Assembly: GCA_050699435.1 (NCBI GenBank)
Contig: JBOHGM010000007.1
Span: forward strand, 3,928 to 67,927
Length of the DNA: 64,000 bases
Direction: 5' to 3'
DNA from: Pseudonocardiaceae bacterium
Lineage (GTDB): Bacteria; Actinomycetota; Actinomycetes; Mycobacteriales; Pseudonocardiaceae
Shown: positions 1 through 64,000 of the stretch, in pieces
Position numbering within the stretch: position 1 is the first letter of the stretch
Layout of the letters: each line of letters starts with the position of its first letter
The notes under the pieces: generated by a model
What the model saw: the letters and a program-made list of their open reading frames with translations, nothing else
Told to the model about the DNA's origin: nothing
The model's database searches: none
Program-made: the position numbers and the translations under genes

Positions 1-1213
1 TAGTCCAGAGGCTGTCTTGTCTGCGGCGGCCATCCACGCGGCATATACCCGAAGCGTCGTCGCTCCGCCGCCACCGTGGCCGAGCCGACCGGCAACGGTG
101 CGGACGTCGACGCCAGCCGCGATCAGCTCGGTGGCGCTGTAGTGGCGCAGTGCATGCAGGTGGGTGTCCAGGTCGAGGCTGTCGGTCATTGTCCCATACC
201 GGTGCGTGATGCCGTCCGGGTCGCAGTGTCGGCGGTGGTCCGGAGCGTAGGAGAACACGAAGGCATCGTCGGTGAGCGTCGCCCCCGATCTCCGCGCACT
301 GTTGTTCGACGCGCTGCTTGTGGTCGCGCAGGAGGGCAACGGTGTCCGGATCGAGGCTGACGATGCGCATCTGGTGTGTCTTGGTGTCTTTGATGATCGC
401 CTTGCCGTTCTGGCGGACGAGGTTGCGCCGGATCGTCAGCAACCCAGCGGACAGGTCGAGGTGTTCCCAGGCGAGGCCGAGCAACTCGCCGCGTCGCGCT
501 CCGGTGACGAAAGTCAGCCAGACGAAAGTGCCCCAATCGGCGTCCTGCTCCCACGCTGCACTCACGATCCGGGCCGCCTCATCGGCCGTAGGCGGATCAG
601 GCTTCGGGTGCTGCTGTCGCGGGCGCTTGACCGCCTCCAGCGGGTTGACTGCGATCCAGCCCCACCGCATCGCCGCTTGAGCGCGCCACTGAGCACCGCG
701 TGAACCTCGCGCACCGACGACACAGACAACGGCTTGCAGACGTGCGGCACGCATCGCTCGTCGCACTCGTGCTCCCGATACGTGCGGTGCTCGACGAACT
801 GCCGTCCCTTGCACCGTCGACGACACCCCCGCAATTCGCGTACAACTGCTCAAACGGGCGCGCTTCGAGCTGTGCAGGCCGCGTCAGCGAGGTGTCGCCG
901 ACCGCAGGCTTGATGAACTTCTCAATGGCCACTCGGTAGCTCGTTCGGGTGGTCTCTTCGACCTGGTGACCGGCCAGCCACTCGTCGAGCAGATAGCCCA
1001 ATGTCACGCTCGTGCGCGCCGCCGTCGCCTCCGCGACCTACCGCCGGAACTTGTCCCGGAGCTTGATCGCCGCGTCCTCATCGTCGGCCGAGCCGGTCAG
1101 CATCACCTGCTTGCCGGTCACCGGATCATGCCCGCCGAAGAGCCGGACCTGGTAGGTGCCGCCCCGTTGCCGGATGCCGGTCAGGTCCTTCGGAGCCTGC
1201 TTCCTGCGTGCCA
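1..1213 (-). pseudogene. tyrosine recombinase (phage-type integrase), degraded; runs off the window start
   Basis: Minus-strand translation from the ATG at 1213 reads MARRKQAPKDLTGIRQRGGTYQVRLFGG. It then hits an in-frame TAG near 1030-1040 and changes frame at least three times (about 835, 670 and 285). Pieces in different frames still spell the integrase core (GARRGELLGLAWEHLDL, LHALRHYSATELI, LGHGGGGATTLRVYAAW). The 5' end lies about 118 bp from the 3' end of tRNA-Phe. Confidence 0.8.
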
Positions 1214-1330
1214 TGACAGCTACTGTAAGCAGCGGATTTGGACAGTCAGTTGGACAAGAACCAGCTGGAGATCGCTAATAGCGACCTTGAAGAACCGCAT
1301 CCAAGCTGGTCAGCGCTACAAGAAGAGAAG

Positions 1331-1404
1331 TGGCCAGGGGCGGGGTCGAACCGCCGACCTTCCGATTTTCAGTCGGACGCTCGTACCAACTGAGCTACCT
1401 GGCC
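1331..1404 (-). tRNA. tRNA-Phe (anticodon GAA)
   Basis: The reverse complement reads GGCCAGGTAGCTCAGTTGGTACGAGCGTCCGACTGAAAATCGGAAGGTCGGCGGTTCGACCCCGCCCCTGGCCA. It has cloverleaf stems, a CTGAAAA anticodon loop and a GGTTCGA T-loop. Confidence 0.9.
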
Positions 1405-1438
1405 GTTCGGGCCGGGGACCCGGCCCGATGGTACTGAG

Positions 1439-1512
1439 CGACCCAGACGGGACTCGAACCCGCGACCTTCGCCGTGACAGGGCGACGCGCTAACCAACTG
1501 CGCCACTGGGCC
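1439..1512 (-). tRNA. tRNA-Asp (anticodon GTC)
   Basis: The reverse complement reads GGCCCAGTGGCGCAGTTGGTTAGCGCGTCGCCCTGTCACGGCGAAGGTCGCGGGTTCGAGTCCCGTCTGGGTCG. The anticodon loop is CTGTCAC. Confidence 0.9.
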
Positions 1513-1522
1513 TTGCTCTGCG

Positions 1523-1595
1523 TGCCCCCAACGGGATTCGAACCCGCGCTGCCGCCTTGAAAGGGCGGAGTCCTAGGCCGCTAGACGATGGGGAC
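1523..1595 (-). tRNA. tRNA-Glu (anticodon TTC)
   Basis: The reverse complement reads GTCCCCATCGTCTAGCGGCCTAGGACTCCGCCCTTTCAAGGCGGCAGCGCGGGTTCGAATCCCGTTGGGGGCA. The anticodon loop is CTTTCAA. Glu-Asp-Phe is the usual actinobacterial cluster order. Confidence 0.9.
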
Positions 1596-1719
1596 CTGGT
1601 CGTCGGGACCTGCTCGCGCCGGTCGCCCGCCACGAGCATCGTCAGCATAGGGCACCACGCCGAGCGGCTCCAAACGGGTCATCGGGGACCGCCAACCTCA
1701 GCCTCGTCGGGAGGGCTAC

Positions 1720-1791
1720 CGGTCCTCCACCACCGCTCGGTCCTCCACCACCGCTCGGTCCTCCACCACCGCACGGTCCTCCACCACCGCG
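1720..1791. repeat. 18-bp tandem repeat, 4 copies (cggtcctccaccaccgcN)
   Basis: Direct reading: ggtcctccaccaccgctc ggtcctccaccaccgctc ggtcctccaccaccgcac ggtcctccaccaccgcgc. It is intergenic, between the stop of the 1795-2028 gene and tRNA-Glu. Confidence 0.9.
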
Positions 1792-1794
1792 CGC

Positions 1795-2028
1795 TCAGCG
1801 CCGGACCGGCGGGATGCCGTCCTCGCCTGCGATCAGGCCCAGCATGTCCAGCAGCCGCCGGCAGTCCTCGGCATCCGACGCCGACCGCGCGACCGACAGA
1901 CGAGCCCGGTCCACCTGCTCAGCGGTGACCCGATGCGGGTCCTGCCCGCGCGGCGAGGGCACAGACTGCCTGCTGAGTTCGGCGCCGGTCTCATCGCCGA
2001 GATAGTGGGTACTCGACAGACGGCTCAT
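1795..2028 (-). CDS. small hypothetical protein (77 aa)
   Basis: An internal ATG at 2028 is preceded by GGAGGAG about 7 nt upstream. The product reads MSRLSSTHYLGDETGAELSRQ...CRRLLDMLGLIAGEDGIPPVRR. No motif recognised. Confidence 0.5.
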   Translation of the reverse strand: MSRLSSTHYLGDETGAELSRQSVPSPRGQDPHRVTAEQVDRARLSVARSASDAEDCRRLLDMLGLIAGEDGIPPVRR

Positions 2029-2133
2029 CACTTTCTCCTCCGACTTCGTTCCAACGTCCTGGGCTCGCGGCCGCTCGCCGCACGTTATCCACCGTTCATC
2101 GTCAGCGCAGCCTCCCACCGAGTGACATCGAAA

Positions 2134-4944
2134 CTACCCATGGTCACCCGTCTCACTCCCAGACCGCTCGCCGCGTGACGCGCAACACTCATCGAGCAAA
2201 CCGGCGAGCAGGTCTGCTAGGTGCAGCGCTCGCCTGCCCGTCGCGTGGCTGATCTGCAACCGGCAGCTGAACCCGTCGGCCAGTACCAGTGCATCGGGAG
2301 CGGCCCTGATGGCGGGGGCTAAGGAGCGCTCGGCCAGCGCGCTGGACAGCTCCTCGTGGCCACGCTGGTAACCGAAGCTGCCGGCCAGCCCGCAACACCC
2401 GGACACCCGCTGCACCCGTATCCCGACCTCGGCAAGCAGCGCGTCGTCCGCGGCGTGGCCGAGCACGGCGTGCTGGTGACAGTGCATCTGCTGCACCGCA
2501 GTCCGGTCGCATTCCGGCAGCGGCCAATCCGGCGCCCGCTCGCCCAGCACCTCGGCGAGCGTCTGCGCGCGCCCAGCGAACGCGGTGGCCGCCGGGTCGT
2601 CCGGCAGCAACTCAGTGAGGTCGGAGCGGACGGTGGCAACACAGCTGGGCTCAAGGCCGACGATCGGCACTCCGGCGCCGAGCTCGGCTCGCAGCAAGCG
2701 CAGGGTCCGCCGGGCCACCATGCGGGCGAGGTCGAGCTGCCCGGTGGTGACCCAGGTCAGACCACAGCACACGGTGCGGCGCGGCAGTCGTACGGCGAAA
2801 CCAGCGGAGCGCAGGACCCTGACCGCAGCGTGCACCACCTGAGGATCGAACGATCGGGTGAAGCAGTCCGGCCAGAGCAGCACCTCGCCCCGCGGCGCCG
2901 GGCCGGTCGGCAGCGCGGGCGGCCGGTAACGGGCGAAGCGGGGCAGCGGCCGGGCCGTCGAGACCCCGCCCAGCCGGGCGAGCAGCGGCGCGAGCAGGTT
3001 GACCAGTCCCGGTGCCCACCCGGCCAGCAGGGCCGCCAGCGGCAGCGCGCCCACTGCGTAGTGCCACCGTGGCCGCAGCCGATGCCGATAGTGCTGGTAG
3101 AGGAACTCCGCCTTGTAGCTGGCCATGTCGACGTTGACGGGGCAGTCCGTGGCGCATGCCTTGCAGGCCAGGCACAGGTCCAGCGCCTCGTGCAGATCAG
3201 CAGAACGCCAGCCCCCGGTCACCAGGTCGCCGGCCAGCATCTCCTGCAGCAGGTGGGCCCGGCCACGGGTGGAGTGCCGCTCGTCGCGGGTCACCTGGAA
3301 GCTGGGGCACATCACCCCGGGCCCGTCGAGCTGACGGCAGGCCCCGACACCGACGCAGCGCCGGGTCGCCGCGGCCAGGCTGCCCCGGTCATGAGCGAAC
3401 GCCAGGCTCACCGGGACGTTCCGTTCCCGGCCAGGCCGCAGGTCGCCATCCAGTGGGCGGGGATCCACCACCACACCGGGGTTGAGTAACCCGTTCGGGT
3501 CGAAAATACTCTTGAACTGGGCGAACAAATCGAGCACCTGGGGTGGGTACATCCGGTCCAGTAGCTCGCTGCGGGCCCGCCCGTCCCCGTGCTCGCCGGA
3601 CAGCGCTCCGCCGTGCGCCACCACCAGGTCCGCGGCCTGTTCGAGGAACCGCCGGAAGTCCCGGCGACCCGCGGCGGTGAGCAGGTCCGCGTCGGTGCGC
3701 ACGTGGATGCAGCCCTCGCCGAAGTGCCCGTAGACCGAGCCCTTCCTGCCGTGTTGGGCGAGCAGACCGGTGAAGGCGCGCAGATACTCGCCGAGCCGAT
3801 TGGGGGGCACCACAGCGTCCTCCCAGCCCGGCCAGGCCTGCGAGCCGTCGGCCAGCCGGGTCACCAGGCCCGCACCGGCCTCGCGGATCCGCCACCACGC
3901 CGCCTGCTGCGCCGGGTCGGCCACCGCAAGGTGCGGACGCTGCGCGTCGGCTGCCGCCGCCCGGGCTGCCGCGTCCGCCTCGCCCGCCGTGTCTGCGCCG
4001 AACTCGACGAGCAACCAGGCCCGGCCCTCGGGGAGGTCAGCCACCTGGCGCCGCCGCGCCCGCAGTGCCGCGATCAGCGCAGCATCGATCCCCTCCACGG
4101 TGAGCGGGCGGTGCGGCAGCAGCGCCGGGACGGCGTCGGCCGCCGCGGGGGCGTCCGGGAAACCCAGCACCAGCAACGCGGTCGCTCGCGGTGGCTCGAT
4201 CAGCCGCACGGTCGCCTCGAGCAGCACCGCACAGGTGCCCTCGGTACCGACCAGGGCACGCGCCAACTGTGATCCGTGCTCGGGCAGCAGGTGCTGCAGG
4301 CCGTAGCCGGAGACGCGGCGCGGCCAGTCGGGCAGTGCGGTGCGGATCAGCCCGCGGTGCGCCCGCGCCAGGGCGTCCACCCGGGCAGGCAGCTGCCCGG
4401 AGCCTGCCACCAGCCGGGAGCCGTCGGGCAGCAGCACGACAAGCTCCTCGACGCACTGCGCCGTGGTGCCCCACGCCACCGAATGAGTACCGCAGGCGTT
4501 GTTGCCGATCATCCCGCCGAGCGTGCAACGGCCGTGTGTGGACGGGTCCGGGCCGAAGCGCAGGCCGTGCGGGGCCGCCGCAGCCTGCAGCGTGTCGAGC
4601 ACCACCCCCGGCTGCACCCGGGCCAGCCGGGTCGCAGGGTCGACATCGAGTACCGCGTCGAGGTGGCGGGAGAAGTCCAGCACCACGCCGGGGCCGATGG
4701 CGTTGCCTGCCACCGAGGTACCACCACCCCGGGGGGTGAGCGGCACGCCGTGCTCGCGGCAACGGGCGATGACCGCGGCAACGTCCTCGACGCAGCGGGG
4801 CAGCACCACCACGCGGGGTGGCACGCGGTAGTTCGACGCGTCGGTGGCGTACAGCGCCCGGGTCCCGGCGTCGGTCGCCACCTCGCCGAGCACCGCCGCC
4901 CGCAACGCCCTGCCGAGCATCTCGTCAGTCACGCAACCCAGCAT
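2134..4944 (-). CDS. FAD-binding oxidase fused to an Fe-S/CCG-domain module (GlcD-GlcF-like, D-lactate/glycolate dehydrogenase family)
   Basis: 936-aa ORF. The N-terminus has a PCMH-type FAD-binding region (PRGGGTSVAGNAIG). The middle has a ferredoxin-type CLACKACATDCP motif. The C-terminus has cysteine-rich CCG motifs (VCCGLTW, GCCGLAGSFGY). Confidence 0.9.
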   Translation of the reverse strand: MLGCVTDEMLGRALRAAVLGEVATDAGTRALYATDASNYRVPPRVVVLPRCVEDVAAVIARCREHGVPLTPRGGGTSVAGNAIGPGVVLDFSRHLDAVLDVDPATRLARVQPGVVLDTLQAAAAPHGLRFGPDPSTHGRCTLGGMIGNNACGTHSVAWGTTAQCVEELVVLLPDGSRLVAGSGQLPARVDALARAHRGLIRTALPDWPRRVSGYGLQHLLPEHGSQLARALVGTEGTCAVLLEATVRLIEPPRATALLVLGFPDAPAAADAVPALLPHRPLTVEGIDAALIAALRARRRQVADLPEGRAWLLVEFGADTAGEADAAARAAAADAQRPHLAVADPAQQAAWWRIREAGAGLVTRLADGSQAWPGWEDAVVPPNRLGEYLRAFTGLLAQHGRKGSVYGHFGEGCIHVRTDADLLTAAGRRDFRRFLEQAADLVVAHGGALSGEHGDGRARSELLDRMYPPQVLDLFAQFKSIFDPNGLLNPGVVVDPRPLDGDLRPGRERNVPVSLAFAHDRGSLAAATRRCVGVGACRQLDGPGVMCPSFQVTRDERHSTRGRAHLLQEMLAGDLVTGGWRSADLHEALDLCLACKACATDCPVNVDMASYKAEFLYQHYRHRLRPRWHYAVGALPLAALLAGWAPGLVNLLAPLLARLGGVSTARPLPRFARYRPPALPTGPAPRGEVLLWPDCFTRSFDPQVVHAAVRVLRSAGFAVRLPRRTVCCGLTWVTTGQLDLARMVARRTLRLLRAELGAGVPIVGLEPSCVATVRSDLTELLPDDPAATAFAGRAQTLAEVLGERAPDWPLPECDRTAVQQMHCHQHAVLGHAADDALLAEVGIRVQRVSGCCGLAGSFGYQRGHEELSSALAERSLAPAIRAAPDALVLADGFSCRLQISHATGRRALHLADLLAGLLDECCASRGERSGSETGDHG

Positions 4945-5044
4945 GACGCCGGTCGGCGCGCTACGCGGCCACCCACCGCGGCGGCGCCTTCGGTGGCCGC
5001 CCGGGCAAGTTACCGTTTGCTCATGCGACTGCGTCGAACCGCAC

Positions 5045-5095
5045 CGGGCCGAACCACCTCGGGCCGAACCACCTCGGGCCGAACCACCTCGGGCC
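5045..5095. repeat. 15-bp tandem repeat, about 3.4 copies (gggccgaaccacctc)
   Basis: Direct reading at 5045-5095: cgggccgaaccacct repeated three times plus a partial copy. It lies just upstream of the oxidase start at 4944, in the divergent intergenic region. Confidence 0.85.
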
Positions 5096-5172
5096 GCACT
5101 GAATCAGATGGAACCGGCAAGGCCGCCGCCGGGCGGCACCGCAGTCCTGCTGGGGAGCCGCAGGGTGCCGAC

Positions 5173-5436
5173 TTGACGCCCGACCAGGAACTCGAGTCAT
5201 ATCTGGACGCCATTTCCCCCGCGCGGGACCCCGAGAGCACCGACCCGGGACGGCGGTTCGGCAGCGCCAAGGTCTACCAGCTCCGGCTGCCGTCCGGCGC
5301 GGAGGAGCAGGTCCAGTGGCTGGCCGAGCAGTACGGCACGTCGCCGCTGCGCCTGCTGCAGGCCTGGGTGCTGCAACGCTTGCACTATGAGTTCGGCGGG
5401 GAGGTCGGCGGGCCCGGAAACGCACCGCAGCGCTGA
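5173..5436 (+). CDS. small hypothetical protein, possibly ribbon-helix-helix-like
   Basis: Only the 3' end of the long shadow ORF 4276-5436 lies outside the oxidase gene. An in-frame TTG at 5173 gives LTPDQELESYLDAISPARDP...VYQLRLPSGAEEQVQWLAEQYGTSPLRLLQAWVLQRL. The start codon is uncertain. Confidence 0.4.
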   Translation: MTPDQELESYLDAISPARDPESTDPGRRFGSAKVYQLRLPSGAEEQVQWLAEQYGTSPLRLLQAWVLQRLHYEFGGEVGGPGNAPQR

Positions 5437-5528
5437 TCTATCCCAGGCCATCAGCACTCCGACCACGAACAGTACTGGGTGCCTACTCCGAACGAGGGAC
5501 CGGCCAGTTGCGCCAACCAGGCTGTTGA

Positions 5529-5861
5529 TCAGGCGATCAACTGCGGACTGGTGAGCACCGCCTGTCCGGCCCTGGTCAGTTCCGCACGTACCCGCTCCCC
5601 GATAGCCCCCCGGATCGCCGGGCGGATCAGACCAGCTCCGGCCAAGCGGTGCGCGGTGTACTGATCACAGCAGCCCAGGCCATCGATGAGCAGGTCGGGC
5701 TCGCAGCTGCAGACCAGCTCGGCGCGTCCGTCGGAGACCGCACGGAGCATGGCCAGCGCCCGCCTATTGATCGGATTGTCCGGCTGATCAGCGGTCCGCC
5801 CCCCGCCGTCGCTGCGCACTGTATGCATCTTTCCCCACCCGTTGTCGCTGGTCCGCGTCAC
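5529..5861 (-). CDS. hypothetical Cys-containing small protein
   Basis: 110-aa ORF with a plausible composition (NRRALAMLRAVSDGRAELVCSCEPDLLIDGLGCCDQYTAHRL). It is divergent from the PBP gene. The start may instead be the internal M at residue 12. Confidence 0.5.
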   Translation of the reverse strand: MTRTSDNGWGKMHTVRSDGGGRTADQPDNPINRRALAMLRAVSDGRAELVCSCEPDLLIDGLGCCDQYTAHRLAGAGLIRPAIRGAIGERVRAELTRAGQAVLTSPQLIA

Positions 5862-6047
5862 CTTTCGTCCGGTTCATCGGGCGGGCGGCGCGGCGGGTTA
5901 CACCTGATGACTGTTTCCCAGGTTGTAACGCCAGTGACATACAGAGCTGTTCGGGGCGTCAGTCGATACATGGCCAGGTACGGGTCAGGCGTGGTGCAAC
6001 TCGTGCACCCGGCGCCAATCTGACACCGACACCAATCTGACACCACT

Positions 6048-8579
6048 GTGCGCACGAGGTGTCGTAGGCTCGCCCAGGTGGGAACCGGGAACGCGTTGAT
6101 CCGGATGGTGGGGCTGTGCCTGATCGCGGGCATGCTGATGGCGGGTCTCCTGTTCCCCCTCGCCGGGGGGGCCGGTATGGTCTCGAACCGGGCCAGCGAC
6201 ACCGTCAACAGTGTCTCCGCTGATCTCGTCGCGGGCGAGGTGCCGCTGGTGACCACGATCACCGACAAGGACGGCGTCCCCATCGCCTTCCTGTTCGACC
6301 AGAACCGGTTCGACACCCCCTCCGACGAGATCGCCGATACGATGAAGGCGGCGATCATCGCCATCGAGGACCGGCGGTTCTTCGAGCACAACGGGGTGGA
6401 CTGGCGCGCCACCACCAGGGCACTGATCACCAACCTGTCCGCAGGCAGCGCCCTGGAGGGCCAGGGTGGCTCGACGCTGACCATGCAGTACGTCAAGAAC
6501 CACCTGCTCTACGTCGTCGCCCGGGACGACGCGGAACGGGCCGCCGCCGTGGCGAGCACCCCGGCCCGCAAGGCGCGCGAGATCCGGGTGGCGCTGCAGC
6601 TGGAGAAGCAGATCCCCAAGGGCGAGCTCCTCACCCGCTACCTCAATATGGTCTTCTTCGGCCACAACGCCTACGGGGTCGCCTCGGCGGCGCGGACCTA
6701 CTTCAACACCACTCCGGACCAGCTCACCATCGCCCAGGCGGCGCTGCTCGCAGGCATGGTCAAGTCGACCAACACCTACGACCCGGTGGACAACCCGGAG
6801 CAGGCCCTGGCGCGGCGCAACCTGGTGATCGATTCGATGATCGACATTGGGTCGATCACCCCGGAGCTGGGGGCGGCGGCCAAGGCCGAGCCGCTGGGCA
6901 TCCAGCAACCGCTCACCGGGCTGGCCAACGGCTGCGTCAGCGCCGGTCCCGCGGACGGCTTCTACTGCCAGTACACCTTGGACTACCTCGCGGAGGCGGG
7001 CTTCTCCGACCAGGAACTGCGCCGCGGCGGCTACCTGATCCGCACCAACCTCGATCGGCGGGCCAGTGACCTGGCCAAGCGTGCCGCCAACGCCCAGGTC
7101 CCGACCCAGACGACGGGAATCGCCAACGCGATGGCGATCGTGGAACCCGGCCGGGAACGGCACCGGGTCCGCGCGCTGGTGGCCAACCGTGACTACGGGC
7201 TCGACGCCGAGGCCGGTCAGACCTCCTACGCGCTGCCCTCCAGTGTGCAGGGCTTCGGTGCAGGCTCGATCTACAAGATCTTCACCGCCGGTGCCGCGCT
7301 GGAGAAGGGCATGGGGATCAACTCGAAGGTGCCGGTGCCGGGCGCCTACACCTCGCGGGTGTTCCGGAACGAGGGCGGCCCCTACACGGTGCGCAATGCG
7401 GGTAACTATCGGCAGGGCTCGGTCACGCTGCAGACCGCGCTCGCAATCTCTCCGAACACCACGTTCGTGGCTCTGGAGGACCGGATCGGGTCGATCGACC
7501 CGATCGTGGAGATGGCCTGGCGCCTGGGTATGCGGGAGAGCCTGTCCGTCCGCGACGCCGAGGGCCGCACGCTCCGCGATGCGATCAAGCAGGATCGCCG
7601 GGGCTCTTACACCCTCGGGCCCGAGCCGACCAGCCCGCTGGACCTCGCCAACGTCGGGGCCACCCTGATGAGCGGGGGGACCTGGTGCCCACCCACCCCG
7701 ATCGACGCCATGTCTGACCGCAACGGCAACCCGGTACTGGTGCCCGAAGCCCCCTGTGAGCAAGCCGTCCCCGAAGGCCTGGCGAACACCCTGGCAGTGG
7801 GGTTGAGCAAGGATCACGAGCCCAGCGGCACCGCCCACCAGGCTGCGGCGAACGTCGGTTGGAGCCGTCCGATGATCGGCAAGACGGGCACCACCCAGAA
7901 CAACCGCTCCGCCGGGTTCGTCGGGGCGACACCGCAGTACTCCGCCGCGGTGCTGATCTGGCCCGATGGGACCAGGCCGCGCCCGATCTGCGACTCCGAC
8001 CCACCCAGGCTGTGCAGCAACGGAAACATCTTCGGCGGCAAGGTGCCGGCCCGGACCTGGTTCCAGACCATGGTCCCGCTGCACGAAGGTCTCCCGGTGC
8101 TGCCGATGCCGCCACCTGAAGAGCGCTACGTCACGGGCGGCGGAGTGGGGGTACCCAATGTCGTCGGGCAGGGGGAGAACCAGGCCCGGCTCACCCTGGA
8201 GCGGGCCGGTTTCAAGGTAGCCACCACCACGTCGAACTCCAGCCAGCCGGCGGGCATCGTGGTCTCCCAATCTGGTGACCGCGCGCTGCCCGGTGACCTG
8301 ATCACGATCGTCATCAGTGACGGCTCGGCGCCGTCGACGCCGACCGCGAGGCCGACACTGCCCGGGCCCGAGCCCTCACCGCCCAGCCAACCCGAGCCCA
8401 TCGAAACCCCCGAGCCGACCGAAACCCCTGAACCGATCGAAACCCGTGCGCCGATCGAAACCCGTGCGCCGATCGAGCCAGCTGAGCCGACCGGACCGCC
8501 GCCGCCACGACCACCGCCACCGCCACCGCCGCCCGAGCCACCAGCACCGCCGACCGGACCGCCAGCAGCGGCGGCGTGA
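6048..8579 (+). CDS. ponA: class A penicillin-binding protein (glycosyltransferase + transpeptidase + PASTA) with a Pro-rich C-terminal tail
   Basis: GT51 motifs (AIIAIEDRRFFEHNGVD, GGSTLTMQYVKN), a transpeptidase SxxK (GSIYKIF) and a PASTA-like block (VPNVVGQGENQARLTLERAGFKV). The tail reads PEPIETPEPTETPEPIETRAPIETRAPIE followed by poly-Pro. The start codon is uncertain; alternatives are GTG 6078 and ATG 6105. Confidence 0.92.
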   Translation: MRTRCRRLAQVGTGNALIRMVGLCLIAGMLMAGLLFPLAGGAGMVSNRASDTVNSVSADLVAGEVPLVTTITDKDGVPIAFLFDQNRFDTPSDEIADTMKAAIIAIEDRRFFEHNGVDWRATTRALITNLSAGSALEGQGGSTLTMQYVKNHLLYVVARDDAERAAAVASTPARKAREIRVALQLEKQIPKGELLTRYLNMVFFGHNAYGVASAARTYFNTTPDQLTIAQAALLAGMVKSTNTYDPVDNPEQALARRNLVIDSMIDIGSITPELGAAAKAEPLGIQQPLTGLANGCVSAGPADGFYCQYTLDYLAEAGFSDQELRRGGYLIRTNLDRRASDLAKRAANAQVPTQTTGIANAMAIVEPGRERHRVRALVANRDYGLDAEAGQTSYALPSSVQGFGAGSIYKIFTAGAALEKGMGINSKVPVPGAYTSRVFRNEGGPYTVRNAGNYRQGSVTLQTALAISPNTTFVALEDRIGSIDPIVEMAWRLGMRESLSVRDAEGRTLRDAIKQDRRGSYTLGPEPTSPLDLANVGATLMSGGTWCPPTPIDAMSDRNGNPVLVPEAPCEQAVPEGLANTLAVGLSKDHEPSGTAHQAAANVGWSRPMIGKTGTTQNNRSAGFVGATPQYSAAVLIWPDGTRPRPICDSDPPRLCSNGNIFGGKVPARTWFQTMVPLHEGLPVLPMPPPEERYVTGGGVGVPNVVGQGENQARLTLERAGFKVATTTSNSSQPAGIVVSQSGDRALPGDLITIVISDGSAPSTPTARPTLPGPEPSPPSQPEPIETPEPTETPEPIETRAPIETRAPIEPAEPTGPPPPRPPPPPPPPEPPAPPTGPPAAAA

Positions 8580-8589
8580 TCCGGCACGG

Positions 8590-9060
8590 TCAGTTCTGCA
8601 GCGCCGCCCGGACGGCGGCGGCCACCCGGGAGCCCTCGGCGCGGCCGGCCACCCTGGCCGTCGCCGCCTTCATCACCGGACCCATCTGCCGGGGTCCGGG
8701 TCGCTCGCCGAGCTGCCCGGTCACCTCGTCGACCGCCTCCGCGACCAGCCGCGCGATCTCCTGGTCGTCCAGCTGGGCGGGTAGATAACCAGCGAGCACC
8801 TCGCCCTCGGCGCGCTCCTGGGCGGCGAGCTCGTCGCGACCGGCCCCGGCGAACGCGTCGGCGGCCTCCCGGCGCTTCTTGGCTTCCCTGGCCAGCACCG
8901 CGAGCACCTCGTCATCTGACAGCTCTCGCGCCGCAGAGCCCGCTACTTCTTCGGTGCTGACCGCGGCCAGCGCCATCCGCAGGGTCGCCACGGTGGTGGC
9001 GTTCCGGGCCTTGATCGCCGTGGTCAGGTCGGCGCGCAGCCGATCCTTCAATTCCGCCAT
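8590..9060 (-). CDS. GatB/YqeY domain-containing protein
   Basis: 156 aa: MAELKDRLRADLTTAIKARNATTVATLRMALAAV...GPRQMGPVMKAATARVAGRAEG, the typical YqeY pattern. Confidence 0.85.
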   Translation of the reverse strand: MAELKDRLRADLTTAIKARNATTVATLRMALAAVSTEEVAGSAARELSDDEVLAVLAREAKKRREAADAFAGAGRDELAAQERAEGEVLAGYLPAQLDDQEIARLVAEAVDEVTGQLGERPGPRQMGPVMKAATARVAGRAEGSRVAAAVRAALQN

Positions 9061-9153
9061 GACCGTGAAGGCTAGAGCTCAGGCCTGCGCAGCAGTGTCC
9101 TGGCATCCCACAACCACGCACAGCAGGCGCAGCCGCCAGCTAGGCTGCGCCAA

Positions 9154-10110
9154 GTGAACCGACGGGCCAACGTGAACCGATTAGGACGCGCCGCCGCTGG
9201 CGTTGCCGTACTCGGTGCCGCCGGGATGGGGTACGCCGCAGGCGTCGAACGCCGCCGCTGGACACTGCGCCAGGCCACCCTGCCGGTGCTGCCAGCGGGC
9301 GCGCCGCCGCTGCGCATCCTGCACATCTCAGACCTGCACATGACACCCGGCCAGCTCGCCAAGCAGCGCTGGCTGGCGACCCTGGCCGACCTGCAGCCCG
9401 ACCTGGTGGTGAACACCGGAGACAACCTGGCGCATCTGCGGGCCGTGCCTGCCGTGCTGGGTGCCCTCGCACCGCTTTTGGCCCTGCCCGGGGTGTTCGT
9501 CTTCGGTAGTAACGACTACTACGCGCCGAAGCCGAAGAACCCGGCTCGTTACCTGACCCGCACCCGCGGCAAGTACGTCCGCGGCGCACCGCTGCCGTGG
9601 CGGGACCTGCGGGCCGGGCTCGTCGAGCACGGCTGGCTCGACCTGACGCACTCCCGCCGCGAGCTACAGATCGCCGGACGGCGGGTGGTCGCCGCCGGGG
9701 TGGACGATCCGCACCTGCGGCGGGATCGCTACGACCGGATCGCCGGACGGGCCCATCCCGCCGCCGACCTCCGGCTCGGCCTGACGCACTCCCCGGAACC
9801 GCGGGTGCTCGACTCCTTCGCCGCCGACGGCTACGACCTCGTGCTGGCCGGTCATACCCACGGCGGCCAACTGCGGCTACCCGGATACGGCGCGATCGTG
9901 ACCAACTGCGGGCTGGACCGCTCGCGGGCGCGGGGCGCGTCCCGGTGGGGCGCGTATACCTGGCTGCACGTCTCGGCGGGCCTCGGCACATCCCCCTATG
10001 CGCCGGTACGTTTCGCCTGCCCGCCGGAGGCGAGCCTGCTCACGCTGGTGCCACGGGGCAGCGACACCGGCGTACCGGCCAGTGCCTGGACGGCCGCCGG
10101 CGTCGGCTAG
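9154..10110 (+). CDS. metallophosphoesterase (Rv3683-like)
   Basis: Calcineurin-like motifs: [21 protein letters not shown]. It follows the ponA-like gene, as in mycobacterial synteny. Confidence 0.85.
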
Positions 10111-10124
10111 ACTTCTCGAGGTCG

Positions 10125-11053
<929 letters not shown>

Positions 11054-12139
11054 CTTGGTGTCATAGGGTGAGTGCACCACCAAGAATGATACCCTATCGA
11101 CCGTCCAGTCATAAGAAGAATGGAGACGCCGCCCGTGCGTGATGCGGAGATTCTTGCCGAAGAGCGAGAAATCATCTCTCGGGAGCTTGCCGCCGGCCGT
11201 TCGCGCCGGTCGATTGGGCGGCTGCTGAACAGACACCACACTGTGGTGTCACGGGAAGTCGCCCGGAATGGCGGCTACTCGGCGTATCGGGCGATCCCCG
11301 CCCAGCGGCAAGCAGACAAAAACCGTGCACGCCCGAAACCCCGATTACTGGAGACGAACACGGCGTTGCACGACGCAGTGAACGCCGGCTTGAAACAGAA
11401 ATGATCACCCATCAGCGAGCGGTTGCCCCGGGACTTCCCACAGACCACACTATGCGAGTGTCTCACGAAACGATTTACGAGTGCCTGTACCTGCAGGCAC
11501 GTGGCGAGTTACGCACCCAGCTCACACTCGCCCTACGACAAGGCCGCACACGTCGAGTCAGCCGGTCCCGGACGACCGTGGCCAGGAGAAAGATCCCCAA
11601 CATGATCAACATCAGCGAGCGCCCCGTCGAGGCCGAGGACCGCGCGGTACCGGGGTTCTGGGAGGGCGATCTCATCATCGGCAAAGGCGGCAAGTCCCAG
11701 ATCTCCACCCTCGTCGAACGCACGAGCCGATACGTCATGCTCGTGAAGATCCCCTACGACCGCACCGCCGACCGCGTCGCCACGCTCCTGGCCCAAAAAA
11801 TGGAGACCCTTCCCGACTTCCTCCGCAACAGCGTGACCTGGGACCAGGGAAAAGAGATGGCCGAGCACGCAAACTTCACCGTCAAGACCGGCATCGACGT
11901 CTATTTCTGCGATCCACACGCACCCTGGCAACGCGGCAGCAACGAGAACACGAACGGGCTCCTGCGCCAGTATTTCCCCAAAGGGACCGACCTGTCGGGT
12001 TACACGCAGGCCGAACTCGACGCAGTCGCCGATGAACTCAACAACCGTCCACGTGAGACACTCGGCTGGCTGAAGCCAACCGAAGTACTCAATAAACTCC
12101 TGGTCGAGGCTGGTGGTGCACCCACCACTTGACACCAAG
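11054..12139 (+). mobile_element. IS30-family insertion sequence (1086 bp) with about 28-bp imperfect terminal inverted repeats
   Basis: The left end at 11054-11081 is CTTGGTGTCATAGGGTGAGTGCACCACC. The reverse complement of the right end at 12112-12139 is CTTGGTGTCAAGTGGTGGGTGCACCACC. These ends bracket the transposase reading frames. Confidence 0.8.
11120..12132 (+). pseudogene. IS30-family transposase, inactivated (TGA replacing the expected Trp codon at 11402-11404, plus a frameshift near 11440)
   Basis: The N-terminal HTH part reads LAEEREIISRELAAGRSRRSIGRLLNRHHTVVSREVARNGG...LKQK*. The expected KQKWSP motif is read as KQK-TGA-SP. The DDE part is in another frame: MRVSHETIYECLY...GFWEGDLIIGK...VTWDQGKEMAEH...PHAPWQRGSNENTNGLLRQYFPKGTDL. 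Confidence 0.8.
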
Positions 12140-13035
12140 CTCTGCAAACCACCTTGCGTTCTTTCGCGCAGCTCGTCTTCCAGTTCTCTTCGAAGCATGT
12201 TTAGGCGAAAGACGTCTGCATAGCTCCGAACGAAGTACGTGTACGTCACTCTTCTCTTGAGGTTCTGTACCATCGCATTCTTCACATCGGGACTCTTGTC
12301 GCCGAGGAAGTTCGCCGCGATGACCCAGAACTCCGGGCAGGTCATCTCCCAACGAGCAAGGTCGGCGACCGACTTGAAGTCCTTGCGCCTGAGCTCGTCG
12401 TCCCGTCTCCAGATCCCCAGCACCTGCTCCACCAGTGTGCGGAGGGTGGCCTCTACGCCCCGCTCGTGAAGCTCCGTAAGGAATTTCCGCAAACGAGCAT
12501 CTCCGTCCTTGGCATAGTGCTCGTAGTCCGACCAATCGGCGAATTGGTTAGAGCGATAGGCCCAGGCATTTTCCTTCTCAAAGAGGAACCAGCCGCCGAT
12601 ATTCTGTCCCTTCGGCATGTCCTCGGCCGGGTCCAGCGGTGGAAATGGGTCCTTCTTCGGAATGTCAATCGCATGGTGGATCTCGATCGGAAAAGTGCTG
12701 AGCCGCGGGTAGTCGCACTCGTCTGACAACTTCCAAAGGTCGGGAGGATCAGAGATCAGCTCAACCTCTGTCCAGACGCCGTCCTCGTCGATGGTCGCGA
12801 CGACGCGCTCGAGCTCGACAACCGGGCCGGTCTTGCGGGTGACCACGGTGATGATGTGTTTGAGTGTGTCGATTGCTTCGGGGCTCAGCTTCGAACCCGC
12901 ACCCAGCATCGTGGTGGAGAATACCGAGAAATCTTCGTTCTCCAGGGGACCCGGCGTATGATAGCGATAGGTTTCGTCGAAGTCCGGATCGTCCCGCTGA
13001 GGGCCAGGAACAGGTTCTCCTGTGATGCGATTCAC
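12140..13035 (-). CDS. uncharacterised protein, 3'-truncated by the IS30 end (about 298 codons remain)
   Basis: The frame of ORF 11533-13035 is coding-like only down to the IS boundary at 12139/12140. It reads VNRITGEPVPGPQRDDPDFDETYRYHTPGPLENEDF...FLFEKENAWAYRSNQFADWSDYEHYAKDGD...RLNMLRRELEDELRERTQGGLQSL. No family recognised. G+C counted in sampled 60-nt lines is about 48-57%. Confidence 0.55.
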
Positions 13036-13627
13036 CTTTGCTGGGAAACTTCGGCCCTAGCTCCTCTATCAAGCTCTCGATGTGCGCCTGATCGTCTCCG
13101 TCGATATGCACGTGGAATGTACCGAGCTTGCGAAAGTCACCTGGTTGAAGGTGCTGCGACCCGATGCCTGGCACTCGTTCCCGTAGGAGCTTGATCAGCT
13201 CCTCCACGTCGGCTTCGAAGCGCCTGTCCGATAGCCCTATCGCGTGGTGTCGAGCGAGCTTCCGAAGTGGATCCGGCAGCTCAGTCTCGGCTGGCATCGT
13301 AGCGTCCTCAACCAGCACCGGCACGACCAGCGTGCCGTGCTCCAGCGCAGTCGCGATCTCAAGCCGCACCCAGTCTGCGGGATCGTCGATACGGCGTCGG
13401 TGCTGGGAATCCCCCATCGTCGCCCAATGGTCACCGATGAGTGCGACGACGACCTTGGCGGAGGCCACCGCATCCTCGATCCAACTCGGAAAATCGGCGC
13501 CACCGGGAATGGTGTAGATGTCCCGAAAGACCTTGTCCTTGCCGAAGATGTTGGTAAGCCGGTCGTACAACCGCCCTGCGACGTCCTTCGTTTCGTCGCG
13601 CCGGTAGCTAATGAAGATACTGCTCAT
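12761..13627 (-). CDS. TIR-domain protein (TIR_2-like); the last 90 or so codons overlap the next ORF out of frame and look non-native
   Basis: The ATG at 13627 is preceded by GGGGGG. The product reads MSSIFISYRRDETKDVAGRLYDRL...KVFRDIYTIPGGADFPSWIEDAVASAKVVVALIGDHW...DWVRLEIATALEHGTLVVPVLVEDATMP, a bacterial TIR pattern that includes the W-x3-E glutamate. After about codon 195 the frame becomes Arg/His-rich junk while running over ORF 11533-13035. Confidence 0.72.
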   Translation of the reverse strand: MSSIFISYRRDETKDVAGRLYDRLTNIFGKDKVFRDIYTIPGGADFPSWIEDAVASAKVVVALIGDHWATMGDSQHRRRIDDPADWVRLEIATALEHGTLVVPVLVEDATMPAETELPDPLRKLARHHAIGLSDRRFEADVEELIKLLRERVPGIGSQHLQPGDFRKLGTFHVHIDGDDQAHIESLIEELGPKFPSKGESHHRRTCSWPSAGRSGLRRNLSLSYAGSPGERRFLGILHHDAGCGFEAEPRSNRHTQTHHHRGHPQDRPGCRARARRRDHRRGRRLDRG

Positions 13628-13824
13628 TGCTGCCCCCCTGATCCAGTCCCGCCAACCACGAACGCCCGCCAACGCGAACGACAGTGCAGGTCAAGTACAT
13701 CACCATGACGTGGTCTCTGCCATGGCGCGGAGCCACTGACCACGACGACCTGGCCCATCGGGCGGCCAGAGCGAGCGGAGCTGCGCGCCAGGCGACTGGA
13801 CCTGGCACCGCGTGCGGGTGGCCG

Positions 13825-14083
13825 TCAGGTGGTCCAGCGTCGCACGCGCTTCTTCGACGCGCCGCGCAGCGCAGGGTCGTACCTGCGCTGCGCCGCCTCA
13901 CCGCGGGAGCGTTCGAGCCCGTGCAGCAGCCCGAAGGTGAACCCGTTCTCGCCGGAGAGGTGTGCGACGACGCCGAGCTGCCGCAGCGCATCGCGGGTGA
14001 CCACGCTGTCCTGGTGCGGCGCGGGCAGCGCGGTCGACCCGGAAAGCGGCACGAGCGACCAGTCTGGGCAGCTTGCGTTTGGC
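13825..14083 (-). pseudogene. partial duplicate of the 3' end of the CYTH-CHAD gene, with an internal deletion of about 165 bp
   Basis: 13825-14014 aligns base-for-base, with a few mismatches, to 15261-15450. It encodes ...QDSVVTRDALRQLGVVAHLSGENGFTFGLLHGLERSRGEAAQRRYDPALRGASKKRVRRWTT. 14018-14083 aligns to 15617-15682. Confidence 0.85.
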
Positions 14084-14205
14084 ACGCCCTCGGGTATCTG
14101 GACCCGCTTGTGACCGCTGTTACCGGAGTATCGGCAGTATTGACTACTCTGCGGGGTCGTTCGGTTGTGCACTGCTACCCCGTTCAGAGCTACCCTCCGA
14201 TATAT

Positions 14206-14224
14206 TTAGGGAAGCCTGGCCTGA
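14206..14224 (+). promoter_or_regulatory. possible IdeR/DmdR-type iron box upstream of the siderophore-binding protein gene
   Basis: TTAGGGAAGCCTGGCCTGA matches the TTAGGTTAGGCTAACCTAA consensus at 13 of 19 positions by hand alignment. It ends 17 nt before the ATG at 14241. This is a weak match. Confidence 0.3.
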
Positions 14225-14240
14225 CCGCGGAAGGAGTGCA

Positions 14241-15194
14241 ATGCGACAACCCCGTCAGCTGATCGTTGCTGTGATCGCGATGATGGCCCTGATGGTGGGC
14301 GGCTGCGCCGGCTCGGGGGCTGAGCCGGGCGCCGCAGGCGGTGCGCCGAACGGTACCGAGGGCACCACCCGGGTCGTCCAGCACGCTATGGGCAGCACCG
14401 AGATCACCGGTACGCCGCAGCGCGTGGTCGTGCTCGACACCGGGGAGCTCGACTCGGTTATCGCCCTCGGGGTCACTCCGGTCGGGGCGGTCCGCGCCGA
14501 TGCCACCTCTGGGCTGCAGTCCTACCTGGTGGATCGGGTCCGCCAGGTAGAGATGGTCGGCGCCATCAACGAGCCGAACCTGGAGGCGATCGCCGTATTG
14601 CAACCGGACTTGATCCTGTCTAACAAGGTGCGCCATGAGGACATCTACGACCAGCTGAGCGGGATCGCCCCCACGGTGTTCGCCGAATCGGTCGGAGTGG
14701 CCTGGAAGGAGAACTTCCTGCTCGCCGGTGAGGCGCTGGGCAAGCGGGCGGAGGCGGAGCGCATTCTCGCGGACTACGAACAGCAGGCGCAGCAGGTCGG
14801 CCAGCAGTTCGGTGACCCATCCGCGGTACAGGTCAGCATGGTCCGGTTCATGCCGGGCAGCATCCGGCTCTACGGGCAGGGCTCCTTCATCGGGACCATC
14901 CTGGACGACGCTGGCTTCTCCCGCCCCGAGCCCCAGCAGGTCGACAAGACCTTCGTCGAGATCAGCCGGGAGCAGCTTTCCCTGGCCGACGGCGACCTGC
15001 TCTTTTACGCTGCCTATGGGTCAACTGGCAAGACCGAACAGGGCCAGCTCACGGCAGGTCCCCTGTGGCAGAAGCTGGGCGCGGTGTCCGAAAGCCGGGC
15101 ACACCAGGTATCGGACGACCTGTGGTACCTGGGCATTGGCCCGATCGCAGCTGATCTCGTCCTGAACGACCTGAGGGGGTACGCGACCCAGTAG
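14241..15194 (+). CDS. iron-siderophore ABC transporter substrate-binding lipoprotein (FepB/FhuD-like)
   Basis: GGAAGGAG precedes the ATG. The signal peptide has a lipobox (MALMVGGCAG). Periplasmic-binding-protein pattern: VVVLDTGELDSVIALGVTPVG, LQPDLILS. No permease or ATPase gene is adjacent. Confidence 0.85.
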   Translation: MRQPRQLIVAVIAMMALMVGGCAGSGAEPGAAGGAPNGTEGTTRVVQHAMGSTEITGTPQRVVVLDTGELDSVIALGVTPVGAVRADATSGLQSYLVDRVRQVEMVGAINEPNLEAIAVLQPDLILSNKVRHEDIYDQLSGIAPTVFAESVGVAWKENFLLAGEALGKRAEAERILADYEQQAQQVGQQFGDPSAVQVSMVRFMPGSIRLYGQGSFIGTILDDAGFSRPEPQQVDKTFVEISREQLSLADGDLLFYAAYGSTGKTEQGQLTAGPLWQKLGAVSESRAHQVSDDLWYLGIGPIAADLVLNDLRGYATQ

Positions 15195-15206
15195 GGTGCT
15201 CCGCCC

Positions 15207-15224
15207 GGCAGGGCTCGCCCTGCC
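15207..15224. terminator. GC-rich hairpin between convergent genes (putative bidirectional terminator)
   Basis: ggcagggCTCGccctgcc lies between the stop at 15194 (+) and the stop at 15261 (-). There is no clear U-tract. Confidence 0.3.
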
Positions 15225-15260
15225 TTGGTGCCGCATGATCAGGCCCGGGGGCCGGCCGGG

Positions 15261-16781
15261 TCAGGTGGTCCAGCGTCGCACGCGCTTCTTCGACGTGGCG
15301 CGCAGCGCAGGGTCGTAGCTGCGCTGCGCCGCCTCACCGCGGGCGCGTTCGAGCCCGTGCAGCAGCCCGAAGGTGAACCCGTTCTCGCCGGAGAGGTGTG
15401 CGACGACGCCGAGCTGACGCAGCGCATCGCGGGCGACCACGCTGTCCTGGTGCTCGCCGAGCACCTCCTGTAGGTGTTCCATCCGCTTGGCGAGCCGCTT
15501 CGCCGGTTTGCCGAGCACCGAGGCGACCGATTCGGCGGCATAGCGTGCCCGCTTGGCCGCCTTGCGTACCTCGTGCAGCAGTTCCTCGCGTTGCCCTTCG
15601 GTGGCGGCCGCGTCGGCGGCGCGGGCAGCGCGGTCGACCCGGGAAGCGGCACGAGCGACCAGTCTGGGCAGCTTGCGTTTGGCGCGCTTGCGGGCTGGCG
15701 TGGTGAGCGGCGGGTCAGTCACGAGTTCGTCGAGGACGTCGAGTAGCCGCCGGTAGCGCTCGTCGTCGAGAGCCTCGATCAGGTGCTGGTGCCCGGTGCG
15801 GTGCCGCGCACCCAGCTCCAGGTCGATGCGTCGCAGCACCGGGCCAAGTGTCAAGTCGCCAGGCTGCTCCTCGGCCAGTCGACGCAGCCGGTCATGCAGC
15901 ACCTCGGCGTCGCGAGGTTCGCCGAGCGCTCCGCCGAGCCAGCGCAGCTCGTCCCGGACGGGATCGGTGCGCTCCCGGTCGAGCAGCGGGCGGTAGGTCG
16001 CCAGCGCGCTGCGCAACCGCCGGGCCGCGACACGCATCTTGTGCACGGCATCGGGCTCGTCGACGCGCGCGCCACGCTCGCGTGCGACCAGCTCTCCGAC
16101 CTGCTCGCGCAGATGCGCAACGGCGACGTCACCGGCATGCGAGCGCAGCGAGAGGTCAGCGTGCCTGTGCTGCCCAGGGACCAGGTCGCCGAGGGTGCGC
16201 TGGAGTTTGGACGCCGACGCGGACCGGGTCAGGCCTGCGGACTCCAGGCTGGCGCTCACTGCCTCCAGCAGCGCCTGGTCGCCGCCGACGAGTTCGACCT
16301 CCACCTCCCGCCATGCGGACACGTCGACCGAACCCTCGCGCAGCCGCTTGGCGTGCACGGTGTCGTCGGCGACAATGGCCAGGTCGTCGCCGACGGGGTC
16401 GAGCAGGCGCTGTTCGCGCCGGATCGTGCGCAGCAGCGCTACCGGGACGAGATCTTCCCCACGGCTCAGCCCGCGTACCTCCTTCGCCAGGGCCTTGGGC
16501 ACCCGGTGCGTGGCGCGCTTCAGCGGCAGCCTGATCTCGGTGCGCTGCTCGCTCCCAGCGGGGAGCTTCAGATGCCAGCCTTGGTCGGCGCCACCGGTTC
16601 GCCGTCGCAACGTGGTGCAGTGGGCGGCTAACCGCACGTCCGGGGTGTCGAAGTAGGTGGCCTCCAAGATGGTCTCGGCCGGATCTGTGACCGTGGCGAC
16701 ACCCTCGATGCTGGATAAGTCGGGGAGCGGGGTAGCAGCATCAGTGTCGAACTTGCGCTCGATCTCGGACAAGCGGCCCAT
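15261..16781 (-). CDS. CYTH and CHAD domain-containing protein
   Basis: 506 aa. The N-terminus is CYTH-like (EIERKFDTD...LRRRTGGADQGWHLKLP). The C-terminus is helical and His/Arg-rich in the CHAD style (VHKMRVAARRLRSAL, LHEVRKAAKRARYAAE). Confidence 0.85.
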   Translation of the reverse strand: MGRLSEIERKFDTDAATPLPDLSSIEGVATVTDPAETILEATYFDTPDVRLAAHCTTLRRRTGGADQGWHLKLPAGSEQRTEIRLPLKRATHRVPKALAKEVRGLSRGEDLVPVALLRTIRREQRLLDPVGDDLAIVADDTVHAKRLREGSVDVSAWREVEVELVGGDQALLEAVSASLESAGLTRSASASKLQRTLGDLVPGQHRHADLSLRSHAGDVAVAHLREQVGELVARERGARVDEPDAVHKMRVAARRLRSALATYRPLLDRERTDPVRDELRWLGGALGEPRDAEVLHDRLRRLAEEQPGDLTLGPVLRRIDLELGARHRTGHQHLIEALDDERYRRLLDVLDELVTDPPLTTPARKRAKRKLPRLVARAASRVDRAARAADAAATEGQREELLHEVRKAAKRARYAAESVASVLGKPAKRLAKRMEHLQEVLGEHQDSVVARDALRQLGVVAHLSGENGFTFGLLHGLERARGEAAQRSYDPALRATSKKRVRRWTT

Positions 16782-17029
16782 GGACCATACCTACCTCAGG
16801 GACCGGGGGAACGCGAACGCGCGTCCGCCCTACGTCTGCGGTGTCATGCCTGCAGCCGGCCACTGACATGACCTCCGATGCGGTCGGTCTGGACCGCCAT
16901 GGTGCGAGAACGGCCAGGCCTGCCCCGATGTTCCCCCGGATGAGTGAGGGGCCTGGGATTGGGCCTGAGAACGTGTACTCTTCTCGGGTCCGGACCACCC
17001 CGCCCCAGGGAGATCCCGAGTGACGCACT

Positions 17030-17713
17030 ATGACAGCGCGCCGTCGTAGGAAGTCCGGGTCCGGTCCCTCCGCCACCGCGTTGATCGCATGGGTCGGAGG
17101 CACCGGGATTGGATCCGATCACGTCGCGGGTGCCGCCGCATCGGGTGGGGCGTCGGCGGTAGCCATCGATGGGCGTGTACCTCTCATCGGCCGAGCCCGC
17201 GGCCTCGCGGCGGGAGCTCTACTGGCCTGTGGGTCCGTACTCGGGGTAACCGTGCACGCGACGGACAGTTCCGGGCCGCAGGAGGGCGGCCCTAGGCTCG
17301 TTACGGTCGGCCCGGGCGTCGTGTCCGGCGGCTTCGGCGCCACACCGCTCGCCGCCCGTTCGGCGGCACCAGCTGTGACCAGTGCCCAGGCCTTCACGGG
17401 AACCGCTATCCCGCCCAGGCCCGTGCATCGCAACGTTCCGCTCGACGTGAACGTGCCACGCGCAGCGCCGTCTGAAACGAAGGTGCCAGCCCCGCTGGCC
17501 GTGCCGGGCGCGAATCAGGGTCAGGCCGCGGAGCGCGACCCGGTCGAGCGCACCGTCGCGCAGGCCCTCCCGGCTACCCAGGGCGTGCTGGCGTCGGTCC
17601 CGGAGGTGCGCGCGCCACTGGACGAACTGGCCCAACTCGCCCAGGCAGTCGCGCCACTCGAGGAGGGGACCCAACCGGGGATGGCGATGCTGTCCCCGCT
17701 CCCACCGGGCTGA
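17030..17713 (+). CDS. hypothetical Ala/Pro-rich, possibly secreted protein
   Basis: 227-aa ORF in an otherwise unassigned gap. It has a hydrophobic segment (GLAAGALLACGSVLGV). No motif recognised, and the composition is also compatible with non-coding high-GC DNA. Confidence 0.3.
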   Translation: MTARRRRKSGSGPSATALIAWVGGTGIGSDHVAGAAASGGASAVAIDGRVPLIGRARGLAAGALLACGSVLGVTVHATDSSGPQEGGPRLVTVGPGVVSGGFGATPLAARSAAPAVTSAQAFTGTAIPPRPVHRNVPLDVNVPRAAPSETKVPAPLAVPGANQGQAAERDPVERTVAQALPATQGVLASVPEVRAPLDELAQLAQAVAPLEEGTQPGMAMLSPLPPG

Positions 17714-17862
17714 CTGCGCGCCTAGCCAACCGGGCCCGGACCGGGCGCGCTGGCCAAGTAGCGGGCAAACCCCCTGCTGGCGGCAGAACCCGCAGGAGGT
17801 CAAGGGACGTACCTCGATAGCATCGAGGCGTACCCGGTCGCCCTAGCTTTCGAGGAGCACTC

Positions 17863-19920
17863 GTGCCTGCGCCGCCCCAGCCAGTCCGGCCCGCTCCGCG
17901 CGTGACGGTGCCGGCGGGGACCACCGCAGGGCAGGCGTTGCGCGACGCCGGGGCGGCAGGCAGCGGCCCCGACGCGGTGATCGTGGCGCGGGACGCCGAG
18001 GGCACGCTGCGCGACTTGGCCTGGACGCCGCAGACCGATATCGAGGTCGAAGGGGTGGCCGCGAGCAGCCCGGACGGGCGCAGTGTCATCCGGCACTCCT
18101 GCGCCCACGTGCTCGCCCAAGCTGTTCAGCAGCATTTTCCCGAGGCCAAGCTGGGCATCGGCCCGCCGGTAACGGACGGCTTCTACTACGACTTCGAGGT
18201 CGACCGCCCGTTCACTCCCGACGATCTCGCCATCCTCGAAAAGACCATGAAGAAGATCATCAAGACGGGGCAGCGGTTCTCCCGCCGGGTGGTCGAGTCG
18301 GTCGACGCGGCGCGTGCCGAGCTCGCGGGGGAGCCGTACAAGCTCGAACTGGTGGACATCAAAGCCGACGTCGACCCCAACGAGGTCATGGAGGTCGGCG
18401 CCGGGGAGCTGACCGTATACGACAACGTGCACGCCCATACCGGCGAGACCGTCTGGGGTGACCTGTGTCGCGGTCCGCACGTGCCGACGACCAGGCATAT
18501 CCCCGCGTTCCGGCTGAGGCGCACCGCTGCCGCATACTGGCGGGGCAGCGAACGCAACCCGCAGCTGCAGCGAATCTACGGCACCGCATGGGAATCGCCT
18601 GAAGCTCTTGAGCGGCACCTGGAGCTGCTCGCCGAGGCAGGGCGGCGCGACCACCGCAGGCTTGGTGCCGAGCTGGACCTGTTCAGCTTTCCTGATGAGA
18701 TCGGCTCGGGGCTGGCGGTGTTCCACCCGCGGGGCGGCACCGTGCGCCGGGTGATGGAGGATTACTCGCGCCGACGTCACGAGGAAGCCGGCTACGAGTT
18801 CGTCTACTCGCCACACATCTCCAAGGCCCAGCTGTTCGAGACCTCTGGGCACCTGCAGTGGTACGCCGACGGGATGTTCCCGCCAATGCATCTCGACGCG
18901 GAGCTGACTGAGGACTCCGCGGTGCGTAAGCCCGGGCAGGACTACTACCTCAAGCCGATGAACTGCCCCTTCCACAACCTGGTCTACCGCTCCCGTGGCC
19001 GGTCCTACCGGGAACTTCCGCTGCGGCTGTTCGAGTTCGGCTCGGTATACCGCCACGAGAAGTCCGGTGTCATTCATGGCCTGACCCGGGTGCGCGGGAT
19101 GACCCAGGACGATGCGCACATCTACTGCACCCCTGACCAGCTGCAGGGCGAGATTCGCTCGTTGCTCGGCTTCGTGCTCGACCTGCTCCGCGACTACGGG
19201 CTGGACGACTTCTACCTGGAGCTGTCCACCCGCGACGAGGAGAAGTTCGTCGGCGCGGAGGAGCAGTGGGAGGAGGCGACCGAGGCGCTTGCGCAGGCGG
19301 CCGGGGCCAGCGGCCTGGAGCTGGTGCTCGATCCCGGCGGGGCGGCCTTCTACGCGCCTAAGATCTCGGTGCAAGCCAAGGACGCGCTTGGCCGCACCTG
19401 GCAGATGTCGACCATCCAGGTCGATCTCCAGCTGCCGGAGCGCTTCGGGCTGGAGTACACCGCCCGGGACGGCTCCCGGCAGCGCCCCTACATGATTCAC
19501 CGGGCGCTGTTCGGGTCGATCGAGCGGTTCTTCGGGGTGCTCACCGAGCACTACGCAGGCGCGTTCCCGGCCTGGCTGGCGCCGGTGCAGGTGGTGGGTA
19601 TCCCGATCGCCGACGAGCATGTCGAGCACCTGCAGCAGGTCGCCAAGGCGCTGCGGTCCCGAGGAATCCGGGTCGAGGTGGACTCCTCCGACGAGCGGAT
19701 GCAGAAGAAGATCCGGACCCACACCACCCAGAAGGTGCCTTTTCTGCTGCTTGCCGGGAGCAAGGACGTCGAAGCGGGCGCGGTGTCCTTCCGGTTCCGG
19801 GATGGCAGCCAGCTGGGCGGGGTACCGGTCGAAGGCGCGGTCACCGCTATCACCGGCTGGGTGGCGCGGCGGGAGAACTCCTCGCCGAATGCCACTGAGC
19901 TGCCGGTGGGGGAGTCGTGA
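17863..19920 (+). CDS. thrS: threonine--tRNA ligase
   Basis: 685 aa. It has an N-terminal TGS-like domain and an editing-domain HxxxH ([12 protein letters not shown]). Class II motifs: [26 protein letters not shown]. Confidence 0.97.
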
Positions 19921-20537
19921 CCCCACCCGGGTCAGCGGAATTTTCCGGGTCGGCGGAGTTCGAGGCGCCGAGGTCCACCAGGCTCGAGGCCACCGAGTTC
20001 GAGGCCCAGGACGGGGTCGGAGCGCCGGACGCGCTGCAGCGGCTGTGGACGCCGCACCGGATGGCCTATATCAAGGGCGAGGGCAAACCTGACCAGGGGG
20101 CCAATTCCGGACGGTGCCCGTTCTGCCGGATCGTGGAGATGGATGATGCCGAGGGGCTGGTCATCGCCCGCGGCGCGGTCGTCTACGCGGTGCTCAACCT
20201 CTACCCATACAACCCGGGGCACCTCATGGTGGTGCCCTTCCGGCACGTCGCCGACTACCCGGATCTGACTGCTCGGGAAACCGCCGAGCTGGCCACCTTC
20301 ACCCAGCGGGCCATGCTCGCCACCCGCCGGGCCGCCGCCCCGCACGGCTTCAATATCGGGATCAACCAGGGTTCCATCGCCGGGGCTGGCATCGCCGCCC
20401 ATCTGCACCAGCACGTGGTGCCCAGGTGGGGTGGCGACGCGAACTTCATGCCGGTGGTCGGGGGGACCAAAGTCTTGCCGCAGCTGCTCGCCGAGACCCG
20501 CACGCTGCTGGTGAACGCGTGGACGGAGCTGACCTGA
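19917..20537 (+). CDS. HIT family protein (Rv2613c-like)
   Basis: It carries CPFCRI and the histidine triad region [15 protein letters not shown]. The start overlaps the thrS stop (GTGA). Confidence 0.85.
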
Positions 20538-21550
20538 ACGCAACCGGGGCCGGCTGGCGGCAGACGGCCGTCGGGGACCCGGCTCCGCGCTGGAAACGCC
20601 CCCTCGTGATCGGCGGGCGGGTGCTGTTCCTCGGATCCGCACTGGGGATTGTGGTCTGGCGGCTCGCCGGGGATGCCGAGGGCGCCCTGGGCGCGGTCTG
20701 GCAGATCGGGCTGCCAGCAGTACTCGGGGCATTCCTGGCCGCAGCCGCCGGTCTCGGCGCCTCGGGGTTGGCGTGGCGCAGCCTGCTGCGGGGCTTGGGC
20801 GCTCCGCTGGACTTGCACAGCGCGGTGCGGGTGTTCTTCACCGGCCAGATCGGCAAGTACATCCCAGGCACGGTGTGGGCCTATGTGGCGCACGCCAAGC
20901 TGGGCCGCGAGCATGGCGTCTCCGCATCCCGCACGACGGCGGCCTCGGTGCTGTTCGTGCTGGCACACACCGCGACCGGGGCCGTCGTGGCCGGCCTGGT
21001 GCTGCCGTTCGCCTCCGGGGCGGTGTTCGGCCGGTTCGGCTGGGTCGCGTTGCTGGCACCGCTGCTGCTGGCCTGTCTGCACGCCCGGCTGGTCATGCCG
21101 GTCCTGCGGTGGTTGCATCGAGTGCTGGGCCGGGGTACCGCGCCGGAGCGGGTCAGCGGAGCGGCCATTCTGCGCGCGCTGGGCTGGCTCACGGTGACCT
21201 GGATCGGTTACGGCATCAGTATGCTGCTGTTGCTGGCGCCGGTAACCCGCTCGGATACCGAGGCGCTGCTGGCGCCCATGGCGCTCGGCGGGTTCGCCCT
21301 CGCCTGGACTGTCGGTTTCCTGGCCGCCGGTGTGCTGGTGGTGACCCCCGCCGGCCTGGGCGTGCGGGAGGTCGCGCTGCTCATGGTGCTCGGGCCGATC
21401 GTGTACGGCGGCGGTGCGGCGGCAGCTGTGGTGCTGCTGTCCCGGGTGGTGCACACTCTCGCCGACGGAGCGTGGGCGCTGGTCGGCCTGGGCATGCGGG
21501 CACCACAGCAGCCGATGCTCATCGACGATCACCAACCCGTCCCCCGCTGA
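20519..21550 (+). CDS. polytopic membrane protein, UPF0104 / lysyl-PG-synthase-TM-like (flippase-like) family
   Basis: Multiple hydrophobic spans and the motif FFTGQIGKYIPGTVWAY. The GTG at 20519 was chosen as the first start after the HIT reading frame ends. The start is uncertain. Confidence 0.6.
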   Translation: MDGADLNATGAGWRQTAVGDPAPRWKRPLVIGGRVLFLGSALGIVVWRLAGDAEGALGAVWQIGLPAVLGAFLAAAAGLGASGLAWRSLLRGLGAPLDLHSAVRVFFTGQIGKYIPGTVWAYVAHAKLGREHGVSASRTTAASVLFVLAHTATGAVVAGLVLPFASGAVFGRFGWVALLAPLLLACLHARLVMPVLRWLHRVLGRGTAPERVSGAAILRALGWLTVTWIGYGISMLLLLAPVTRSDTEALLAPMALGGFALAWTVGFLAAGVLVVTPAGLGVREVALLMVLGPIVYGGGAAAAVVLLSRVVHTLADGAWALVGLGMRAPQQPMLIDDHQPVPR

Positions 21551-21564
21551 TCGCAGGTCCGGTA

Positions 21565-22179
21565 ATGCTGAACCTCTTCGCCCGCGCGTCGGTCTCCCGG
21601 TTCCTGAACCCGGTGGGTGCCTGGCTGCTGCGCGCCGGCGTCAGCCCCGACGCCATCACGCTGGCCGGTACCGCGGGCACGGTCGCCTCGGCGGTCTGGT
21701 TCTTCCCCCGCGGGCAGCTGCTGGCCGGCACCGCCGCGGTGACGCTGTTCGTCTTGTTCGACGTACTCGATGGCGCCGTCGCCCGGGCCCGAGGGCACGG
21801 CACGCCGTTCGGCACGGTGCTGGACGCCACCTGCGACCGCATCGCCGACGGCGCGCTGTTCGCCGGCCTGACCTGGTGGTGCTTCGGGGTCGGAAACAAC
21901 CGGCCGCTCGCGGTGGCGGCCCTGGTGTGCTTGGTGAGCGCCCAGGTGATCTCCTACAGCAAGGCTCGCGCGGAGGCCACCGGGCTGTCCGCGGAGGGCG
22001 GAATGGTGGAGCGCGCCGAGCGGTTCATCATCGCGCTGGTGGGGACCGGGCTGACCGGGATCGGCGTGCCCTTCGCGATTGACGTGGCGCTGTGGTTGCT
22101 CGCCGCGTTGCAGCTGGTGACTGTGGTACAGCGGATGCTCGCCGTGCGGCGCAGCGCCCGGCAGCAGGAGGCGCGGTGA
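21565..22179 (+). CDS. pgsA1: CDP-alcohol phosphatidyltransferase (phosphatidylinositol phosphate synthase)
   Basis: It carries the DGxxARxxxxxTxxGxxLDxxxDxxxD motif (DVLDGAVARARGHGTPFGTVLDATCDRIAD). Synteny with thrS, HIT and pimA supports the call. Confidence 0.85.
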   Translation: MLNLFARASVSRFLNPVGAWLLRAGVSPDAITLAGTAGTVASAVWFFPRGQLLAGTAAVTLFVLFDVLDGAVARARGHGTPFGTVLDATCDRIADGALFAGLTWWCFGVGNNRPLAVAALVCLVSAQVISYSKARAEATGLSAEGGMVERAERFIIALVGTGLTGIGVPFAIDVALWLLAALQLVTVVQRMLAVRRSARQQEAR

Positions 22180-22210
22180 GCGCGCGAGACCTGCTTGGCA
22201 GGGTCGAGCC

Positions 22211-23134
22211 ATGAGCAATCGGGTCGCCGACGGGCTCACCGACCTCGGATACGCCGCCGGGTGGCGGCTGGTCCGTGCCGCACCGCAGCCGCTGGTTACC
22301 AGGGCCTTCCGGGCCGGCGCGGACCTGGCTGCCCGCCGAAACGGCTCCGGTGTCCGCCAGCTGCGCCGCAACCTCGCCCGGGTGGTGCCCGGCGCCACCC
22401 CGGTCGAGCTCGATGCGTTGGTCCGCGACGGCCTGCGCTCCTATGCCCGGTACTGGCAGGAGGTCTTCATGCTGCCCTCGGCAGACCACCGATCGCTACG
22501 GGCGCGGCTGGATGGCGCGATGGAGGGGCGTGCACACCTGGACACCGCGCTGGCCACCGGCCGGGGGGTGGTGGCGGTGTTGCCGCACAGCGGCAACTGG
22601 GACATCGCGGGACTGTGGTTCGTCGGGCAGCACGGACCATTCAGCACGGTGGCCGAGCGGCTGCGGCCGGAAGCGCTGTACCAGCGCTTCGTCGATTATC
22701 GCACCTCGCTGGGCTTCGACATCGTCCCGTTGAGCGGGGCGGGGAGTCCGACGCCGCGCCTGGTCCGGCGGCTGAACGCGGGTGGGGTGGTGTGCCTGCT
22801 CGCCGACCGGGACCTCACCGGCGGCGGCGTCGGAGTCGAGTTCTTCGGCGACACCGCTCGGATGCCATCGGGCCCGGCCCGGCTGGCCGCGGTCACTGGC
22901 GCCACCCTGCTGGTCATCGGCTGTTGGTTCACTCCGGACGGCTGGGCCATCCGGTTCCATCCGCCGGTACCGGTGCCGGGCCGCCTCGCGGTGGCCAGCG
23001 CCACTCAGACGATCGCCGACTGTTTCGCCACCGACATCGCCGCGCACCCGCAGGACTGGCACATGCTGCAGCCGCTCTGGACAGCCGACCTGGCCGACCC
23101 GCGCCCGATCGGGCAGCTGCACGGCGCGGGATAG
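22211..23134 (+). CDS. patA: phosphatidylinositol mannoside acyltransferase (LpxL/HtrB-like)
   Basis: 307 aa with the lipid A biosynthesis acyltransferase pattern (LPHSGNWDIAG, CLLADRD). Its position between the PI synthase gene and pimA matches Rv2611c. Confidence 0.8.
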   Translation: MSNRVADGLTDLGYAAGWRLVRAAPQPLVTRAFRAGADLAARRNGSGVRQLRRNLARVVPGATPVELDALVRDGLRSYARYWQEVFMLPSADHRSLRARLDGAMEGRAHLDTALATGRGVVAVLPHSGNWDIAGLWFVGQHGPFSTVAERLRPEALYQRFVDYRTSLGFDIVPLSGAGSPTPRLVRRLNAGGVVCLLADRDLTGGGVGVEFFGDTARMPSGPARLAAVTGATLLVIGCWFTPDGWAIRFHPPVPVPGRLAVASATQTIADCFATDIAAHPQDWHMLQPLWTADLADPRPIGQLHGAG

Positions 23135-23141
23135 TGGGGCC

Positions 23142-24314
23142 GTGCGGATCGGAATGGTCTGCCCGTACTCGTTCGCCGAACGGGGCGGGGTACAGGCGCA
23201 TGTACTGGGCCTTGCGCACGGCCTGCGCGGCCTCGGGCACCGGGTGGAGGTCCTCGCTCCGGCCTCGGCAGCCGGTCCATTGCCGGAGTTCGTGACTGCG
23301 GCAGGCCGGGCCATCCGGGTGCCTTACAACGGCTCGGTCGCTCCCCTGGCGTTCGGTCCGATGGCTGGCACCCGGGTCCGACGCTGGTTGCGTGATCACG
23401 ACTTCGACGTGCTGCACCTGCACGAGCCCACCGCGCCCAGCGTGTCGCTGATCGCCCTGGCATTGGCCGACGTGCCGGTCGTGGCGACATTCCATATGGC
23501 CACCACCCGGTCCTGGGCGCTGGCCGCGGCGCACGGCCTGCTGCAGCCCCCGATGGAGAAGGTCACTGCCCGGATCGCGGTCTCCCCGCTGGCCCGCCGG
23601 GTGCAGGTGGAGTGCCTCGGCGGGGACGCCGTCGAGATCCCGAACGGGGTGGATGTGGCGCTCTTCGCCGGGGCCGCGCCGCTGCCCGGGTATCCGCGAT
23701 CCGGTGACACGGTCGGCTTCGTGGGCCGCTTCAACGAGCCGCGTAAGGGGATGCCGGTGCTGCTCGCGGCGCTGCGCACGCTCGTCCGAGCGCGGCCGGG
23801 GTTGCAGGTGCTGGTGGTCGGTCGCGGGGATGCCCCGGCGCTGCACCGGGCTGCAGGCCCGGAGCTGGCTCCCCGGATCCGGGTGCTGGGCGAGCTGGGG
23901 GAGCGCGCCAAGGCAGCGGCGCTGCGCAGTGTGGACCTGCTTTGTGTGCCCGCCACCGGAGGGGAGAGTTTCGGGGTCGTGCTGACCGAGGCGATGGCTG
24001 CGGGCACTCTTGTGCTGGCCAGTGACCTCGATGCCTTCCGCCGGGTGCTGGACGACGGCCGGGCCGGCGCGCTCGTCCCGCCTGGCGCACCGGCTGCGCT
24101 GGCCAGGGTGCTCGGTGAGCTGCTCGACGATCCTGCCCGGCGCGCGGCGTTGGCCACGCAGGGCCAGCGCCGCGCCGCGATGTGGGACTGGCCGGTGGTG
24201 GCGCGGCGGGTGCTCCAGGTCTACGAGACGGCGGTGGCTGCGGATCCGCGCCGACTCTTACCCGGATCGAGCACTGTGCTCGCCCGCCGCCTGCTGACCA
24301 GAGCCGAGCGATGA
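23142..24314 (+). CDS. pimA: GDP-mannose-dependent phosphatidylinositol alpha-mannosyltransferase (GT4)
   Basis: It reads VRIGMVCPYSFAERGGVQAHVLGLA, and GT4 motifs include GGESFGVVLTEAMAAG. The GTG at 23142 is 5 bp after the previous stop. Confidence 0.9.
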   Translation: MRIGMVCPYSFAERGGVQAHVLGLAHGLRGLGHRVEVLAPASAAGPLPEFVTAAGRAIRVPYNGSVAPLAFGPMAGTRVRRWLRDHDFDVLHLHEPTAPSVSLIALALADVPVVATFHMATTRSWALAAAHGLLQPPMEKVTARIAVSPLARRVQVECLGGDAVEIPNGVDVALFAGAAPLPGYPRSGDTVGFVGRFNEPRKGMPVLLAALRTLVRARPGLQVLVVGRGDAPALHRAAGPELAPRIRVLGELGERAKAAALRSVDLLCVPATGGESFGVVLTEAMAAGTLVLASDLDAFRRVLDDGRAGALVPPGAPAALARVLGELLDDPARRAALATQGQRRAAMWDWPVVARRVLQVYETAVAADPRRLLPGSSTVLARRLLTRAER

Positions 24315-24787
24315 ACGGGCCCAGAGTGGTCGTGGCTGCCCTGCTGCTGGGCGCCGCGGCAGGCGTGCTGGGCGCGGTGCGCGGGGCGAACCGGCTGGAC
24401 CGGCTGCACGTGCGCACCGATGCGGCGTGGGGCGCCTTGGACGCTGCTCTCGGACGCCGCGCCCTCGCGGTCAGCAGCCTGGCGCGCCCGGATGCTGTCT
24501 CAGCGGCCGATGCCGCGCTACGGGCGGCACCCGGGTTTCGCGAGGATGTCGAGAACGAGCTGGGCCGGGTACTTGTGGTGCTGGACCGTACCGGTCTGGC
24601 TCCCGCCCGGGCGGCCCAACTAGCTGACGCGGAGCAGCGCGTGGTGATCGCCAGACGGGTCTACAACGACGCGGTACGCGACACCCTGGCCTTGCGCTCG
24701 CACCGGATGGTGCGCTGGCTGCGGTTAGCCGGTACCGCCCCGCTGCCGCACTACTTCGAGATCGCCGAGCCGACGCTGCCGGGGTGA
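24311..24787 (+). CDS. hypothetical protein with an N-terminal membrane anchor
   Basis: The ATG at 24311 overlaps the pimA stop (ATGA). The product reads MNGPRVVVAALLLGAAAGVLGAV.... No motif recognised. Confidence 0.5.
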   Translation: MNGPRVVVAALLLGAAAGVLGAVRGANRLDRLHVRTDAAWGALDAALGRRALAVSSLARPDAVSAADAALRAAPGFREDVENELGRVLVVLDRTGLAPARAAQLADAEQRVVIARRVYNDAVRDTLALRSHRMVRWLRLAGTAPLPHYFEIAEPTLPG

Positions 24788-24792
24788 GCCGC

Positions 24793-26907
24793 TCAGGAGG
24801 AGGAGGGCGTGGGGGCGTAGCGGGCGAAGCGCCGGGTGAACACCGCGGTGCCTGAGGTCAGCCCGCGTAGGTCGACCGCGTAGCGCAGCAGTTCGGCGGC
24901 CGGTACCTCGGCGCGGACCAGCATCCGGCCGGTCTCGTCGGTCTCGGTGCCCAGCACCCGGCCGCGTCGGCTGGACAGGTCGCCCAGCACGGTGCCCAGA
25001 TGCTCTTCCGGCATCCGCACCTCCACCTCGTCCAGCGGTTCCAGCGAGACCACGCTGCCCTTCTCGGCGGCGTCCTTGAGTGCCAGCGAGCCTGCCATCT
25101 GGAAGGCGGCATCAGAGGAGTCGACGCTGTGCGCCTTTCCGTCGACCAGCGTCACCCGGATGTCCACCATCGGGAAGCCGGCCGAGATGCCGCGTTCCAT
25201 CTGCGTCCGAACGCCCTTCTCCACGCTGGGGATGAACTGGTGGGGCACCGCGCCGCCGACCACCTTGTCCACGAACTCGAACCCGGCCCCGCGCGGCAGC
25301 GGTTCGACTTCGATGTCGCAGACCGCGTACTGGCCGTGTCCTCCGGACTGTTTGACGTGTCTGCCGTGCCCCTTGGCGGGACCGCCGAAGGTCTCCCGCA
25401 GCGGCACCACAACTGGTTCGGTGTCCACGTCGGCGCCCCCTGCGCGCAACCGGGAGAGCACGACGTCGGCATGCGCCTCGCCCATGCACCACAGCACCAT
25501 CTGGTGCGTCTCGGCGTTGCGCTCCAACCGCAGGGTCGGGTCTGCGGCCACCAGCCGGCCCAGCCCACGCGCCAGGGCGTCCTCGTCGCTGCGGCTGCGC
25601 CCCACCACGGCCACCGGCAATAGCGGTTCCGGCATCGTCCACGGCGCCATCAGCAGCGGGTCGTCCGGCCCCGATAGGGTGTCGCCGGTCTCCGCGGAGA
25701 CCACCTTGGTCACCGCGCAGAGGTCACCGGCCACGCAGTGCGGTACTTCTGTGAGTGTGCCGCCCAGCGGGGTGTAGACGTGCGCCACCCGCTCGTCCAC
25801 GTCGTGGTCGGCGTGCCCGCGGTCGGCCAGTCCATGCCCTGAGACGTGCACCGGACGGTCCGGCTGCAGTGTCCCGGAGAACACCCGGACCAGCGACACC
25901 CGGCCCTGGTAGGGGTCGACGGTGGTGCGTACCACCTCCGCGGCCAGTGCGGCGGCCGGGTCCACGTCGAGAGCTGGATGCGTCGACCCGTCCGGGCGGC
26001 TCACCGGAGGAGGGGTGCGCTCGCCGGGAGCGGGGAAGGCGCCGGTGAGCACCTCGAGGAGTTCGGCGAGCCCCACCCCGGTGCTGGCGCAGGCCGGGAT
26101 GACCGGGTAAAAGGTGCCACGGGAGACCGCAGTCTCCAAGTCGTCGATCAGCAGACCGAGGTCGAGGTCCTCGCCACTGAGGTAGCGGTCCATGAGGGAC
26201 TCGTCCTCGCTCTCGGCGATGATCCCCTCGATGAGCTCATTGCGGGCGACGGTGAACTCGTCGTCGTCCACCGCGCTGCGCTCACCCTCGGTCGGCGGAT
26301 ATCCCTCGCGGTAGTCGAACAACCGCTGCGACAACAGGCCGACCAGGCCGCTCACCGCGCCGTCCCCGGCGCGCACCGGCAGGTAGAGCGGCAGCACGCC
26401 GTCGCCGAAGGCGACTCGGCAGGCGGTGATCTCACCGTCCAGATCGGCCCTCGGGTGATCCAGCCTGCTCACCACGACCGCCCGGGGCATGTCGACCTTG
26501 GCGCATTCCTGCCACAGCGCGACGGTGGCCGGATCCACGCCCTCCGCGGAACACACCACGAACAACGCCGCGTCCACCGCCCGCAGCCCCGCGCGCAACT
26601 CGCCCACGAAATCGGCATATCCGGGCGTGTCCACCAGATTGATCTTGATTCCGTCGTGCTGCAGTGGGGCGATCGCCAGCGTTACCGACCGCTGCTGGCG
26701 CACCGCCGCTGGGTCGTGGTCACACACCGTCGTGCCGTCGGCGACCGTGCCGGTGCGACTGATCACTCCCGTCGCCGCGAGCAGCGCCTCCGCCAGCGTC
26801 GTCTTCCCCGCCCCGGACGGCCCGACCAGAGCCACGTTGCGGATCCGGGACGGGTCCTGCGCCGCCACGGCGAGATCGGGACGCTCACCGTTGCCTTTCG
26901 TGCCCAT
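24793..26907 (-). CDS. elongation factor G-like translational GTPase
   Basis: From the ATG at 26907: G1 VGPSGAGKTTL, G3 DTPGYADF, then EF-G domains II-V. The upstream 165 codons of the ORF run antisense into the pdxS promoter and 5' region and were rejected. Confidence 0.85.
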   Translation of the reverse strand: MGTKGNGERPDLAVAAQDPSRIRNVALVGPSGAGKTTLAEALLAATGVISRTGTVADGTTVCDHDPAAVRQQRSVTLAIAPLQHDGIKINLVDTPGYADFVGELRAGLRAVDAALFVVCSAEGVDPATVALWQECAKVDMPRAVVVSRLDHPRADLDGEITACRVAFGDGVLPLYLPVRAGDGAVSGLVGLLSQRLFDYREGYPPTEGERSAVDDDEFTVARNELIEGIIAESEDESLMDRYLSGEDLDLGLLIDDLETAVSRGTFYPVIPACASTGVGLAELLEVLTGAFPAPGERTPPPVSRPDGSTHPALDVDPAAALAAEVVRTTVDPYQGRVSLVRVFSGTLQPDRPVHVSGHGLADRGHADHDVDERVAHVYTPLGGTLTEVPHCVAGDLCAVTKVVSAETGDTLSGPDDPLLMAPWTMPEPLLPVAVVGRSRSDEDALARGLGRLVAADPTLRLERNAETHQMVLWCMGEAHADVVLSRLRAGGADVDTEPVVVPLRETFGGPAKGHGRHVKQSGGHGQYAVCDIEVEPLPRGAGFEFVDKVVGGAVPHQFIPSVEKGVRTQMERGISAGFPMVDIRVTLVDGKAHSVDSSDAAFQMAGSLALKDAAEKGSVVSLEPLDEVEVRMPEEHLGTVLGDLSSRRGRVLGTETDETGRMLVRAEVPAAELLRYAVDLRGLTSGTAVFTRRFARYAPTPSSS

Positions 26908-27082
26908 GGCACCACCCTTGGCCGTGCGGATCGTGTGGTCGATCTCACACTGGTGTGCCGGTGGAGGCAACCCCTGGAGCTGTTGCACGCAACGTCGTTG
27001 GTAGCAGGCGACGTACGATCGATAAGTGGGTGGCCGTTTTGCCGCCGTATCCCCATACCGCTGGCCTGAGGAGCGAACCGCC

Positions 27083-28000
27083 GTGCCCTCCGAGAACACG
27101 CCCATTCCGAGCACCGAGCACCAGATCGGCACCGCACGGGTCAAGCGCGGGATGGCCGAGATGCTCACGGGCGGCGTGATCATGGACGTGGTCACGGCGG
27201 AGGACGCCAGGATCGCAGAGGACGCCGGCGCTGTTGCCGTGATGGCGCTGGAGCGGGTCCCCGCGGACATCCGGGCACACGGTGGCGTGGCCCGGATGAG
27301 CGACCCGGACATGATCATGCAGATCATCGAAGCCGTGTCGATCCCGGTGATGGCCAAGGCCCGCATCGGGCACTTCGTTGAGGCGCAGGTGCTGCAGGCC
27401 ATCGGGGTGGATTATGTCGACGAGTCAGAGGTGCTGACCCCGGCCGACGAGGCGCACCACATCGACAAGTTCGCATTCACCGTGCCGTTCGTCTGCGGTG
27501 CCACCAACCTCGGCGAGGCACTACGCAGGATCTCCGAGGGTGCTGCGATGATCCGGTCCAAGGGTGAGGCCGGGACCGGCAACGTCGTCGAGGCGACCCG
27601 GCACATGCGCGCGATTCGCGCCGGTATTCGCTCCCTGGCCACGATGGACTCCCAGGAGCTGTACGCGGCCGCCAAGGAGCTGCGGGCCCCGGTGGAGCTG
27701 GTCCGCGAGGTCGCAGCGGCGGGCGCGCTGCCGGTGGTGCTGTTCACCGCGGGTGGTATCGCCACACCGGCTGATGCGGCGATGCTGATGCAGCTCGGCG
27801 CCGAGGGCGTGTTCGTCGGCTCGGGCATCTTCAAGGCCGGCGACCCCGCCAAGCGCGCGGAGGCGATCGTCAAGGCCACCACGTTCCACGATGACCCGGA
27901 GATGGTCGCGAAAGTATCCCGAGGGCTGGGGGAGGCGATGGCGGGAATCAACCTCGGTGATCTGCCCGAGGAGCAGCGCCTGTCCCAGCGCGGCTGGTGA
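27083..28000 (+). CDS. pdxS: pyridoxal 5'-phosphate synthase lyase subunit
   Basis: It reads [45 protein letters not shown]...[11 protein letters not shown]. The GTG at 27083 follows GAGGAG. Confidence 0.95.
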
Positions 28001-29214
28001 CCACCGGGGAGGGCGCGACCGCGGCCAGGGCGCTGTTACTCTCCGCGTCGGCCGGGCACCGGTTGCGGACCCCCGAGCCGGAGGGCGGGGCGGGTCGCGA
28101 TTCCCTGATCAGCCGCGGCACCCTGCTGGTGCACGCCGACCTGCACAATCACACCCTGCTCTCGGACGGTGCCGGAGACCCGGAGGCGGCCTTTCCCTCG
28201 ATGCGCGAAGCCGGTCTGGACGTCGCGGCGCTGACCGACCACGCGATCCGTGGCGCGACGGTGGAGGGCACCGGACGCGGCGGCACCCCGTGGATCGGGC
28301 TGGACCGGGCCGGCTGGCGGCGCACCGGGACACTGGCCGACGCCCATGACCGGCCCGGCGAGTTCACGGCGATCCGCGGTTTCGAGTGGACGCACCCGCA
28401 CTTGGGGCACGTCAATGCCTGGTTCACCGATGACTTCACCGACATCGAGACGCACGGCGCGATGGCCGAACTGTACGCCTGGCTGACCCAGGTCGGTCGC
28501 CGCAACGGTGCGCGTGCCCCGGGCGGGCTGGCCGGCTTCAACCATCCCGGTCGGGAGGACGGCCGGTTCGGCAGCTTCCGCTACGACGCCACTGCCGCCG
28601 GGCAGATGGTCAGCCTGGAGATGTTCAACCGTACCGACGACTACCTGTTCGAGGGCGTCGCGGCGGGTGCGGTGTCCCCGCTGGTGGCCTCCCTGGACGC
28701 CGGCTGGCGCACCGGCCTGCTCGGCGTCACCGACGAGCACGGCACGGACTGGGGGTTCCCGGCAGACCGGGGACGGGCCGGGTTGTGGGTCACCGAGCAC
28801 AGCAGAGCCGGGGTCGCCGAGGCGATGCGGGCCCGGCGGTTCTTCGCCACCCGGGTCTCGGGACTGCGGCTGGACGCCACCGCTGGCGGCGTGCGGATGG
28901 GCTCGGTGTTGCGGCACCGGCGTGGACCCGTGCCGTTCGCGCTCGACCTCGACCGGGGGCCGGCCTGGCGCGGCCGGGCACTGCAGGTTCAGGTGTTGCG
29001 CCCGGGTACGCCGGCACCTGCGGTGGCCGACCTGGTCGAGGTGCACTGCGGGGAGATCGCCCGCTTCGCCGTGCCGCTCGACCTCGATGACGGCAGCTGG
29101 ACAGTGCTGCGGATCGCCGACCCGGCTGCGCCCAATGATAATCCGGGTCCGGCAGGCCATCCGGCGAACAATCACGCGCTCGCCTACACCAGCCCCTGGT
29201 TCCTCGAGCCCTGA
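27997..29214 (+). CDS. PHP/CehA-McbA-like putative metal-dependent phosphoesterase
   Basis: N-terminal [13 protein letters not shown] and LTDHA motifs are typical of the PHP fold. The remainder is unassigned. The start overlaps the pdxS stop. Confidence 0.55.
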
Positions 29215-29245
29215 CCCTTCGAACGCCAGCGTCTACGCTGGTCCA

Positions 29246-29893
29246 GTGTCTGAATACGGTCCTGTCGTCGGTGTGCTGGCGCTCCAGGGTGATGTGCGCG
29301 AGCATCAGCGGGCGGTGGCCGAATGCGGGCTACGCAGCAGGTTGGTGCGCCGCATGGCGGAGCTCGTCGAGGTGGATGCGCTGATCCTGCCCGGGGGCGA
29401 GTCCACCACGATGAGCCGGCTGCTGGTCGCCTTCGACCTGCTGGAACCGCTGCGGGCCCGGCTCGCCGAGGGCATGCCCGCCTACGGATCGTGCGCCGGG
29501 ATGATCCTGTTGAGCAAGGAGATCCTGGACGGGCGGCCCGACCAGCAGCAACTCGACGCGTTGGACACCGTCGTGCGCCGCAACGCGTTCGGCAGGCAGG
29601 TCGAGTCCTTCGAGGCCGATCTGGACTTCGCGGGCGTGCCTGGTGACCCGGTGCGGGCGGTCTTCATCCGCGCCCCCTGGGTGGAGCAGGCCGGACCGGG
29701 TGTTGACGTGCTGGCGAGCGTGCCCGACGTGCCGTCCGTGGGTAGCGCCGCAGGTAGGATCGTCGCGGTCCGGCAGGGGTTCGTGCTGGCCACCGCGTTT
29801 CATCCGGAGTTGACCGGTGACCGGCGCATCCACCAGTTGTTCTGCGAGATGGTCCGGCTCTCCGCTGCGGCGCGGGTGAGCGCAGGCGGGTGA
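29246..29893 (+). CDS. pdxT: pyridoxal 5'-phosphate synthase glutaminase subunit
   Basis: It reads [32 protein letters not shown] and FHPELT. The upstream part of ORF 28508-29893 is out-of-frame overlap with the preceding gene. Confidence 0.93.
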
Positions 29894-29926
29894 GATTGGC
29901 GAGCGATCAAGAGGAGCAGGGCAGGT

Positions 29927-30676
29927 ATGAGCGGCCACTCGAAATGGGCGACCACCAAGCACAAGAAGGCCGCCGTCGACGCGAAGCGCGGCAAGCTCTT
30001 CGCAAAGCTGATCAAGAACATCGAGGTGGCGGCCCGCACCGGTGGCGGCGATCCGGACGGTAACCCGACGCTGTACGACGCCATCCAGAAGGCCCGCAAG
30101 AACTCGGTGCCCACGGACAACATCGACCGTGCGGTCCAGCGCGGCTCCGGTGCCGATGCCGGCGGGGCCGACTACCAGACGATCATGTACGAGGGATACG
30201 GCCCTGGTGGGGTGGCGCTGCTCGTCGAATGTCTCACCGACAACCGAAACCGGGCGGCGTCCGACGTGCGGACCGCGATGACCCGCAACGGCGGCACGAT
30301 GGCCGACCCCGGCTCGGTGTCGTTCCTGTTCAGCCGCAAGGGCGTGGTGATTGTGCCGCGGGAGAACCTGTCGGAGGACGACGTGCTGGCCGCGGTGCTC
30401 GATGCCGGCGCCGAGGAGGTCAACGACCTTGGCGAGTCCTTCGAGGTGGTGTCCGAGGCCACCGACCTGGTCGGGGTACGCACCGCGCTGCAGCGGGCCG
30501 GTATCGACTACGACTCCGCCGAAGCGAGCTTCCTGCCCTCGGCGAGCATCCCACTGGACGCCGATGATGCCCGCAAGGTGTTCAAGCTGATCGACGCGTT
30601 GGAGGACTGCGACGACGTGCAGAACGTCTACGCCAATTTCGACGTCCCCGACGACGTGCTGGCCGAGGTCGGCTGA
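29927..30676 (+). CDS. yebC: YebC/PmpR family DNA-binding transcriptional regulator
   Basis: It reads [37 protein letters not shown], diagnostic for the family. Confidence 0.93.
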
Positions 30677-30771
30677 GCGAGTGCCGAGGGGGTGGGGTGT
30701 GTCGGTACCCGGGGCCCAGCGATGCCGGCGCTAGGATTCGAACGGGTGTTCGCTCATCTGAGGAGGTGTCG

Positions 30772-31347
30772 GTGCGGGTGCTGGGTGTGGATCCCGGGCT
30801 CACCCGTTGCGGGCTCGGCGTGGTGGACGGTGGCACTGGGCGCACCGTGACCTGCGTCGCGGTGGACGTCCTGCGCACCTCACCCGACGTCGAGCTCGGC
30901 GCGCGGCTGGTCGCGGTCGCCGACATCGTCGAGCGCTGGCTGGCCGAGCACCACCCGGATGTAGTCGCGGTGGAGCGGGTGTTCAGCCAGCACAACGTGC
31001 GTACCGCAATGGGTACTGCCCAGGTCGGCGGCGTGGTCGCGTTGGTGGCGGCCCGCGGGGGACTGCCGGTCGCTTTCCACACCCCCAGCGAGGTCAAGGC
31101 TGCGGTCACCGGCTCCGGGCGGGCAGGTAAGGAACAGGTGACCACTATGATCACCCGGCTGCTGGCGCTGCCGGCCAGGCCGCGCCCAGCTGATGCCGCG
31201 GACGCGCTGGCGCTGGCTATCTGCCACCTGTGGCGGGCTCCGATGACGGCGCGGCTTGAGCAGGCCCGGGTCCGCTCGGCGCAGCTCGCCCGGACGCATC
31301 GGACGCGGCTGGCCGCGGCGGCGCGGAAGGCCGGAGGAGCGTCGTGA
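30772..31347 (+). CDS. ruvC: crossover junction endodeoxyribonuclease
   Basis: It reads [19 protein letters not shown]...[12 protein letters not shown]. The GTG at 30772 follows GAGGAGG. Confidence 0.93.
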
Positions 31348-31967
31348 TCTCCTCGGTGCGGGGGCAGGTGCGCTCCGTCGGGCTGGACCACGCCGTGGTC
31401 GAGGTCGGTGGCGTCGGGTTGGCGGTGCACGCCGTGCCCGCGACGCTGGCCACGCTGCGAAGGGGTGAGCAGGCTCAGCTGGCCACGTCGCTGGTCGTGC
31501 GCGAGGACTCGCTCACCCTGTATGGCTTCGCCGATACCGAGGCCCGCGAGTTGTTCGTGCTGCTGCAGACCGTTTCCGGGGTGGGGCCGCGGCTAGCACT
31601 GGCGATGCTCGCTGTGCTCGAGCCGGAGGCACTGCGCAGCGCGCTGGCCGAGGGCAACCTCACCATGCTCACCCAGGTGCCCGGCATCGGGCGCAAGGGC
31701 GCGGAGCGGCTCGTCGTGGAGCTGCGGGACAAGGTCGGCGCGGTCGCCCCCGCTGCGTCCAGCCCGGCGCCGGGTGGCGCTATGGCGGTGCGCACCCAGG
31801 TGGCTGAGGCGCTGGTCGGGCTCGGATTCCCGGTCCGCCAGGCTGAGCAGGCCGTCGAAGCGGTGCTCGCCGACACCGAAGGCCCCAACGGGGCCTCCCC
31901 CGCTGAGAGCACTGACACCGCTGCGGTGCTGCGCAACGCGTTGGCTCGGCTGGGGCGCAACCGGTGA
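31344..31967 (+). CDS. ruvA: Holliday junction branch migration complex subunit A
   Basis: It reads MISSVRGQV...GVGLAVH...[16 protein letters not shown]...[16 protein letters not shown]. Confidence 0.95.
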
Positions 31968-32998
31968 CACCGCAGCCACGGCTCTCGGCCGAGCTGGATC
32001 CGGCTGACGTCGATCTCGAGGGCACGCTGCGACCCCGCCGGTTGGCAGAGTTCATCGGCCAGGCCCGGGTCCGCGAGCAGCTGGAGCTGGTTCTGGAGGG
32101 CGCCAGGCGGCGTGGCGCCGCACCGGATCACGTACTGTTCTCCGGCCCACCGGGGTTGGGCAAGACCAGTCTCGCGATGATCATCGCCGCCGAGCTGGGC
32201 AGTGCCATCCGGGTCACTTCGGGCCCGGCGTTGGAGCGCGCTGGGGACCTCGCCGCCATGCTGTCCAATCTCGTCGAGGGCGACGTGCTGTTCATCGACG
32301 AGATTCACCGGGTGGCCCGAGCCGCCGAGGAGATGCTCTACCTGGCGATGGAGGACTTCCGGGTCGACGTGGTAGTCGGCAAGGGACCGGGGGCTACCTC
32401 GATCCCGCTGGACATCGCCCCGTTCACGCTGGTGGGGGCGACGACCCGGTCCGGCGCGCTGACCGGCCCGCTGCGCGACCGGTTCGGGTTCACCGCGCAT
32501 ATGGAGTTCTACGAACCCGCCGAGTTGGAGCTGGTGCTGTGCCGCTCGGCAAGTATCCTTGGCGTGGACCTGCGCGCGGATGGTGCAGTCGAGATCGCCG
32601 CCCGCTCCCGAGGCACCCCCCGGATCGCCAACCGGTTGCTCCGCCGGGTCCGCGACTACGCTGAGGTCCGGGTAGACGGCGCGATCACCCTCGACGTGGC
32701 CCGCGCTGGTCTGGCCGTCTACGACGTGGACGAGCTCGGGTTGGACCGGTTGGATCGCGCGGTACTCACCGCGCTGGTAAGGACCTTTGGCGGCGGGCCG
32801 GTCGGGGTGTCCACCATCGCCGTCGCAGTGGGGGAGGAGCCGGCCACCGTGGAAGAGGTGTGTGAACCTTTCCTGGTCCGCGCCGGCATGCTCGCCCGCA
32901 CTCCGCGGGGCCGGGTGGCTACCGCCGCAGCATGGCGGCACCTGCGGCTGGAACCACCTCCGGCCGCTACCGGAGACCCGACGCTGTTCGACCCGTGA
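31964..32998 (+). CDS. ruvB: Holliday junction branch migration DNA helicase
   Basis: Walker A is [11 protein letters not shown], Walker B is LFIDEIHR, followed by [18 protein letters not shown]. Confidence 0.97.
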
Positions 32999-33094
32999 GA
33001 CCTGCTCGCAGGGTCGAACCATCAACACTGAGACCTGCTCGCAGGGTCGAACCAATCGACACTGAGACCTGCTCGCAGGGTCGAACCATCAACA
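32996..33094. repeat. 33-bp tandem repeat, 3 copies, each with an internal hairpin; the first copy supplies the ruvB stop codon
   Basis: The unit is tgagacctgctcgcagggtcgaaccatcaacac. Copies lie at 32996, 33029 (two changes) and 33062, followed by a partial tgacgacctgg. Inside each unit, gacctgc..gcagggtc can pair. Confidence 0.9.
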
Positions 33095-33144
33095 CTGACG
33101 ACCTGGCACACTCGTGTGAGCACCACTGATGTGATCGGAGAATC

Positions 33145-33525
33145 ATGGACCCCCTGCTCCTGCCCCTGCTATTCATCGCTGTGCTCGCGCTCCCGCTGAT
33201 CCTCGGCTCGCGCAGGCAGAAACGAGCGATGGCCGAGGCGCAGCGGCTACAAGACTCGCTGACTGAAGGTGATCGGGTGATGACCACCTCAGGTCTGCAG
33301 GCGACGGTGGTCGATACCGCCGACGACCGCACCGTGGACCTCGAGATTGCCCCGGGGGTGCGCACCACCTGGTTGCGGGCAGCGATCCGGGAGAAGATCA
33401 CCGACAGCGCGGCAACCGAGGACGACGACTGGCCCGGATCTGCCGGGGACGACGACCAGCCCGAATCTGCCGGGACGCGGCTTGTGCCTCCCCTCGAGGG
33501 CGGCGCGCGCACCGACAAGACCTGA
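33145..33525 (+). CDS. yajC: preprotein translocase subunit YajC
   Basis: It has a single N-terminal TM segment, then QKRAMAEAQRLQDSLTEGDRVMTTSGLQATVV. It sits immediately upstream of secD. Confidence 0.85.
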   Translation: MDPLLLPLLFIAVLALPLILGSRRQKRAMAEAQRLQDSLTEGDRVMTTSGLQATVVDTADDRTVDLEIAPGVRTTWLRAAIREKITDSAATEDDDWPGSAGDDDQPESAGTRLVPPLEGGARTDKT

Positions 33526-33659
33526 TCCCACCCGGGGCAGGTACGCTGCGCAGCCGGTCCCCCGCGGGCCGGGCCGGTGACGGCACTGGCACAGTGGGCA
33601 GCAGATCGCCGGTCGTGGCGCGCGGCGTAGTTGGCTTTGACTGAGGAGAACCATCCACC

Positions 33660-35366
33660 GTGGCACCACCGGCCGGGCATGTCAGCCCGTGGCGCAACCT
33701 GGCGATCTTCGCCGGAGTCGTTGCCGTTCTGTACTCCCTGGTTTTTTTCACCGGTGGCGGTGACCCGACGCCCAAGCTGGGTATCGACCTGCAGGGCGGT
33801 ACCCGAGTTACCCTGACTGCCCGCACCGCCGACGGTCAGGAACCGTCCCGGGAGTCCCTCGACCAGGCTCGCCAGATCATCGAGGAGCGGGTCAACGGCA
33901 TTGGTGTCAGCGGCGCGGAGGTCGTCCTCGACGGCACAAACTTGATCATCACAGTACCCGGCGAGAACGGCGACCAGGCTCGTACGCTCGGGCAGACCGC
34001 CAAGCTGTACTTCCGGCCGGTGATCACCCAGCAGGCTGCCGGGCCGCCCGCGTCGCCCCCCGCGACGCCGGAACCAGGCGGTGGCGGACCTGCTTTGCCC
34101 GCAGAGCCGAGTCAAGCGCCCATCCCGGAAGGCGCGCCGACCCCGGTCGCTCCGCAGCGGGCCCAGCCACCGTCGGACGAGCCGACCTCGCCCACTGCAC
34201 CTCCGACCAGTTCGCCGCCCCGGGTCGGGCAGGCTCCGGAGGATCCGGCGGACCCGGAGCTGGCCGAGCAGATCCGGCAGGTCCGCGCGTTGCTGCAGAG
34301 CCAGGACCCTGCCGTGCAGCAGCAGGCACTGGCCAGGCTGAACTGTGCGGTGCCCAACCCCCTGCGGGGCAACGACGACCCGGCGCTGCCGCTGGTCACC
34401 TGCAACCAGGACGGCACCGCCAAGTACCTGCTCGGGCCGGCCTTCATGTCCGGTGAGCAGATCGCCGACGCGTCGGCCGGTCCGAGCCAGCAGGGTGCGG
34501 GTTTCGAGGTGAGCCTGGACCTCGACCGCGAGGGCGAGGACATCTGGGCGCGGTACACCGCGCAAAACATCGGCAGGCAGGCTGCGATCGTGCTGGACAG
34601 CAAGGTGGTCTCGGCCCCGCGGATCGAGGGTGCTGTTCCACCTGGCAGTTTGACCCGTATCACCGGCCAGTTCACCCAGGTCGAGGCCCAGGACCTGGCT
34701 AATGTGCTCAAATACGGCGCGCTGCCACTGTCCTTCGAGGCATCGGAGTCCGAGACGGTATCGGCCACGCTGGGACTCTCCTCGCTGCGCGCCGGATTGT
34801 TCGCCGGGGCGATCGGGCTGGCCGTAGTGTTCGTCTACTGCCTCGTCTACTACCGGGTTCTCGGGGTACTGACGATCCTGTCCCTGGTGCTGTCCGGGCT
34901 GATCGTCTACGCCGTGCTGATCCTGCTCGGCCGCTGGATCGGGTTCACCCTCGATTTGGCCGGTGTCGCAGGCTTCATCGTCGCCATCGGCATCACCGCG
35001 GACTCGTTCGTAATCTTCTTCGAGCGGCTCAAGGACGAGATCAGGGATGGCCGAACGTTCCGCTCCGCCGTTCCGCGGGCCTGGGTCCGGGCCAGGCGCA
35101 CCATCCTGTCCGCGGACGCGGTGAGTTTCCTGGCTGCGGCGGTGCTTTACCTGCTCGCGGTCGGACAGGTCAAGGGCTTCGCGTTCACGTTGGGCATGTC
35201 GACCGTACTGGATCTCGTGGTGGTCTTCCTGGTGACGCATCCGTTGGTGGCGATGGCGGCGAAGTCCCGGCTGCTGTCCCGCCCGGAGCTGTCGGGACTG
35301 GGGGCCGCGCAGCGGGGCGGGGCCGGTGGCCGGTCGGGCTTGGCGACCGCCGGGAAGGGTGCCTGA
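33660..35366 (+). CDS. secD: protein translocase subunit SecD
   Basis: It reads LGIDLQGGTRVTL and has a C-terminal 6-TM SecDF core (FTLDLAGVAGFIVAIGITADSFVIFFERLKDE). A Pro-rich insert lies in the periplasmic domain. Confidence 0.95.
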   Translation: MAPPAGHVSPWRNLAIFAGVVAVLYSLVFFTGGGDPTPKLGIDLQGGTRVTLTARTADGQEPSRESLDQARQIIEERVNGIGVSGAEVVLDGTNLIITVPGENGDQARTLGQTAKLYFRPVITQQAAGPPASPPATPEPGGGGPALPAEPSQAPIPEGAPTPVAPQRAQPPSDEPTSPTAPPTSSPPRVGQAPEDPADPELAEQIRQVRALLQSQDPAVQQQALARLNCAVPNPLRGNDDPALPLVTCNQDGTAKYLLGPAFMSGEQIADASAGPSQQGAGFEVSLDLDREGEDIWARYTAQNIGRQAAIVLDSKVVSAPRIEGAVPPGSLTRITGQFTQVEAQDLANVLKYGALPLSFEASESETVSATLGLSSLRAGLFAGAIGLAVVFVYCLVYYRVLGVLTILSLVLSGLIVYAVLILLGRWIGFTLDLAGVAGFIVAIGITADSFVIFFERLKDEIRDGRTFRSAVPRAWVRARRTILSADAVSFLAAAVLYLLAVGQVKGFAFTLGMSTVLDLVVVFLVTHPLVAMAAKSRLLSRPELSGLGAAQRGGAGGRSGLATAGKGA

Positions 35367-35367
35367 G

Positions 35368-36567
35368 ATGCCGGGAACGCTGCAGCGGCTCTACACCGGG
35401 ACCGGTGCGTTCGACATCGTGGGGCGTCGGCGATGGTGGTATGCGCTGACCGGGGTGCTCGTCGCGGTCTGCATTGGTTCGATCGTGCTGCGTGGGTTCA
35501 ATCTCGGAATCGACTTCGAGGGCGGCACCCGGATTCAGCTGCCTGCGGTGGGAGCACAGGGCCCGATCAGTACCGAGCAGGTGGAGCAGGTCTTCACCGA
35601 GGCAGTCGGGGAACCACCGGCGTCAGTGCAGACCGTCGGCACCGGTGATGCAGCGAGCATCCTGGTTCGTTCCGAGACACTGGGCGCGCAGGACACGTTC
35701 GTGCTGAAGGACACCCTCTTCGAGCAACTGCAACCGCTCGGAACTGACGGCGAACCCAGCGAACAGGTGATCAGCGACAGCGCGGTGAGCGCCACCTGGG
35801 GCGGTGAAATCAGCAAAAAAGCACTGATCGCGCTCCTGGTGTTCCTCGTCCTGGTAACCATTTTCCTCGCGCTGTACTTCGAGCCCCGGATGGCGCTGGC
35901 GGCGCTGGTTGCACTGGTGCACGACGTCCTGGTGACCGCTGGCATCTACTCGCTGGTCGGCTTCGAGGTGACGCCTGCCTCGGTCATCGGCCTGCTCACC
36001 ATCCTCGGGTTCTCGCTGTACGACACGGTGGTCGTGTTCGACAAGGTTCAGGAGAACACGCGCGGACTGCTCGGGCTGACCCGGCGGACCTATGGCGAGG
36101 CGGCGAACCTGGCGGTCAACCAGACCCTGATGCGTTCGATCAACACCTCGCTGATCGCGGTGCTCCCGGTGGTGGGCCTGCTGGTGGTCGGCGTCGGCCT
36201 GCTTGGCGTCGGCACGCTCAAGGATCTCGCGCTCGTGCAGATGGTCGGCATCGTGGCCGGGGCATCGTCGTCGATCTTCCTGGCCACCCCGCTGCTGGTG
36301 GACCTCACCATGCGCAGGCCCGCCTACCAGCAACAGGCTGAGCGGGTCGGCCTGCGCCGGGAGAAGCCGGCAGGCAAGGCCGATGAACCAGGGGAGACCA
36401 CGATCACCCCCGGTACTCGCCGCGAAGAGTCGCTGGCGGCGGCGTCCGGCGTTCCAGCGCGGGTCGGCAAGCCCGCTCCGGCAGGGCGTCCGCGTAAGAG
36501 CCCGGTAGGCAAGGGCGTACGGCCGTCCGGCAAGGCAGCCAAACCCGTGGGCAAGAAGCAGCGCTAA
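35368..36567 (+). CDS. secF: protein translocase subunit SecF
   Basis: The ATG at 35368 is 1 nt after the secD stop. It reads FNLGIDFEGGTRIQL and LGFSLYDTVVVFDKVQEN, with a basic C-terminal tail. Confidence 0.93.
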   Translation: MPGTLQRLYTGTGAFDIVGRRRWWYALTGVLVAVCIGSIVLRGFNLGIDFEGGTRIQLPAVGAQGPISTEQVEQVFTEAVGEPPASVQTVGTGDAASILVRSETLGAQDTFVLKDTLFEQLQPLGTDGEPSEQVISDSAVSATWGGEISKKALIALLVFLVLVTIFLALYFEPRMALAALVALVHDVLVTAGIYSLVGFEVTPASVIGLLTILGFSLYDTVVVFDKVQENTRGLLGLTRRTYGEAANLAVNQTLMRSINTSLIAVLPVVGLLVVGVGLLGVGTLKDLALVQMVGIVAGASSSIFLATPLLVDLTMRRPAYQQQAERVGLRREKPAGKADEPGETTITPGTRREESLAAASGVPARVGKPAPAGRPRKSPVGKGVRPSGKAAKPVGKKQR

Positions 36568-36800
36568 CCTCCTTCGTCACCGGATACCGACTGGGTGACA
36601 GCGGCCCGGGCGTCGGTCCCACCGAGGGAACTACTACTCAGCGTGCTCGTTAATGACACTTTCGTACCTCTCCGGACATACTTGACGGATAGTTATCCCA
36701 GATCCTTGCCTGCGACCCCATTCGGTAGCACGCTCTGTAGCCGTGGGGTCCGGTAACACCCGGAGACGGCCGTGGGTGGCGGCTGTCGTGCCAGGGAGGA

Positions 36801-38363
36801 GTGGGGATGACGGGGTGGGCGGTGCCGGGGTACGTCCATGTTCGGAAGGTGGGTGAGGACCAGGTTGGGAGGCGGGTGGTTGCCCGTCGCCGGATGAACC
36901 GCAGGTTGGTCTCGATCACTTACCTGTCCCAGGAGTTTCTCGCCGACGCTGAGTTCCGCAGCCGCTTCGCTGTCGAGTCCGGGCGGCTCGCGCAAGTCCG
37001 GGACGCCTCGGTGGCCCGCGTTCACCACTACGTGGAGTGCCGCGAGGGTGCTGCCGTCATCGCCGATCACGTAGCTGGGACTCCGCTGCGGGCCCTGCTT
37101 CTCGAGGAAGGCGCCGTCGCGACCGAGGCTGCCGTGGTAGTGCTCAAGGACGCGTTGCGCGGGCTGGCCGCTGGCCACGCTGCGGGTCTGGCGCACGGCG
37201 ATCTCAAGCCCGAGGCCGTGATCCTCACCCGCGCAGGTCGGGCCCGGCTCGTTGACTTCGGGCTCTCCCTCCGCGACGGTCGGCGGTTACTTGCCGGGTC
37301 GACACCCTTCTACCTGGCGCCGGAGCAGTGGTATGGCGGACCGGCCACCGAGGCCGCAGACCTGTACGCGGCCACGGTCACCTTCTTCGAGTGCCTGGTC
37401 GGCGCACCGCCCTTCCATGCCGACAGCCCGACCGGGCTCTTCGCCCGACACGAAGGCAGCGCTCCCCCGCTCGATGCGGTGCCCGGACCGGTGCGCCAGT
37501 TGGTGCAGTGCGGACTCGCCAAGGACCCGGCGAGCCGGCCTAGCGCGCGAGGCTTGCTCACCCAGGTCGACGAGGCGGCAGTGCACGGTCTCGGCCCCGG
37601 CTGGGAGCAACGCGGTCGACGCGAGCTGAGCAGGCTCCTGGCCGGGGTGCCCAAGCCGCGGGTGGTAGATAGTGCGCAGGAGCACCCAGGCCGGGAGCGG
37701 CACGTCCGGCTCGCCGCGGTGCTGGGGAGTGCGCTGGTGTTGGCTGCGGGGCTGTCCAGCCCGCTGCTGCCCAGCGGCCCGGGTAGCGTAGCTGGCGCCG
37801 AAGGGAGGCCGCCGGTGCCGGCATTACCGTCCAGCGGCGCCGCCGAAGTCTGGGCCGAGGCTGCTCCTTCCTCGGATGCAGTGGCCGATCATGCCCCGGA
37901 TCCCCAGTCCGCTGCGATGGCTGAACCCGCCGGGTCGGTTGTCGCGTGTGGCGCCCAGCCCGGCGCGGTGGCCGCTCCGGTACCTTCGGCTGGCGCGGTC
38001 CCGGCCGGTCGTGTCCCCGCCCGGCAGCACGTGCCGTCTCCCATCATCCCGACACCGAGCAGCACCCCAGCACCGAGCAGCACCCCGACACCGAGCAGCA
38101 CCCCAGCACCGAGCAGCACCCCGACACCGAGCAGCACCCCAGCACCGAGCAGCACCCCAGCACCGAGCAGCACCCCAGCACCGAGCAGCACCCCAGCACC
38201 GAGCAGCACACCGCCACCGGAATCGGAGGAGGAACCGACGGTGTCGCCTCCAGGGAAGCCTGAACCGCAGGAGCCGTCCGGGCCGGGTGCCGAGGAGCCC
38301 ACACCACCGGTGGCGCAGGCAGCTTTGCCGGACACCGATGCAGCGGGTGCTGCCAACTGCTGA
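36801..38363 (+). CDS. Ser/Thr protein kinase-like membrane protein, probably a pseudokinase, with a P(T/A)PSST repeat tail
   Basis: Kinase core: HGDLKPEAV, DFGLS, FYLAPEQ. The Gly-rich loop is degenerate (GEDQVG), and the VAIK lysine position reads VSIT. A TM segment (VRLAAVLGSALVLAAGL) is followed by nine P(T/A)PSST units. Confidence 0.72.
   Translation: MGMTGWAVPGYVHVRKVGEDQVGRRVVARRRMNRRLVSITYLSQEFLADAEFRSRFAVESGRLAQVRDASVARVHHYVECREGAAVIADHVAGTPLRALLLEEGAVATEAAVVVLKDALRGLAAGHAAGLAHGDLKPEAVILTRAGRARLVDFGLSLRDGRRLLAGSTPFYLAPEQWYGGPATEAADLYAATVTFFECLVGAPPFHADSPTGLFARHEGSAPPLDAVPGPVRQLVQCGLAKDPASRPSARGLLTQVDEAAVHGLGPGWEQRGRRELSRLLAGVPKPRVVDSAQEHPGRERHVRLAAVLGSALVLAAGLSSPLLPSGPGSVAGAEGRPPVPALPSSGAAEVWAEAAPSSDAVADHAPDPQSAAMAEPAGSVVACGAQPGAVAAPVPSAGAVPAGRVPARQHVPSPIIPTPSSTPAPSSTPTPSSTPAPSSTPTPSSTPAPSSTPAPSSTPAPSSTPAPSSTPPPESEEEPTVSPPGKPEPQEPSGPGAEEPTPPVAQAALPDTDAAGAANC
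38049..38210 (+). repeat. 18-bp in-frame coding tandem repeat, 9 copies (ccgRcaccgagcagcacc = P-T/A-P-S-S-T)
   Basis: Read directly in the sequence. It lies inside the kinase-like CDS. Confidence 0.9.
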
Positions 38364-38436
38364 ACGGCCGAAGGGCGCTCGGACGACACGACCTGGAAGC
38401 GGCGAACCGGGAGGTCGCACCGGTAGGGTCCACGGT

Positions 38437-38976
38437 GTGCGCTCCGGGTCGAACATCAACGACCTGCGGACCATGATCCTCTCACTGGTCCGCGAGATCC
38501 CCGATTTCCCGGAACCCGGCGTGCTCTTTCGGGACCTCGGTCCAGCGTTCGCCGACGCAACTGCGTTCCGGGCACTGGTCGACGCGCTGGTCGCGCCCGC
38601 GCCGGAGGTCGACGTGGTGGTCGGGGTAGAAGCCCGCGGTTTCCTGCTGGGAGCCGCGGCTGGCTACGCGCTACGAGCCGGTGTGGTCGGGGTTCGCAAG
38701 CCGGACAAGCTCCCCGTGGTCGCCGATCGTGAGGCATACGCCCTGGAGTACGGCACTGCCACGCTGGAGTTGGCGGACGGCGTGCTGCGTCCCGGGCAGC
38801 GGGCCTTGGTGGTGGACGACGTCCTGGCCACCGGGGGCACGGTGGCCGCGACCTGCGCGCTGGTGGAGCGCGCTGGGGTTACGGTCAACGGGATCGCGGT
38901 GGTGCTGGAGATCGCGGCGCTGCGTGGCCGGGAGCGGCTGGCACCTCGCCCAGTCCATGTCCTGCTCACGATCTGA
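38437..38976 (+). CDS. apt: adenine phosphoribosyltransferase
   Basis: It reads [24 protein letters not shown] and the PRPP motif [11 protein letters not shown]. The GTG at 38437 was chosen by comparing N-terminal length with the remembered E. coli Apt sequence. ATG 38473 is an alternative. Confidence 0.9.
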
Positions 38977-39071
38977 CCGAACGGGGGCACCCCGGTTGCC
39001 CAGGTCGTTCAGGTCTGGGGGTGGGCGCGGCGGTAGGCTGGCGACTTGACCGGTCAGCACGTGGCGGGAGA

Positions 39072-41390
39072 ATGCGGTTGAGCCAGGACCTGCAGCGCAC
39101 GGCTGCACTGCCGGTCGACCTCGATACGGCGGTCCGGGAGCGACCGCCTTCTGCGACCCGGCGGGTTCGGGCGCGGCTTGCGCGGCGGATCACCGCGCAG
39201 CGCCCCGGCCTGATCAAGCAGGTGCTCGAACCGCTCGCCGCGGTGCACCGTGAGTTGCATCCCAAGGCTGACCTCGCGCTGTTGCAGCGGGCCTACGACG
39301 TCGCCGAGGAGAAGCACTCCCACCAGCTGCGCAAGTCTGGCGATCCCTACATCACCCATCCGCTCGCGGTCTCGACAATCCTCGCCGAGTTAGGGATGGA
39401 CACCACCACGCTGGTGGCGGCGCTGCTGCACGACACGGTCGAGGACACCGACTATTCGCTGGTTCGGCTGACCCAGGACTTCGGTGACGAGGTTGCGCAG
39501 CTCGTCGACGGCGTCACCAAGCTCGACAAGGTCAAGCTCGGCGCGGCTGCCGAAGCCGAGACCATCCGCAAGATGGTCATCGCCATGGCGCGGGACCCGC
39601 GGGTGCTGGTGATCAAGCTGGCGGACCGCCTGCACAACATGCGTACGATGCGCTTCCTGCCACCGGAGAAGCAGGCGCGCAAGGCGAAGGAGACCCTAGA
39701 AGTCCTCGCCCCACTGGCGCACCGGCTGGGCATGGCCACTATCAAGTGGGAGCTCGAGGACCTCTCCTTCGCGATCCTGCACCCGAAGAAGTACGACGAG
39801 ATCGTGCGCCTGGTAGCCAACCGTGCCCCGTCCCGGGACACCTACCTGCGGACTGTGATCGAGGAGGTCTCCGCGCGGCTGTCCGGCTCGCGGATCAACG
39901 CCACCGTGGAAGGCAGGCCCAAGCACTACTACTCGATCTACCAGAAAATGATCGTCCGCGGCCGGGACTTCGACGACATCCACGACCTGGTCGGCGTGCG
40001 GGTTCTGGTGGAGGACGTGCGTGACTGTTACGCCGCGGTCGGTGTGGTGCACTCGGTGTGGCAGCCGATGCCGGGCCGGTTCAAGGACTACGTCGCGCAG
40101 CCACGATTCGGGGTGTACCAATCCCTGCACACCACGGTGATCGGGCCGGACGGCAAGCCGTTGGAGGTGCAGATCCGCACTCGCGAAATGCACCGCACCG
40201 CGGAGTACGGCATCGCCGCGCACTGGCGGTACAAGGAGACCCGGGGCACCCACAACGGTGCCGTCGATGTGGACGAGATGGCCTGGATACGCCAGCTGCT
40301 GGACTGGCAGCGGGAGGCCGCCGACCCCGGCGAGTTCCTCGACCAGTTGCGCTACGACCTGGCGACCCGCGAGATCTTCGTGTTCACGCCCAAGGGAGAC
40401 GTCATCACGCTGCCTGCGGGTTCCACGCCGGTCGATTTCGCCTACGCCGTGCACACCGAGGTCGGCAACCGGTGCATCGGCGCCCGGGTCAACGGCCGGC
40501 TCGTTGCGCTGGAACGGCAGCTGGAGAACGGCGAGGTCGTCGAGATCTTCACCTCGAAGGCCGAAGGCGCCGGACCGAGCCGGGACTGGCTGTCCATCGT
40601 CGCTTCGCCGCGGGCCCGGGCGAAGATCAAGCAGTGGTTCGCCAAGGAGCGTCGGGAGGAGGCCATCGAGCTCGGCAAGGACGCCATCGCCAAGGAACTG
40701 CGGCGGGCGGGTCTGCCGGTGCAGCGGCTGGTCTCCGCCGAGTCGATGGTCGCCGTGTCCCGCGAGCTCCGGTTTCCCGACGTCAGCGCGCTGTATGCCG
40801 CCGTCGGCGAGCACCATGCCTCGTCTCGCCACGTAGTACAGCGGTTGATCGCGCTGCTCGGCGGTGAGGAGGGCGCCGATGAGGTGCTGGCCGAGCGGGC
40901 CACGCCGTCCACTGTCCAGCGTCGGCGGGCGGTTACCGACTCCGGCGTGCTGGTTCGCGGCGCCGGGGATGTCTACGCCAAACTCGCCCGCTGTTGCACC
41001 CCGGTGCCCGGTGACGAGATCCTGGGATTCGTCACCCGCGGCGGCGGGGTCAGTGTGCACCGCACCGACTGCACCAACGCCGACTCGCTGCGGGCCGAGC
41101 CCGAGCGGCTGTGCGATGTGGAGTGGGCGCCCTCGTCGTCTTCGGTCTTCCTGGTCGCGATCCAGGTGGAGGCGCTGGATCGGCATCGGCTGCTCTCCGA
41201 CGTCACCAAAGTGCTCGCTGACGAGCGGGTGAACATCCTGTCCGCTTCGGTGACCACCTCACACGACCGGGTGGCGGTGAGCCGGTTCTCCTTCGAGATG
41301 GGCGACCCGAAACATCTCGGGCACGTGTTGCGTGCGGTTCGCAATATCGAGGGCGTCTACGACGTCTATCGGGTCACCTCATCGAACTGA
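39072..41390 (+). CDS. relA: bifunctional (p)ppGpp synthetase/hydrolase (RelA/SpoT homologue)
   Basis: HD domain: [25 protein letters not shown]. Synthetase domain: [28 protein letters not shown] and ACT domains follow. The ATG at 39072 follows GGGAG; GTG 39021 is an alternative start. Confidence 0.95.
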
Positions 41391-41420
41391 CCTTCGTGTT
41401 CCTACCCTGCTCGGCAGGTC

Positions 41421-42962
41421 TTGTATGCCGTCTGGCACCATGTCGCGATGGTCGCAGCTGAGAATCGTGTGTCGATTCGGAGGAGCCCTGCAGCGCCCGC
41501 CTGGGTGAACCCGGTGGCTGTCTGTGGCATCGCTGGCGCCCTGGCCGGGGGCCTGTTGTTCCTGATCGCTCATCGCGGATTAAGTGACGACGGTTACATC
41601 ACAATAGACTACGCGCGGAACCTTGCATTCCACGGGCATTGGGGGGTCATCCCCTCGCTGACGGCGAACACCGCCACGTCGCCGCTGACTGTGGGCCTGC
41701 TGGCGGCGATCACGGCGGTGGTGCGCGCGCCGGTGCTGGCGGTGGGACTGCTGTTGATGGCCACCACAGCGGCCTCCGCAATATGGCTGCTGCGCATCGC
41801 GGAGCTGACTCGGCTGTCCCGGTGGCTACTACCGGCGCTCGGGGTGGGGCTGCTGCTGTCCAGCCCGCTGCTTGCTTCCACGGTTGGCCTGGAGACCTAC
41901 CTTTGCATCGCGCTGTTCATCGGCCTGGTGCGCTATGCATTAGCAGGGCGGTGGCTAGCCACCGGAATTGTTAGCGGACTTCTGATCCTGGGTCGGCCTG
42001 ACCTCGCCGTGGTCGATGTCGTCGTCGTGCTGGCCGTGGCCGCGGCCCGGCGCCGGGCGCTGCGCAGCGGCCTGGTCGCGGTGGCGGTCGCAGCACCCTG
42101 GTATCTCTTCAGCTGGTTCGTGTTCGGCTCTGTGCTGCCGGACACATTTTTTCTGAAGACCTATGGTCAAGGGTGGGTGGGCGTCCACTTCGCCACCGGA
42201 CCGCTGGCGTATCTGACGTGGCACCCGCTGGCGGCCGCTCTTACCTGGCTGGCTGCTGTATGTGGCCTGGTGGCGCTGGTCGGCTGGGCAGCGCTGGCCG
42301 TTCTGCGACGAGGCGTGGTTACTACCGGTGCGGGTCAGGCCGCAGTCTCGTTCGGGCTCGGCGGAATTGCCCATGCGGCGGTTTTCGCCATACTGAGGAC
42401 TCCGCCGTCCCACTGGTATTATGGACCTGTCGTCGCTGGTCTTGTCCTGTGCGCGGCGGTGACTGCGCTGGTCGTGGTTCGATCCTATCGGGTTACCAGC
42501 TTTCGCGGTGTAGCCGCGCTCGGGTCGGTGTCCCTGGTGATACTGGCCGCGGCCGGTTACGAGGTGGTGCGGGGCGTGCCGTGGGAGACGGCACCTTTTG
42601 ACACCAACTGGGCCACCCCCGCCGAGTACCAGCGCGCCGGCGAAGACATTTCCAAGATGATACCCGGTGCAACAGTGCTGAGCCCCAGAGAGGTCGGCAC
42701 ATTGGCCTATTACTGCGACTGTGAGATAGTCGATTTCATATCCGACCCGGGACGCACTGAACATGACATTTCCCGCCATATGCAACAGTCCGGTCCCCTC
42801 ATACGCCAGCTATTTAAGCTGAACTACATGCACCGGGTTGCGGCAGCACCTAAGCCGGCGGAGTACGTACTGGTGTGGGAGGAGACGTGCGTGAACGCGA
42901 TCGGTGAGTGGCCGAGCAGTTACGGGTCCGGCACTCTCTGCCTCAAGAAAGTTCTTCCGTGA
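41421..42962 (+). CDS. polytopic membrane protein, GT-C-like glycosyltransferase candidate
   Basis: It has about 12 hydrophobic spans. After the first TM comes an acidic loop (HRGLSDDGYITIDYARNL), reminiscent of GT-C catalytic loops. It sits between relA and ppiB. The function is inferred only. Confidence 0.5.
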   Translation: MYAVWHHVAMVAAENRVSIRRSPAAPAWVNPVAVCGIAGALAGGLLFLIAHRGLSDDGYITIDYARNLAFHGHWGVIPSLTANTATSPLTVGLLAAITAVVRAPVLAVGLLLMATTAASAIWLLRIAELTRLSRWLLPALGVGLLLSSPLLASTVGLETYLCIALFIGLVRYALAGRWLATGIVSGLLILGRPDLAVVDVVVVLAVAAARRRALRSGLVAVAVAAPWYLFSWFVFGSVLPDTFFLKTYGQGWVGVHFATGPLAYLTWHPLAAALTWLAAVCGLVALVGWAALAVLRRGVVTTGAGQAAVSFGLGGIAHAAVFAILRTPPSHWYYGPVVAGLVLCAAVTALVVVRSYRVTSFRGVAALGSVSLVILAAAGYEVVRGVPWETAPFDTNWATPAEYQRAGEDISKMIPGATVLSPREVGTLAYYCDCEIVDFISDPGRTEHDISRHMQQSGPLIRQLFKLNYMHRVAAAPKPAEYVLVWEETCVNAIGEWPSSYGSGTLCLKKVLP

Positions 42963-42971
42963 TGCACCGTT

Positions 42972-43844
42972 TCAGCTATTCACCTGAACGGACTGCAGCG
43001 TGACCGGCTTGTTGGGCTTGCCACCGCCGGGGGAGGGTTCCAGGGACCCGTCGTCGCCTGCCTGGGCTATCCGGTCGATCACCTGCAGGCTCTCGGGGGA
43101 GATGGTGGCGAAGACGGTATAGCTGGCGGGGAGCGCAGCGTCGCCGTAGATGAGGAAGAACTGGCTTCCGCCGCTGTCAGGTTGGCCGGTATTGGCCATC
43201 GCGACGTAGCCGCGTCCGTAGGTCAATCCGGGGAAGACCTCGTCGGGGATGGTGTAGCCGGGCCCGCCGTTGCCCTGGCCGGTGGGGTCGCCGCATTGCA
43301 GAACCTGCAGACCGGGGTTGGTGACCAGGCGGTGACATGGGCTGTCGTGGTAGAAGCCTTGAGTGGCGAGGCTGGTGAAGCTGCGCACCGTGCAGGGGGC
43401 CAGTGCCCGGTTCAGGGTGAGCGCGATCGGGCCTGCGGAGGTCTGCAGGGTGGCCTGCAGGGTGCCCTCGGCCGAGGTCGGGCCCGCCGGTGGAGGTGTC
43501 ACCGGCTTGGCCGCAGGCTGTGGGCTGGGCGGGTATTGACAGTTCACCGTGGCAGGCAGCGGTTCAGGACGGGTCGGTGCTGGTAATGCCTCGGCGGGGA
43601 TCGGCGGAGACTCGCTGCTCGGTGCTGGCTGGAGCGGCGGTACGGACGGTTCAGCAGCGGTGTTGGTCTGCTCCCCGCTGCTGAGGAAGCTAATCAGGAC
43701 GACAAGCCCGACCACGAGCACGACGGCCGCGGCGCTGCCGATCACCGCGTACATCCGGCGCCGCCTGGCGCGCTTCGCGCGGCGGGCAAGCTGGCGGTCG
43801 AGTTTGCGCTTCGCGGCCTCGCGGCGCTGCTCGTTGGTGGGCAC
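42972..43844 (-). CDS. ppiB: membrane-anchored cyclophilin-type peptidyl-prolyl cis-trans isomerase
   Basis: From the GTG at 43844: a basic N-terminus, a TM segment (VIGSAAAVVLVVGLVVLISFL), a Pro-rich linker, then the cyclophilin core (FHRL-like HRLVTNPGLQVLQCGDPTGQGNGGPGYTIPDE, MANTGQPDSGGSQFF). Confidence 0.88.
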   Translation of the reverse strand: MPTNEQRREAAKRKLDRQLARRAKRARRRRMYAVIGSAAAVVLVVGLVVLISFLSSGEQTNTAAEPSVPPLQPAPSSESPPIPAEALPAPTRPEPLPATVNCQYPPSPQPAAKPVTPPPAGPTSAEGTLQATLQTSAGPIALTLNRALAPCTVRSFTSLATQGFYHDSPCHRLVTNPGLQVLQCGDPTGQGNGGPGYTIPDEVFPGLTYGRGYVAMANTGQPDSGGSQFFLIYGDAALPASYTVFATISPESLQVIDRIAQAGDDGSLEPSPGGGKPNKPVTLQSVQVNS

Positions 43845-43973
43845 CCGGACTCCTGTAACTCGGCGGTGATCGCCGGGCAGTCTAGGCGGGCGGCCTGTGA
43901 AGCGGGCGTCGGGCTCGCCGCGTTGGCGCTCGTTAGGCTGGCGGTGTCCCCCTCCGCAGCGGAAAGGGTCGCC

Positions 43974-44663
43974 GTGCTTGTCGCTGGCTTTCCGACCGGC
44001 TCCTTCCAGGCCAACTGCTTCGTGCTGGCGGCCGATGCGGGTGGCCCGTGCGTGGTGGTCGATCCGGGCGAGGGCGCCGAACAGCGCCTGGACGAATTGC
44101 TGCGTCAGCACCGGCTCGACCCGGTGGCGGTGCTGCTCACCCATGGGCACTTCGATCATGTCTTCGCGGTGGCCCCGGTGTGTGATGGCAACGACATCCC
44201 CGCCTGGATCCACCCCGAAGACCGGATGCTGCTGACCGACCCGCTGCGCGGACTGTCCGCCGATGCGCGGCAGTTCTTCGGTGGCCGAGTGGAGCTCCGT
44301 GAGCCGCGCGAGGTGCGCACTCTCGATGACGGGATGTCTCTGGAGCTGGCCGGGTTGACCCTCGTTGTCGACCACACGCCGGGCCATACCCGCGGCTCGG
44401 TGACCTACCGGTCGGCGACCGAGGGGGGACGAGGTCTGCTGGTCTCCGGTGACACCCTGTTCGCCGGTTCCATCGGACGCACCGACTTGCCGAGCGGCGA
44501 CCACCAGCAGATCCTCGCCTCGCTGCGGAACAAGGTCCTCGTGCTGGACGACGACACGGTCGTGCTGCCCGGCCACGGCCCTGCCACCACGGTCGGCAAG
44601 GAACGCGCCAGCAACCCATTCCTGCACGGCCCTGCCACACCCCGGATGCCTCGGGGGCTATGA
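43974..44663 (+). CDS. MBL-fold metallo-hydrolase (glyoxalase II-like)
   Basis: It reads NCFVLA, THGHFDH and TPGHTRGS. The GTG at 43974 follows GGAAAGG. A start at 43866 would leave only 21 bp for the divergent promoters. Confidence 0.85.
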   Translation: MLVAGFPTGSFQANCFVLAADAGGPCVVVDPGEGAEQRLDELLRQHRLDPVAVLLTHGHFDHVFAVAPVCDGNDIPAWIHPEDRMLLTDPLRGLSADARQFFGGRVELREPREVRTLDDGMSLELAGLTLVVDHTPGHTRGSVTYRSATEGGRGLLVSGDTLFAGSIGRTDLPSGDHQQILASLRNKVLVLDDDTVVLPGHGPATTVGKERASNPFLHGPATPRMPRGL

Positions 44664-44694
44664 CACTGACACACCAACGGTTACTGATCCAGCG

Positions 44695-45267
44695 CTATGC
44701 CGCCCGAGGCGGCTCAATGGCAGACATTTCTGCGTTGGGGTCGGACGTCGGGTAGCGGATCACTCCGAGGATCACGAGATGCCGGTATCTCGGATGCGGG
44801 AGGACTTCGATCCCGGAGGCGTAGCAGGCACTGACGAGGATCTGGCGAGCCGCGAGGAAGTCCTCGGCGGTGACCCCGGCTGGGCACCAGATGAGGATCT
44901 GCTCGCCGTACGTCTTGGGGGCACACCACAGAATCGCGGGGAGCCGCCCGCGGCGGGTATGGATCCTCGCCTGCGCGCAGCCAGCCCGGAGCCGGTGCGG
45001 GGTCAGGATGCACCACGCCCGGGCGACGAGCCGGTGGCGAGCGGCCGGCCAGCCGATGAGCAGGGTGGTCACCGCGGTGACAGCGAGCAACGCCCAGTTC
45101 GGGCCGAGGACGTCGACCAGCGCCACGAGGGTGAGCGCGATCCCCGTGAGCAGCGCAAGCTCGTAGCGCCAGCGCCAGGTCAGGACGAGGGGGTTGGGAC
45201 GGGCGGGCGGCTCGATCGCCTGCTGCAGCGTGCTCAGCAGCCAGTCGGCGCCGACGCTTCGGCTCAT
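44695..45267 (-). CDS. hypothetical two-TM membrane protein (resembles plasmid/AICE-borne proteins)
   Basis: The ATG at 45267 overlaps the upstream stop (ATGA). The product reads MSRSVGADWLLSTLQ...WRWRYELALLTGIALTLVALVDVLGPNWALLAVTAVTTLLIG...RRGRLPAILWCAPKTYGEQILIWCPAGVTAEDF. Confidence 0.5.
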   Translation of the reverse strand: MSRSVGADWLLSTLQQAIEPPARPNPLVLTWRWRYELALLTGIALTLVALVDVLGPNWALLAVTAVTTLLIGWPAARHRLVARAWCILTPHRLRAGCAQARIHTRRGRLPAILWCAPKTYGEQILIWCPAGVTAEDFLAARQILVSACYASGIEVLPHPRYRHLVILGVIRYPTSDPNAEMSAIEPPRAA

Positions 45268-45539
45268 GACGCAGCCCCCAGTGGATCGTCTGCCAGAGTG
45301 TGCCGGATCGTGCCGTGCCCTCCGCACGATGGGCACGGCTCGGCTGCGGTCCCGCCGTCACCGCCGCACGCCTCGCACGCTGAGACCAGGTCCCACCGTG
45401 GATCCCGGTAGATACGGCCGAATCCGCTTGGCGGGCGGGAGATCTGCCAGCCTCGAGCGCGTGCTGCGGCGTCCTCAGCGGCGAAGAGCGGGTCTTCCCA
45501 CCTCCTGATCAGTTGACCGAGCGAGCTGTGGGTCTGCAA
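45264..45539 (-). CDS. small zinc-ribbon protein (CxxCxGxG ... CxxCxGxG)
   Basis: 91 aa with the motif SACEACGGDGGTAAEPCPSCGGHG. It is translationally coupled to the downstream membrane protein gene. Confidence 0.5.
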   Translation of the reverse strand: MQTHSSLGQLIRRWEDPLFAAEDAAARARGWQISRPPSGFGRIYRDPRWDLVSACEACGGDGGTAAEPCPSCGGHGTIRHTLADDPLGAAS

Positions 45540-45723
45540 ATTTTTGCTCCTTCCGTCGCCCCCGACAGTCGGATCTTTTGCGGATCAGGATTCCGTGCCA
45601 AAGCACGTGCAAGGAAATTTCTCGGGCGGAGTTGGGCTGCCTCGGGCGGCTCGGACGGGCCGGACGACCAGGAGCGGGATCACACAGACTCGGACCGAGT
45701 CGGACCGAGTGTGAGGTCATTTT

Positions 45724-48372
45724 GTGATCCACCGCCGGGGGCTGGAGCATACTGATGCGGTGGATGACTACGAAGCCCTGCCCATTCCTGAGCCAGTCAC
45801 GCACTTGTGGAACTGCGTGAAGCAGGCGCTGGCGGCGAACGAAGATCCTTCACCTCGCCGCATCGATCGCATGGCCGCGGCTGCCGGCCTTGAACTGGCA
45901 GCGAGCACGATCGCAGGCTGGTTCGAGACGTGGTCTGTCGTCCCGACATGGGAGAAGTTCGAGGTCTTGATCAAGGCGTTGGCCGCCGAGCATGACAAGG
46001 ACTGGCGCACGCTGCACCGAGCGGCGCTCGTGGCCGACCGTGAGCGCAAGAGGGAGGAACGGCGAAGCAGAGATCTGGGTCGGCCGGATGCTCCGGTAAC
46101 CACGCCGCCCGTGGGTTCGCCCGTGGCCACGAGTCGGCAACTTGATCCACAGCCCTCGGCCCACAACGGCTTCGCCCCGACGGCGATGCGGGATGGCATT
46201 GCGGGAGCTTCCGCCGACCAGTCCTCAGATGCTGCAGTTGCCGTGCCCGCTGCCGTGCACGGCAACGTCTACGGCGACCTGTACCTGCATCAGCTTACGG
46301 GCGGCTCGACACCCGAGGCTAGGTCGGTGCCGCGGCAGCTTCCGGTGGAAGTGGCGCATTTCACCGGCCGGAGCGCCGAGCTGGCGAGGCTCGATGCCCT
46401 CCTCGTCCAGGAGGATGCGGCTCGGCCCGCCGCCATGGTGATCTCCGTGGTGGCCGGTACTGCGGGGGTGGGCAAGACGGCCCTGGTGGTGCATTGGGCT
46501 CATCGGGTTCGCGAGCACTTCCCCGATGGGCAGCTGTTTGTGAACCTGCGCGGCTATAGTCCTGGTTCGACGATGAGCTCTGAGCAGGCCCTCGAAGAGT
46601 TCTTGCGGGCCTTGGGTGTTCCTGCCGAGGGTATTCCCGCCGGGTTGGAGGCGCGGGCCGGGATGTACCGTTCCCTGCTCGACGGGCGCCGCGTGTTGAT
46701 CGTGCTGGACAATGCCACCAGCGCCGAGCAGGTACGGTCGCTGCTGCCTGGCTCACCGACTTGCCGGGTGGTGGTGACCAGTCGCAGTCGCCTGTCTGGC
46801 CTGATCGCCCGGGACGGAGCCAGCCGGGTCACGCTGGACCTGCTGCCCCCGGCCGAGGCCATCGGGCTGCTGCGGGATGTCATCGGGGCCGCCCGGGTCG
46901 CCGCCGAACCCGGGGCGGCTGCCGAGCTGGCCAGCCGGTGCGCGTTTTTGCCGCTGGCGTTGCGCATCGCGGCCGAGCGTGCCGTCACGCACCCCCACGC
47001 CACGCTGGCTGACCTCGCCGACGAGCTGGCGGTGCAGCGTGACCGCCTGGACCTGCTGGCCATCGCCGAGGAGGAGGATGAGACCACCGCGGTGCGTGCG
47101 GTGTTCTCCTGGTCCTACCACGCCTTGCCGGCGGAGGCAGCGCGGGCATTCCGGCTGCTCGGCCTGCACGCCGGACCCGACATCAGCGCCCCGGCCGCCG
47201 CCGCGCTCACCAGCACCACCCTCGCCCAGGCGCGGCGGTTGCTGGAAACCCTGGTCGGCACGCACCTGATTGAGGAGACCGGGCGAGACCGGTACCGGTT
47301 ACACGACCTGCTGCGGGTCTATGCCGCCGAGTGCGCGACGGCGGAGGACACCGGCCGCGACCGTGCCGACGCCGTGCGCCAAGCGCTCACCTGGTACCTG
47401 CACACCGGCGACGCGGCCGCGCGCGTGCTGAACCCGCACCGCCGCCGCGTCCCCCTCGAGCATCCCGAGAAAGCCTGCTCGCCGCTGGAGTTCCCGACCT
47501 ACCGCCAGGCCCTGAACTGGTGTGAGGCTGAACGGGCGAATCTCGTGGCAGCCACCCGCCAAGCCGCGGAGAGCGGCGAGCATGTCATCGCCTGGCGGCT
47601 TCCCGTTGCCCTGTGGGATTTCTTCAACCTGCGCAAACACTGGGCCGACTGGATCACGACCCACCACATCGGCCTCAGTTCCGCTCAGCACCTCCAGGAC
47701 CGGCAAGGCGAAGCCTGGGTCTGGGGCGGCCTCGGTATGGCCTACTTCTTCCTCCGGCAGCACCAGGAGGCCCTCGATCACTTCCAGCATGCGCTGCCCC
47801 TGTGTCAGGAGACCGACGACCCATGGGGTGAGGCTATGAGCCTGCTCGGCCTCGGCACCGCCCATTTTTATCTGGGTAAGTACGAGGACGCCGCCGACTA
47901 CTCCCAGCGCGCACTGAGCATCTGCCAGGAAGTCGACGACCCATGGGGCCATACTCTCGCCCTGCTCAACATCGGCGCCGTCCACCGGAAGCTGCAGCAT
48001 TTCGAGGAGGCTCTCGACTATTTCCAGCGGGCCCTGGCTGTCGCCGGCCCCGTGCATGACCAAGCGGGCGAGGCCATGACACTGCATAACCTCGGCGCCA
48101 CTTACCGGGATCTTCATCAGTTCGAGGAGGCCCTTGAGCATTTCATGCGGGCGTACACTACTTTCCGCAAGATCAGTGACCGATGGGGCGAAGCCCAGAC
48201 CCTGCGCCAGATCGGTGATGTCCTGCAGCACCTCAACCGGATGGAGGCGGCAGTCAAGTACTGGAACCAGGCGCTGCCGATCTTCGAGGATCTCGGCGAC
48301 TCGGCCACCGCAGTGAGGGTCCGAACCAGCCTGGAGATAGCTGATACCGACAACCTGGATCAACGACGGTAA
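45724..48372 (+). CDS. STAND NTPase: N-terminal HTH-like domain + NB-ARC + TPR repeats
   Basis: 882 aa. The N-terminus has STIAGWFETWSVVPTWEKFEVLIKAL. Walker A is GTAGVGKTALV, and a Walker B-like RVLIVLDNA is present. The NB-ARC winged-helix region has FLPLALRIAA. The C-terminus carries about 8 TPR units (GEAxxLxxLGxxYxxLxxxEEALxxFxxAL). Confidence 0.85.
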   Translation: MIHRRGLEHTDAVDDYEALPIPEPVTHLWNCVKQALAANEDPSPRRIDRMAAAAGLELAASTIAGWFETWSVVPTWEKFEVLIKALAAEHDKDWRTLHRAALVADRERKREERRSRDLGRPDAPVTTPPVGSPVATSRQLDPQPSAHNGFAPTAMRDGIAGASADQSSDAAVAVPAAVHGNVYGDLYLHQLTGGSTPEARSVPRQLPVEVAHFTGRSAELARLDALLVQEDAARPAAMVISVVAGTAGVGKTALVVHWAHRVREHFPDGQLFVNLRGYSPGSTMSSEQALEEFLRALGVPAEGIPAGLEARAGMYRSLLDGRRVLIVLDNATSAEQVRSLLPGSPTCRVVVTSRSRLSGLIARDGASRVTLDLLPPAEAIGLLRDVIGAARVAAEPGAAAELASRCAFLPLALRIAAERAVTHPHATLADLADELAVQRDRLDLLAIAEEEDETTAVRAVFSWSYHALPAEAARAFRLLGLHAGPDISAPAAAALTSTTLAQARRLLETLVGTHLIEETGRDRYRLHDLLRVYAAECATAEDTGRDRADAVRQALTWYLHTGDAAARVLNPHRRRVPLEHPEKACSPLEFPTYRQALNWCEAERANLVAATRQAAESGEHVIAWRLPVALWDFFNLRKHWADWITTHHIGLSSAQHLQDRQGEAWVWGGLGMAYFFLRQHQEALDHFQHALPLCQETDDPWGEAMSLLGLGTAHFYLGKYEDAADYSQRALSICQEVDDPWGHTLALLNIGAVHRKLQHFEEALDYFQRALAVAGPVHDQAGEAMTLHNLGATYRDLHQFEEALEHFMRAYTTFRKISDRWGEAQTLRQIGDVLQHLNRMEAAVKYWNQALPIFEDLGDSATAVRVRTSLEIADTDNLDQRR

Positions 48373-48380
48373 CCGCCGGT

Positions 48381-49640
48381 TCAGGGACGGTATGCCACGT
48401 GAGCGATCTCGTCGCGCCGGGCGACGAGCGCGGCTAGTGCCGTGGTGATCGGGACAGCCGCGACCAGTCCGATACTGCCCACCAGGGTCCGCACCACCTC
48501 CTGGGCGACCTCCTGCGCGGTCACGAGGGTGCCGAAGCTCTGCCCGGCCAGCGAGTAGGCCAGCAGCAGTGGCAGTGCGGCCCCCGCGTAGGCCAGCGCC
48601 AGGGTGTTCACCGCTGAGGAGATGTGGTCGCGGCCGATCCGCAGCGCGGAGCTGTAGAGCGCGCTGGCCCCCAGGTCGGGATTTGCTCGGCGCAGTTCCC
48701 ACACCGCGCTGGTCTGCGTGACCGTGACGTCGTCCAGCACGCCCAGTGCACCGATGATTATCCCAGCGAGCAGCAGACCGCGGGCGTCGATCCCGGTACC
48801 CAGCACGCCGATCAAGTTGGCGGTGTCGGAACCCAGTCCGGTCAGCTTCGTGGCGGCGGTGAAGGCGGTGCCCAGCACGCCGATCAGCGCGAGGCTGAGC
48901 AGGGTACCCAGCACCGCCGTCGAGGTCTGCGCGGAGAACCCGTGCGTGAGGTACAGCACACCGAACATGATCACGCCGGCGGCCAGCACGCCGACGATCA
49001 CCGGATCGGCGCCGCCCAAGATGGCCGGGAACAGGTAGACCACCAGCACCGAGAAGCTGAAGCCGAGCGCGACCAGCGAGGCGAGGCCCTTCCACCGCCC
49101 GAGCAGCAGCACCGCAACGGCGAACAGCGCCACGAGCCACAGCATTGGGGCGCCCCGCTGGAAGTCGACGACCTGGTAGGACAACTCGTCGCCGGGATCG
49201 CCGCCGCTGTAAGCCAGCACGATATCGTCGCCGACGGTGAATCTCGGCGTGCTCGGCTCGTCGGGCAGGACTTGCTGGATGGTCTCGCCGCGAGAGCTAC
49301 CCTCGGTGAGCTGCACGGTGAGCGCGACGCACTCGCTGCCCTGGTCGGCCTCCGCCGCGTTGGCGCCGGTGCAGGGGGCGGAGACAGCCTCGAGCACCTC
49401 GCCGTGCACCGGCCGCTGACCGAACCCGAGGTCGGCATCGCTACCTGGTGGCTCGCCGCTGGGCCAGGTCAGCCCCACTCCCACCAGGGTGGCCAGCGCA
49501 AACGGCACGAGTACCGCGACCAGCAGCAGCTGCACCCGAGAGGAGGAGGGCACCGGGGGCCCGTGGCCGTGCCCAGACCCGACTGGTTCAGCGGTGCCGT
49601 CGTGGCGGTGCCGTCCGGTCCTGCGGTCTGGTCCACTCAT
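48381..49640 (-). CDS. YibE/F family membrane protein
   Basis: 419 aa. It has an N-terminal extracytoplasmic domain, then multiple TM segments with GLLLAGIIIGALGVLDDVTVTQ and AYAGAALPLLL motifs. It converges on the STAND gene with an 8-bp gap. Confidence 0.8.
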   Translation of the reverse strand: MSGPDRRTGRHRHDGTAEPVGSGHGHGPPVPSSSRVQLLLVAVLVPFALATLVGVGLTWPSGEPPGSDADLGFGQRPVHGEVLEAVSAPCTGANAAEADQGSECVALTVQLTEGSSRGETIQQVLPDEPSTPRFTVGDDIVLAYSGGDPGDELSYQVVDFQRGAPMLWLVALFAVAVLLLGRWKGLASLVALGFSFSVLVVYLFPAILGGADPVIVGVLAAGVIMFGVLYLTHGFSAQTSTAVLGTLLSLALIGVLGTAFTAATKLTGLGSDTANLIGVLGTGIDARGLLLAGIIIGALGVLDDVTVTQTSAVWELRRANPDLGASALYSSALRIGRDHISSAVNTLALAYAGAALPLLLAYSLAGQSFGTLVTAQEVAQEVVRTLVGSIGLVAAVPITTALAALVARRDEIAHVAYRP

Positions 49641-49715
49641 CGGCTGGGCGTCCCTCTCTGGTCGATACTGCCGATGTTCCTAGCGGATCGAACGTCTGTT
49701 CGATATGGTGGGTTC

Positions 49716-51638
49716 GTGCGATGGGACAACCTGACACTGTCCGGCCAGGACGCGCTATTCGGGGTGGGCGATGTCGTGGCGCGCACCTTTGACACCCCGG
49801 AGTTCCGCGGGATGACGTTCTACGAGGTGGCGGCCCGCTCGATCCTCAACAAGGTGCCGGCCGCTTCCCGGATGCCCTTCGGCTGGACGCTCAACCCGTA
49901 CCGGGGCTGCAGTCACGCCTGCAGGTACTGCCTGCCAGGAGACACCCCGATCCTCATGGCCGACGGGCGGACCACTCCGCTGGCGGACGTGCGCGTGGGG
50001 GATGCGATCTACGGCACCGTCCAGGACGGCTGTTACCGGCGCTACGCGCTCACCGACGTGGTGGCCCACTGGCGGACGGTCAAACCTGCCCACCGCGTCA
50101 CGCTCGAGGACGGGACCGAGCTCGTGGCCAGCGGCGACCATCGCTTCCTCACCGATCTGGGGTGGAAGCATGTGACCGGTGGCGCTGACCGACCCGCTCT
50201 GACGGTGGGCGATGAGGTGATCGGAACCGGGCAGTTCGCGGCACCGCCGGAGGACTCGACCGACTACCGCCGCGGCTATCTGTGCGGCATCGTTCGCGGC
50301 GACCCGCAGCACACATTGGGATTGGTCGATCGTGAGGTGCTGCGCAGGGTTGGTTGTTATTTCATGGACGCCGGTACTCGTACCCGGGGGTGGGAGCTCC
50401 AGGCGGTCGGTGGCCCCCCGTCACCGGCGAGGTCAACGATGCGCGATCAGATGCGCGTCGGATTCGAGGCCATCGCCGAGATGATCAGCTGGCCGAGCGC
50501 CCCGGCTGGCGCCTGGTACCAGGGGTTCCTGGCCGGGATTTTCGATGCCGAAGGGAGCTGTTCTGACGGCACCCTCCAGATCGCCACTATCGACCCGACT
50601 GTCGTCGAGTCAGTGCTCTCGGGCTTGACGCTTTTCGGTTTTCGCTGCACCGTCGAGGACCCCGAGTGGTCCACCGGCCCGCGGTGTGTCCGGCTGCTCG
50701 GCGGAGCCGGTGAGCAGCTCCGTTTCTTCCACACCGTCGACCCGGCGATCAGTCGGAAGCGGTCGATCGCAGGCATGGCGATCCGCCAATGCGTGCGGGT
50801 GGTCTCGGTCGAGGATCTCGGCGTGCAGTTACCGATGTACGACATCACGACCGGGACAGGGGACTTCATCGCAAGCGGGGTAGTGTCGCACAACTGCTTT
50901 GCCCGGCGGACGCACGAGTACCTCGATCTTGACGCTGGCGCTGACTTCGACTCGAAGATCGTGGTGAAGGTCAACGCGCCGGAGCTGTTGCGCAAGGAGC
51001 TCGCTTCGCCGCGCTGGGCGGGGGAGCACATCGCGATGGGCACCAACGTCGATCCCTACCAGCGCGCCGAGGGGCGCTATCGCCTGATGCCCGGGATACT
51101 CGAGGCCCTGCGCGACGCGCGGAATCCCTTCTCGATCCTCACCAAGGGCACCCTGGTGCTACGCGACCTCGACCTGCTCCGCGAGGCTGCGGAGGTCACC
51201 GACGTTTCGGTCAACGTCTCGGTCGGATTCGTCGACGAGGCCCTCTGGCGGGTGGTCGAGCCCGGCACTCCCGCGCCCCGCGCCCGGCTCGGGGTGTGTC
51301 GCACGCTCACCGCTGCGGACATCGGCTGCGGAGTGCTCATGGCGCCGATCCTTCCGTACCTCACCGACTCACCTAGCCAGCTGGAGGCGACCGTGTGCGC
51401 GATCGCCGAGGCCGGCGCCCGCAGCGTCACCCCGATCGTGCTCCACCTTCGTCCCGGCGCGCGGGAGTGGTATCTCGCCTGGCTGGAGCGTGAGCACCCC
51501 GAACTGGTGCCCCGCTATCAGGATCTCTATGCGGGCGGTGCCTACGCCCCCAAGGCATACCAGCGCAACATTTCTGCGCGCGTTGCCCAGCTCGCCCACC
51601 GGTATGGCGTCGGCTCGACGAGCCCGGGCAAGACCTGA
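49716..51638 (+). CDS. Rv2578c-like radical SAM protein interrupted by an intein
   Basis: The exteins read VRWDNLTL...LNPYRGCSHACRY | CFARRTHEYLDLD...NPFSILTKG. The radical-SAM CxxxCxxC motif is only restored after removing 49929-50894. The start is either GTG 49716 or ATG 49674. Confidence 0.85.
   Translation: MRWDNLTLSGQDALFGVGDVVARTFDTPEFRGMTFYEVAARSILNKVPAASRMPFGWTLNPYRGCSHACRYCLPGDTPILMADGRTTPLADVRVGDAIYGTVQDGCYRRYALTDVVAHWRTVKPAHRVTLEDGTELVASGDHRFLTDLGWKHVTGGADRPALTVGDEVIGTGQFAAPPEDSTDYRRGYLCGIVRGDPQHTLGLVDREVLRRVGCYFMDAGTRTRGWELQAVGGPPSPARSTMRDQMRVGFEAIAEMISWPSAPAGAWYQGFLAGIFDAEGSCSDGTLQIATIDPTVVESVLSGLTLFGFRCTVEDPEWSTGPRCVRLLGGAGEQLRFFHTVDPAISRKRSIAGMAIRQCVRVVSVEDLGVQLPMYDITTGTGDFIASGVVSHNCFARRTHEYLDLDAGADFDSKIVVKVNAPELLRKELASPRWAGEHIAMGTNVDPYQRAEGRYRLMPGILEALRDARNPFSILTKGTLVLRDLDLLREAAEVTDVSVNVSVGFVDEALWRVVEPGTPAPRARLGVCRTLTAADIGCGVLMAPILPYLTDSPSQLEATVCAIAEAGARSVTPIVLHLRPGAREWYLAWLEREHPELVPRYQDLYAGGAYAPKAYQRNISARVAQLAHRYGVGSTSPGKT
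49929..50894 (+). other. 322-aa intein with a LAGLIDADG homing-endonuclease domain
   Basis: Block A is CLPGDTPILMADG. Block B is LVASGDHRFLT. The LAGLIDADG motif is FLAGIFDAEGSC (about 50525-50560). The C-terminal blocks are MYDITTGTGDFIASGVVSHN, followed by +1 Cys. Confidence 0.85.
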
Positions 51639-51764
51639 TGAAGGCTCGGCACTCGAAGGACCGCCTGCCCGGCTGCACGGTGGGGGACGGGCGGGAACGC
51701 GGACCTGGGACACGATTAGCCTCTGTAAGGTTCCGTCGTCCAGATCGAGGAGTTCGCACCCGCG

Positions 51765-53534
51765 ATGCGCACCGACCTTGCAGGCACGCTCTCCGCCCAC
51801 GAGTTCCCAGGGCGGATTATCACCCTGGCCGGGTGGGTCGCCCGCCGCCGCGACCACGGAGGCGTGATCTTCATCGACCTGCGGGATGAGACCGGTGTGG
51901 TGCAGGTGGTGTTCCGCGAGGGCGAGATGGCGCAGCGGGCCCACCGGCTGCGCGCCGAGTTCTGCATTCAGGTCACCGGTCTGTTGGCGCTTCGCCCCGA
52001 GGGCAACGAGAACCCGGAGCTGCCCAGCGGCGAGGTCGAGGTCATCGCCGACGAGCTGACGGTGTTCAGCGAGTCGGCGCCGCTGCCGTTCCAGCTCGAT
52101 GAGTATCTGGAGGTCGGCGAGGAGGTGCGGCTGCGGTACCGATACCTCGATCTGCGTCGTCCTGGCCCGGCGGCCGCGATGCGGCTACGCAGCGAGGCCA
52201 GCCGGGTCGTCCGCGAGGTGCTGGACCGGTGGGGATTCATCGAGGTGGAGACCCCGACCCTGACCCGTTCCACTCCGGAGGGCGCGCGGGACTTCCTGGT
52301 GCCCGCCCGGCTGCAGCCGGGCTGCTGGTACGCACTGCCGCAGTCACCTCAGTTGTTCAAGCAGCTGCTCATGGTCGGAGGCGTCGAGCGGTATTTCCAG
52401 ATCGCCCGCTGTTACCGGGATGAGGACTTCCGTGCCGACCGGCAGCCCGAGTTCACCCAGCTCGACATGGAGATGAGCTTCGTCGACCAGGACGAGGTGA
52501 TCACGCTGAGCGAGCGGGTGGTGGTCGCGCTGTGGTCGGAGCTGGCTGACCACCAGATCGAGCGACCGATTCCCCGGCTGACCTACGCTGACGCGATGGC
52601 GAGCTACGGCACCGACAAGCCGGACCTTCGTTTCGGGCTTGAGCTCACCGAACTCACCGGCTACTTCGCCGACACCCCGTTTCGGGTGTTCCAGGCGCCC
52701 TACGTGGGGGCGGTAGTCATGCCCGGCGGGGCAGGTCAGGCGCGCAGGCAGTTGGACGCCTGGCAGGAGTGGGCCAAGCAGCGGGGCTCCCAAGGCCTGG
52801 CCTACGTGCTGATCGGCGAGCACGGCGAGCTCTCCGGGCCGGTGGCCCGCAACCTCGCTGACCATGAGCGGGAGGGTCTGGCCAAGGCGGTTGGCGCCAA
52901 CCCTGGCGACTGCGTGTTCTTCGCCGCGGGGGATCCGCGGGACGCCCGTGCGGTGCTGGGTGCCGCTCGGGTCGAGATCGGCAGGCGGTGCGGGCTGATC
53001 GACGAGTCGGCGTGGTCGTTCGTCTGGGTGGTCGAGGCGCCGATGTTCGAACCCGTCGAGCGCTCTGGGGATATCGCCATGGGGCACAGCGGCTGGACCG
53101 CGCTGCACCACCCGTTCACTGCGCCGACGTCGGAGTGGATCGACCGCTTCGAGCAAGATCCCGGCTCCGCGCTGGCCTACGCCTACGACCTGGTCTGTAA
53201 CGGCAACGAGATCGGTGGCGGCTCGATCCGCATCCACCAGCCAGACGTGCAGCAGCGGGTGTTCCGGGTGCTCGGGATCTCCGAAGAGGAAGCGCAGGAG
53301 AAGTTCGGGTTCCTGCTGGAGGCGTTCCGCTACGGCCCCCCGCCGCACGGCGGGATCGCCTTCGGCTGGGATCGGATCTGCATGTTGCTCACCGGTGCCG
53401 ACTCCCTGCGTGAGGTCATCGCCTTCCCCAAGTCCGGTGGCGGTCTCGACCCACTCACCGGGGCCCCCGCGCCGATCACCCCGGAGCAGCGCCTCGAGGC
53501 CGGGGTGGACGCGAAGCCGCCCGTGAAGGGGTAG
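51765..53534 (+). CDS. aspS: aspartate--tRNA ligase
   Basis: 589 aa. It has an OB-fold N-terminus ([19 protein letters not shown]). Class II motifs: [27 protein letters not shown]. Confidence 0.97.
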
Positions 53535-53537
53535 CAG

Positions 53538-54477
53538 GTGCTGCACCTGCGCGTCATCTGCCCGCCGGGCAACACCGAGGCGGTACTCGACCGGCTGGGC
53601 AGCGACCCGGGCGTCACCCACCTCACCGTGCTGCGAGGCGCCGCAGTCGACCCCGCCGGGGACGTCGTGCAGGCCGACGTGGCCCGCGAGGCCGCTGATG
53701 GGGTGCTCTCCGCGCTGTGCGAGCTCGGTGTGGATCACACCGGCGGGATCACCCTGGAGCCCCTGGACACCGTACTCTCCGACGTGGCCGATGCCGCTCA
53801 ACGGGCCACACCGGGGGATCCCGCGGACGCAGTGGTGTGGGACGAGCTCATCGCGCGAACCGGGGACGACTCCCGGCTGACCTTCACCTTCCTCGCTTTC
53901 CTCACGCTGGCTTGCCTCATCGCGGTGGTCGGTGTGGTTACCGACTCCCCGGTCACGGTTGTCGGGGCCATGGTCGTCGGCCCGGAGTTCGCGCCGCTGG
54001 CGGCGATCGCGGTAGGGCTGGTCCTGAGCCGGCGGGACCTGGTGAGCCGGGCGGCGCTGGCGCTGGGGATTGGTTTCCCGCTGGCCATGCTCATAGCGGC
54101 GGCGGGAGCGTTGCTCGGTGAATGGACCGGGCTGTTTGACGGGGGCGACGTCCTTGCCGCCGACCAGGTGGACTTCATCTACCAGGTCGGACCCTTCTCG
54201 TTCATCCTCGCCCTGTTGGCGGGCGCCGCCGGGATGCTCTCCCTGACCTCGGCGAAAGTCGGCCGCACTGGTCGGGGTGTTCATCTCGGTGACCACGGTG
54301 CCGGCCGCGGCGTTCGCGGTGGTCGCAGTCACCATCAGGGAGTGGGACACCGCCGTGGCATCCTCGGTGCAGCTGCTGGTGAACCTGCTCGGCATTGTGA
54401 TCGCCGCGGTCCTCGTGCTGGTGCTGCGCACCCGACGGCACAGTGGTGACCCGCGCCGCCCGCTTGCCCAGGGTTGA
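53538..54477 (+). pseudogene. DUF389 (TIGR00341-like) membrane protein with an apparent 1-nt frameshift near 54257
   Basis: Frame 1 reads MLHLRVICPPGNTEAVLDRL...GMLSLTSAKV and then turns to junk. Frame 2 continues as expected for the family: SAALVGVFISVTTVPAAAFAVVAVTIREWD...LLVNLLGIVIAAVLVL. Confidence 0.72.
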
Positions 54478-54526
54478 TGCTCGTCTGACCAGCACGCTCC
54501 CACTCGAATGGATAGGGTGGGCGGCG

Positions 54527-55765
54527 ATGACCACCGAGTTCGCGAGTCCCCTCGATCCGATTCCCGCTCCTGACGAAGCGGCCGGGATGGCCGTAGGCGA
54601 TGCAGTGCGTGCTGCTGAACGGCTGCTGACTGCGCGGCTCGGTGCACCGGTCCAGCTCGCCGATCCAGAGGATCTTGGTGGCAGCGGCCGGTCCACCGTG
54701 CTGCGTGTCCGGGTCGCCCGCACCCCGTTCACCCTGCCCAGAACGTTGGTCGTCAAGCACAATCCGGAACACACGCACGTGGGCGGGGTGGATCCGTTCG
54801 TCCGGGAGGCGGCCAGCTGCCAGCTGTTCACCGCGCTACGCCGGGAAGACCGGCCGGGACCAGAGCTGATCGCCTGCGACACCGCTGCCCGGTTGCTGGT
54901 GCTGGAGGACCTGGGCCGCTCCGGTACGGTAGCGAGCCTGCTGCATTCGACCGGCTCCTGCACTGCATCCCGCGCCGAGCAGGTGTTGCTCGACTGGGCG
55001 CATGCACTGGGCCGGCTGCATGCCACCACTCGCGACCGCGAGCCGGATTTCGCCGCGCTGCTGCGCCGTCTCGGCGCACCGCAGGTGAGGGATCCGTTCG
55101 CGGAGCACGGCCGGGCCGCTGTCGCCGGTCTGCCCGCACTTCTTGAGGCTGAACTGGGAGTGCACAGCCCACCCGAAGCGGTGACGGAGGCGCGCCGGGC
55201 GGCTGAGTTGTTCAACGGTCGGCCCTACCGTGCGTTCAGTCCGGCTGACCTCGGACCCGATAACGCCGTCGTCGGGCAGACCGTGCGTTTCATCGACTTC
55301 GAGGGCGGTGGTTTCCGCACCGCGCTGCTCGACGCCGCCCAGCTGTGTGCACCGCTTCCCTCTTCTCTGGATGCGTTGGCGTTCCCACCCGGCATGGCGG
55401 AGGCGATGGTGTCAGCCTGGCATGCCGAGGTGATCGGGACTTGGCCGGAGCTGACCGACCGGTCTTTGCTGGCTCGACGGCTACTGGACGGGCAGCTGCT
55501 GTGGACCTGGTTGTGCACCTGGTGGTTGCTGCCGCTGCCGGGCCCGCGCACCCCGGCGACCGCTCTCCTGGCCCCGCAGGGCGACCCCGATGCGGTGTCC
55601 GACCGCGGCGCAGTATTGGTCGACCGATGGGAACGGCTGGCCGGTGCGGCAGATACGGTCGGGAACCCGGAGACCGCCAGGCACGCCGCACTGGTGGCTG
55701 AAGCACTTCGTCGCCGGTTCAGCGTCGTGGGCGACCCGCTCCTGCGGTACCCGGTCTTCCGCTGA
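54527..55765 (+). CDS. aminoglycoside-phosphotransferase-fold (kinase-like) protein
   Basis: It has an APH-like catalytic region (FSPADLGPDNAVV...VRFIDFEGGGF) and upstream LVVKH and LVLEDLG motifs. The substrate is unknown. Confidence 0.62.
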   Translation: MTTEFASPLDPIPAPDEAAGMAVGDAVRAAERLLTARLGAPVQLADPEDLGGSGRSTVLRVRVARTPFTLPRTLVVKHNPEHTHVGGVDPFVREAASCQLFTALRREDRPGPELIACDTAARLLVLEDLGRSGTVASLLHSTGSCTASRAEQVLLDWAHALGRLHATTRDREPDFAALLRRLGAPQVRDPFAEHGRAAVAGLPALLEAELGVHSPPEAVTEARRAAELFNGRPYRAFSPADLGPDNAVVGQTVRFIDFEGGGFRTALLDAAQLCAPLPSSLDALAFPPGMAEAMVSAWHAEVIGTWPELTDRSLLARRLLDGQLLWTWLCTWWLLPLPGPRTPATALLAPQGDPDAVSDRGAVLVDRWERLAGAADTVGNPETARHAALVAEALRRRFSVVGDPLLRYPVFR

Positions 55766-55833
55766 CGGTCTTGCGCTGAACGGTCTTGTGCTGCGTGATC
55801 TGCTCGGTCGGCCGGTGGAGGTAGGTTCGCGGT

Positions 55834-57201
55834 GTGTCCGCTGACGACGCCCTGTTCGATGACGCGGGGCTGTTCGCTGCGCAGGCCGAGGATCGCGCCG
55901 AGCAGCGGTTGGCCACCTCCGCTCCGCTAGCGGCGCGAATGCGGCCGGTCACGCTGGAGGAGGTCGTCGGGCAGGACCACCTGCTCGGGCCGGGCAGTCC
56001 GGTGCGCAGGCTGGTGGAGGGCGGCGGCGCGGCGTCAATGATCCTGTATGGCCCGCCGGGGACCGGGAAGACCACGCTGGCCCGGCTGGTCTCGCAGGCC
56101 ATCGGCCGGCGTTTCGAGGCGATGTCGGCGCTGTCCTCCGGGGTCAAGGAGGTCCGCGCGGTGATCGACGGGGCGCGGCGGCGGCTGGGCCGGGAAGGGG
56201 GTGCGGCCACCGTCCTGTTCATCGACGAGGTGCACCGCTTCTCCCGCACCCAGCAGGACGCGCTGCTCGGGGCCGTGGAGGACCGGGTCGTCCTGCTGGT
56301 CGCCGCGACCACCGAGAACCCGTTCTTCTCCGTCGTGTCGCCGTTGCTGTCCCGCTCGCTGGTGCTGCAGTTGCACCCGTTGTCCGACGAGGACGTGCGC
56401 ACGCTGGTGCGCCGGGCACTGAACGACCCGCGCGGCCTGGACGGCGCGCTGGCCCTGGACGCCGACGCCGAGGAGCACCTGGTGCGGCTGGCCGCCGGCG
56501 ACGCCCGCCGGGCGCTGACCGCGCTGGAGACCGCGGCCGAGGCGGTAGGCACCGGCGGCCGGGCGGTGGTCGATCTGGGCGCTGTCGAGTCCGCGGTGGA
56601 CCGGGCCGCGGTCCGCTACGACCGGGCAGGCGACCAGCACTACGACGTGATCAGCGCGTACATCAAGGCGATCCGGGGCTCCGACGTGGACGCCGCGCTG
56701 CACTACCTGGCGCGGATGGTGGAGGCCGGGGAGGATCCCCGGTTCATCGCCCGGCGGCTGGTGGTGCACGCCAGCGAGGACATCGGGATGGCCGACCCGA
56801 CCGCCCTGCAGACTGCGGTGGCCGCCGCCGATGCGGTGCAGTTCATCGGAATGCCCGAGGGTCGCCTCGCGCTGGCCCAGGCCACCGTGCACTTGGCCAC
56901 CGCGCCCAAGTCGAACGCGGTGATCACCGCGATCGACGCCGCGCTGGCCGACGTCCGGGCGGGCGCCACCGGGCCAGTGCCTCCGCATCTGCGCGACGGG
57001 CACTACGCGGGCTCGACCCGGCTGGGTCACGCGCAGGGCTACCGGTACCCGCACGACGTCCCCGAGGGGGTGCTGGCCCAGCAGTACCCCCCGGACGAGC
57101 TGGTCGGACGCGACTACTTCGAGCCAAACGGGCACGGTGCGGAACGCGAACTCGCCGAGCGGGTACCCAAGCTACGCAGGATCATCCGCGGTCAGGACTG
57201 A
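55834..57201 (+). CDS. rarA: replication-associated recombination protein A (AAA+ ATPase)
   Basis: Walker A is [11 protein letters not shown] and Walker B is [18 protein letters not shown]. It also has [27 protein letters not shown] and YRYPHD. Confidence 0.95.
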
Positions 57202-57466
57202 GTCTCCATCGCGAAGCGGGTGCTTCGGACGTCATCAACGGTTCGAGCCGGTAGCATGCGGCGCCCTACGGCGGTCCGCCACGTTTGGATCAGCCGTCGT
57301 TTGCCCTGCTCTCTCCGCTCACCAAGTCGAGCACGGCTCCAAGCAGGTCGGGATTCATTGTGTTGACCTCATGCTGGCGCAAAGATCAAGTCTGGTACCG
57401 TGCGATTATGCTGACCGAAGCCGAGTGCACCAGCTGGAAGTACGAGGTTGTGGCAGGAGACAGTCG

Positions 57467-57913
57467 ATGAAGGCGACCGAAGCCAGGCTGCTGGAGTTCC
57501 TCAGGAAGTCGCCTCAGCTCATCATCCCGATCTACCAGCGCACCTATTCCTGGACCGAGAGCGAGTGCCGCCAGATCTGGGACGACATCCTGCGCACCGG
57601 TCGCAACGACACCGTCTCCGCGCACTTCGTCGGCTCCATCGTCTACATCGAGAAGAGCCTGTATCAAGTCTCCACACAATCACCGCTGCTCGTCATCGAC
57701 GGCCAGCAGCGGCTGACCACGGTCTCGCTGATTCTCGAAAGTCTCGCGCTGGTACAGCAGAAGCCCTTGCCTGCTGAGCACTCGCTGCGGCTGAAGGAGA
57801 ACTTCCAGTTCTTCGAGGCTGAGGTGAAGAAGCTAAGCACGGATCTCACCGCGCTGTGCCAGGGCCTAGCCTACCTGGAGACCGATAATCGACTCCTGGC
57901 CGGAGCTGGATAG
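57467..57913 (+). pseudogene. DUF262 (GmrSD N-terminal, ParB-like nuclease) fragment, 148 codons only
   Basis: It reads LIIPIYQRTYSWTESECRQIWDDI...FVGSIVY...LLVIDGQQRLTTVSLIL, the DUF262 signature. Full-length family members are several-fold longer. After about codon 95 the sequence diverges and soon ends. Confidence 0.7.
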
Positions 57914-57929
57914 TATCTCGTCGTGCGTA

Positions 57930-58275
57930 TCAACGTTGGACCGGGTTGATCTCCAGTTCGAAGTCGGCCGCACGGAACGTCACCACGAAGTAGCGGAAGA
58001 AGGAGATCTGGCCGAGCAGACCCCAACCGTGCGGCCAGGGATCGCAGAAACCAACCTCAGCCTCCCAACTGTGCTCGCCGATGGTCAGCAGCGTCGGCAC
58101 CATTCGCGCCTTTGGTGCCGGCGCCGGCCACGCTGAGTGCCTTCGCCGGTGCTTCCGCGCAGTCAATCCCGGCCAGATCGGCAACCCAGCCGGGCAGCAG
58201 TGTATTCATCGCTCCGCTGTCGACGAGGCACGGCATCAACACCTCACCCATGGTTCCTACGACGACATCGAGCAC
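57930..58275 (-). pseudogene. retropepsin-like aspartic protease, frameshifted near 58100
   Basis: Frame A reads VLDVVVGTMGEVLMPCLVDSGAMNTLLPGWVADLAGI...SVAGAGTKG, with the D-S-G-A active-site motif. Frame B continues RMVPTLLTIGEHSWEAEVGFCDPWPHGWGLLGQISFFRYFVVTFRAADFELEI. Confidence 0.55.
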
Positions 58276-58324
58276 CGGCCGCGGCCAGCCGTCCGGGATG
58301 TGCGGTAGTCGACGAAGGGGAAGA

Positions 58325-58777
58325 TCACGGGTGGGACAGCATCGAGCCGGCTTCTTCGGGGGTTGCAGGCACTTGCCAGACTCGCGCGCGCAGCCCGTTC
58401 TTACGCAGCCACCGCACCACGTCGTAGGGCGAGTCAGCCTCGTAGAGCACTTCGAGGCCGTCCTGGGCGATCCAACGCCCGATGTACGGTTCCAGGGCTG
58501 CCGCCTCGGCTCCCTGGTGCGGCCATGTGCTCGTCTCGCCGTCCCGAGGAGTCGGTACATCTCCCAGGCGGTGTACGCCGAACCCGAGCCGCCGCAGGAT
58601 CGACCGGGCCTGGTGGGTGGTGAAGTCGCCGCGGTCGAGCCCCGTCACCGTCGCAAGTACCTGCTTCGGCGGGTAACGGCGTCGGCCGATCACCACGTAG
58701 TGCTCGCGGATGGGTTCTGGGTCTAGACCAGCGATATCTGGCCGACAGCCGTGGGTTGAGACGGTCGATTGCCTCAC
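58325..58777 (-). CDS. hypothetical protein (possible small DNA-binding module + DUF5678-like C-terminus)
   Basis: It reads HYVVIGRRRYPPKQVLATVTGLDRGDFTTHQARSILRRLGFGV, then YIGRWIAQDGLEVLYEADSPYDVVRWLRKNG. The family assignments come from remembered patterns only. Confidence 0.45.
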   Translation of the reverse strand: MRQSTVSTHGCRPDIAGLDPEPIREHYVVIGRRRYPPKQVLATVTGLDRGDFTTHQARSILRRLGFGVHRLGDVPTPRDGETSTWPHQGAEAAALEPYIGRWIAQDGLEVLYEADSPYDVVRWLRKNGLRARVWQVPATPEEAGSMLSHP

Positions 58778-59546
58778 CGGTGAACGGCATATCGGTCCTG
58801 CCGTACCCGCCAGCCACCCGGCCCTCGTCGTTGGTCATCACCAGGTCGGCGAACAACCGGTCGAACACCTCGTCGTCGACGACGGCCACGGTGAGTTGGA
58901 CCGCGCCCAATTCCAGTGGTTCGAGCACCAGACCGTAATGCCAGACTCGGAACCCGCCCTCGTCCCGTGCTCGTTCGAACATCCGGAATGGCTCCTCCTC
59001 GGCATAGTCGATCGACCGGGAGTCGGACCCGTCGTGTTCGGGATTGCCGAGGAACTCCTCGGAAAACTCGCGCATGATGTTTCGCCACAGACAGAAGTCG
59101 TTGTGCACGTCGGCCGGGTCCGCTGAGGACGGCTGGAACTCTCCGGCTGGCATCACGTGGCACAGACCGCCGCCATCGGCCACCTTCCCGCCGTCCCGCT
59201 CGTGCAGCACGAATCGGTGCATGCCGCTGCGGTCCCGCCGAATGGTCAGGGTGCTGATACCGGGAGACATCAGCAGTCGTTCGGGGTCGAACGGGTCACC
59301 GAGCGCCACCCGCAACGGCAGCGCATCCCATCCGGGCACCGAACCGCCCGAGCCCAGCCAGGACGCCTTGAACTCGTGCGCGAACACCTGCTTGACGTCG
59401 AACACCTCGAAGAACGTCGTGGTTGCGAAGGTCAGCGCCAACCCGCCGCGGGCAAAGGTCTCGGCGTGCTGGGCGAACTCCTCGAAGGTCATGCATCGCT
59501 CCCGGATGCGCTGTTCGAGCAGCGTCCGGGCCGGACGGTCGACCAC
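58434..59546 (-). CDS. hypothetical protein with a truncated-looking HTH N-terminus; the 3' third overlaps the next ORF out of frame
   Basis: It reads MVDRPARTLLEQRIRERCMTFEEFAQHAETFA..., then a globular region (HVMPAGEFQP, WRNIMREFSEEFLGNPEHDG, FRVWHYGLVLEPLELG). After ...FTGEAIDRLNP the frame turns Arg/Pro-rich while overlapping 58325-58777. This suggests a frameshift or a real end near 58760. Confidence 0.42.
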   Translation of the reverse strand: MVDRPARTLLEQRIRERCMTFEEFAQHAETFARGGLALTFATTTFFEVFDVKQVFAHEFKASWLGSGGSVPGWDALPLRVALGDPFDPERLLMSPGISTLTIRRDRSGMHRFVLHERDGGKVADGGGLCHVMPAGEFQPSSADPADVHNDFCLWRNIMREFSEEFLGNPEHDGSDSRSIDYAEEEPFRMFERARDEGGFRVWHYGLVLEPLELGAVQLTVAVVDDEVFDRLFADLVMTNDEGRVAGGYGRTDMPFTGEAIDRLNPRLSARYRWSRPRTHPRALRGDRPTPLPAEAGTCDGDGARPRRLHHPPGPVDPAAARVRRTPPGRCTDSSGRRDEHMAAPGSRGGSPGTVHRALDRPGRPRSALRG

Positions 59547-59612
59547 TCCGGGCTCACCTCCCCCGCACGGAGTCGCGGTGACGTGCTGATGACATGCACG
59601 TGGTATGAGTCT

Positions 59613-60759
59613 TCATGGCGAAGCCTGCCACAGCGCGCTAAGTGGCATGGCTCGCAGGCGAGGGCCGAAGGGCAGTGTCTGGTCGCCGGTGTACAGGACA
59701 ATGCCGACCACGAAGTCGTTGCCCAGTCGCTCGGCGAGGTGGCGAAGTCCCCGAAAGTCCTCAGCGCGGACCGTCGATGCTGCTTTGACCTCCACGCCGA
59801 CGACGTGGCCCCGACGGTTCTCCAGAACCGCGTCGACCTCGGTCTTGTCCCGAGTGCGGTAATGGAACAGCTCCACCCGCTCATCTGACCACGTGAGCTG
59901 ACGTGCCAACTCCATGAGCACGAAACCTTCCAATAGCGGTCCGAACGGAGCGCCGGGGCGCAGCAGTTGGTCCGGTTCGGCGGCGAGGAGGTTCGCCGCC
60001 ACACCGGAATCGACCATGGCGACCTTGGGCGTACCGATCGTGCGGGTACTCAGGACCGGATCGCGCGGCGAGGAGCCTGATCAATGCTCGCATCTCGCCG
60101 GTCCGCTCGATCTCCGATAGGTGGCTCACGTCGCGGCTTATCAGGTCCGCGACGTAGGAATCGAGGAAGCGTTCGCGTCGACGTGGCTGTGTTCGTGCGA
60201 CTGCTTCCGGGAAGCCGCCGCGCACGACGCGCTGGGCGTATTCGGCGCGCTGCAGGGGAGAATCGACGTGCAGGTCAGGTCCACGACTGAACACGGCATC
60301 GACGAAACCATCCGGTGAGCCGTCTATTTCTCCCTGCGAGAACGGCCAGAGTTCGATGGTCTCCATCCGGCCGGGCAACGCATCAGGTAGCGTTCGCAGC
60401 CCCAGCACACGGGCCGAACCGGTCAGCAGAAAGTGACCCGGCCGCGGGTCCCTGTCCACACTTTCCTTGATGGCGAGCAAGAGTTCCGGGACACGCTGGA
60501 TCTCGTCGATGACCATCGGCGTCGGCAGATCGATGAAGCCGGTGGGATCCTCCTCGGCGGCTTGCCGGGTGACAGCTCGGTCGAGGGTCCGCCACTCGGC
60601 GCCGCGCGCAGCGCTCACCAGCTGAACCAGGGTGCTCTTCCCGCATTGCCGCGCACCGTTGATGAGAACGACCCGGGTGTCCCGCAATGCCTCGTTGACC
60701 GCCCGCTCTGCGCGTCGCGGTAGCAGCCTGCCCAGCGGAGGCTCCGGAACAGACGTCAC
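59613..60759 (-). pseudogene. AAA_14/DUF4143-type ATPase with an internal deletion plus frameshift near 60040
   Basis: The N-terminal part reads LLPRRAERAVNEALRDTRVVLINGARQCGKSTLV...MVIDEIQRVPELLLAIK...FLLTGSA. The frame breaks after LIRLLAARSG. The second frame gives TPKVAMVDSGVAANLL...VDAVLENRRGHVVGVEVKAAS. About 35 residues expected between the parts are missing. The start is uncertain (60759, 60807 or 60864). Confidence 0.72.
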
Positions 60760-60932
60760 GTGCCAAGCATGCCACGTAGCATGATCGACGCCTAATCTGC
60801 CGCCCATGACGTGCGCATCCTGCCGCTGCTGTGCTGCGTAATCTGCCGTCTGGTTGCTGCGCATCCTGCCGCTGCCTGGCCGGATGTCTACGACAAGATC
60901 ACGCCAGCTGGGGCGGTCGCGTCACAGGTCCA

Positions 60933-62696
60933 TCAGTGCTGGTGCAGGGGGTTCGGGACGCGGCCGTGCACCGCAGCGTGCGGGCGTTCCGGGCGGTCGC
61001 GGTATCCGTCGAGCAGCAGCCGGTTGCGGTTCAGGCACAGCCGCTGCAGGTCCGGCGCCAGCAGGTCGAACAAGGTGAAGCGCTCGGTGAGCTCGGGGAA
61101 GCGTTTCTGGTAGGCCAGGATCTCGTCGCGAACCAGTGACCAGAACTCGGTCTCGGCTACGCCCAGATGCATGTCGAACAGATCGCCCAGATACCGGAAG
61201 TGCCCGACGAACAGACCGCTCTGGATGAACTGGCAGAGCATCTCCGGCGGCTCGGTGAGCAACACCTCGGCAACGTCCGGGGGTATGTCAGTCAGTTCCG
61301 GCAGCGGTGCATCGGACACGTTGACGTCGTCGACGAAGTCTTTCACCGCGAGCCGGGCAGGCACGTAGTCGGCGTCGAAGACGACGATGGTGTTCTCGCC
61401 GTGCGGGGAGAACACCACGCCGTAGCGGTACAGGAAGTGCAGCAGCGGCGGCAGCAGCGCCCCGACCAGGCGCTGCAGCCACTCCCGGGGTGCCAGGCCG
61501 GACCGGGCGACCAACTCGGCCACCAGTGGCCGGCCTGCACAGTCGATCTGCAGCAGGCAAGCCAGCGTGCGGGCGTGCTCCGACCGGTCCAGCTTGGTGA
61601 AGATTGACTCCCGCCAGATCGCCCCGAGCAGCTCCAGGTACTGGTACGGCACGCCAGGGATCCGTTCCAGCACCGGGTGGTTCACCGTGACCGAGGCGAC
61701 CTCGCCCAGCAGCACCACCCGGGTCTCGTCACGCAGGAAGGCGTCCTGAGCGGCCAGCCCCAGGATCCAGGACGTCACCGCGGGCGCGGCCAGCGTGCGC
61801 TCGGTGGGCAGGCCGCGCCACACCAGGGTGTTGAGGATCGACATCGGCAGCTTGACGTGTCGCCGCCCAGGAGTGTCGATATTGCTGAACGTGCGAACCG
61901 ACTGCTGCGCCAGATACCGGTCCGGGCCGTCGCCGAGCGGCACGATCCGGCCGGCGGCGACCTCAGCGGCGAATACCGGCACCACGATCTCGTCCCATTG
62001 CCAGGGGTGCACCGGCAGCCAGTGGAACTCCGCGGGGTCCGCGAGAGCCCCGAACCGTTCCGTGGTGGCGTCGTCCAGCTCCTCGGCGAGCAGCCGCCCC
62101 GCGTCGAGCCCTTCGACACCGCGGTAGCGGGCGAGGCTGTGGTGCACCGCCATCCACGGCAACCGCAGCGGACGCCGCGCCTCCGGCACGTACCGCGCGG
62201 CGTCGGAGGCGGAGAAGCCCAGCCGTCCCTTGTTCGGGATCAGCCAGGGATGCCCGGTCTGGTGGCCTTCCAGCTCCGCGTAGGGCAGATCAGCCAGCTC
62301 GGCGGCGGTGCGCTGGTCGGCGAGCAGGCGGGTGTCCGCGGCCAGCGTCGCGGAGAGCTCGCGGACCAGGTGCCCGGCGGTGTCACCGGAGAGGCCCAGC
62401 TTTTCCTGGGCGTCCAGCACGAACTGCAACGGATCGGTGCCCGCTGCCTGCCGCCCGTCCGCCGTGTGTCGCAGCACGGAGGACGGCTCCACCCGCCAGG
62501 CACCGAAGGCGCCGCGGCGGGCAGCGAACGTGTAGCCGACGCCGCCGCCGACGTCGACCCGGTAGTCGTTGTCCCCGACGGCAACCGGGTCGAGCAGCTG
62601 CTCGTAGCTCAGCTCAGCGAGCATCTTGGCCATCAGGTCGCGTCCGGCGCGCCGCCAGGCGGACGCCGTGAGCTCAGCGGGCAGGGACAGGGACAT
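60933..62696 (-). CDS. IucA/IucC family NRPS-independent siderophore synthetase
   Basis: 587 aa with family patterns GHPWLIPNKGRLGFS, VRTFSNI, HVKLPMSILNTLVWRGLP and SPHGENTIVV, plus a FhuF-like C-terminus. Confidence 0.88.
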   Translation of the reverse strand: MSLSLPAELTASAWRRAGRDLMAKMLAELSYEQLLDPVAVGDNDYRVDVGGGVGYTFAARRGAFGAWRVEPSSVLRHTADGRQAAGTDPLQFVLDAQEKLGLSGDTAGHLVRELSATLAADTRLLADQRTAAELADLPYAELEGHQTGHPWLIPNKGRLGFSASDAARYVPEARRPLRLPWMAVHHSLARYRGVEGLDAGRLLAEELDDATTERFGALADPAEFHWLPVHPWQWDEIVVPVFAAEVAAGRIVPLGDGPDRYLAQQSVRTFSNIDTPGRRHVKLPMSILNTLVWRGLPTERTLAAPAVTSWILGLAAQDAFLRDETRVVLLGEVASVTVNHPVLERIPGVPYQYLELLGAIWRESIFTKLDRSEHARTLACLLQIDCAGRPLVAELVARSGLAPREWLQRLVGALLPPLLHFLYRYGVVFSPHGENTIVVFDADYVPARLAVKDFVDDVNVSDAPLPELTDIPPDVAEVLLTEPPEMLCQFIQSGLFVGHFRYLGDLFDMHLGVAETEFWSLVRDEILAYQKRFPELTERFTLFDLLAPDLQRLCLNRNRLLLDGYRDRPERPHAAVHGRVPNPLHQH

Positions 62697-62726
62697 TCGT
62701 CACCTCCGGGGACGTGGACGCCCGAA

Positions 62727-64000
62727 TCACGGGACACCGAAAGTCGTGTAGGCGGTGCGGGCCGGCAGCGGGTACACCGGACGTGCAGTGACGGCGTTGA
62801 GAATCACCGCTGCCCGGTACGCCCCGAGCCCCAGGTCGGGGGCTCCGACCCCGTGGGTGTGCGCCTCGGCATTCTGCACGTACAGCCCCGCGGGTACCCC
62901 CTGGTCGAGTGCCACCCGGTACTGCTCGTCGACCTGGTAGCGGCCTTGCTCGTCCAGGTCGAGCAGCCCGGCCAGGGGTTGCAGGCACTCCGGCTGACGG
63001 GGCGCGTATCCGGTGGCGAGCACCACCCGGTCGGTCTGCACGGTGAACTCGCGGCCCTCCATGGTGTGCCTGCAGGACAGTTCCACGCCGTCACCTCCAT
63101 GTACGGCTGAGGTCACCGCGACGTCGGGAGTGATCGTCACATCCGGCTGGACCCCGCCGATGCCGCGCTCGTAGAGCAGGTCGTGGATGTCGGCGATCGT
63201 GTCTGCGCTGATCGCCTTGTACAGCTGCCACTGGGACGCCACCAGCGCGTCCCGGGTGGCCGCCGGGAGCCCGCGGAAGTACCGCGTGTAGTCCGGGGTG
63301 AAGTGCTCCAGGCCCAGCTTCGAGTACTCCATCGGAGCGAACGCGGGGGAGCGGGTGAGCCAGCGCAGCCGCCACCCGGTCTCGGTCTGCCGTCGCAGCA
63401 GGTCGACGAAAACCTCGGCGCCGGACTGGCCCGACCCGATCACCGTGATGTCGCGCGCCTCGTACAACGACTCGGCAGCGTCGAGGTAGTCAGCGGAGTG
63501 GAAGACCTCTTTGCCGAGCAGCGCGCGCAGCGGTTCGGGCACCACCGGTTCGGTCCCGACTCCGAGCACCACGTTGCGCGCCCGCAGCCCGGCGGGATGC
63601 GCAGCGTCGGTCTCCACGACGAACACCTTGTCCGCCGGGTCGAAGCGCACCGCCCGGACCCGGGTGCCGAACCGGCAGGACGGCAGGGCGTCGGCGACCC
63701 AGCGGCAGTAGTGGTCGTACTCGCGGCGCGGCACGTGGAACCGCTCGGCGAAGTAGAACGGGAACAGCCGGTCGTGCGCCCGCAGATAGGACAGGAACGA
63801 CCATCTGCTCGTCGGGTCCACCAGCGTCACCAGATCGGCCAGGAACGGCACCTGCAGCGTGGTGCCCTCGATGAGCATCCCGGGGTGCCAGGAGAACCCG
63901 GGCTTGGCGTCGAGGAACACCGCGGAGGTGCCGGGCACCGCGTCGGCGAGGGCGGCCAGCGCCAGGTTGAACGGTCCAATACCGACTCCGACGATGTCGT
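62727..64000 (-). CDS. lysine/ornithine/diamine N-monooxygenase (IucD/AlcA/DesB family); the 5' end runs past the window
   Basis: Upstream of the listed ORF, the frame continues as DIVGVGIGPFNLALAALADA (FAD GxGxxP/N motif) up to the window edge. NADPH motif: VIGSGQSGAE. It also has FSWHPGML and LATGY. Confidence 0.88.
   Translation of the reverse strand, partial: DIVGVGIGPFNLALAALADAVPGTSAVFLDAKPGFSWHPGMLIEGTTLQVPFLADLVTLVDPTSRWSFLSYLRAHDRLFPFYFAERFHVPRREYDHYCRWVADALPSCRFGTRVRAVRFDPADKVFVVETDAAHPAGLRARNVVLGVGTEPVVPEPLRALLGKEVFHSADYLDAAESLYEARDITVIGSGQSGAEVFVDLLRRQTETGWRLRWLTRSPAFAPMEYSKLGLEHFTPDYTRYFRGLPAATRDALVASQWQLYKAISADTIADIHDLLYERGIGGVQPDVTITPDVAVTSAVHGGDGVELSCRHTMEGREFTVQTDRVVLATGYAPRQPECLQPLAGLLDLDEQGRYQVDEQYRVALDQGVPAGLYVQNAEAHTHGVGAPDLGLGAYRAAVILNAVTARPVYPLPARTAYTTFGVP

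Follow-up and report, generated by a model that had tools for sequence, protein, structure and literature searches.

Positions 12140-13627 (minus strand) of the window, the 64,000-nt stretch of DNA analysed here, are, on sequence comparison, what is left of a single gene that encoded a protein of ~765 aa, and not of two genes. We hold it fairly probable (about 0.6) that this remnant, which lies on a degraded islet next to a tRNA-Pro gene, is a decayed immune gene of the single-chain sensor-effector kind, in which a three-domain module (D1-D2-D3) would have served as sensor or switch and a TIR domain as output. The intact protein has the order N-terminal TIR, D1, D2, D3, and D1-D2-D3 forms a conserved module of ~610 aa.

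Frameshift, IS30 truncation and the low-G+C islet

The remnant is read as two ORFs on the minus strand, a TIR ORF (13627 to 12761) and a 298-codon partner ORF (13035 to 12140), which share 275 nt (13035-12761+1). The sequence-only reading had described an overlap of about 275 nt in which the TIR frame runs on as Arg/His-rich junk, and both the count and the translation agree with it. The segment 13037..13627 (minus strand; from the ORF list and translation) holds codons 1-197 of the former gene in their original frame. It encodes the TIR domain and a linker and enters D1 as far as its first strand and helix ('GTFHVHIDG...FPSK'); the composite translation matched by tblastn at 100% over aa 1-197, and positions 7-41 of the D1 HMM were found in the TIR-ORF frame. 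The frameshift was placed at 13037..13039 (minus strand) by DNA alignment with the intact, 94%-identical relative L001, as a +1-nt insertion that gives AAA where L001 has AA (AGC-AAG-GTG-AAT, S-K-V-N). Beyond this site the TIR ORF continues for 91 Arg/His-rich junk codons (12761..13036, minus strand), without homology to the relatives, which read the other frame; this tail is a frameshift artefact. Deletion of one A at 13037-13039 opened 495 codons with zero stops, and the restored frame gave a dN/dS of 0.12 against L001.

In relatives of 63-94% identity, a single protein of ~765 aa is encoded. P0005 (94% identity) runs through the split in one frame ('...FPSKVNRITG...'), P0030 is a full-length one-ORF orthologue with 763 aa and 65% identity to the composite, and intact one-ORF relatives include, besides these two, L009, L013 and L014. 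The earlier reading had offered two explanations of the overlap, of which the first, one TIR-X fusion gene broken in two by a frameshift near 13035-13045, was borne out by the extra A at 13037-13039 and the one-ORF relatives, and the second, two genes with a lost stop codon, was not, all intact relatives being single ORFs. A two-gene, Thoeris-like cassette of TIR and effector with an overlap or lost stop is hardly credible. It would suit the presence of two ORFs in both the window and the separately deposited assembly L006, and the weak, partial ThsB-type matches of the window TIR (PADLOC ThsB1 over aa 4-62 only, E=7.8e-7), but the split point lies within D1, after the first helix and before the second strand, and at no domain boundary, a single base restores the frame, and the match to the NCBIfam model ThcB4 reached 34.9 bits where the cut-off is 220. 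Nor was a separate Thoeris effector found, the downstream ORF being part of the same gene and free of SLOG, Macro and SIR2 domains.

Aligned to the window, L006 showed no gap at either the frameshift or the IS junction, and with the same state in both assemblies the two lesions (frameshift and IS30 cut) look real at the level of sequence. A conserved programmed frameshift was considered and is unlikely: L005, too, is shifted at the 'FP(S/G)K' codon, yet its shift has the opposite sign to that of the window and the sequence there differs. More broadly, it is very unlikely that the frameshift stems from faulty sequencing or assembly or is a programmed +1 event, under which the N-terminal 495 aa would still be one chain. 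The short AAA homopolymer, the indel of L005 in the same codon and the dN/dS of 0.12, as a sign of recent selection on the sequence, would fit such an origin, whereas the same base count in L006, the 94%-identical relative plainly in frame and the nature of the L005 change, a deletion in an apparent long-read assembly (judged from its contig name), speak against it, and the IS30 element would in any case still remove part of D2 and all of D3.

An IS30-family element occupies 11054..12139 (plus strand), bounded by 29-nt inverted repeats at 11054-11082 and 12111-12139 that are 86% complementary, and its transposase matched NF033563 (E=1.6e-74, 251 bits, cut-off 80). Because the partner frame enters the IS30 end directly, the coding sequence is cut exactly at 12139/12140, as had been claimed from the letters: the inverted repeat ends at 12139, and the last base of the partner frame is 12140. 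IS30 elements normally make target-site duplications of 2-3 bp. The element does not have the make-up of a simple insertion, since no target-site duplication was found at its flanks (GGT and CTC), the transposase is broken into two frames (11120-11404 with HTH_38 and 11401-12132 with rve, Pfam) and both flanking genes are truncated. It stands between two genes that have each lost the facing end: together with an adjacent deletion, it took away the last ~275 codons of the TIR-core gene and the 5' part of the neighbouring serine-recombinase gene, and it now occupies their place. Some 275 further residues follow the position of the cut in P0002, P0007 and P0030, and the lost 3' continuation of the TIR-core gene was found nowhere in the 64-kb window.

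The recombinase remnant (10493..11053, minus strand) is the C-terminal part of a large serine recombinase (Pfam Zn_ribbon_recom, E=2.5e-5) and abuts the left IS30 inverted repeat. Its resolvase domain was absent in Pfam scans, the N-terminal catalytic part being gone, and it is the former integrase of the islet. A tRNA-Pro(CGG) gene (10128..10204, plus strand; ARAGORN) marks the left edge of the low-G+C islet, and no att repeat of the tRNA-Pro 3' end was found at the far side of the islet. In the G+C profile, 12140-13627 has 58.8% and the islet (10205-13700) 59.9%, against 70.4% and 69.2% in the flanks. The dip described earlier (48-57% against about 70% in the flanks) is thus real, but its range covers only the low half of the spread, because single 60-nt lines run from 48% to 67%. 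With its low G+C, tRNA-Pro gene, recombinase remnant and IS element, the islet around 12140-13627 is degraded, and the locus offers a clean example of decay, in which a homopolymer frameshift and an IS-mediated deletion are combined on a degraded islet by a tRNA gene.

The TIR domain and the D1-D2-D3 core

The TIR domain (13193..13618, minus strand; aa 4-145) matched Pfam TIR_2 (PF13676) over the full profile (positions 1-122) with E=2.3e-14 and 54.3 bits (cut-off 28). Its best solved relative by phmmer against the PDB was the TIR domain of SARM1 (E=1.2e-6), in which 'DWVHKEIVTAL' aligned to 'DWVRLEIATAL' of the window; the Glu of the SARM1 'DWVHKE' motif is the catalytic E642, and the Glu of 'DWVRLE' is thus the putative catalytic residue. 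This upholds the first description of a clean TIR_2-type N-terminus with the Glu of a W-x3-E motif, and by its sequence the window TIR is an NADase-type TIR with putative activity. It resembles SARM1-type and bacterial TIR NAD+ hydrolases in the TIR_2 match and the Glu motif. Unlike the characterised TIR proteins, the window TIR gene is fused to D1-D2-D3, which none of those carries, and it has no SAM/ARM, SAVED, CARF, STING or TPR partners.

Neither the partner ORF nor the D1-D2-D3 core was matched by any model in Pfam, PADLOC or NCBIfam, in which only the N-terminal modules found matches; the partner had likewise been described as free of SIR2, SLOG, Macro, STING, nuclease and NTPase signatures, and the searches agree. 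The proposal of a damaged TIR cassette with a ~300-aa partner therefore stands as to the damage and the place outside defence-system libraries, but there is one gene, and the partner is the first half of the ~610-aa module.

D1 (12403..13159, minus strand) spans the frameshift, with D1 HMM matches in both frames, and in the window it keeps all residues that are invariant in the family (HxHxD, GPQR, Y..HTPG, FST, VExE, ExHH..D, GGWF, YRS and LVEQ..W). An AF2 model of the homologue P0084 (pLDDT 95, pTM 0.92) predicts a tandem ferredoxin/ACT-like domain, two βαββαβ units forming one eight-stranded sheet lined with the invariant His, Asp and Glu. Its best structure matches in the PDB by Foldseek were weak (E≥1.6e-3, TM≤0.39), and many of them were tandem ACT-like ligand binders (GcvR 1u8s, SerB, YkoF and the aspartate-kinase regulatory subunit). 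Judged from this model, D1 is without a close relative among solved structures; the sole strong structural match (E=3e-14, TMq 0.72) lies in a Tupanvirus 'adenylate kinase', in a region that is uncharacterised. The D1 profile gave only a chance match among PDB sequences (E=0.17), and no internal duplication of D1 was detected at the sequence level (hhalign of the N-terminal against the C-terminal half, probability 3.9%). D1 is like ACT/NIL domains in being fused to or lying beside ABC transporter and transcription-factor genes and unlike ACT domains in its strongly conserved His/Asp/Glu constellation, and this cluster would suit a metal-dependent active site no less than a ligand pocket.

Two further assignments of D1 were tried and given up. 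A 2H phosphoesterase was considered on account of the motifs 'HxHID' and 'HHSID' on strands and was dropped because no 2H phosphoesterase, LigT or CPDase occurred among the top 50 PDB Foldseek matches; a CYTH/triphosphate-tunnel fold was absent from the same 50.

By the family alignment, the window retains the first ~87 codons of D2 (12140..12402, minus strand; an α/β domain with 'WEMTCPEFWVIAANFLGD...VTYTYFV...'), cut at the IS30 end. D2 as a TIR-like domain was rejected (hhalign against a TIR profile, probability 0.3%).

D3, which is deleted in the window copy, was matched in the family to the class III cyclase Ma1120 of M. avium by profile (E=5e-8) and to 5d0h, 1ybt, 1wc1 and others by Foldseek (E=2e-5 to 1e-3), and it stayed below the threshold of Pfam Guanylate_cyc. 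It is thus homologous by profile and fold to class III cyclases (Ma1120 and the cyclase-homology domain of Rv1900c/LipJ), but unlike these (PF00211) it lacks the full catalytic set of two Asp, Asn and Arg. Across 66 aligned D3 domains the transition-state Asn was present in none and the Arg in 15, the first metal-binding Asp was kept in 37, and at the second metal position Asn was found in 30, including the window lineage, and Asp in 19. From these residues D3 is probably a degenerate class III cyclase-homology domain, or pseudo-cyclase; catalysis would be possible in part of the family because 19/66 domains keep both metal-binding Asp.

These 19 domains, the homology to class III cyclases, the enzyme-like invariant His/Asp/Glu of D1 and the D1-like fold fused to the Tupanvirus 'adenylate kinase' could also be taken to mean that the core is itself a signal generator, a fused Pycsar-like or Thoeris-like arrangement in which D3 or D1 makes a nucleotide messenger and the TIR is effector or co-generator. 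We think this improbable. The transition-state Asn is missing throughout and the second metal position is Asn in the window lineage; the core had no PycC or CD-NTase match in PADLOC, and no cNMP-binding or receptor domain was found in Pfam scans. Members that carry a canonical N-terminal cyclase as well as D3 moreover suggest that D3 is not a catalytic cyclase. Pycsar (PycC with a TIR or TM effector) and Thoeris (ThsB with a ThsA-type effector) likewise join a TIR to a cyclase-fold or nucleotide-signalling part in defence against phages, but they divide the work between two genes, one for an active signal generator and one for a receptor-effector, whereas the TIR-core family has one chain and a degenerate cyclase fold.

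Relatives, N-terminal domains and gene neighbourhoods

The family comprised ~470 representatives, and neighbourhoods were inspected at about 20 loci. A genome scan with a 5-sequence alignment returned 10 loci, all in MAGs, the window's own genome not being among the GTDB species representatives matched. In a Pfam census of 49 representatives the N-termini included TIR (8), Trypsin_2 (6), CHAT (4), Trans_reg_C (4), caspase (2), EAD1 (2), Lon_C (2), SIR2 (1) and cyclase (1), the Trans_reg_C N-terminus being an OmpR-type DNA-binding domain on the same core. D1-D2-D3 is thus, by its sequence matches, a constant module under swappable N-termini and not TIR-specific. The caspase of P0029 is of the NCBIfam 'caspase, EACC1-associated type' (E=1e-50). 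At L021 the gene after an EAD1-core gene overlaps it and encodes an EAD1-trypsin protein, and the extended ABC ATPase of the same locus gave no match to the D1 HMM. P0030 has genes for TIR-TPR, TPR-S and SLATT proteins as neighbours. The distribution of the family is patchy, and broken copies are frequent.

D1 also occurs outside the three-domain module. It is fused to SBP_bac_3, HTH_3, TrmB and ABC_tran in other proteins, and stand-alone D1 genes lie in or beside polar amino-acid ABC transporter operons (SBP_bac_3, permease, ABC_tran) or, in L017 and L020, among housekeeping genes. Among genes with the core, that of L014 adjoins an ANTAR regulator and Liv-type ABC genes, an ATP-grasp gene lies in conserved synteny at L005, L010, L011 and L012, and the cyclase-core genes of Acidimicrobiia lie in conserved, non-defence synteny. 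The question raised at the outset, whether homologues of the partner are found with TIR genes in defence islands, had a divided answer: fusion to TIR is real (8/49), but several contexts are not defence islands. N-termini that bind DNA or are cyclases would suit immunity and ordinary signal transduction equally well.

The transporter-linked D1 genes and fusions, the Trans_reg_C-core proteins, the Acidimicrobiia synteny and the position of L014 would be expected if the family served ordinary metabolite-responsive signal transduction, as a one-component sensor tied to amino-acid transport with transcriptional (Trans_reg_C), cNMP or NAD-derived outputs, the window copy then being a decayed regulator. 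This is a reading to be taken seriously, though we rate it as rather unlikely: the N-termini are mostly of cell-killing or conflict type (TIR, SIR2, caspase, CHAT, trypsin, Lon and EAD1), the pairing of EAD1 with EAD1-trypsin genes is a mark that has been described to date for conflict systems only (PMC7159879), and the patchy distribution, the low-G+C islet and the frequent broken copies also count against it.

Comparison with conflict systems and proposed function

In VMAP, iSTAND and the TERNS3 component of MoxR-vWA ternary systems, a peptidase, nucleotide-signal enzyme or EAD stands N-terminal on a constant component (Kaur et al. 2020, 2021; PMC7159879, PMC8195603), and an EAD1 on one conflict-system protein pairs with an EAD1-effector (PMC7159879). 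The D1-D2-D3 family has trypsin, caspase, cNMP cyclase, TIR and EAD N-termini in common with Avs/STAND, VMAP, iSTAND and TERNS3, and the EAD1 protein with its adjacent EAD1-trypsin gene at L021 corresponds to the pairing described for conflict systems (PMC7159879). Some STAND proteins, like some members of this family, have a DNA-binding output. Unlike Avs/STAND, the core had no P-loop NTPase (NACHT or NB-ARC) match in Pfam, and unlike VMAP systems, no VMAP-C, VMAP-M or STAND domain was found by Pfam in 60+ members. MoxR or vWA genes were absent from the Pfam-annotated neighbourhoods of L005, L007/L008, L021 and the P0012 contig, and had no Pfam match among selected neighbouring ORFs of L014 and the window. 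An ACT-like or ferredoxin-plus-cyclase constant module was not mentioned, by keyword search, in two Aravind-lab conflict-system papers or in 2025 preprints on protease effectors and on TIR systems, which falls short of proving its absence from the literature, and the D1-D2-D3 family is rare and apparently undescribed.

An immune role of the family is suggested by its domain grammar, by analogy with these systems. In the intact protein, the constant D1-D2-D3 would be the sensor or switch: D1 may bind a small ligand (a metabolite, nucleotide or metal complex), and the pseudo-cyclase D3 may, as is usual for cyclase-homology domains, cause the protein to dimerise or to form larger assemblies and so bring the N-terminal output domains together. 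The fusions of D1 to SBP_bac_3, TrmB and ABC_tran and its place in or by polar amino-acid ABC transporter operons speak for D1 as a ligand sensor. In the TIR version, NAD+ cleavage would then lead to growth arrest or abortive infection. The window copy is non-functional as a switch because D3 is missing and the full-length protein cannot be made. The more specific proposal, that D1-D2-D3 is an unrecognised NTPase-free immune sensor or switch analogous to STAND/Avs or VMAP cores, in which D1 reads a small-molecule or nucleotide cue of infection, the pseudo-cyclase assembles and interchangeable outputs fire, is put forward tentatively, and we would sooner expect it to fail in part than to hold in full.

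Single-chain proteins with swappable death effectors and a constant sensor (Avs, NLR-like proteins, SAVED/CARF fusions) are central to current work on bacterial immunity and on its links to the immunity of animals and plants. The D1-D2-D3 family follows the same grammar with a core that has no NTPase or known signal-binding domain, and if it is immune, it would offer a new sensing principle to dissect. On the same reading, the D1 fold, common to giant-virus and ABC-transporter-linked proteins, would represent a new ligand-binding or catalytic superfamily. To our knowledge, the defence repertoire of Actinomycetota is less explored, and intact candidates for a test are available there in P0030 (763 aa) and the L014 gene.

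Locus structure and loss of the TIR gene

The TIR ORF lies on the minus strand at 13627-12761, and scores 54 bits against Pfam TIR_2 over its first 145 residues (cut-off 28, E=2.3e-14). A second minus-strand ORF, the presumed partner, begins with GTG at 13035, runs to 12140 and beyond, and shares 275 nt with the TIR ORF in a different frame. The overlapping pair described by the sequence-only reading is therefore real, and the partner, called unrecognisable there, gave no match in Pfam, PADLOC or NCBIfam. The partner frame has no stop until it enters an IS30 element with 29-nt inverted repeats at 11054-11082 and 12111-12139, in agreement with the proposed truncation of its 3' end. G+C content is 58.8% over the two ORFs and 59.9% over the islet (10205-13700), against 69-70% in the flanks; the reported dip thus stands. 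Individual 60-nt lines vary between 48% and 67%, so that the figure of 48-57% represents just their lower half.

Querying a 5.8-billion-protein collection with the partner matched only seven proteins. P0005, encoded on a metagenome contig and 94% identical to the partner over the aligned part, is a TIR protein continuous across the junction, where it reads '...EFPSKVNRITGKPVPGPQRDD...'. Alignment of its DNA (L001) to the window showed one length difference: the A run at 13037-13039 is one base longer in the window (AGC-AAA-GGT, against AGC-AAG-GTG in L001), and deletion of one A yielded 495 uninterrupted codons ending at the IS30 junction. The corrected gene and L001 gave dN/dS = 0.12 over 266 codons, indicating purifying selection on the window gene until recently. 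Full-length single-ORF orthologues were found in P0030 (763 aa, 65% identity to the 495-codon composite), in a Pseudonocardiaceae MAG (L014, 63%) and in other Actinomycetota MAGs (L009 and L013). These intact single-ORF relatives refute two separate genes, and with them a two-gene Thoeris-like cassette; the other possibility raised earlier, a single TIR fusion split by a frameshift, accounts for the locus.

A separately deposited assembly (GCA_975253215.1, locus L006) aligned gaplessly to window 13854-11758 and so shares both the extra A and the IS junction, with seven mismatches, all within the IS; it may come from the same or a sister strain, which makes the confirmation only partly independent. 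A sequencing error or programmed frameshift at 13037-13039, by which the extra A would not break the gene, is unlikely and would have no bearing on the IS truncation. The locus is accordingly read as a single gene for a TIR domain and three further domains, D1-D2-D3, disabled by a +1 frameshift and by a deletion associated with IS30, and the probability that it is one broken gene is put at about 0.95.

The transposase is unambiguously of the IS30 family (NF033563, 251 bits) and is split between two frames (HTH_38, 11120-11404; rve, 11401-12132), so that the element that cut the gene itself looks defective. No target-site duplication was found at the element, which is flanked by GGT and CTC. 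Homologues P0002, P0007 and P0030 extend ~275 residues past the point where the window frame meets the IS, and no tblastn trace of this part was found anywhere in the 64-kb window; all that remains on the far side of the element is the C-terminal portion of a large serine recombinase (Zn_ribbon_recom, no catalytic domain). Since a target-site duplication is absent and both flanking genes are incomplete, the IS30 is associated with a deletion in which the TIR gene lost its 3' end and the recombinase gene its 5' end. The window copy keeps TIR, the frameshift-split D1 and ~87 codons of D2; the remainder of D2 and the whole of D3 are gone. With tRNA-Pro(CGG) at 10128-10204 as its boundary, the islet presents the picture of a small, decayed, horizontally acquired region comprising a tRNA, an integrase remnant, an IS and a dead cargo gene.

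A minus-strand ORF of 133 aa (10125-10526) runs antisense across the tRNA-Pro. It matches no family and is probably not a gene, because its C-terminus is merely the antisense of the tRNA. Degraded sequence at 13824-14094, between the islet and an ABC substrate-binding gene (14073-15194), partially duplicates the 3' end of a CYTH/CHAD gene (15261-16781, minus); it matches 15260-15453 (194 nt at 97%) and 15616-15694 (79 nt at 94%), with the 162 nt between them absent, and may have been left by an earlier integration or duplication here.

Domain anatomy of the conserved core

The family was defined by a 22-sequence alignment together with a profile search against 1.84 billion cluster representatives, in which 470 matches reached E≤1e-3 and 133 reached E≤1e-30. 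Its constant core of ~610 aa consists of D1, D2 and D3. D1 (~260 aa, window 13159-12403, spanning the frameshift) carries the near-invariant motifs HxHxD, GPQR, Y..HTPG, FST, VExE, ExHH..D, GGWF, YRS and LVEQ..W, all retained in the window. Modelled with AlphaFold2, a stand-alone D1 homologue (pLDDT 95, pTM 0.92) shows one sheet built from two βαββαβ units. Foldseek against solved structures found no convincing relative of D1 (best E=1.6e-3, listed TM-scores ≤0.39), and its profile found nothing among PDB sequences; D1 has no close solved relative. Many of the weak matches were tandem ACT-like ligand binders (GcvR, SerB, YkoF, aspartate-kinase regulatory subunit), and others were ABM or chlorite-dismutase-type barrels. 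Just one structural match was strong, to part of a 602-aa Tupanvirus soda lake protein annotated as adenylate kinase (BFVD A0A6N1NX88; Foldseek E=3e-14, TMq 0.72, with 23% identity over 282 columns). This match suggests that giant viruses also have the D1 fold, fused to a nucleotide kinase.

D2 (~150 aa) is an α/β domain with the motif 'WE...FWV.A.NFLGD...Y.YF' and no detectable likeness to TIR. D3 (~175 aa) is a class III nucleotidyl cyclase homologue, matching M. avium Ma1120 by profile (E=5e-8) and Ma1120, Rv1900c, CyaC and others by Foldseek. The transition-state Asn is present in 0/66 aligned members, the second metal Asp is replaced by Asn in 30/66, including P0030 and P0002 of the window's lineage, and the Arg is retained in 15/66; judged by these residues, D3 is most likely a pseudo-cyclase. 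A fused signal generator of the Pycsar type, which the cyclase homology might bring to mind, is weakened by the missing catalytic residues and by the failure to find a receptor domain.

The commonest family matches were stand-alone D1 proteins of ~260 aa, all unnamed 'hypothetical proteins' without Pfam domains. Two of the four contexts examined lay in or adjoined polar amino-acid ABC transporter operons (HTH_3-SBP_bac_3, SBP_bac_3, permease and ATPase genes), and the remaining two (L017 and L020) had no such operon. D1 was also fused to SBP_bac_3 (P0090, P0093, P0106, P0114), to an ABC ATPase (P0110) and to TrmB (P0122). Together with the ACT-like fold, these ABC links and fusions point to a ligand-binding regulatory role for D1; its cluster of invariant His/Asp/Glu would fit a metal-dependent active site just as well. 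Neighbouring SBP_bac_3, BPD_transp_1 and ABC_tran genes were recorded at L019 6001-10348, at L021 5222-11806 and on the P0104 contig.

Swappable N-terminal outputs and likeness to conflict systems

The core belongs to a family with variable N-terminal outputs. Pfam scans of 49 representatives, with follow-ups, placed ahead of it TIR_2 (8 representatives), Trypsin_2 (6), Trypsin (3), CHAT and Trans_reg_C (4 each), Caspase, EAD1 and Lon_C (2 each), and SIR2_2 and Guanylate_cyc (1 each), and metallophosphoesterase and esterase domains likewise. One of the two caspases (P0029) matched NCBIfam 'caspase, EACC1-associated type' at E=1e-50. Ten loci in GTDB species representatives, every one a MAG from Actinomycetota or CPR bacteria, comprised four of TIR type, four of cyclase type and two stand-alone D1. 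TIR also accompanied D1 in P0145 and followed it C-terminally in P0161.

In Acidimicrobiia and Microthrixaceae MAGs (L005 9078-11581, L010, L011, L012, L016), the core is preceded by a canonical class III cyclase domain whose catalytic motifs are complete (FTDIAGST, GDG, N..R), so that, with D3, each such protein holds one active-looking and one degenerate cyclase domain, a pairing reminiscent of C1/C2 in mammalian adenylyl cyclases.

At L021 (5222-8622), an EAD1-core gene (761 aa) is followed by a 3'-overlapping EAD1 plus Trypsin_2 gene (378 aa) and then by the same kind of polar amino-acid ABC operon; upstream, the opposite strand carries another trypsin gene. The pair obeys the adaptor-pairing rule of Kaur et al. 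for conflict systems, in which the core component and an adjacent effector bear the same EAD (PMC7159879), and is a textbook EAD adaptor pair on an otherwise undescribed core. The core family and the VMAP components of Kaur et al. (PMC7159879) share an N-terminal repertoire that comprises trypsin, caspase, cNMP cyclase, TIR and EADs. Pfam detected no VMAP or STAND domain in the core, and no MoxR or vWA genes were found in neighbourhoods that carry Pfam annotation. Genes next to intact P0030 encode TIR-TPR, TPR-S and SLATT proteins.

This is probably a modular sensor-output family with mostly conflict-type outputs. Its rival, ordinary metabolite-responsive signalling, draws on the link of D1 to ABC transporters, the DNA-binding and cyclase outputs and the non-defence genomic contexts, and is opposed by the repertoire of death effectors and EAD1. 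For a conflict-type sensor-output protein, the core would act as sensor and switch, with D1 binding a small cue. Because class III cyclase domains act as dimers, the pseudo-cyclase D3 could mediate dimerisation or assembly, which would activate the N-terminal domains by proximity. TIR NADases need self-association (SARM1, bacterial TIRs), and the outcome would be NAD+ cleavage and growth arrest. These specific steps, from cue binding through assembly and proximity activation to NAD+ cleavage, are proposed tentatively and at low confidence.

Novelty and decay of family members

The TIR domain, the IS30 and the islet are ordinary and the window locus is a pseudogene. No model of the family exists in Pfam (2025), PADLOC (2023) or NCBIfam (2026), and the family was not found in searchable conflict-system papers. 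We rate its members as putative effector-sensor fusion proteins of prokaryotic conflict systems, and an intact orthologue is well worth follow-up.

Family copies are often broken, with one frameshift each in L003 (~1945) and L004 (~1647) and split genes in L015 and L016. Such decay, if frequent, would be in keeping with a gene that is costly or toxic, and part of it may be assembly error, because the names of several contigs point to long-read MAGs. In L005 one nucleotide is deleted (9870-9885) from the codon that precedes the conserved Lys of 'FPGKFN', a change of opposite sign to the extra A in the window and about two codons or less from its position; this proximity may be due to chance, to long-read assembly error or to a mutational hot spot.

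Follow-up and report, generated by a model that had tools for sequence, protein, structure and literature searches.

The window, that is, the whole stretch of 64,000 nucleotides of Pseudonocardiaceae DNA that was analysed, carries on its forward strand a single open reading frame that runs through the flanks ...NPYRGCSHACRY, an in-frame insert, and CFARRTHEYLDLD..., as read from the translation of the window. Its likeliest start is the GTG at 49716 and its stop codon occupies 51636-51638, giving a product of 640 aa, while the reverse strand across 49929-50894 was checked and holds no open reading frame. The features of the locus are as follows.

49688-49703, no strand assigned: LexA (SOS) box TCGAACGTCTGTTCGA, which fits the actinobacterial consensus TCGAAC-N4-GTTCGA without a mismatch.
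49704-49709, forward strand: TATGGT, which may be a -10 hexamer, lying 6 nt before the GTG and read from the sequence.
49716-51638, forward strand: precursor gene of 640 codons and a stop, encoding an intein-containing Rv2578c-family radical SAM protein and assigned by the NF038136 match and an identical GenBank protein.
49716-49928, forward strand: N-extein of 71 aa, whose last residues are GCSHACRY and which supplies the first two cluster cysteines, Cys65 at 49908-49910 and Cys69 at 49920-49922.
49929-50894, forward strand: class-1 intein, 322 aa, from Cys1 to Ser-His-Asn, assigned by translation, Pfam, NF038136, alignment, and AlphaFold/Foldseek.
49929-49967, forward strand: block A (CLPGDTPILMADG), with Cys1 at 49929-49931.
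50112-50153, forward strand: block B (GTELVASGDHRFLT, with ASGDH), reading S-x-x-H where T-x-x-H is usual (Ser68, His71).
50265-50306, forward strand: LAGLIDADG motif 1 (YRRGYLCGIVRGDP), with the acidic Asp125 kept.
50307-50324, forward strand: site of a deletion of 18-26 aa relative to relatives of 340-345 aa, from alignments and AlphaFold models.
50523-50558, forward strand: LAGLIDADG motif 2 (GFLAGIFDAEGS), with the catalytic Glu208 kept.
50829-50894, forward strand: blocks F and G (LPMYDITTGTGDFIASG-VVSHN), F at 50829-50879 and G at 50880-50894.
50895-51638, forward strand: C-extein, 247 aa plus stop, with Cys+1 at 50895-50897, from alignment and NF038135 on the spliced extein.

The precursor is identical to the 640-aa GenBank protein P0001, named by NCBI as an intein-containing Rv2578c family radical SAM protein, and its residues 1-632 match positions 1-573 of the 574 in the NCBIfam model NF038136 (rSAM_Rv_intein) at 829.3 bits (E 2e-249), well above the curated whole-protein cutoff of 700 bits. 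In-silico splicing restores GCSHACRYC, and the resulting extein scores 520.7 bits against NF038135 (Rv2578c family radical SAM, cutoff 430 bits), which places it in that family, as well as 33.1 bits against Pfam Radical_SAM (cutoff 29.5). The residues C65, H67, C69, and Y71 are invariant among 150 aligned members of the Rv2578c family. Matches of both the intein and the extein in PDB sequence searches were marginal, so a comparison of folds was needed. For the extein, Foldseek on the AlphaFold model returned the spore photoproduct lyase SplB (PDB 4FHG/4FHC) as the nearest fold (E 1e-4, ~245 columns), and the corresponding orthologous group, COG1533, is annotated as "DNA repair photolyase".

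Upstream of the gene, the LexA box ends 13 nt before the start codon and is the sole perfect match in the window, where boxes with at most one mismatch number three against 0.12 expected by chance. Of 80 related loci, 51 (0.11 expected) likewise carry a box of this quality no more than 80 nt ahead of the start codon, usually between -24 and -28, and the syntenic intein-less locus L081 has one in the same place. This pattern is consistent with LexA/SOS regulation like that of M. tuberculosis Rv2578c, which is LexA-bound and RecA-dependent (PMC3381160). The TATGGT hexamer suggests a leaderless mRNA by analogy with actinobacterial promoter architecture; a scan of 49550-51800 for E. coli-type promoters and terminators found nothing. 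The host appears to be a SplB-like, SOS-regulated radical SAM gene, here in a genome of the Pseudonocardiaceae, and its enzyme is probably oxygen-labile by class.

A preliminary description of this DNA had placed a 322-aa intein at 49929-50894, between GCSHACRY and CFARRTHEY and directly before the third cysteine of the radical SAM motif of an Rv2578c-family protein. The translation reproduces this exactly, running without a stop from CLPGDTPILMADG to GVVSHN, and the family model and the orthologues agree with the assignment. Both the intein-model search and the orthologue alignment that it had proposed as checks bear it out: taken on its own, the insert reaches 234.6 bits with the intein portion of NF038136, with weak Pfam matches to Intein_splicing, LAGLIDADG_3, and Hom_end_hint, and intein-less orthologues, 87-90% identical in the extein, align cleanly with exactly the insert missing. 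By BLASTP such orthologues show 87-89% identity over 100% of the spliced extein. At L081 the empty site, TACCGGGGCTGCAGCCATGCGTGCAGGTAT|TGCTTCGCCCGGCGGACGCACGAGTACCTC, agrees with the flanks of the insert in 55 of 60 nt, and mini-intein alleles of 131-164 aa occupy the identical site in other members of the family. The reading of these 322 residues as a native accessory domain is therefore ruled out, with a negligible probability left to it, given close orthologues that do without precisely these residues and an insert that matches the Hint fold and intein models. A Pfam scan of 20 large ORFs found no other intein within the window.

The splicing blocks and the LAGLIDADG signature named in the preliminary description could be located residue by residue. 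None of the 133 family inteins departs from C1, S68, H71, D305 (the Asp of block F), the penultimate H321, or N322, and the junction C1...SHN|C+1 recurs in all 74 readable loci among 80 GTDB species loci, the remaining six being one false pattern match and five that were not parsed. A class 3 intein can be rejected since Cys1 is present, the Trp-Cys-Thr triplet is absent, and block F lacks a Cys (...DFIASGVVSHN). In the AlphaFold model the Hint domain (precursor residues 72-170 and 357-393) is predicted with a pLDDT of ~90, and its best Foldseek matches are the TliVMA, PI-SceI, and PI-PfuI inteins (E 7e-12 to 7e-9), with TM scores, normalised to target length, of 0.82 for the NpuDnaB mini-intein and 0.8 for BIL2. 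The marginal PDB sequence matches of the intein were gp41-1 and DnaB inteins (E 1e-3 to 1e-2).

By the canonical four-step pathway, Cys1 would undergo an N-S acyl shift after translation, the resulting thioester would be attacked by Cys+1, cyclisation of Asn322 would free the intein, and an S-N shift would ligate ...GCSHACRY to CFARR.... The product would be an enzyme of 318 aa in which the former +1 nucleophile serves as the third cluster ligand. On the conserved residues, the precursor is expected to splice, and it is a reasonable inference that enzyme activity depends strictly on splicing. One point of the earlier account has to be corrected here. It had stated that the cysteine triad exists only after excision, while the precursor already reads C65-SHA-C69-RY-C72, in which C72 is Cys1 of the intein and fills the third position of C-x3-C-x2-C, as it does in all 133 intein-bearing family members. 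Cys+1, the first residue of the C-extein, takes the place of Cys1 and becomes the third cluster cysteine only once splicing has occurred.

For the endonuclease, the preliminary description holds in part: a LAGLIDADG motif is indeed present, and there are in fact two, but the domain is not intact. Both motif helices end in an acidic residue (YLCGIVRGD125P and FLAGIFDAE208G), and a weak Pfam LAGLIDADG_3 match covers intein residues 196-249. Alignments place the present copy in an intein sub-clade with an 18-26-aa deletion after LAGLIDADG motif 1, so that the first endonuclease half lacks its β1-β2 hairpin; at 322 aa it is shortened against a family mode of 340-345 aa in NF038136. In the AlphaFold model, precursor residues 182-256 are all-helical with zero β-strands (pLDDT 48-61) and no β-strands remain in the first half, whereas the second half is canonical and the model of P0003, which has a 340-aa intein, displays the full αββαββα x2 fold, with strands E205-208, E217-223, E244-249, and E258-263 where the present copy has none. 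The two αββαββα half-domains that together form a DNA-binding β-saddle are thus not found in the predicted, as opposed to a solved, structure of the present intein. Hairpin loss has probably impaired the homing endonuclease, and homing activity is doubtful because the hairpin is lost and the model has no β-sheet in that half.

Substitution rates were compared between the parts of the gene. dN/dS amounts to 0.08-0.20 in the exteins, 0.13-0.35 in the splicing domains, and 0.32-0.40 in the endonuclease, and dS is similar in the intein (0.55-0.8) and the exteins (0.33-0.83); in the present lineage, the intein seems to have been inherited together with its host gene. Neutral decay of the endonuclease is not supported, its dN/dS of ~0.35 being relaxed and not 1, and with both catalytic acids kept some function could remain. 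Among the closest extein relatives, whose relationships were assessed by distance and nearest-neighbour analysis, intein-containing and intein-less alleles are interleaved, and the nearest relative of the intein is P0002 while that of the extein is P0003. These interleaved alleles and discordant nearest neighbours indicate that some horizontal movement or precise loss continues in the family.

These observations bear on the idea that the intein is still mobile, its LAGLIDADG endonuclease cutting intein-less alleles and driving homing. The retention of Asp125 and Glu208, the endonuclease dN/dS below 1, the polymorphic presence of the intein in near relatives, and the differing neighbours of intein and extein would all fit, but the DNA-binding hairpin is gone, the first half is of low confidence and devoid of β-sheet where the 340-aa relative has one, and the sisters carrying the same deletion (P0002, P0007, P0009, P0010, P0012, P0016, and P0019) have lost the motif-2 Glu. 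The endonuclease has moreover proven dispensable in repeated reductions to mini-inteins, which leaves present-day mobility of this copy unlikely. At the other extreme, the insert might be a dead, non-splicing remnant within a pseudogene or an inactive protein. The sole hint in this direction is the degenerating endonuclease domain, and it is set against an open frame, the invariance of every splicing residue, the dN/dS values of splicing domains and exteins, and a conserved promoter and LexA box; the probability of a dead remnant is accordingly very small.

Another reading, raised in the preliminary description, is conditional splicing, in which the surrogate motif of Cys65, Cys69, and Cys1 would be disulfide-bonded or ligated to Fe-S or another metal, so that redox state or Fe-S status gates activation of the SOS enzyme. 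Cys -3 (C69) and Cys1 (C72) are spaced C-R-Y-C, as read from the sequence, a spacing shared with the engineered CPGC redox trap. A Cys-3/Cys1 disulfide blocks splicing of the native P. abyssi MoaA intein (PMC3922620; PMC10663303), and other inteins show Cys1/Cys+1 disulfides and inhibition by divalent metals (PMC3922620; PMC4031507). The C-x3-C-x2-C(1) arrangement is invariant across the family, and the host enzyme belongs to an oxygen-labile class and is expressed under stress, as its LexA box implies. However, this cysteine layout follows automatically for any Cys1 intein inserted before the third motif Cys and is therefore no evidence of adaptation, and close relatives manage without the intein, so any regulatory role must be dispensable. 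Unrelated radical SAM families also carry inteins of this lineage at the corresponding site, for which motif targeting is the simpler account. On balance conditional splicing is improbable. The bolder version, in which the intein serves as a post-translational gate whose decoy C-x3-C-x2-C is locked either through a disulfide or because Fe-S or metal binds too early, as a trait common to a motif-targeting lineage spread by phages across many radical SAM families, is less probable again. If it were true, the SOS-induced SplB-like enzyme would mature solely in reducing, Fe-S-competent cells.

The families in question are B12-dependent radical SAM, gp37/DUF5131-like, NrdG/QueE-like, and phage SplB-like proteins, all of which hold the same intein lineage at the same C-x3-C-x2-|C position. 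One lineage occupies one motif position both in phage genes and in several radical SAM families. The most satisfactory account of the insertion point is that the intein selfishly targets a Cys codon that is conserved and indispensable, and an added regulatory role may be compatible with such targeting. Taken together, we assign a probability of about 0.9 to the reading of 49929-50894 as a class-1 LAGLIDADG-type intein of the NF038136 family, residing in an apparently SOS-regulated SplB-like radical SAM gene, mainly selfish and motif-targeted, with an endonuclease that is probably impaired.

With a curated model, a GenBank annotation, and a 2016 survey in place, this class of intein is already known, and the present example is for the most part an ordinary one. 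The survey (Novikova et al. 2016, Mol Biol Evol 33:783; PMC4760082) counted 48 actinobacterial SplB/COG1533 inteins, which are equivalent to the NF038136 family and share host family, insertion point, and intein lineage with the present one; with the family curated, the protein annotated, and these inteins counted, the present finding alone adds little. Its interest may lie in the placement of an intein within the motif that binds the Fe-S cluster, in an enzyme that is DNA-damage-inducible and probably oxygen-labile. The literature search found nothing specific on inteins in the CxxxCxxC or radical SAM motif and no discussion of one intein lineage across radical SAM motif families. The side result is a clean case of intein spread via a superfamily-wide motif, which may merit a systematic survey.

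Comparison with characterised systems sets the intein and its host in context. SplB (4FHC/4FHG) has the radical SAM partial TIM-barrel in common with the host enzyme, but sequence similarity is negligible (phmmer E 0.76). Like the present intein, PI-SceI, PI-PfuI, and TliVMA combine a Hint domain with a LAGLIDADG endonuclease bearing two motifs, at an identity of just 11-15%; unlike them, the present intein has no β-sheet in its first endonuclease half and no separate DNA-recognition region. The mycobacterial SufB, DnaBi1, and RecA inteins are also actinobacterial, with Fe-S or DNA-metabolism hosts and Cys nucleophiles, and it has been proposed that they sense oxidative stress post-translationally (PMC6195587, PMC8891592). 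They differ in host and site and are backed by experiment, whereas the present intein is known from its sequence. A precedent is the P. abyssi MoaA intein, to our knowledge the only natural redox-trap intein. MoaA is a radical SAM enzyme, and its intein in P. abyssi may lie in the radical SAM motif. Both precursors have a Cys at -3 together with Cys1, and MoaA is oxygen-sensitive, as the present host probably is; the MoaA intein is archaeal and sits in another host family, as against the actinobacterial Rv2578c-family host described here, and in MoaA a disulfide blocks splicing until reduction, a behaviour that in the present family can be read only as a potential of the cysteine arrangement. 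Its motif position and MoaA-like Cys-3/Cys1 geometry would make the Rv2578c family a convenient bacterial test system for redox- or Fe-S-linked conditional splicing.

Translation of positions 49929-50894 returned exactly the 322-aa insert of the preliminary description, in a stop-free plus-strand frame, and the same check found no open frame on the opposite strand of this interval. The flanking segments lie in one shared frame, reading ...NPYRGCSHACRY before the insert and CFARRTHEYLDLD... after it. The start codon was set at GTG 49716 because all homologues begin with MRWDNL... and the identical GenBank protein (P0001) agrees; a longer ORF opening at 48624 was rejected as a high-GC artefact.

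49716-51638, plus strand: precursor gene of 640 aa, GTG start at 49716, stop codon at 51636-51638
49929-50894, plus strand: intein of 322 aa

The proposed Rv2578c-like nature of the host is borne out by curated protein models. Against NCBIfam NF038136 ("intein-containing Rv2578c family radical SAM protein", cutoff 700) the precursor reaches 829.3 bits, and the 318-aa extein spliced in silico reaches 520.7 bits against NF038135 ("Rv2578c family radical SAM protein", cutoff 430). Taken by itself, the insert hits the intein portion of NF038136 as well as TIGR01445 (intein N-terminal region), with weak Pfam matches to Intein_splicing, LAGLIDADG_3 and Hom_end_hint. This intein class is already known from the curated model NF038136, from the GenBank name of P0001 (intein-containing Rv2578c family radical SAM protein), and from the survey of Novikova et al. 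(2016), which counted 48 actinobacterial SplB/COG1533 inteins. The window intein is real and correctly placed, but of a kind already curated and published.

Homologues recovered by database searches comprise full-length intein carriers (more than 120 clusters, 59-82% identity), genes without the intein (more than 100, reaching 89% identity over 100% of the spliced extein), and mini-intein alleles with inserts of 131-164 aa. In an alignment of 16 sequences, all three allele types are collinear and share a single insertion point, ...C-x-H-x-C-x-Y/C...SHN/C-F-A-R... (slashes marking the junctions), so that the expected clean insertion relative to intein-less orthologues is seen at one exact position. 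The closest intein-less gene (P0121) lies at a syntenic locus, L081, that shares the Lactamase_B gene and the divergent YibE/F gene with the window, matches the window flanks at 55 of 60 nt across the empty site, and also carries the same upstream LexA box. These collinear orthologues and the syntenic empty site rule out a native accessory domain. The mini-inteins (P0190, P0193, P0195-P0197, P0199, P0201, P0203-P0205, P0209, P0213 and P0221) occupy the identical site with the endonuclease domain deleted, and their varying deletion end-points point to repeated, independent endonuclease loss. Among the best 80 species-level loci, carriers include Micromonospora, Actinoplanes, Dactylosporangium, Asanoa, Catellatospora, Planosporangium and Nonomuraea, together with many Pseudonocardiaceae and Streptosporangiaceae MAGs.

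The earlier view that the cysteine triad exists only after excision does not hold. The precursor already reads C65-SHA-C69-RY-C72, a complete C-x3-C-x2-C whose third position is intein Cys1, as in every family member. Splicing would swap Cys+1 in for Cys1 at this position, and what it restores is the continuity of the cluster loop with the remaining barrel; that enzyme activity would depend on splicing is a fair inference.

No variation is seen across 133 family inteins at Cys1, the block B Ser68-x-x-His71, the block F Asp305, His321 or Asn322, and the junction C1...SHN/C+1 occurs in all 74 GTDB species loci with parsable junctions (of 80). By sequence, these residues are those of the canonical class-1 pathway, in which an N-S acyl shift at Cys1 would be followed by trans-thioesterification by Cys+1, Asn cyclisation and an S-N shift. 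The window intein lacks the class-3 signature, which rules out that class. Splicing of the window precursor is predicted. The precursor was modelled with AlphaFold2 from an alignment of 150 sequences (mean pLDDT 82.7), and the Hint domain in this model is confident; Foldseek against the PDB ranked the endonuclease-bearing inteins TliVMA, PI-SceI and PI-PfuI first, followed by mini-inteins (NpuDnaB, TM 0.82 normalised to target length), and matched the extein, at E about 1e-4, to spore photoproduct lyase (4FHG/4FHC).

The LAGLIDADG endonuclease noted earlier keeps both acidic residues (Asp125 and Glu208) but is not intact. Inteins of the family are most often 340-345 aa long, and the window copy belongs to a sub-clade (with P0002, P0007, P0009, P0010, P0012, P0014 and others) carrying an 18-26-aa deletion immediately 3' of LAGLIDADG motif 1, which removes the segment forming the β1-β2 hairpin in relatives. 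The first endonuclease half is all-helical in the window model (pLDDT about 50), whereas the 340-aa relative P0003 is modelled as αββαββα twice; the motif-2 Glu, too, is missing from several members of the sub-clade. Given the deletion and the model on one side, and the retained acidic residues and an endonuclease dN/dS of about 0.35 on the other, the window endonuclease is probably impaired, though not certainly dead.

Amino-acid identity is highest in the exteins (85-92%), intermediate in the splicing domains (76-88%) and lowest in the endonuclease domain (55-67%). In comparisons with six Pseudonocardiaceae loci, intein and exteins show similar synonymous divergence, and dN/dS is 0.08-0.20 for the exteins, 0.13-0.35 for the splicing domains and 0.32-0.40 for the endonuclease. 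Together with similar GC3 (0.82 in the intein, 0.86-0.90 in the exteins), these values indicate an intein long co-resident with its host gene rather than newly arrived. Some gain, loss or exchange is ongoing in the family, as intein-bearing and intein-less alleles interleave among the nearest extein relatives and the best intein match (P0002) differs from the best extein match (P0003).

A profile-free search that used only the intein as query against 1.8 billion representatives yielded 1919 relatives; some of these, 35-45% identical to it along its full length, reside in hosts not of the Rv2578c type, with the intein before the third motif Cys:

P0283, P0338: B12-binding radical SAM hosts
P0268, P0317, P0327: gp37/DUF5131-like hosts fused to ParB
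P0330: NrdG/QueE-like host
P0278, P0279, P0281, P0288: "CYVP" SplB-like hosts

Several unclassified radical SAM hosts share this position, and the set of hits in this identity range with the intein at C-x3-C-x2-/C also includes P0341, P0343, P0359, P0361, P0379 and P0385; the exception is P0292, a B12-binding host interrupted before the second Cys. In the IMG/VR viral contigs L082-L091 (2501-~3550), phage radical SAM genes are interrupted at the same motif position by full-length relatives of the intein, 28-38% identical to it, and a more distant relative (L093, 2501-3457; 22% identity) interrupts a QueE-like CNLRCEW/C...HN/CDT. This shared position across families supports a selfish, motif-targeting explanation of the insertion site, and the viral contigs suggest phages as vectors of the lineage. 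The literature searched contained no discussion of such cross-family targeting, which is not proof of novelty.

The radical SAM gene is preceded by a predicted LexA site within a conserved core region (yebC, ruvC, secD/F, relA, YibE/F, the radical SAM gene, aspS and rarA).

49688-49703: LexA/SOS box TCGAACGTCTGTTCGA, 13 nt before the GTG, perfect match to the actinobacterial consensus, predicted to be bound
49704-49709: TATGGT, directly 3' of the box, putative -10 element
about 29900-57200: yebC, ruvC, ..., secD, secF, ..., relA, ..., YibE/F, radical SAM, aspS, DUF389, ..., rarA/mgsA
45715-48372, plus strand: STAND-type protein of about 885 aa with NB-ARC and TPR, flanked by the Lactamase_B gene and YibE/F
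15264-16790, minus strand: CYTH/CHAD gene

The box is the sole perfect match in the window, where three matches with at most one mismatch are found versus 0.12 expected by chance. At this threshold, a box occurs in the 80 nt preceding the start codon in 51 of 80 related loci (about 0.11 expected), in most cases at -24 to -28, and M. tuberculosis Rv2578c is LexA-bound and RecA-dependent (PMC3381160). An E. coli-type promoter scan around the radical SAM gene found nothing; TATGGT may serve as the -10 of a leaderless mRNA. The gene order, which corresponds to the M. tuberculosis Rv2559c-Rv2594c region, supports orthology with Rv2578c. A one-mismatch LexA-like box, TCGAACGGGTGTTCGC (30738-30753), lies immediately upstream of the ruvC-like start, consistent with ruvC being a member of the mycobacterial LexA regulon, and a second, TCGAACTTGCGCTCGA (16747-16762), is found close to where the CYTH/CHAD gene starts. 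At L081 a DUF5753 gene takes the place of the NB-ARC/TPR gene, marking a variable islet beside the radical SAM gene.

The interest of this intein lies mainly in the cross-family motif targeting and in the earlier suggestion of redox- or Fe-S-linked control in an SOS-regulated enzyme. The latter is plausible and has a direct precedent, but conditional splicing as an added function of the window intein seems unlikely, because the Cys-3/Cys1 spacing follows automatically from the insertion point and close relatives manage without the intein. The precedent is the P. abyssi MoaA intein, in which a native Cys-3/Cys1 disulfide stops splicing until it is reduced (PMC3922620; PMC10663303), and whose Cys-3/Cys1 spacing is matched in the window precursor (C-R-Y-C).
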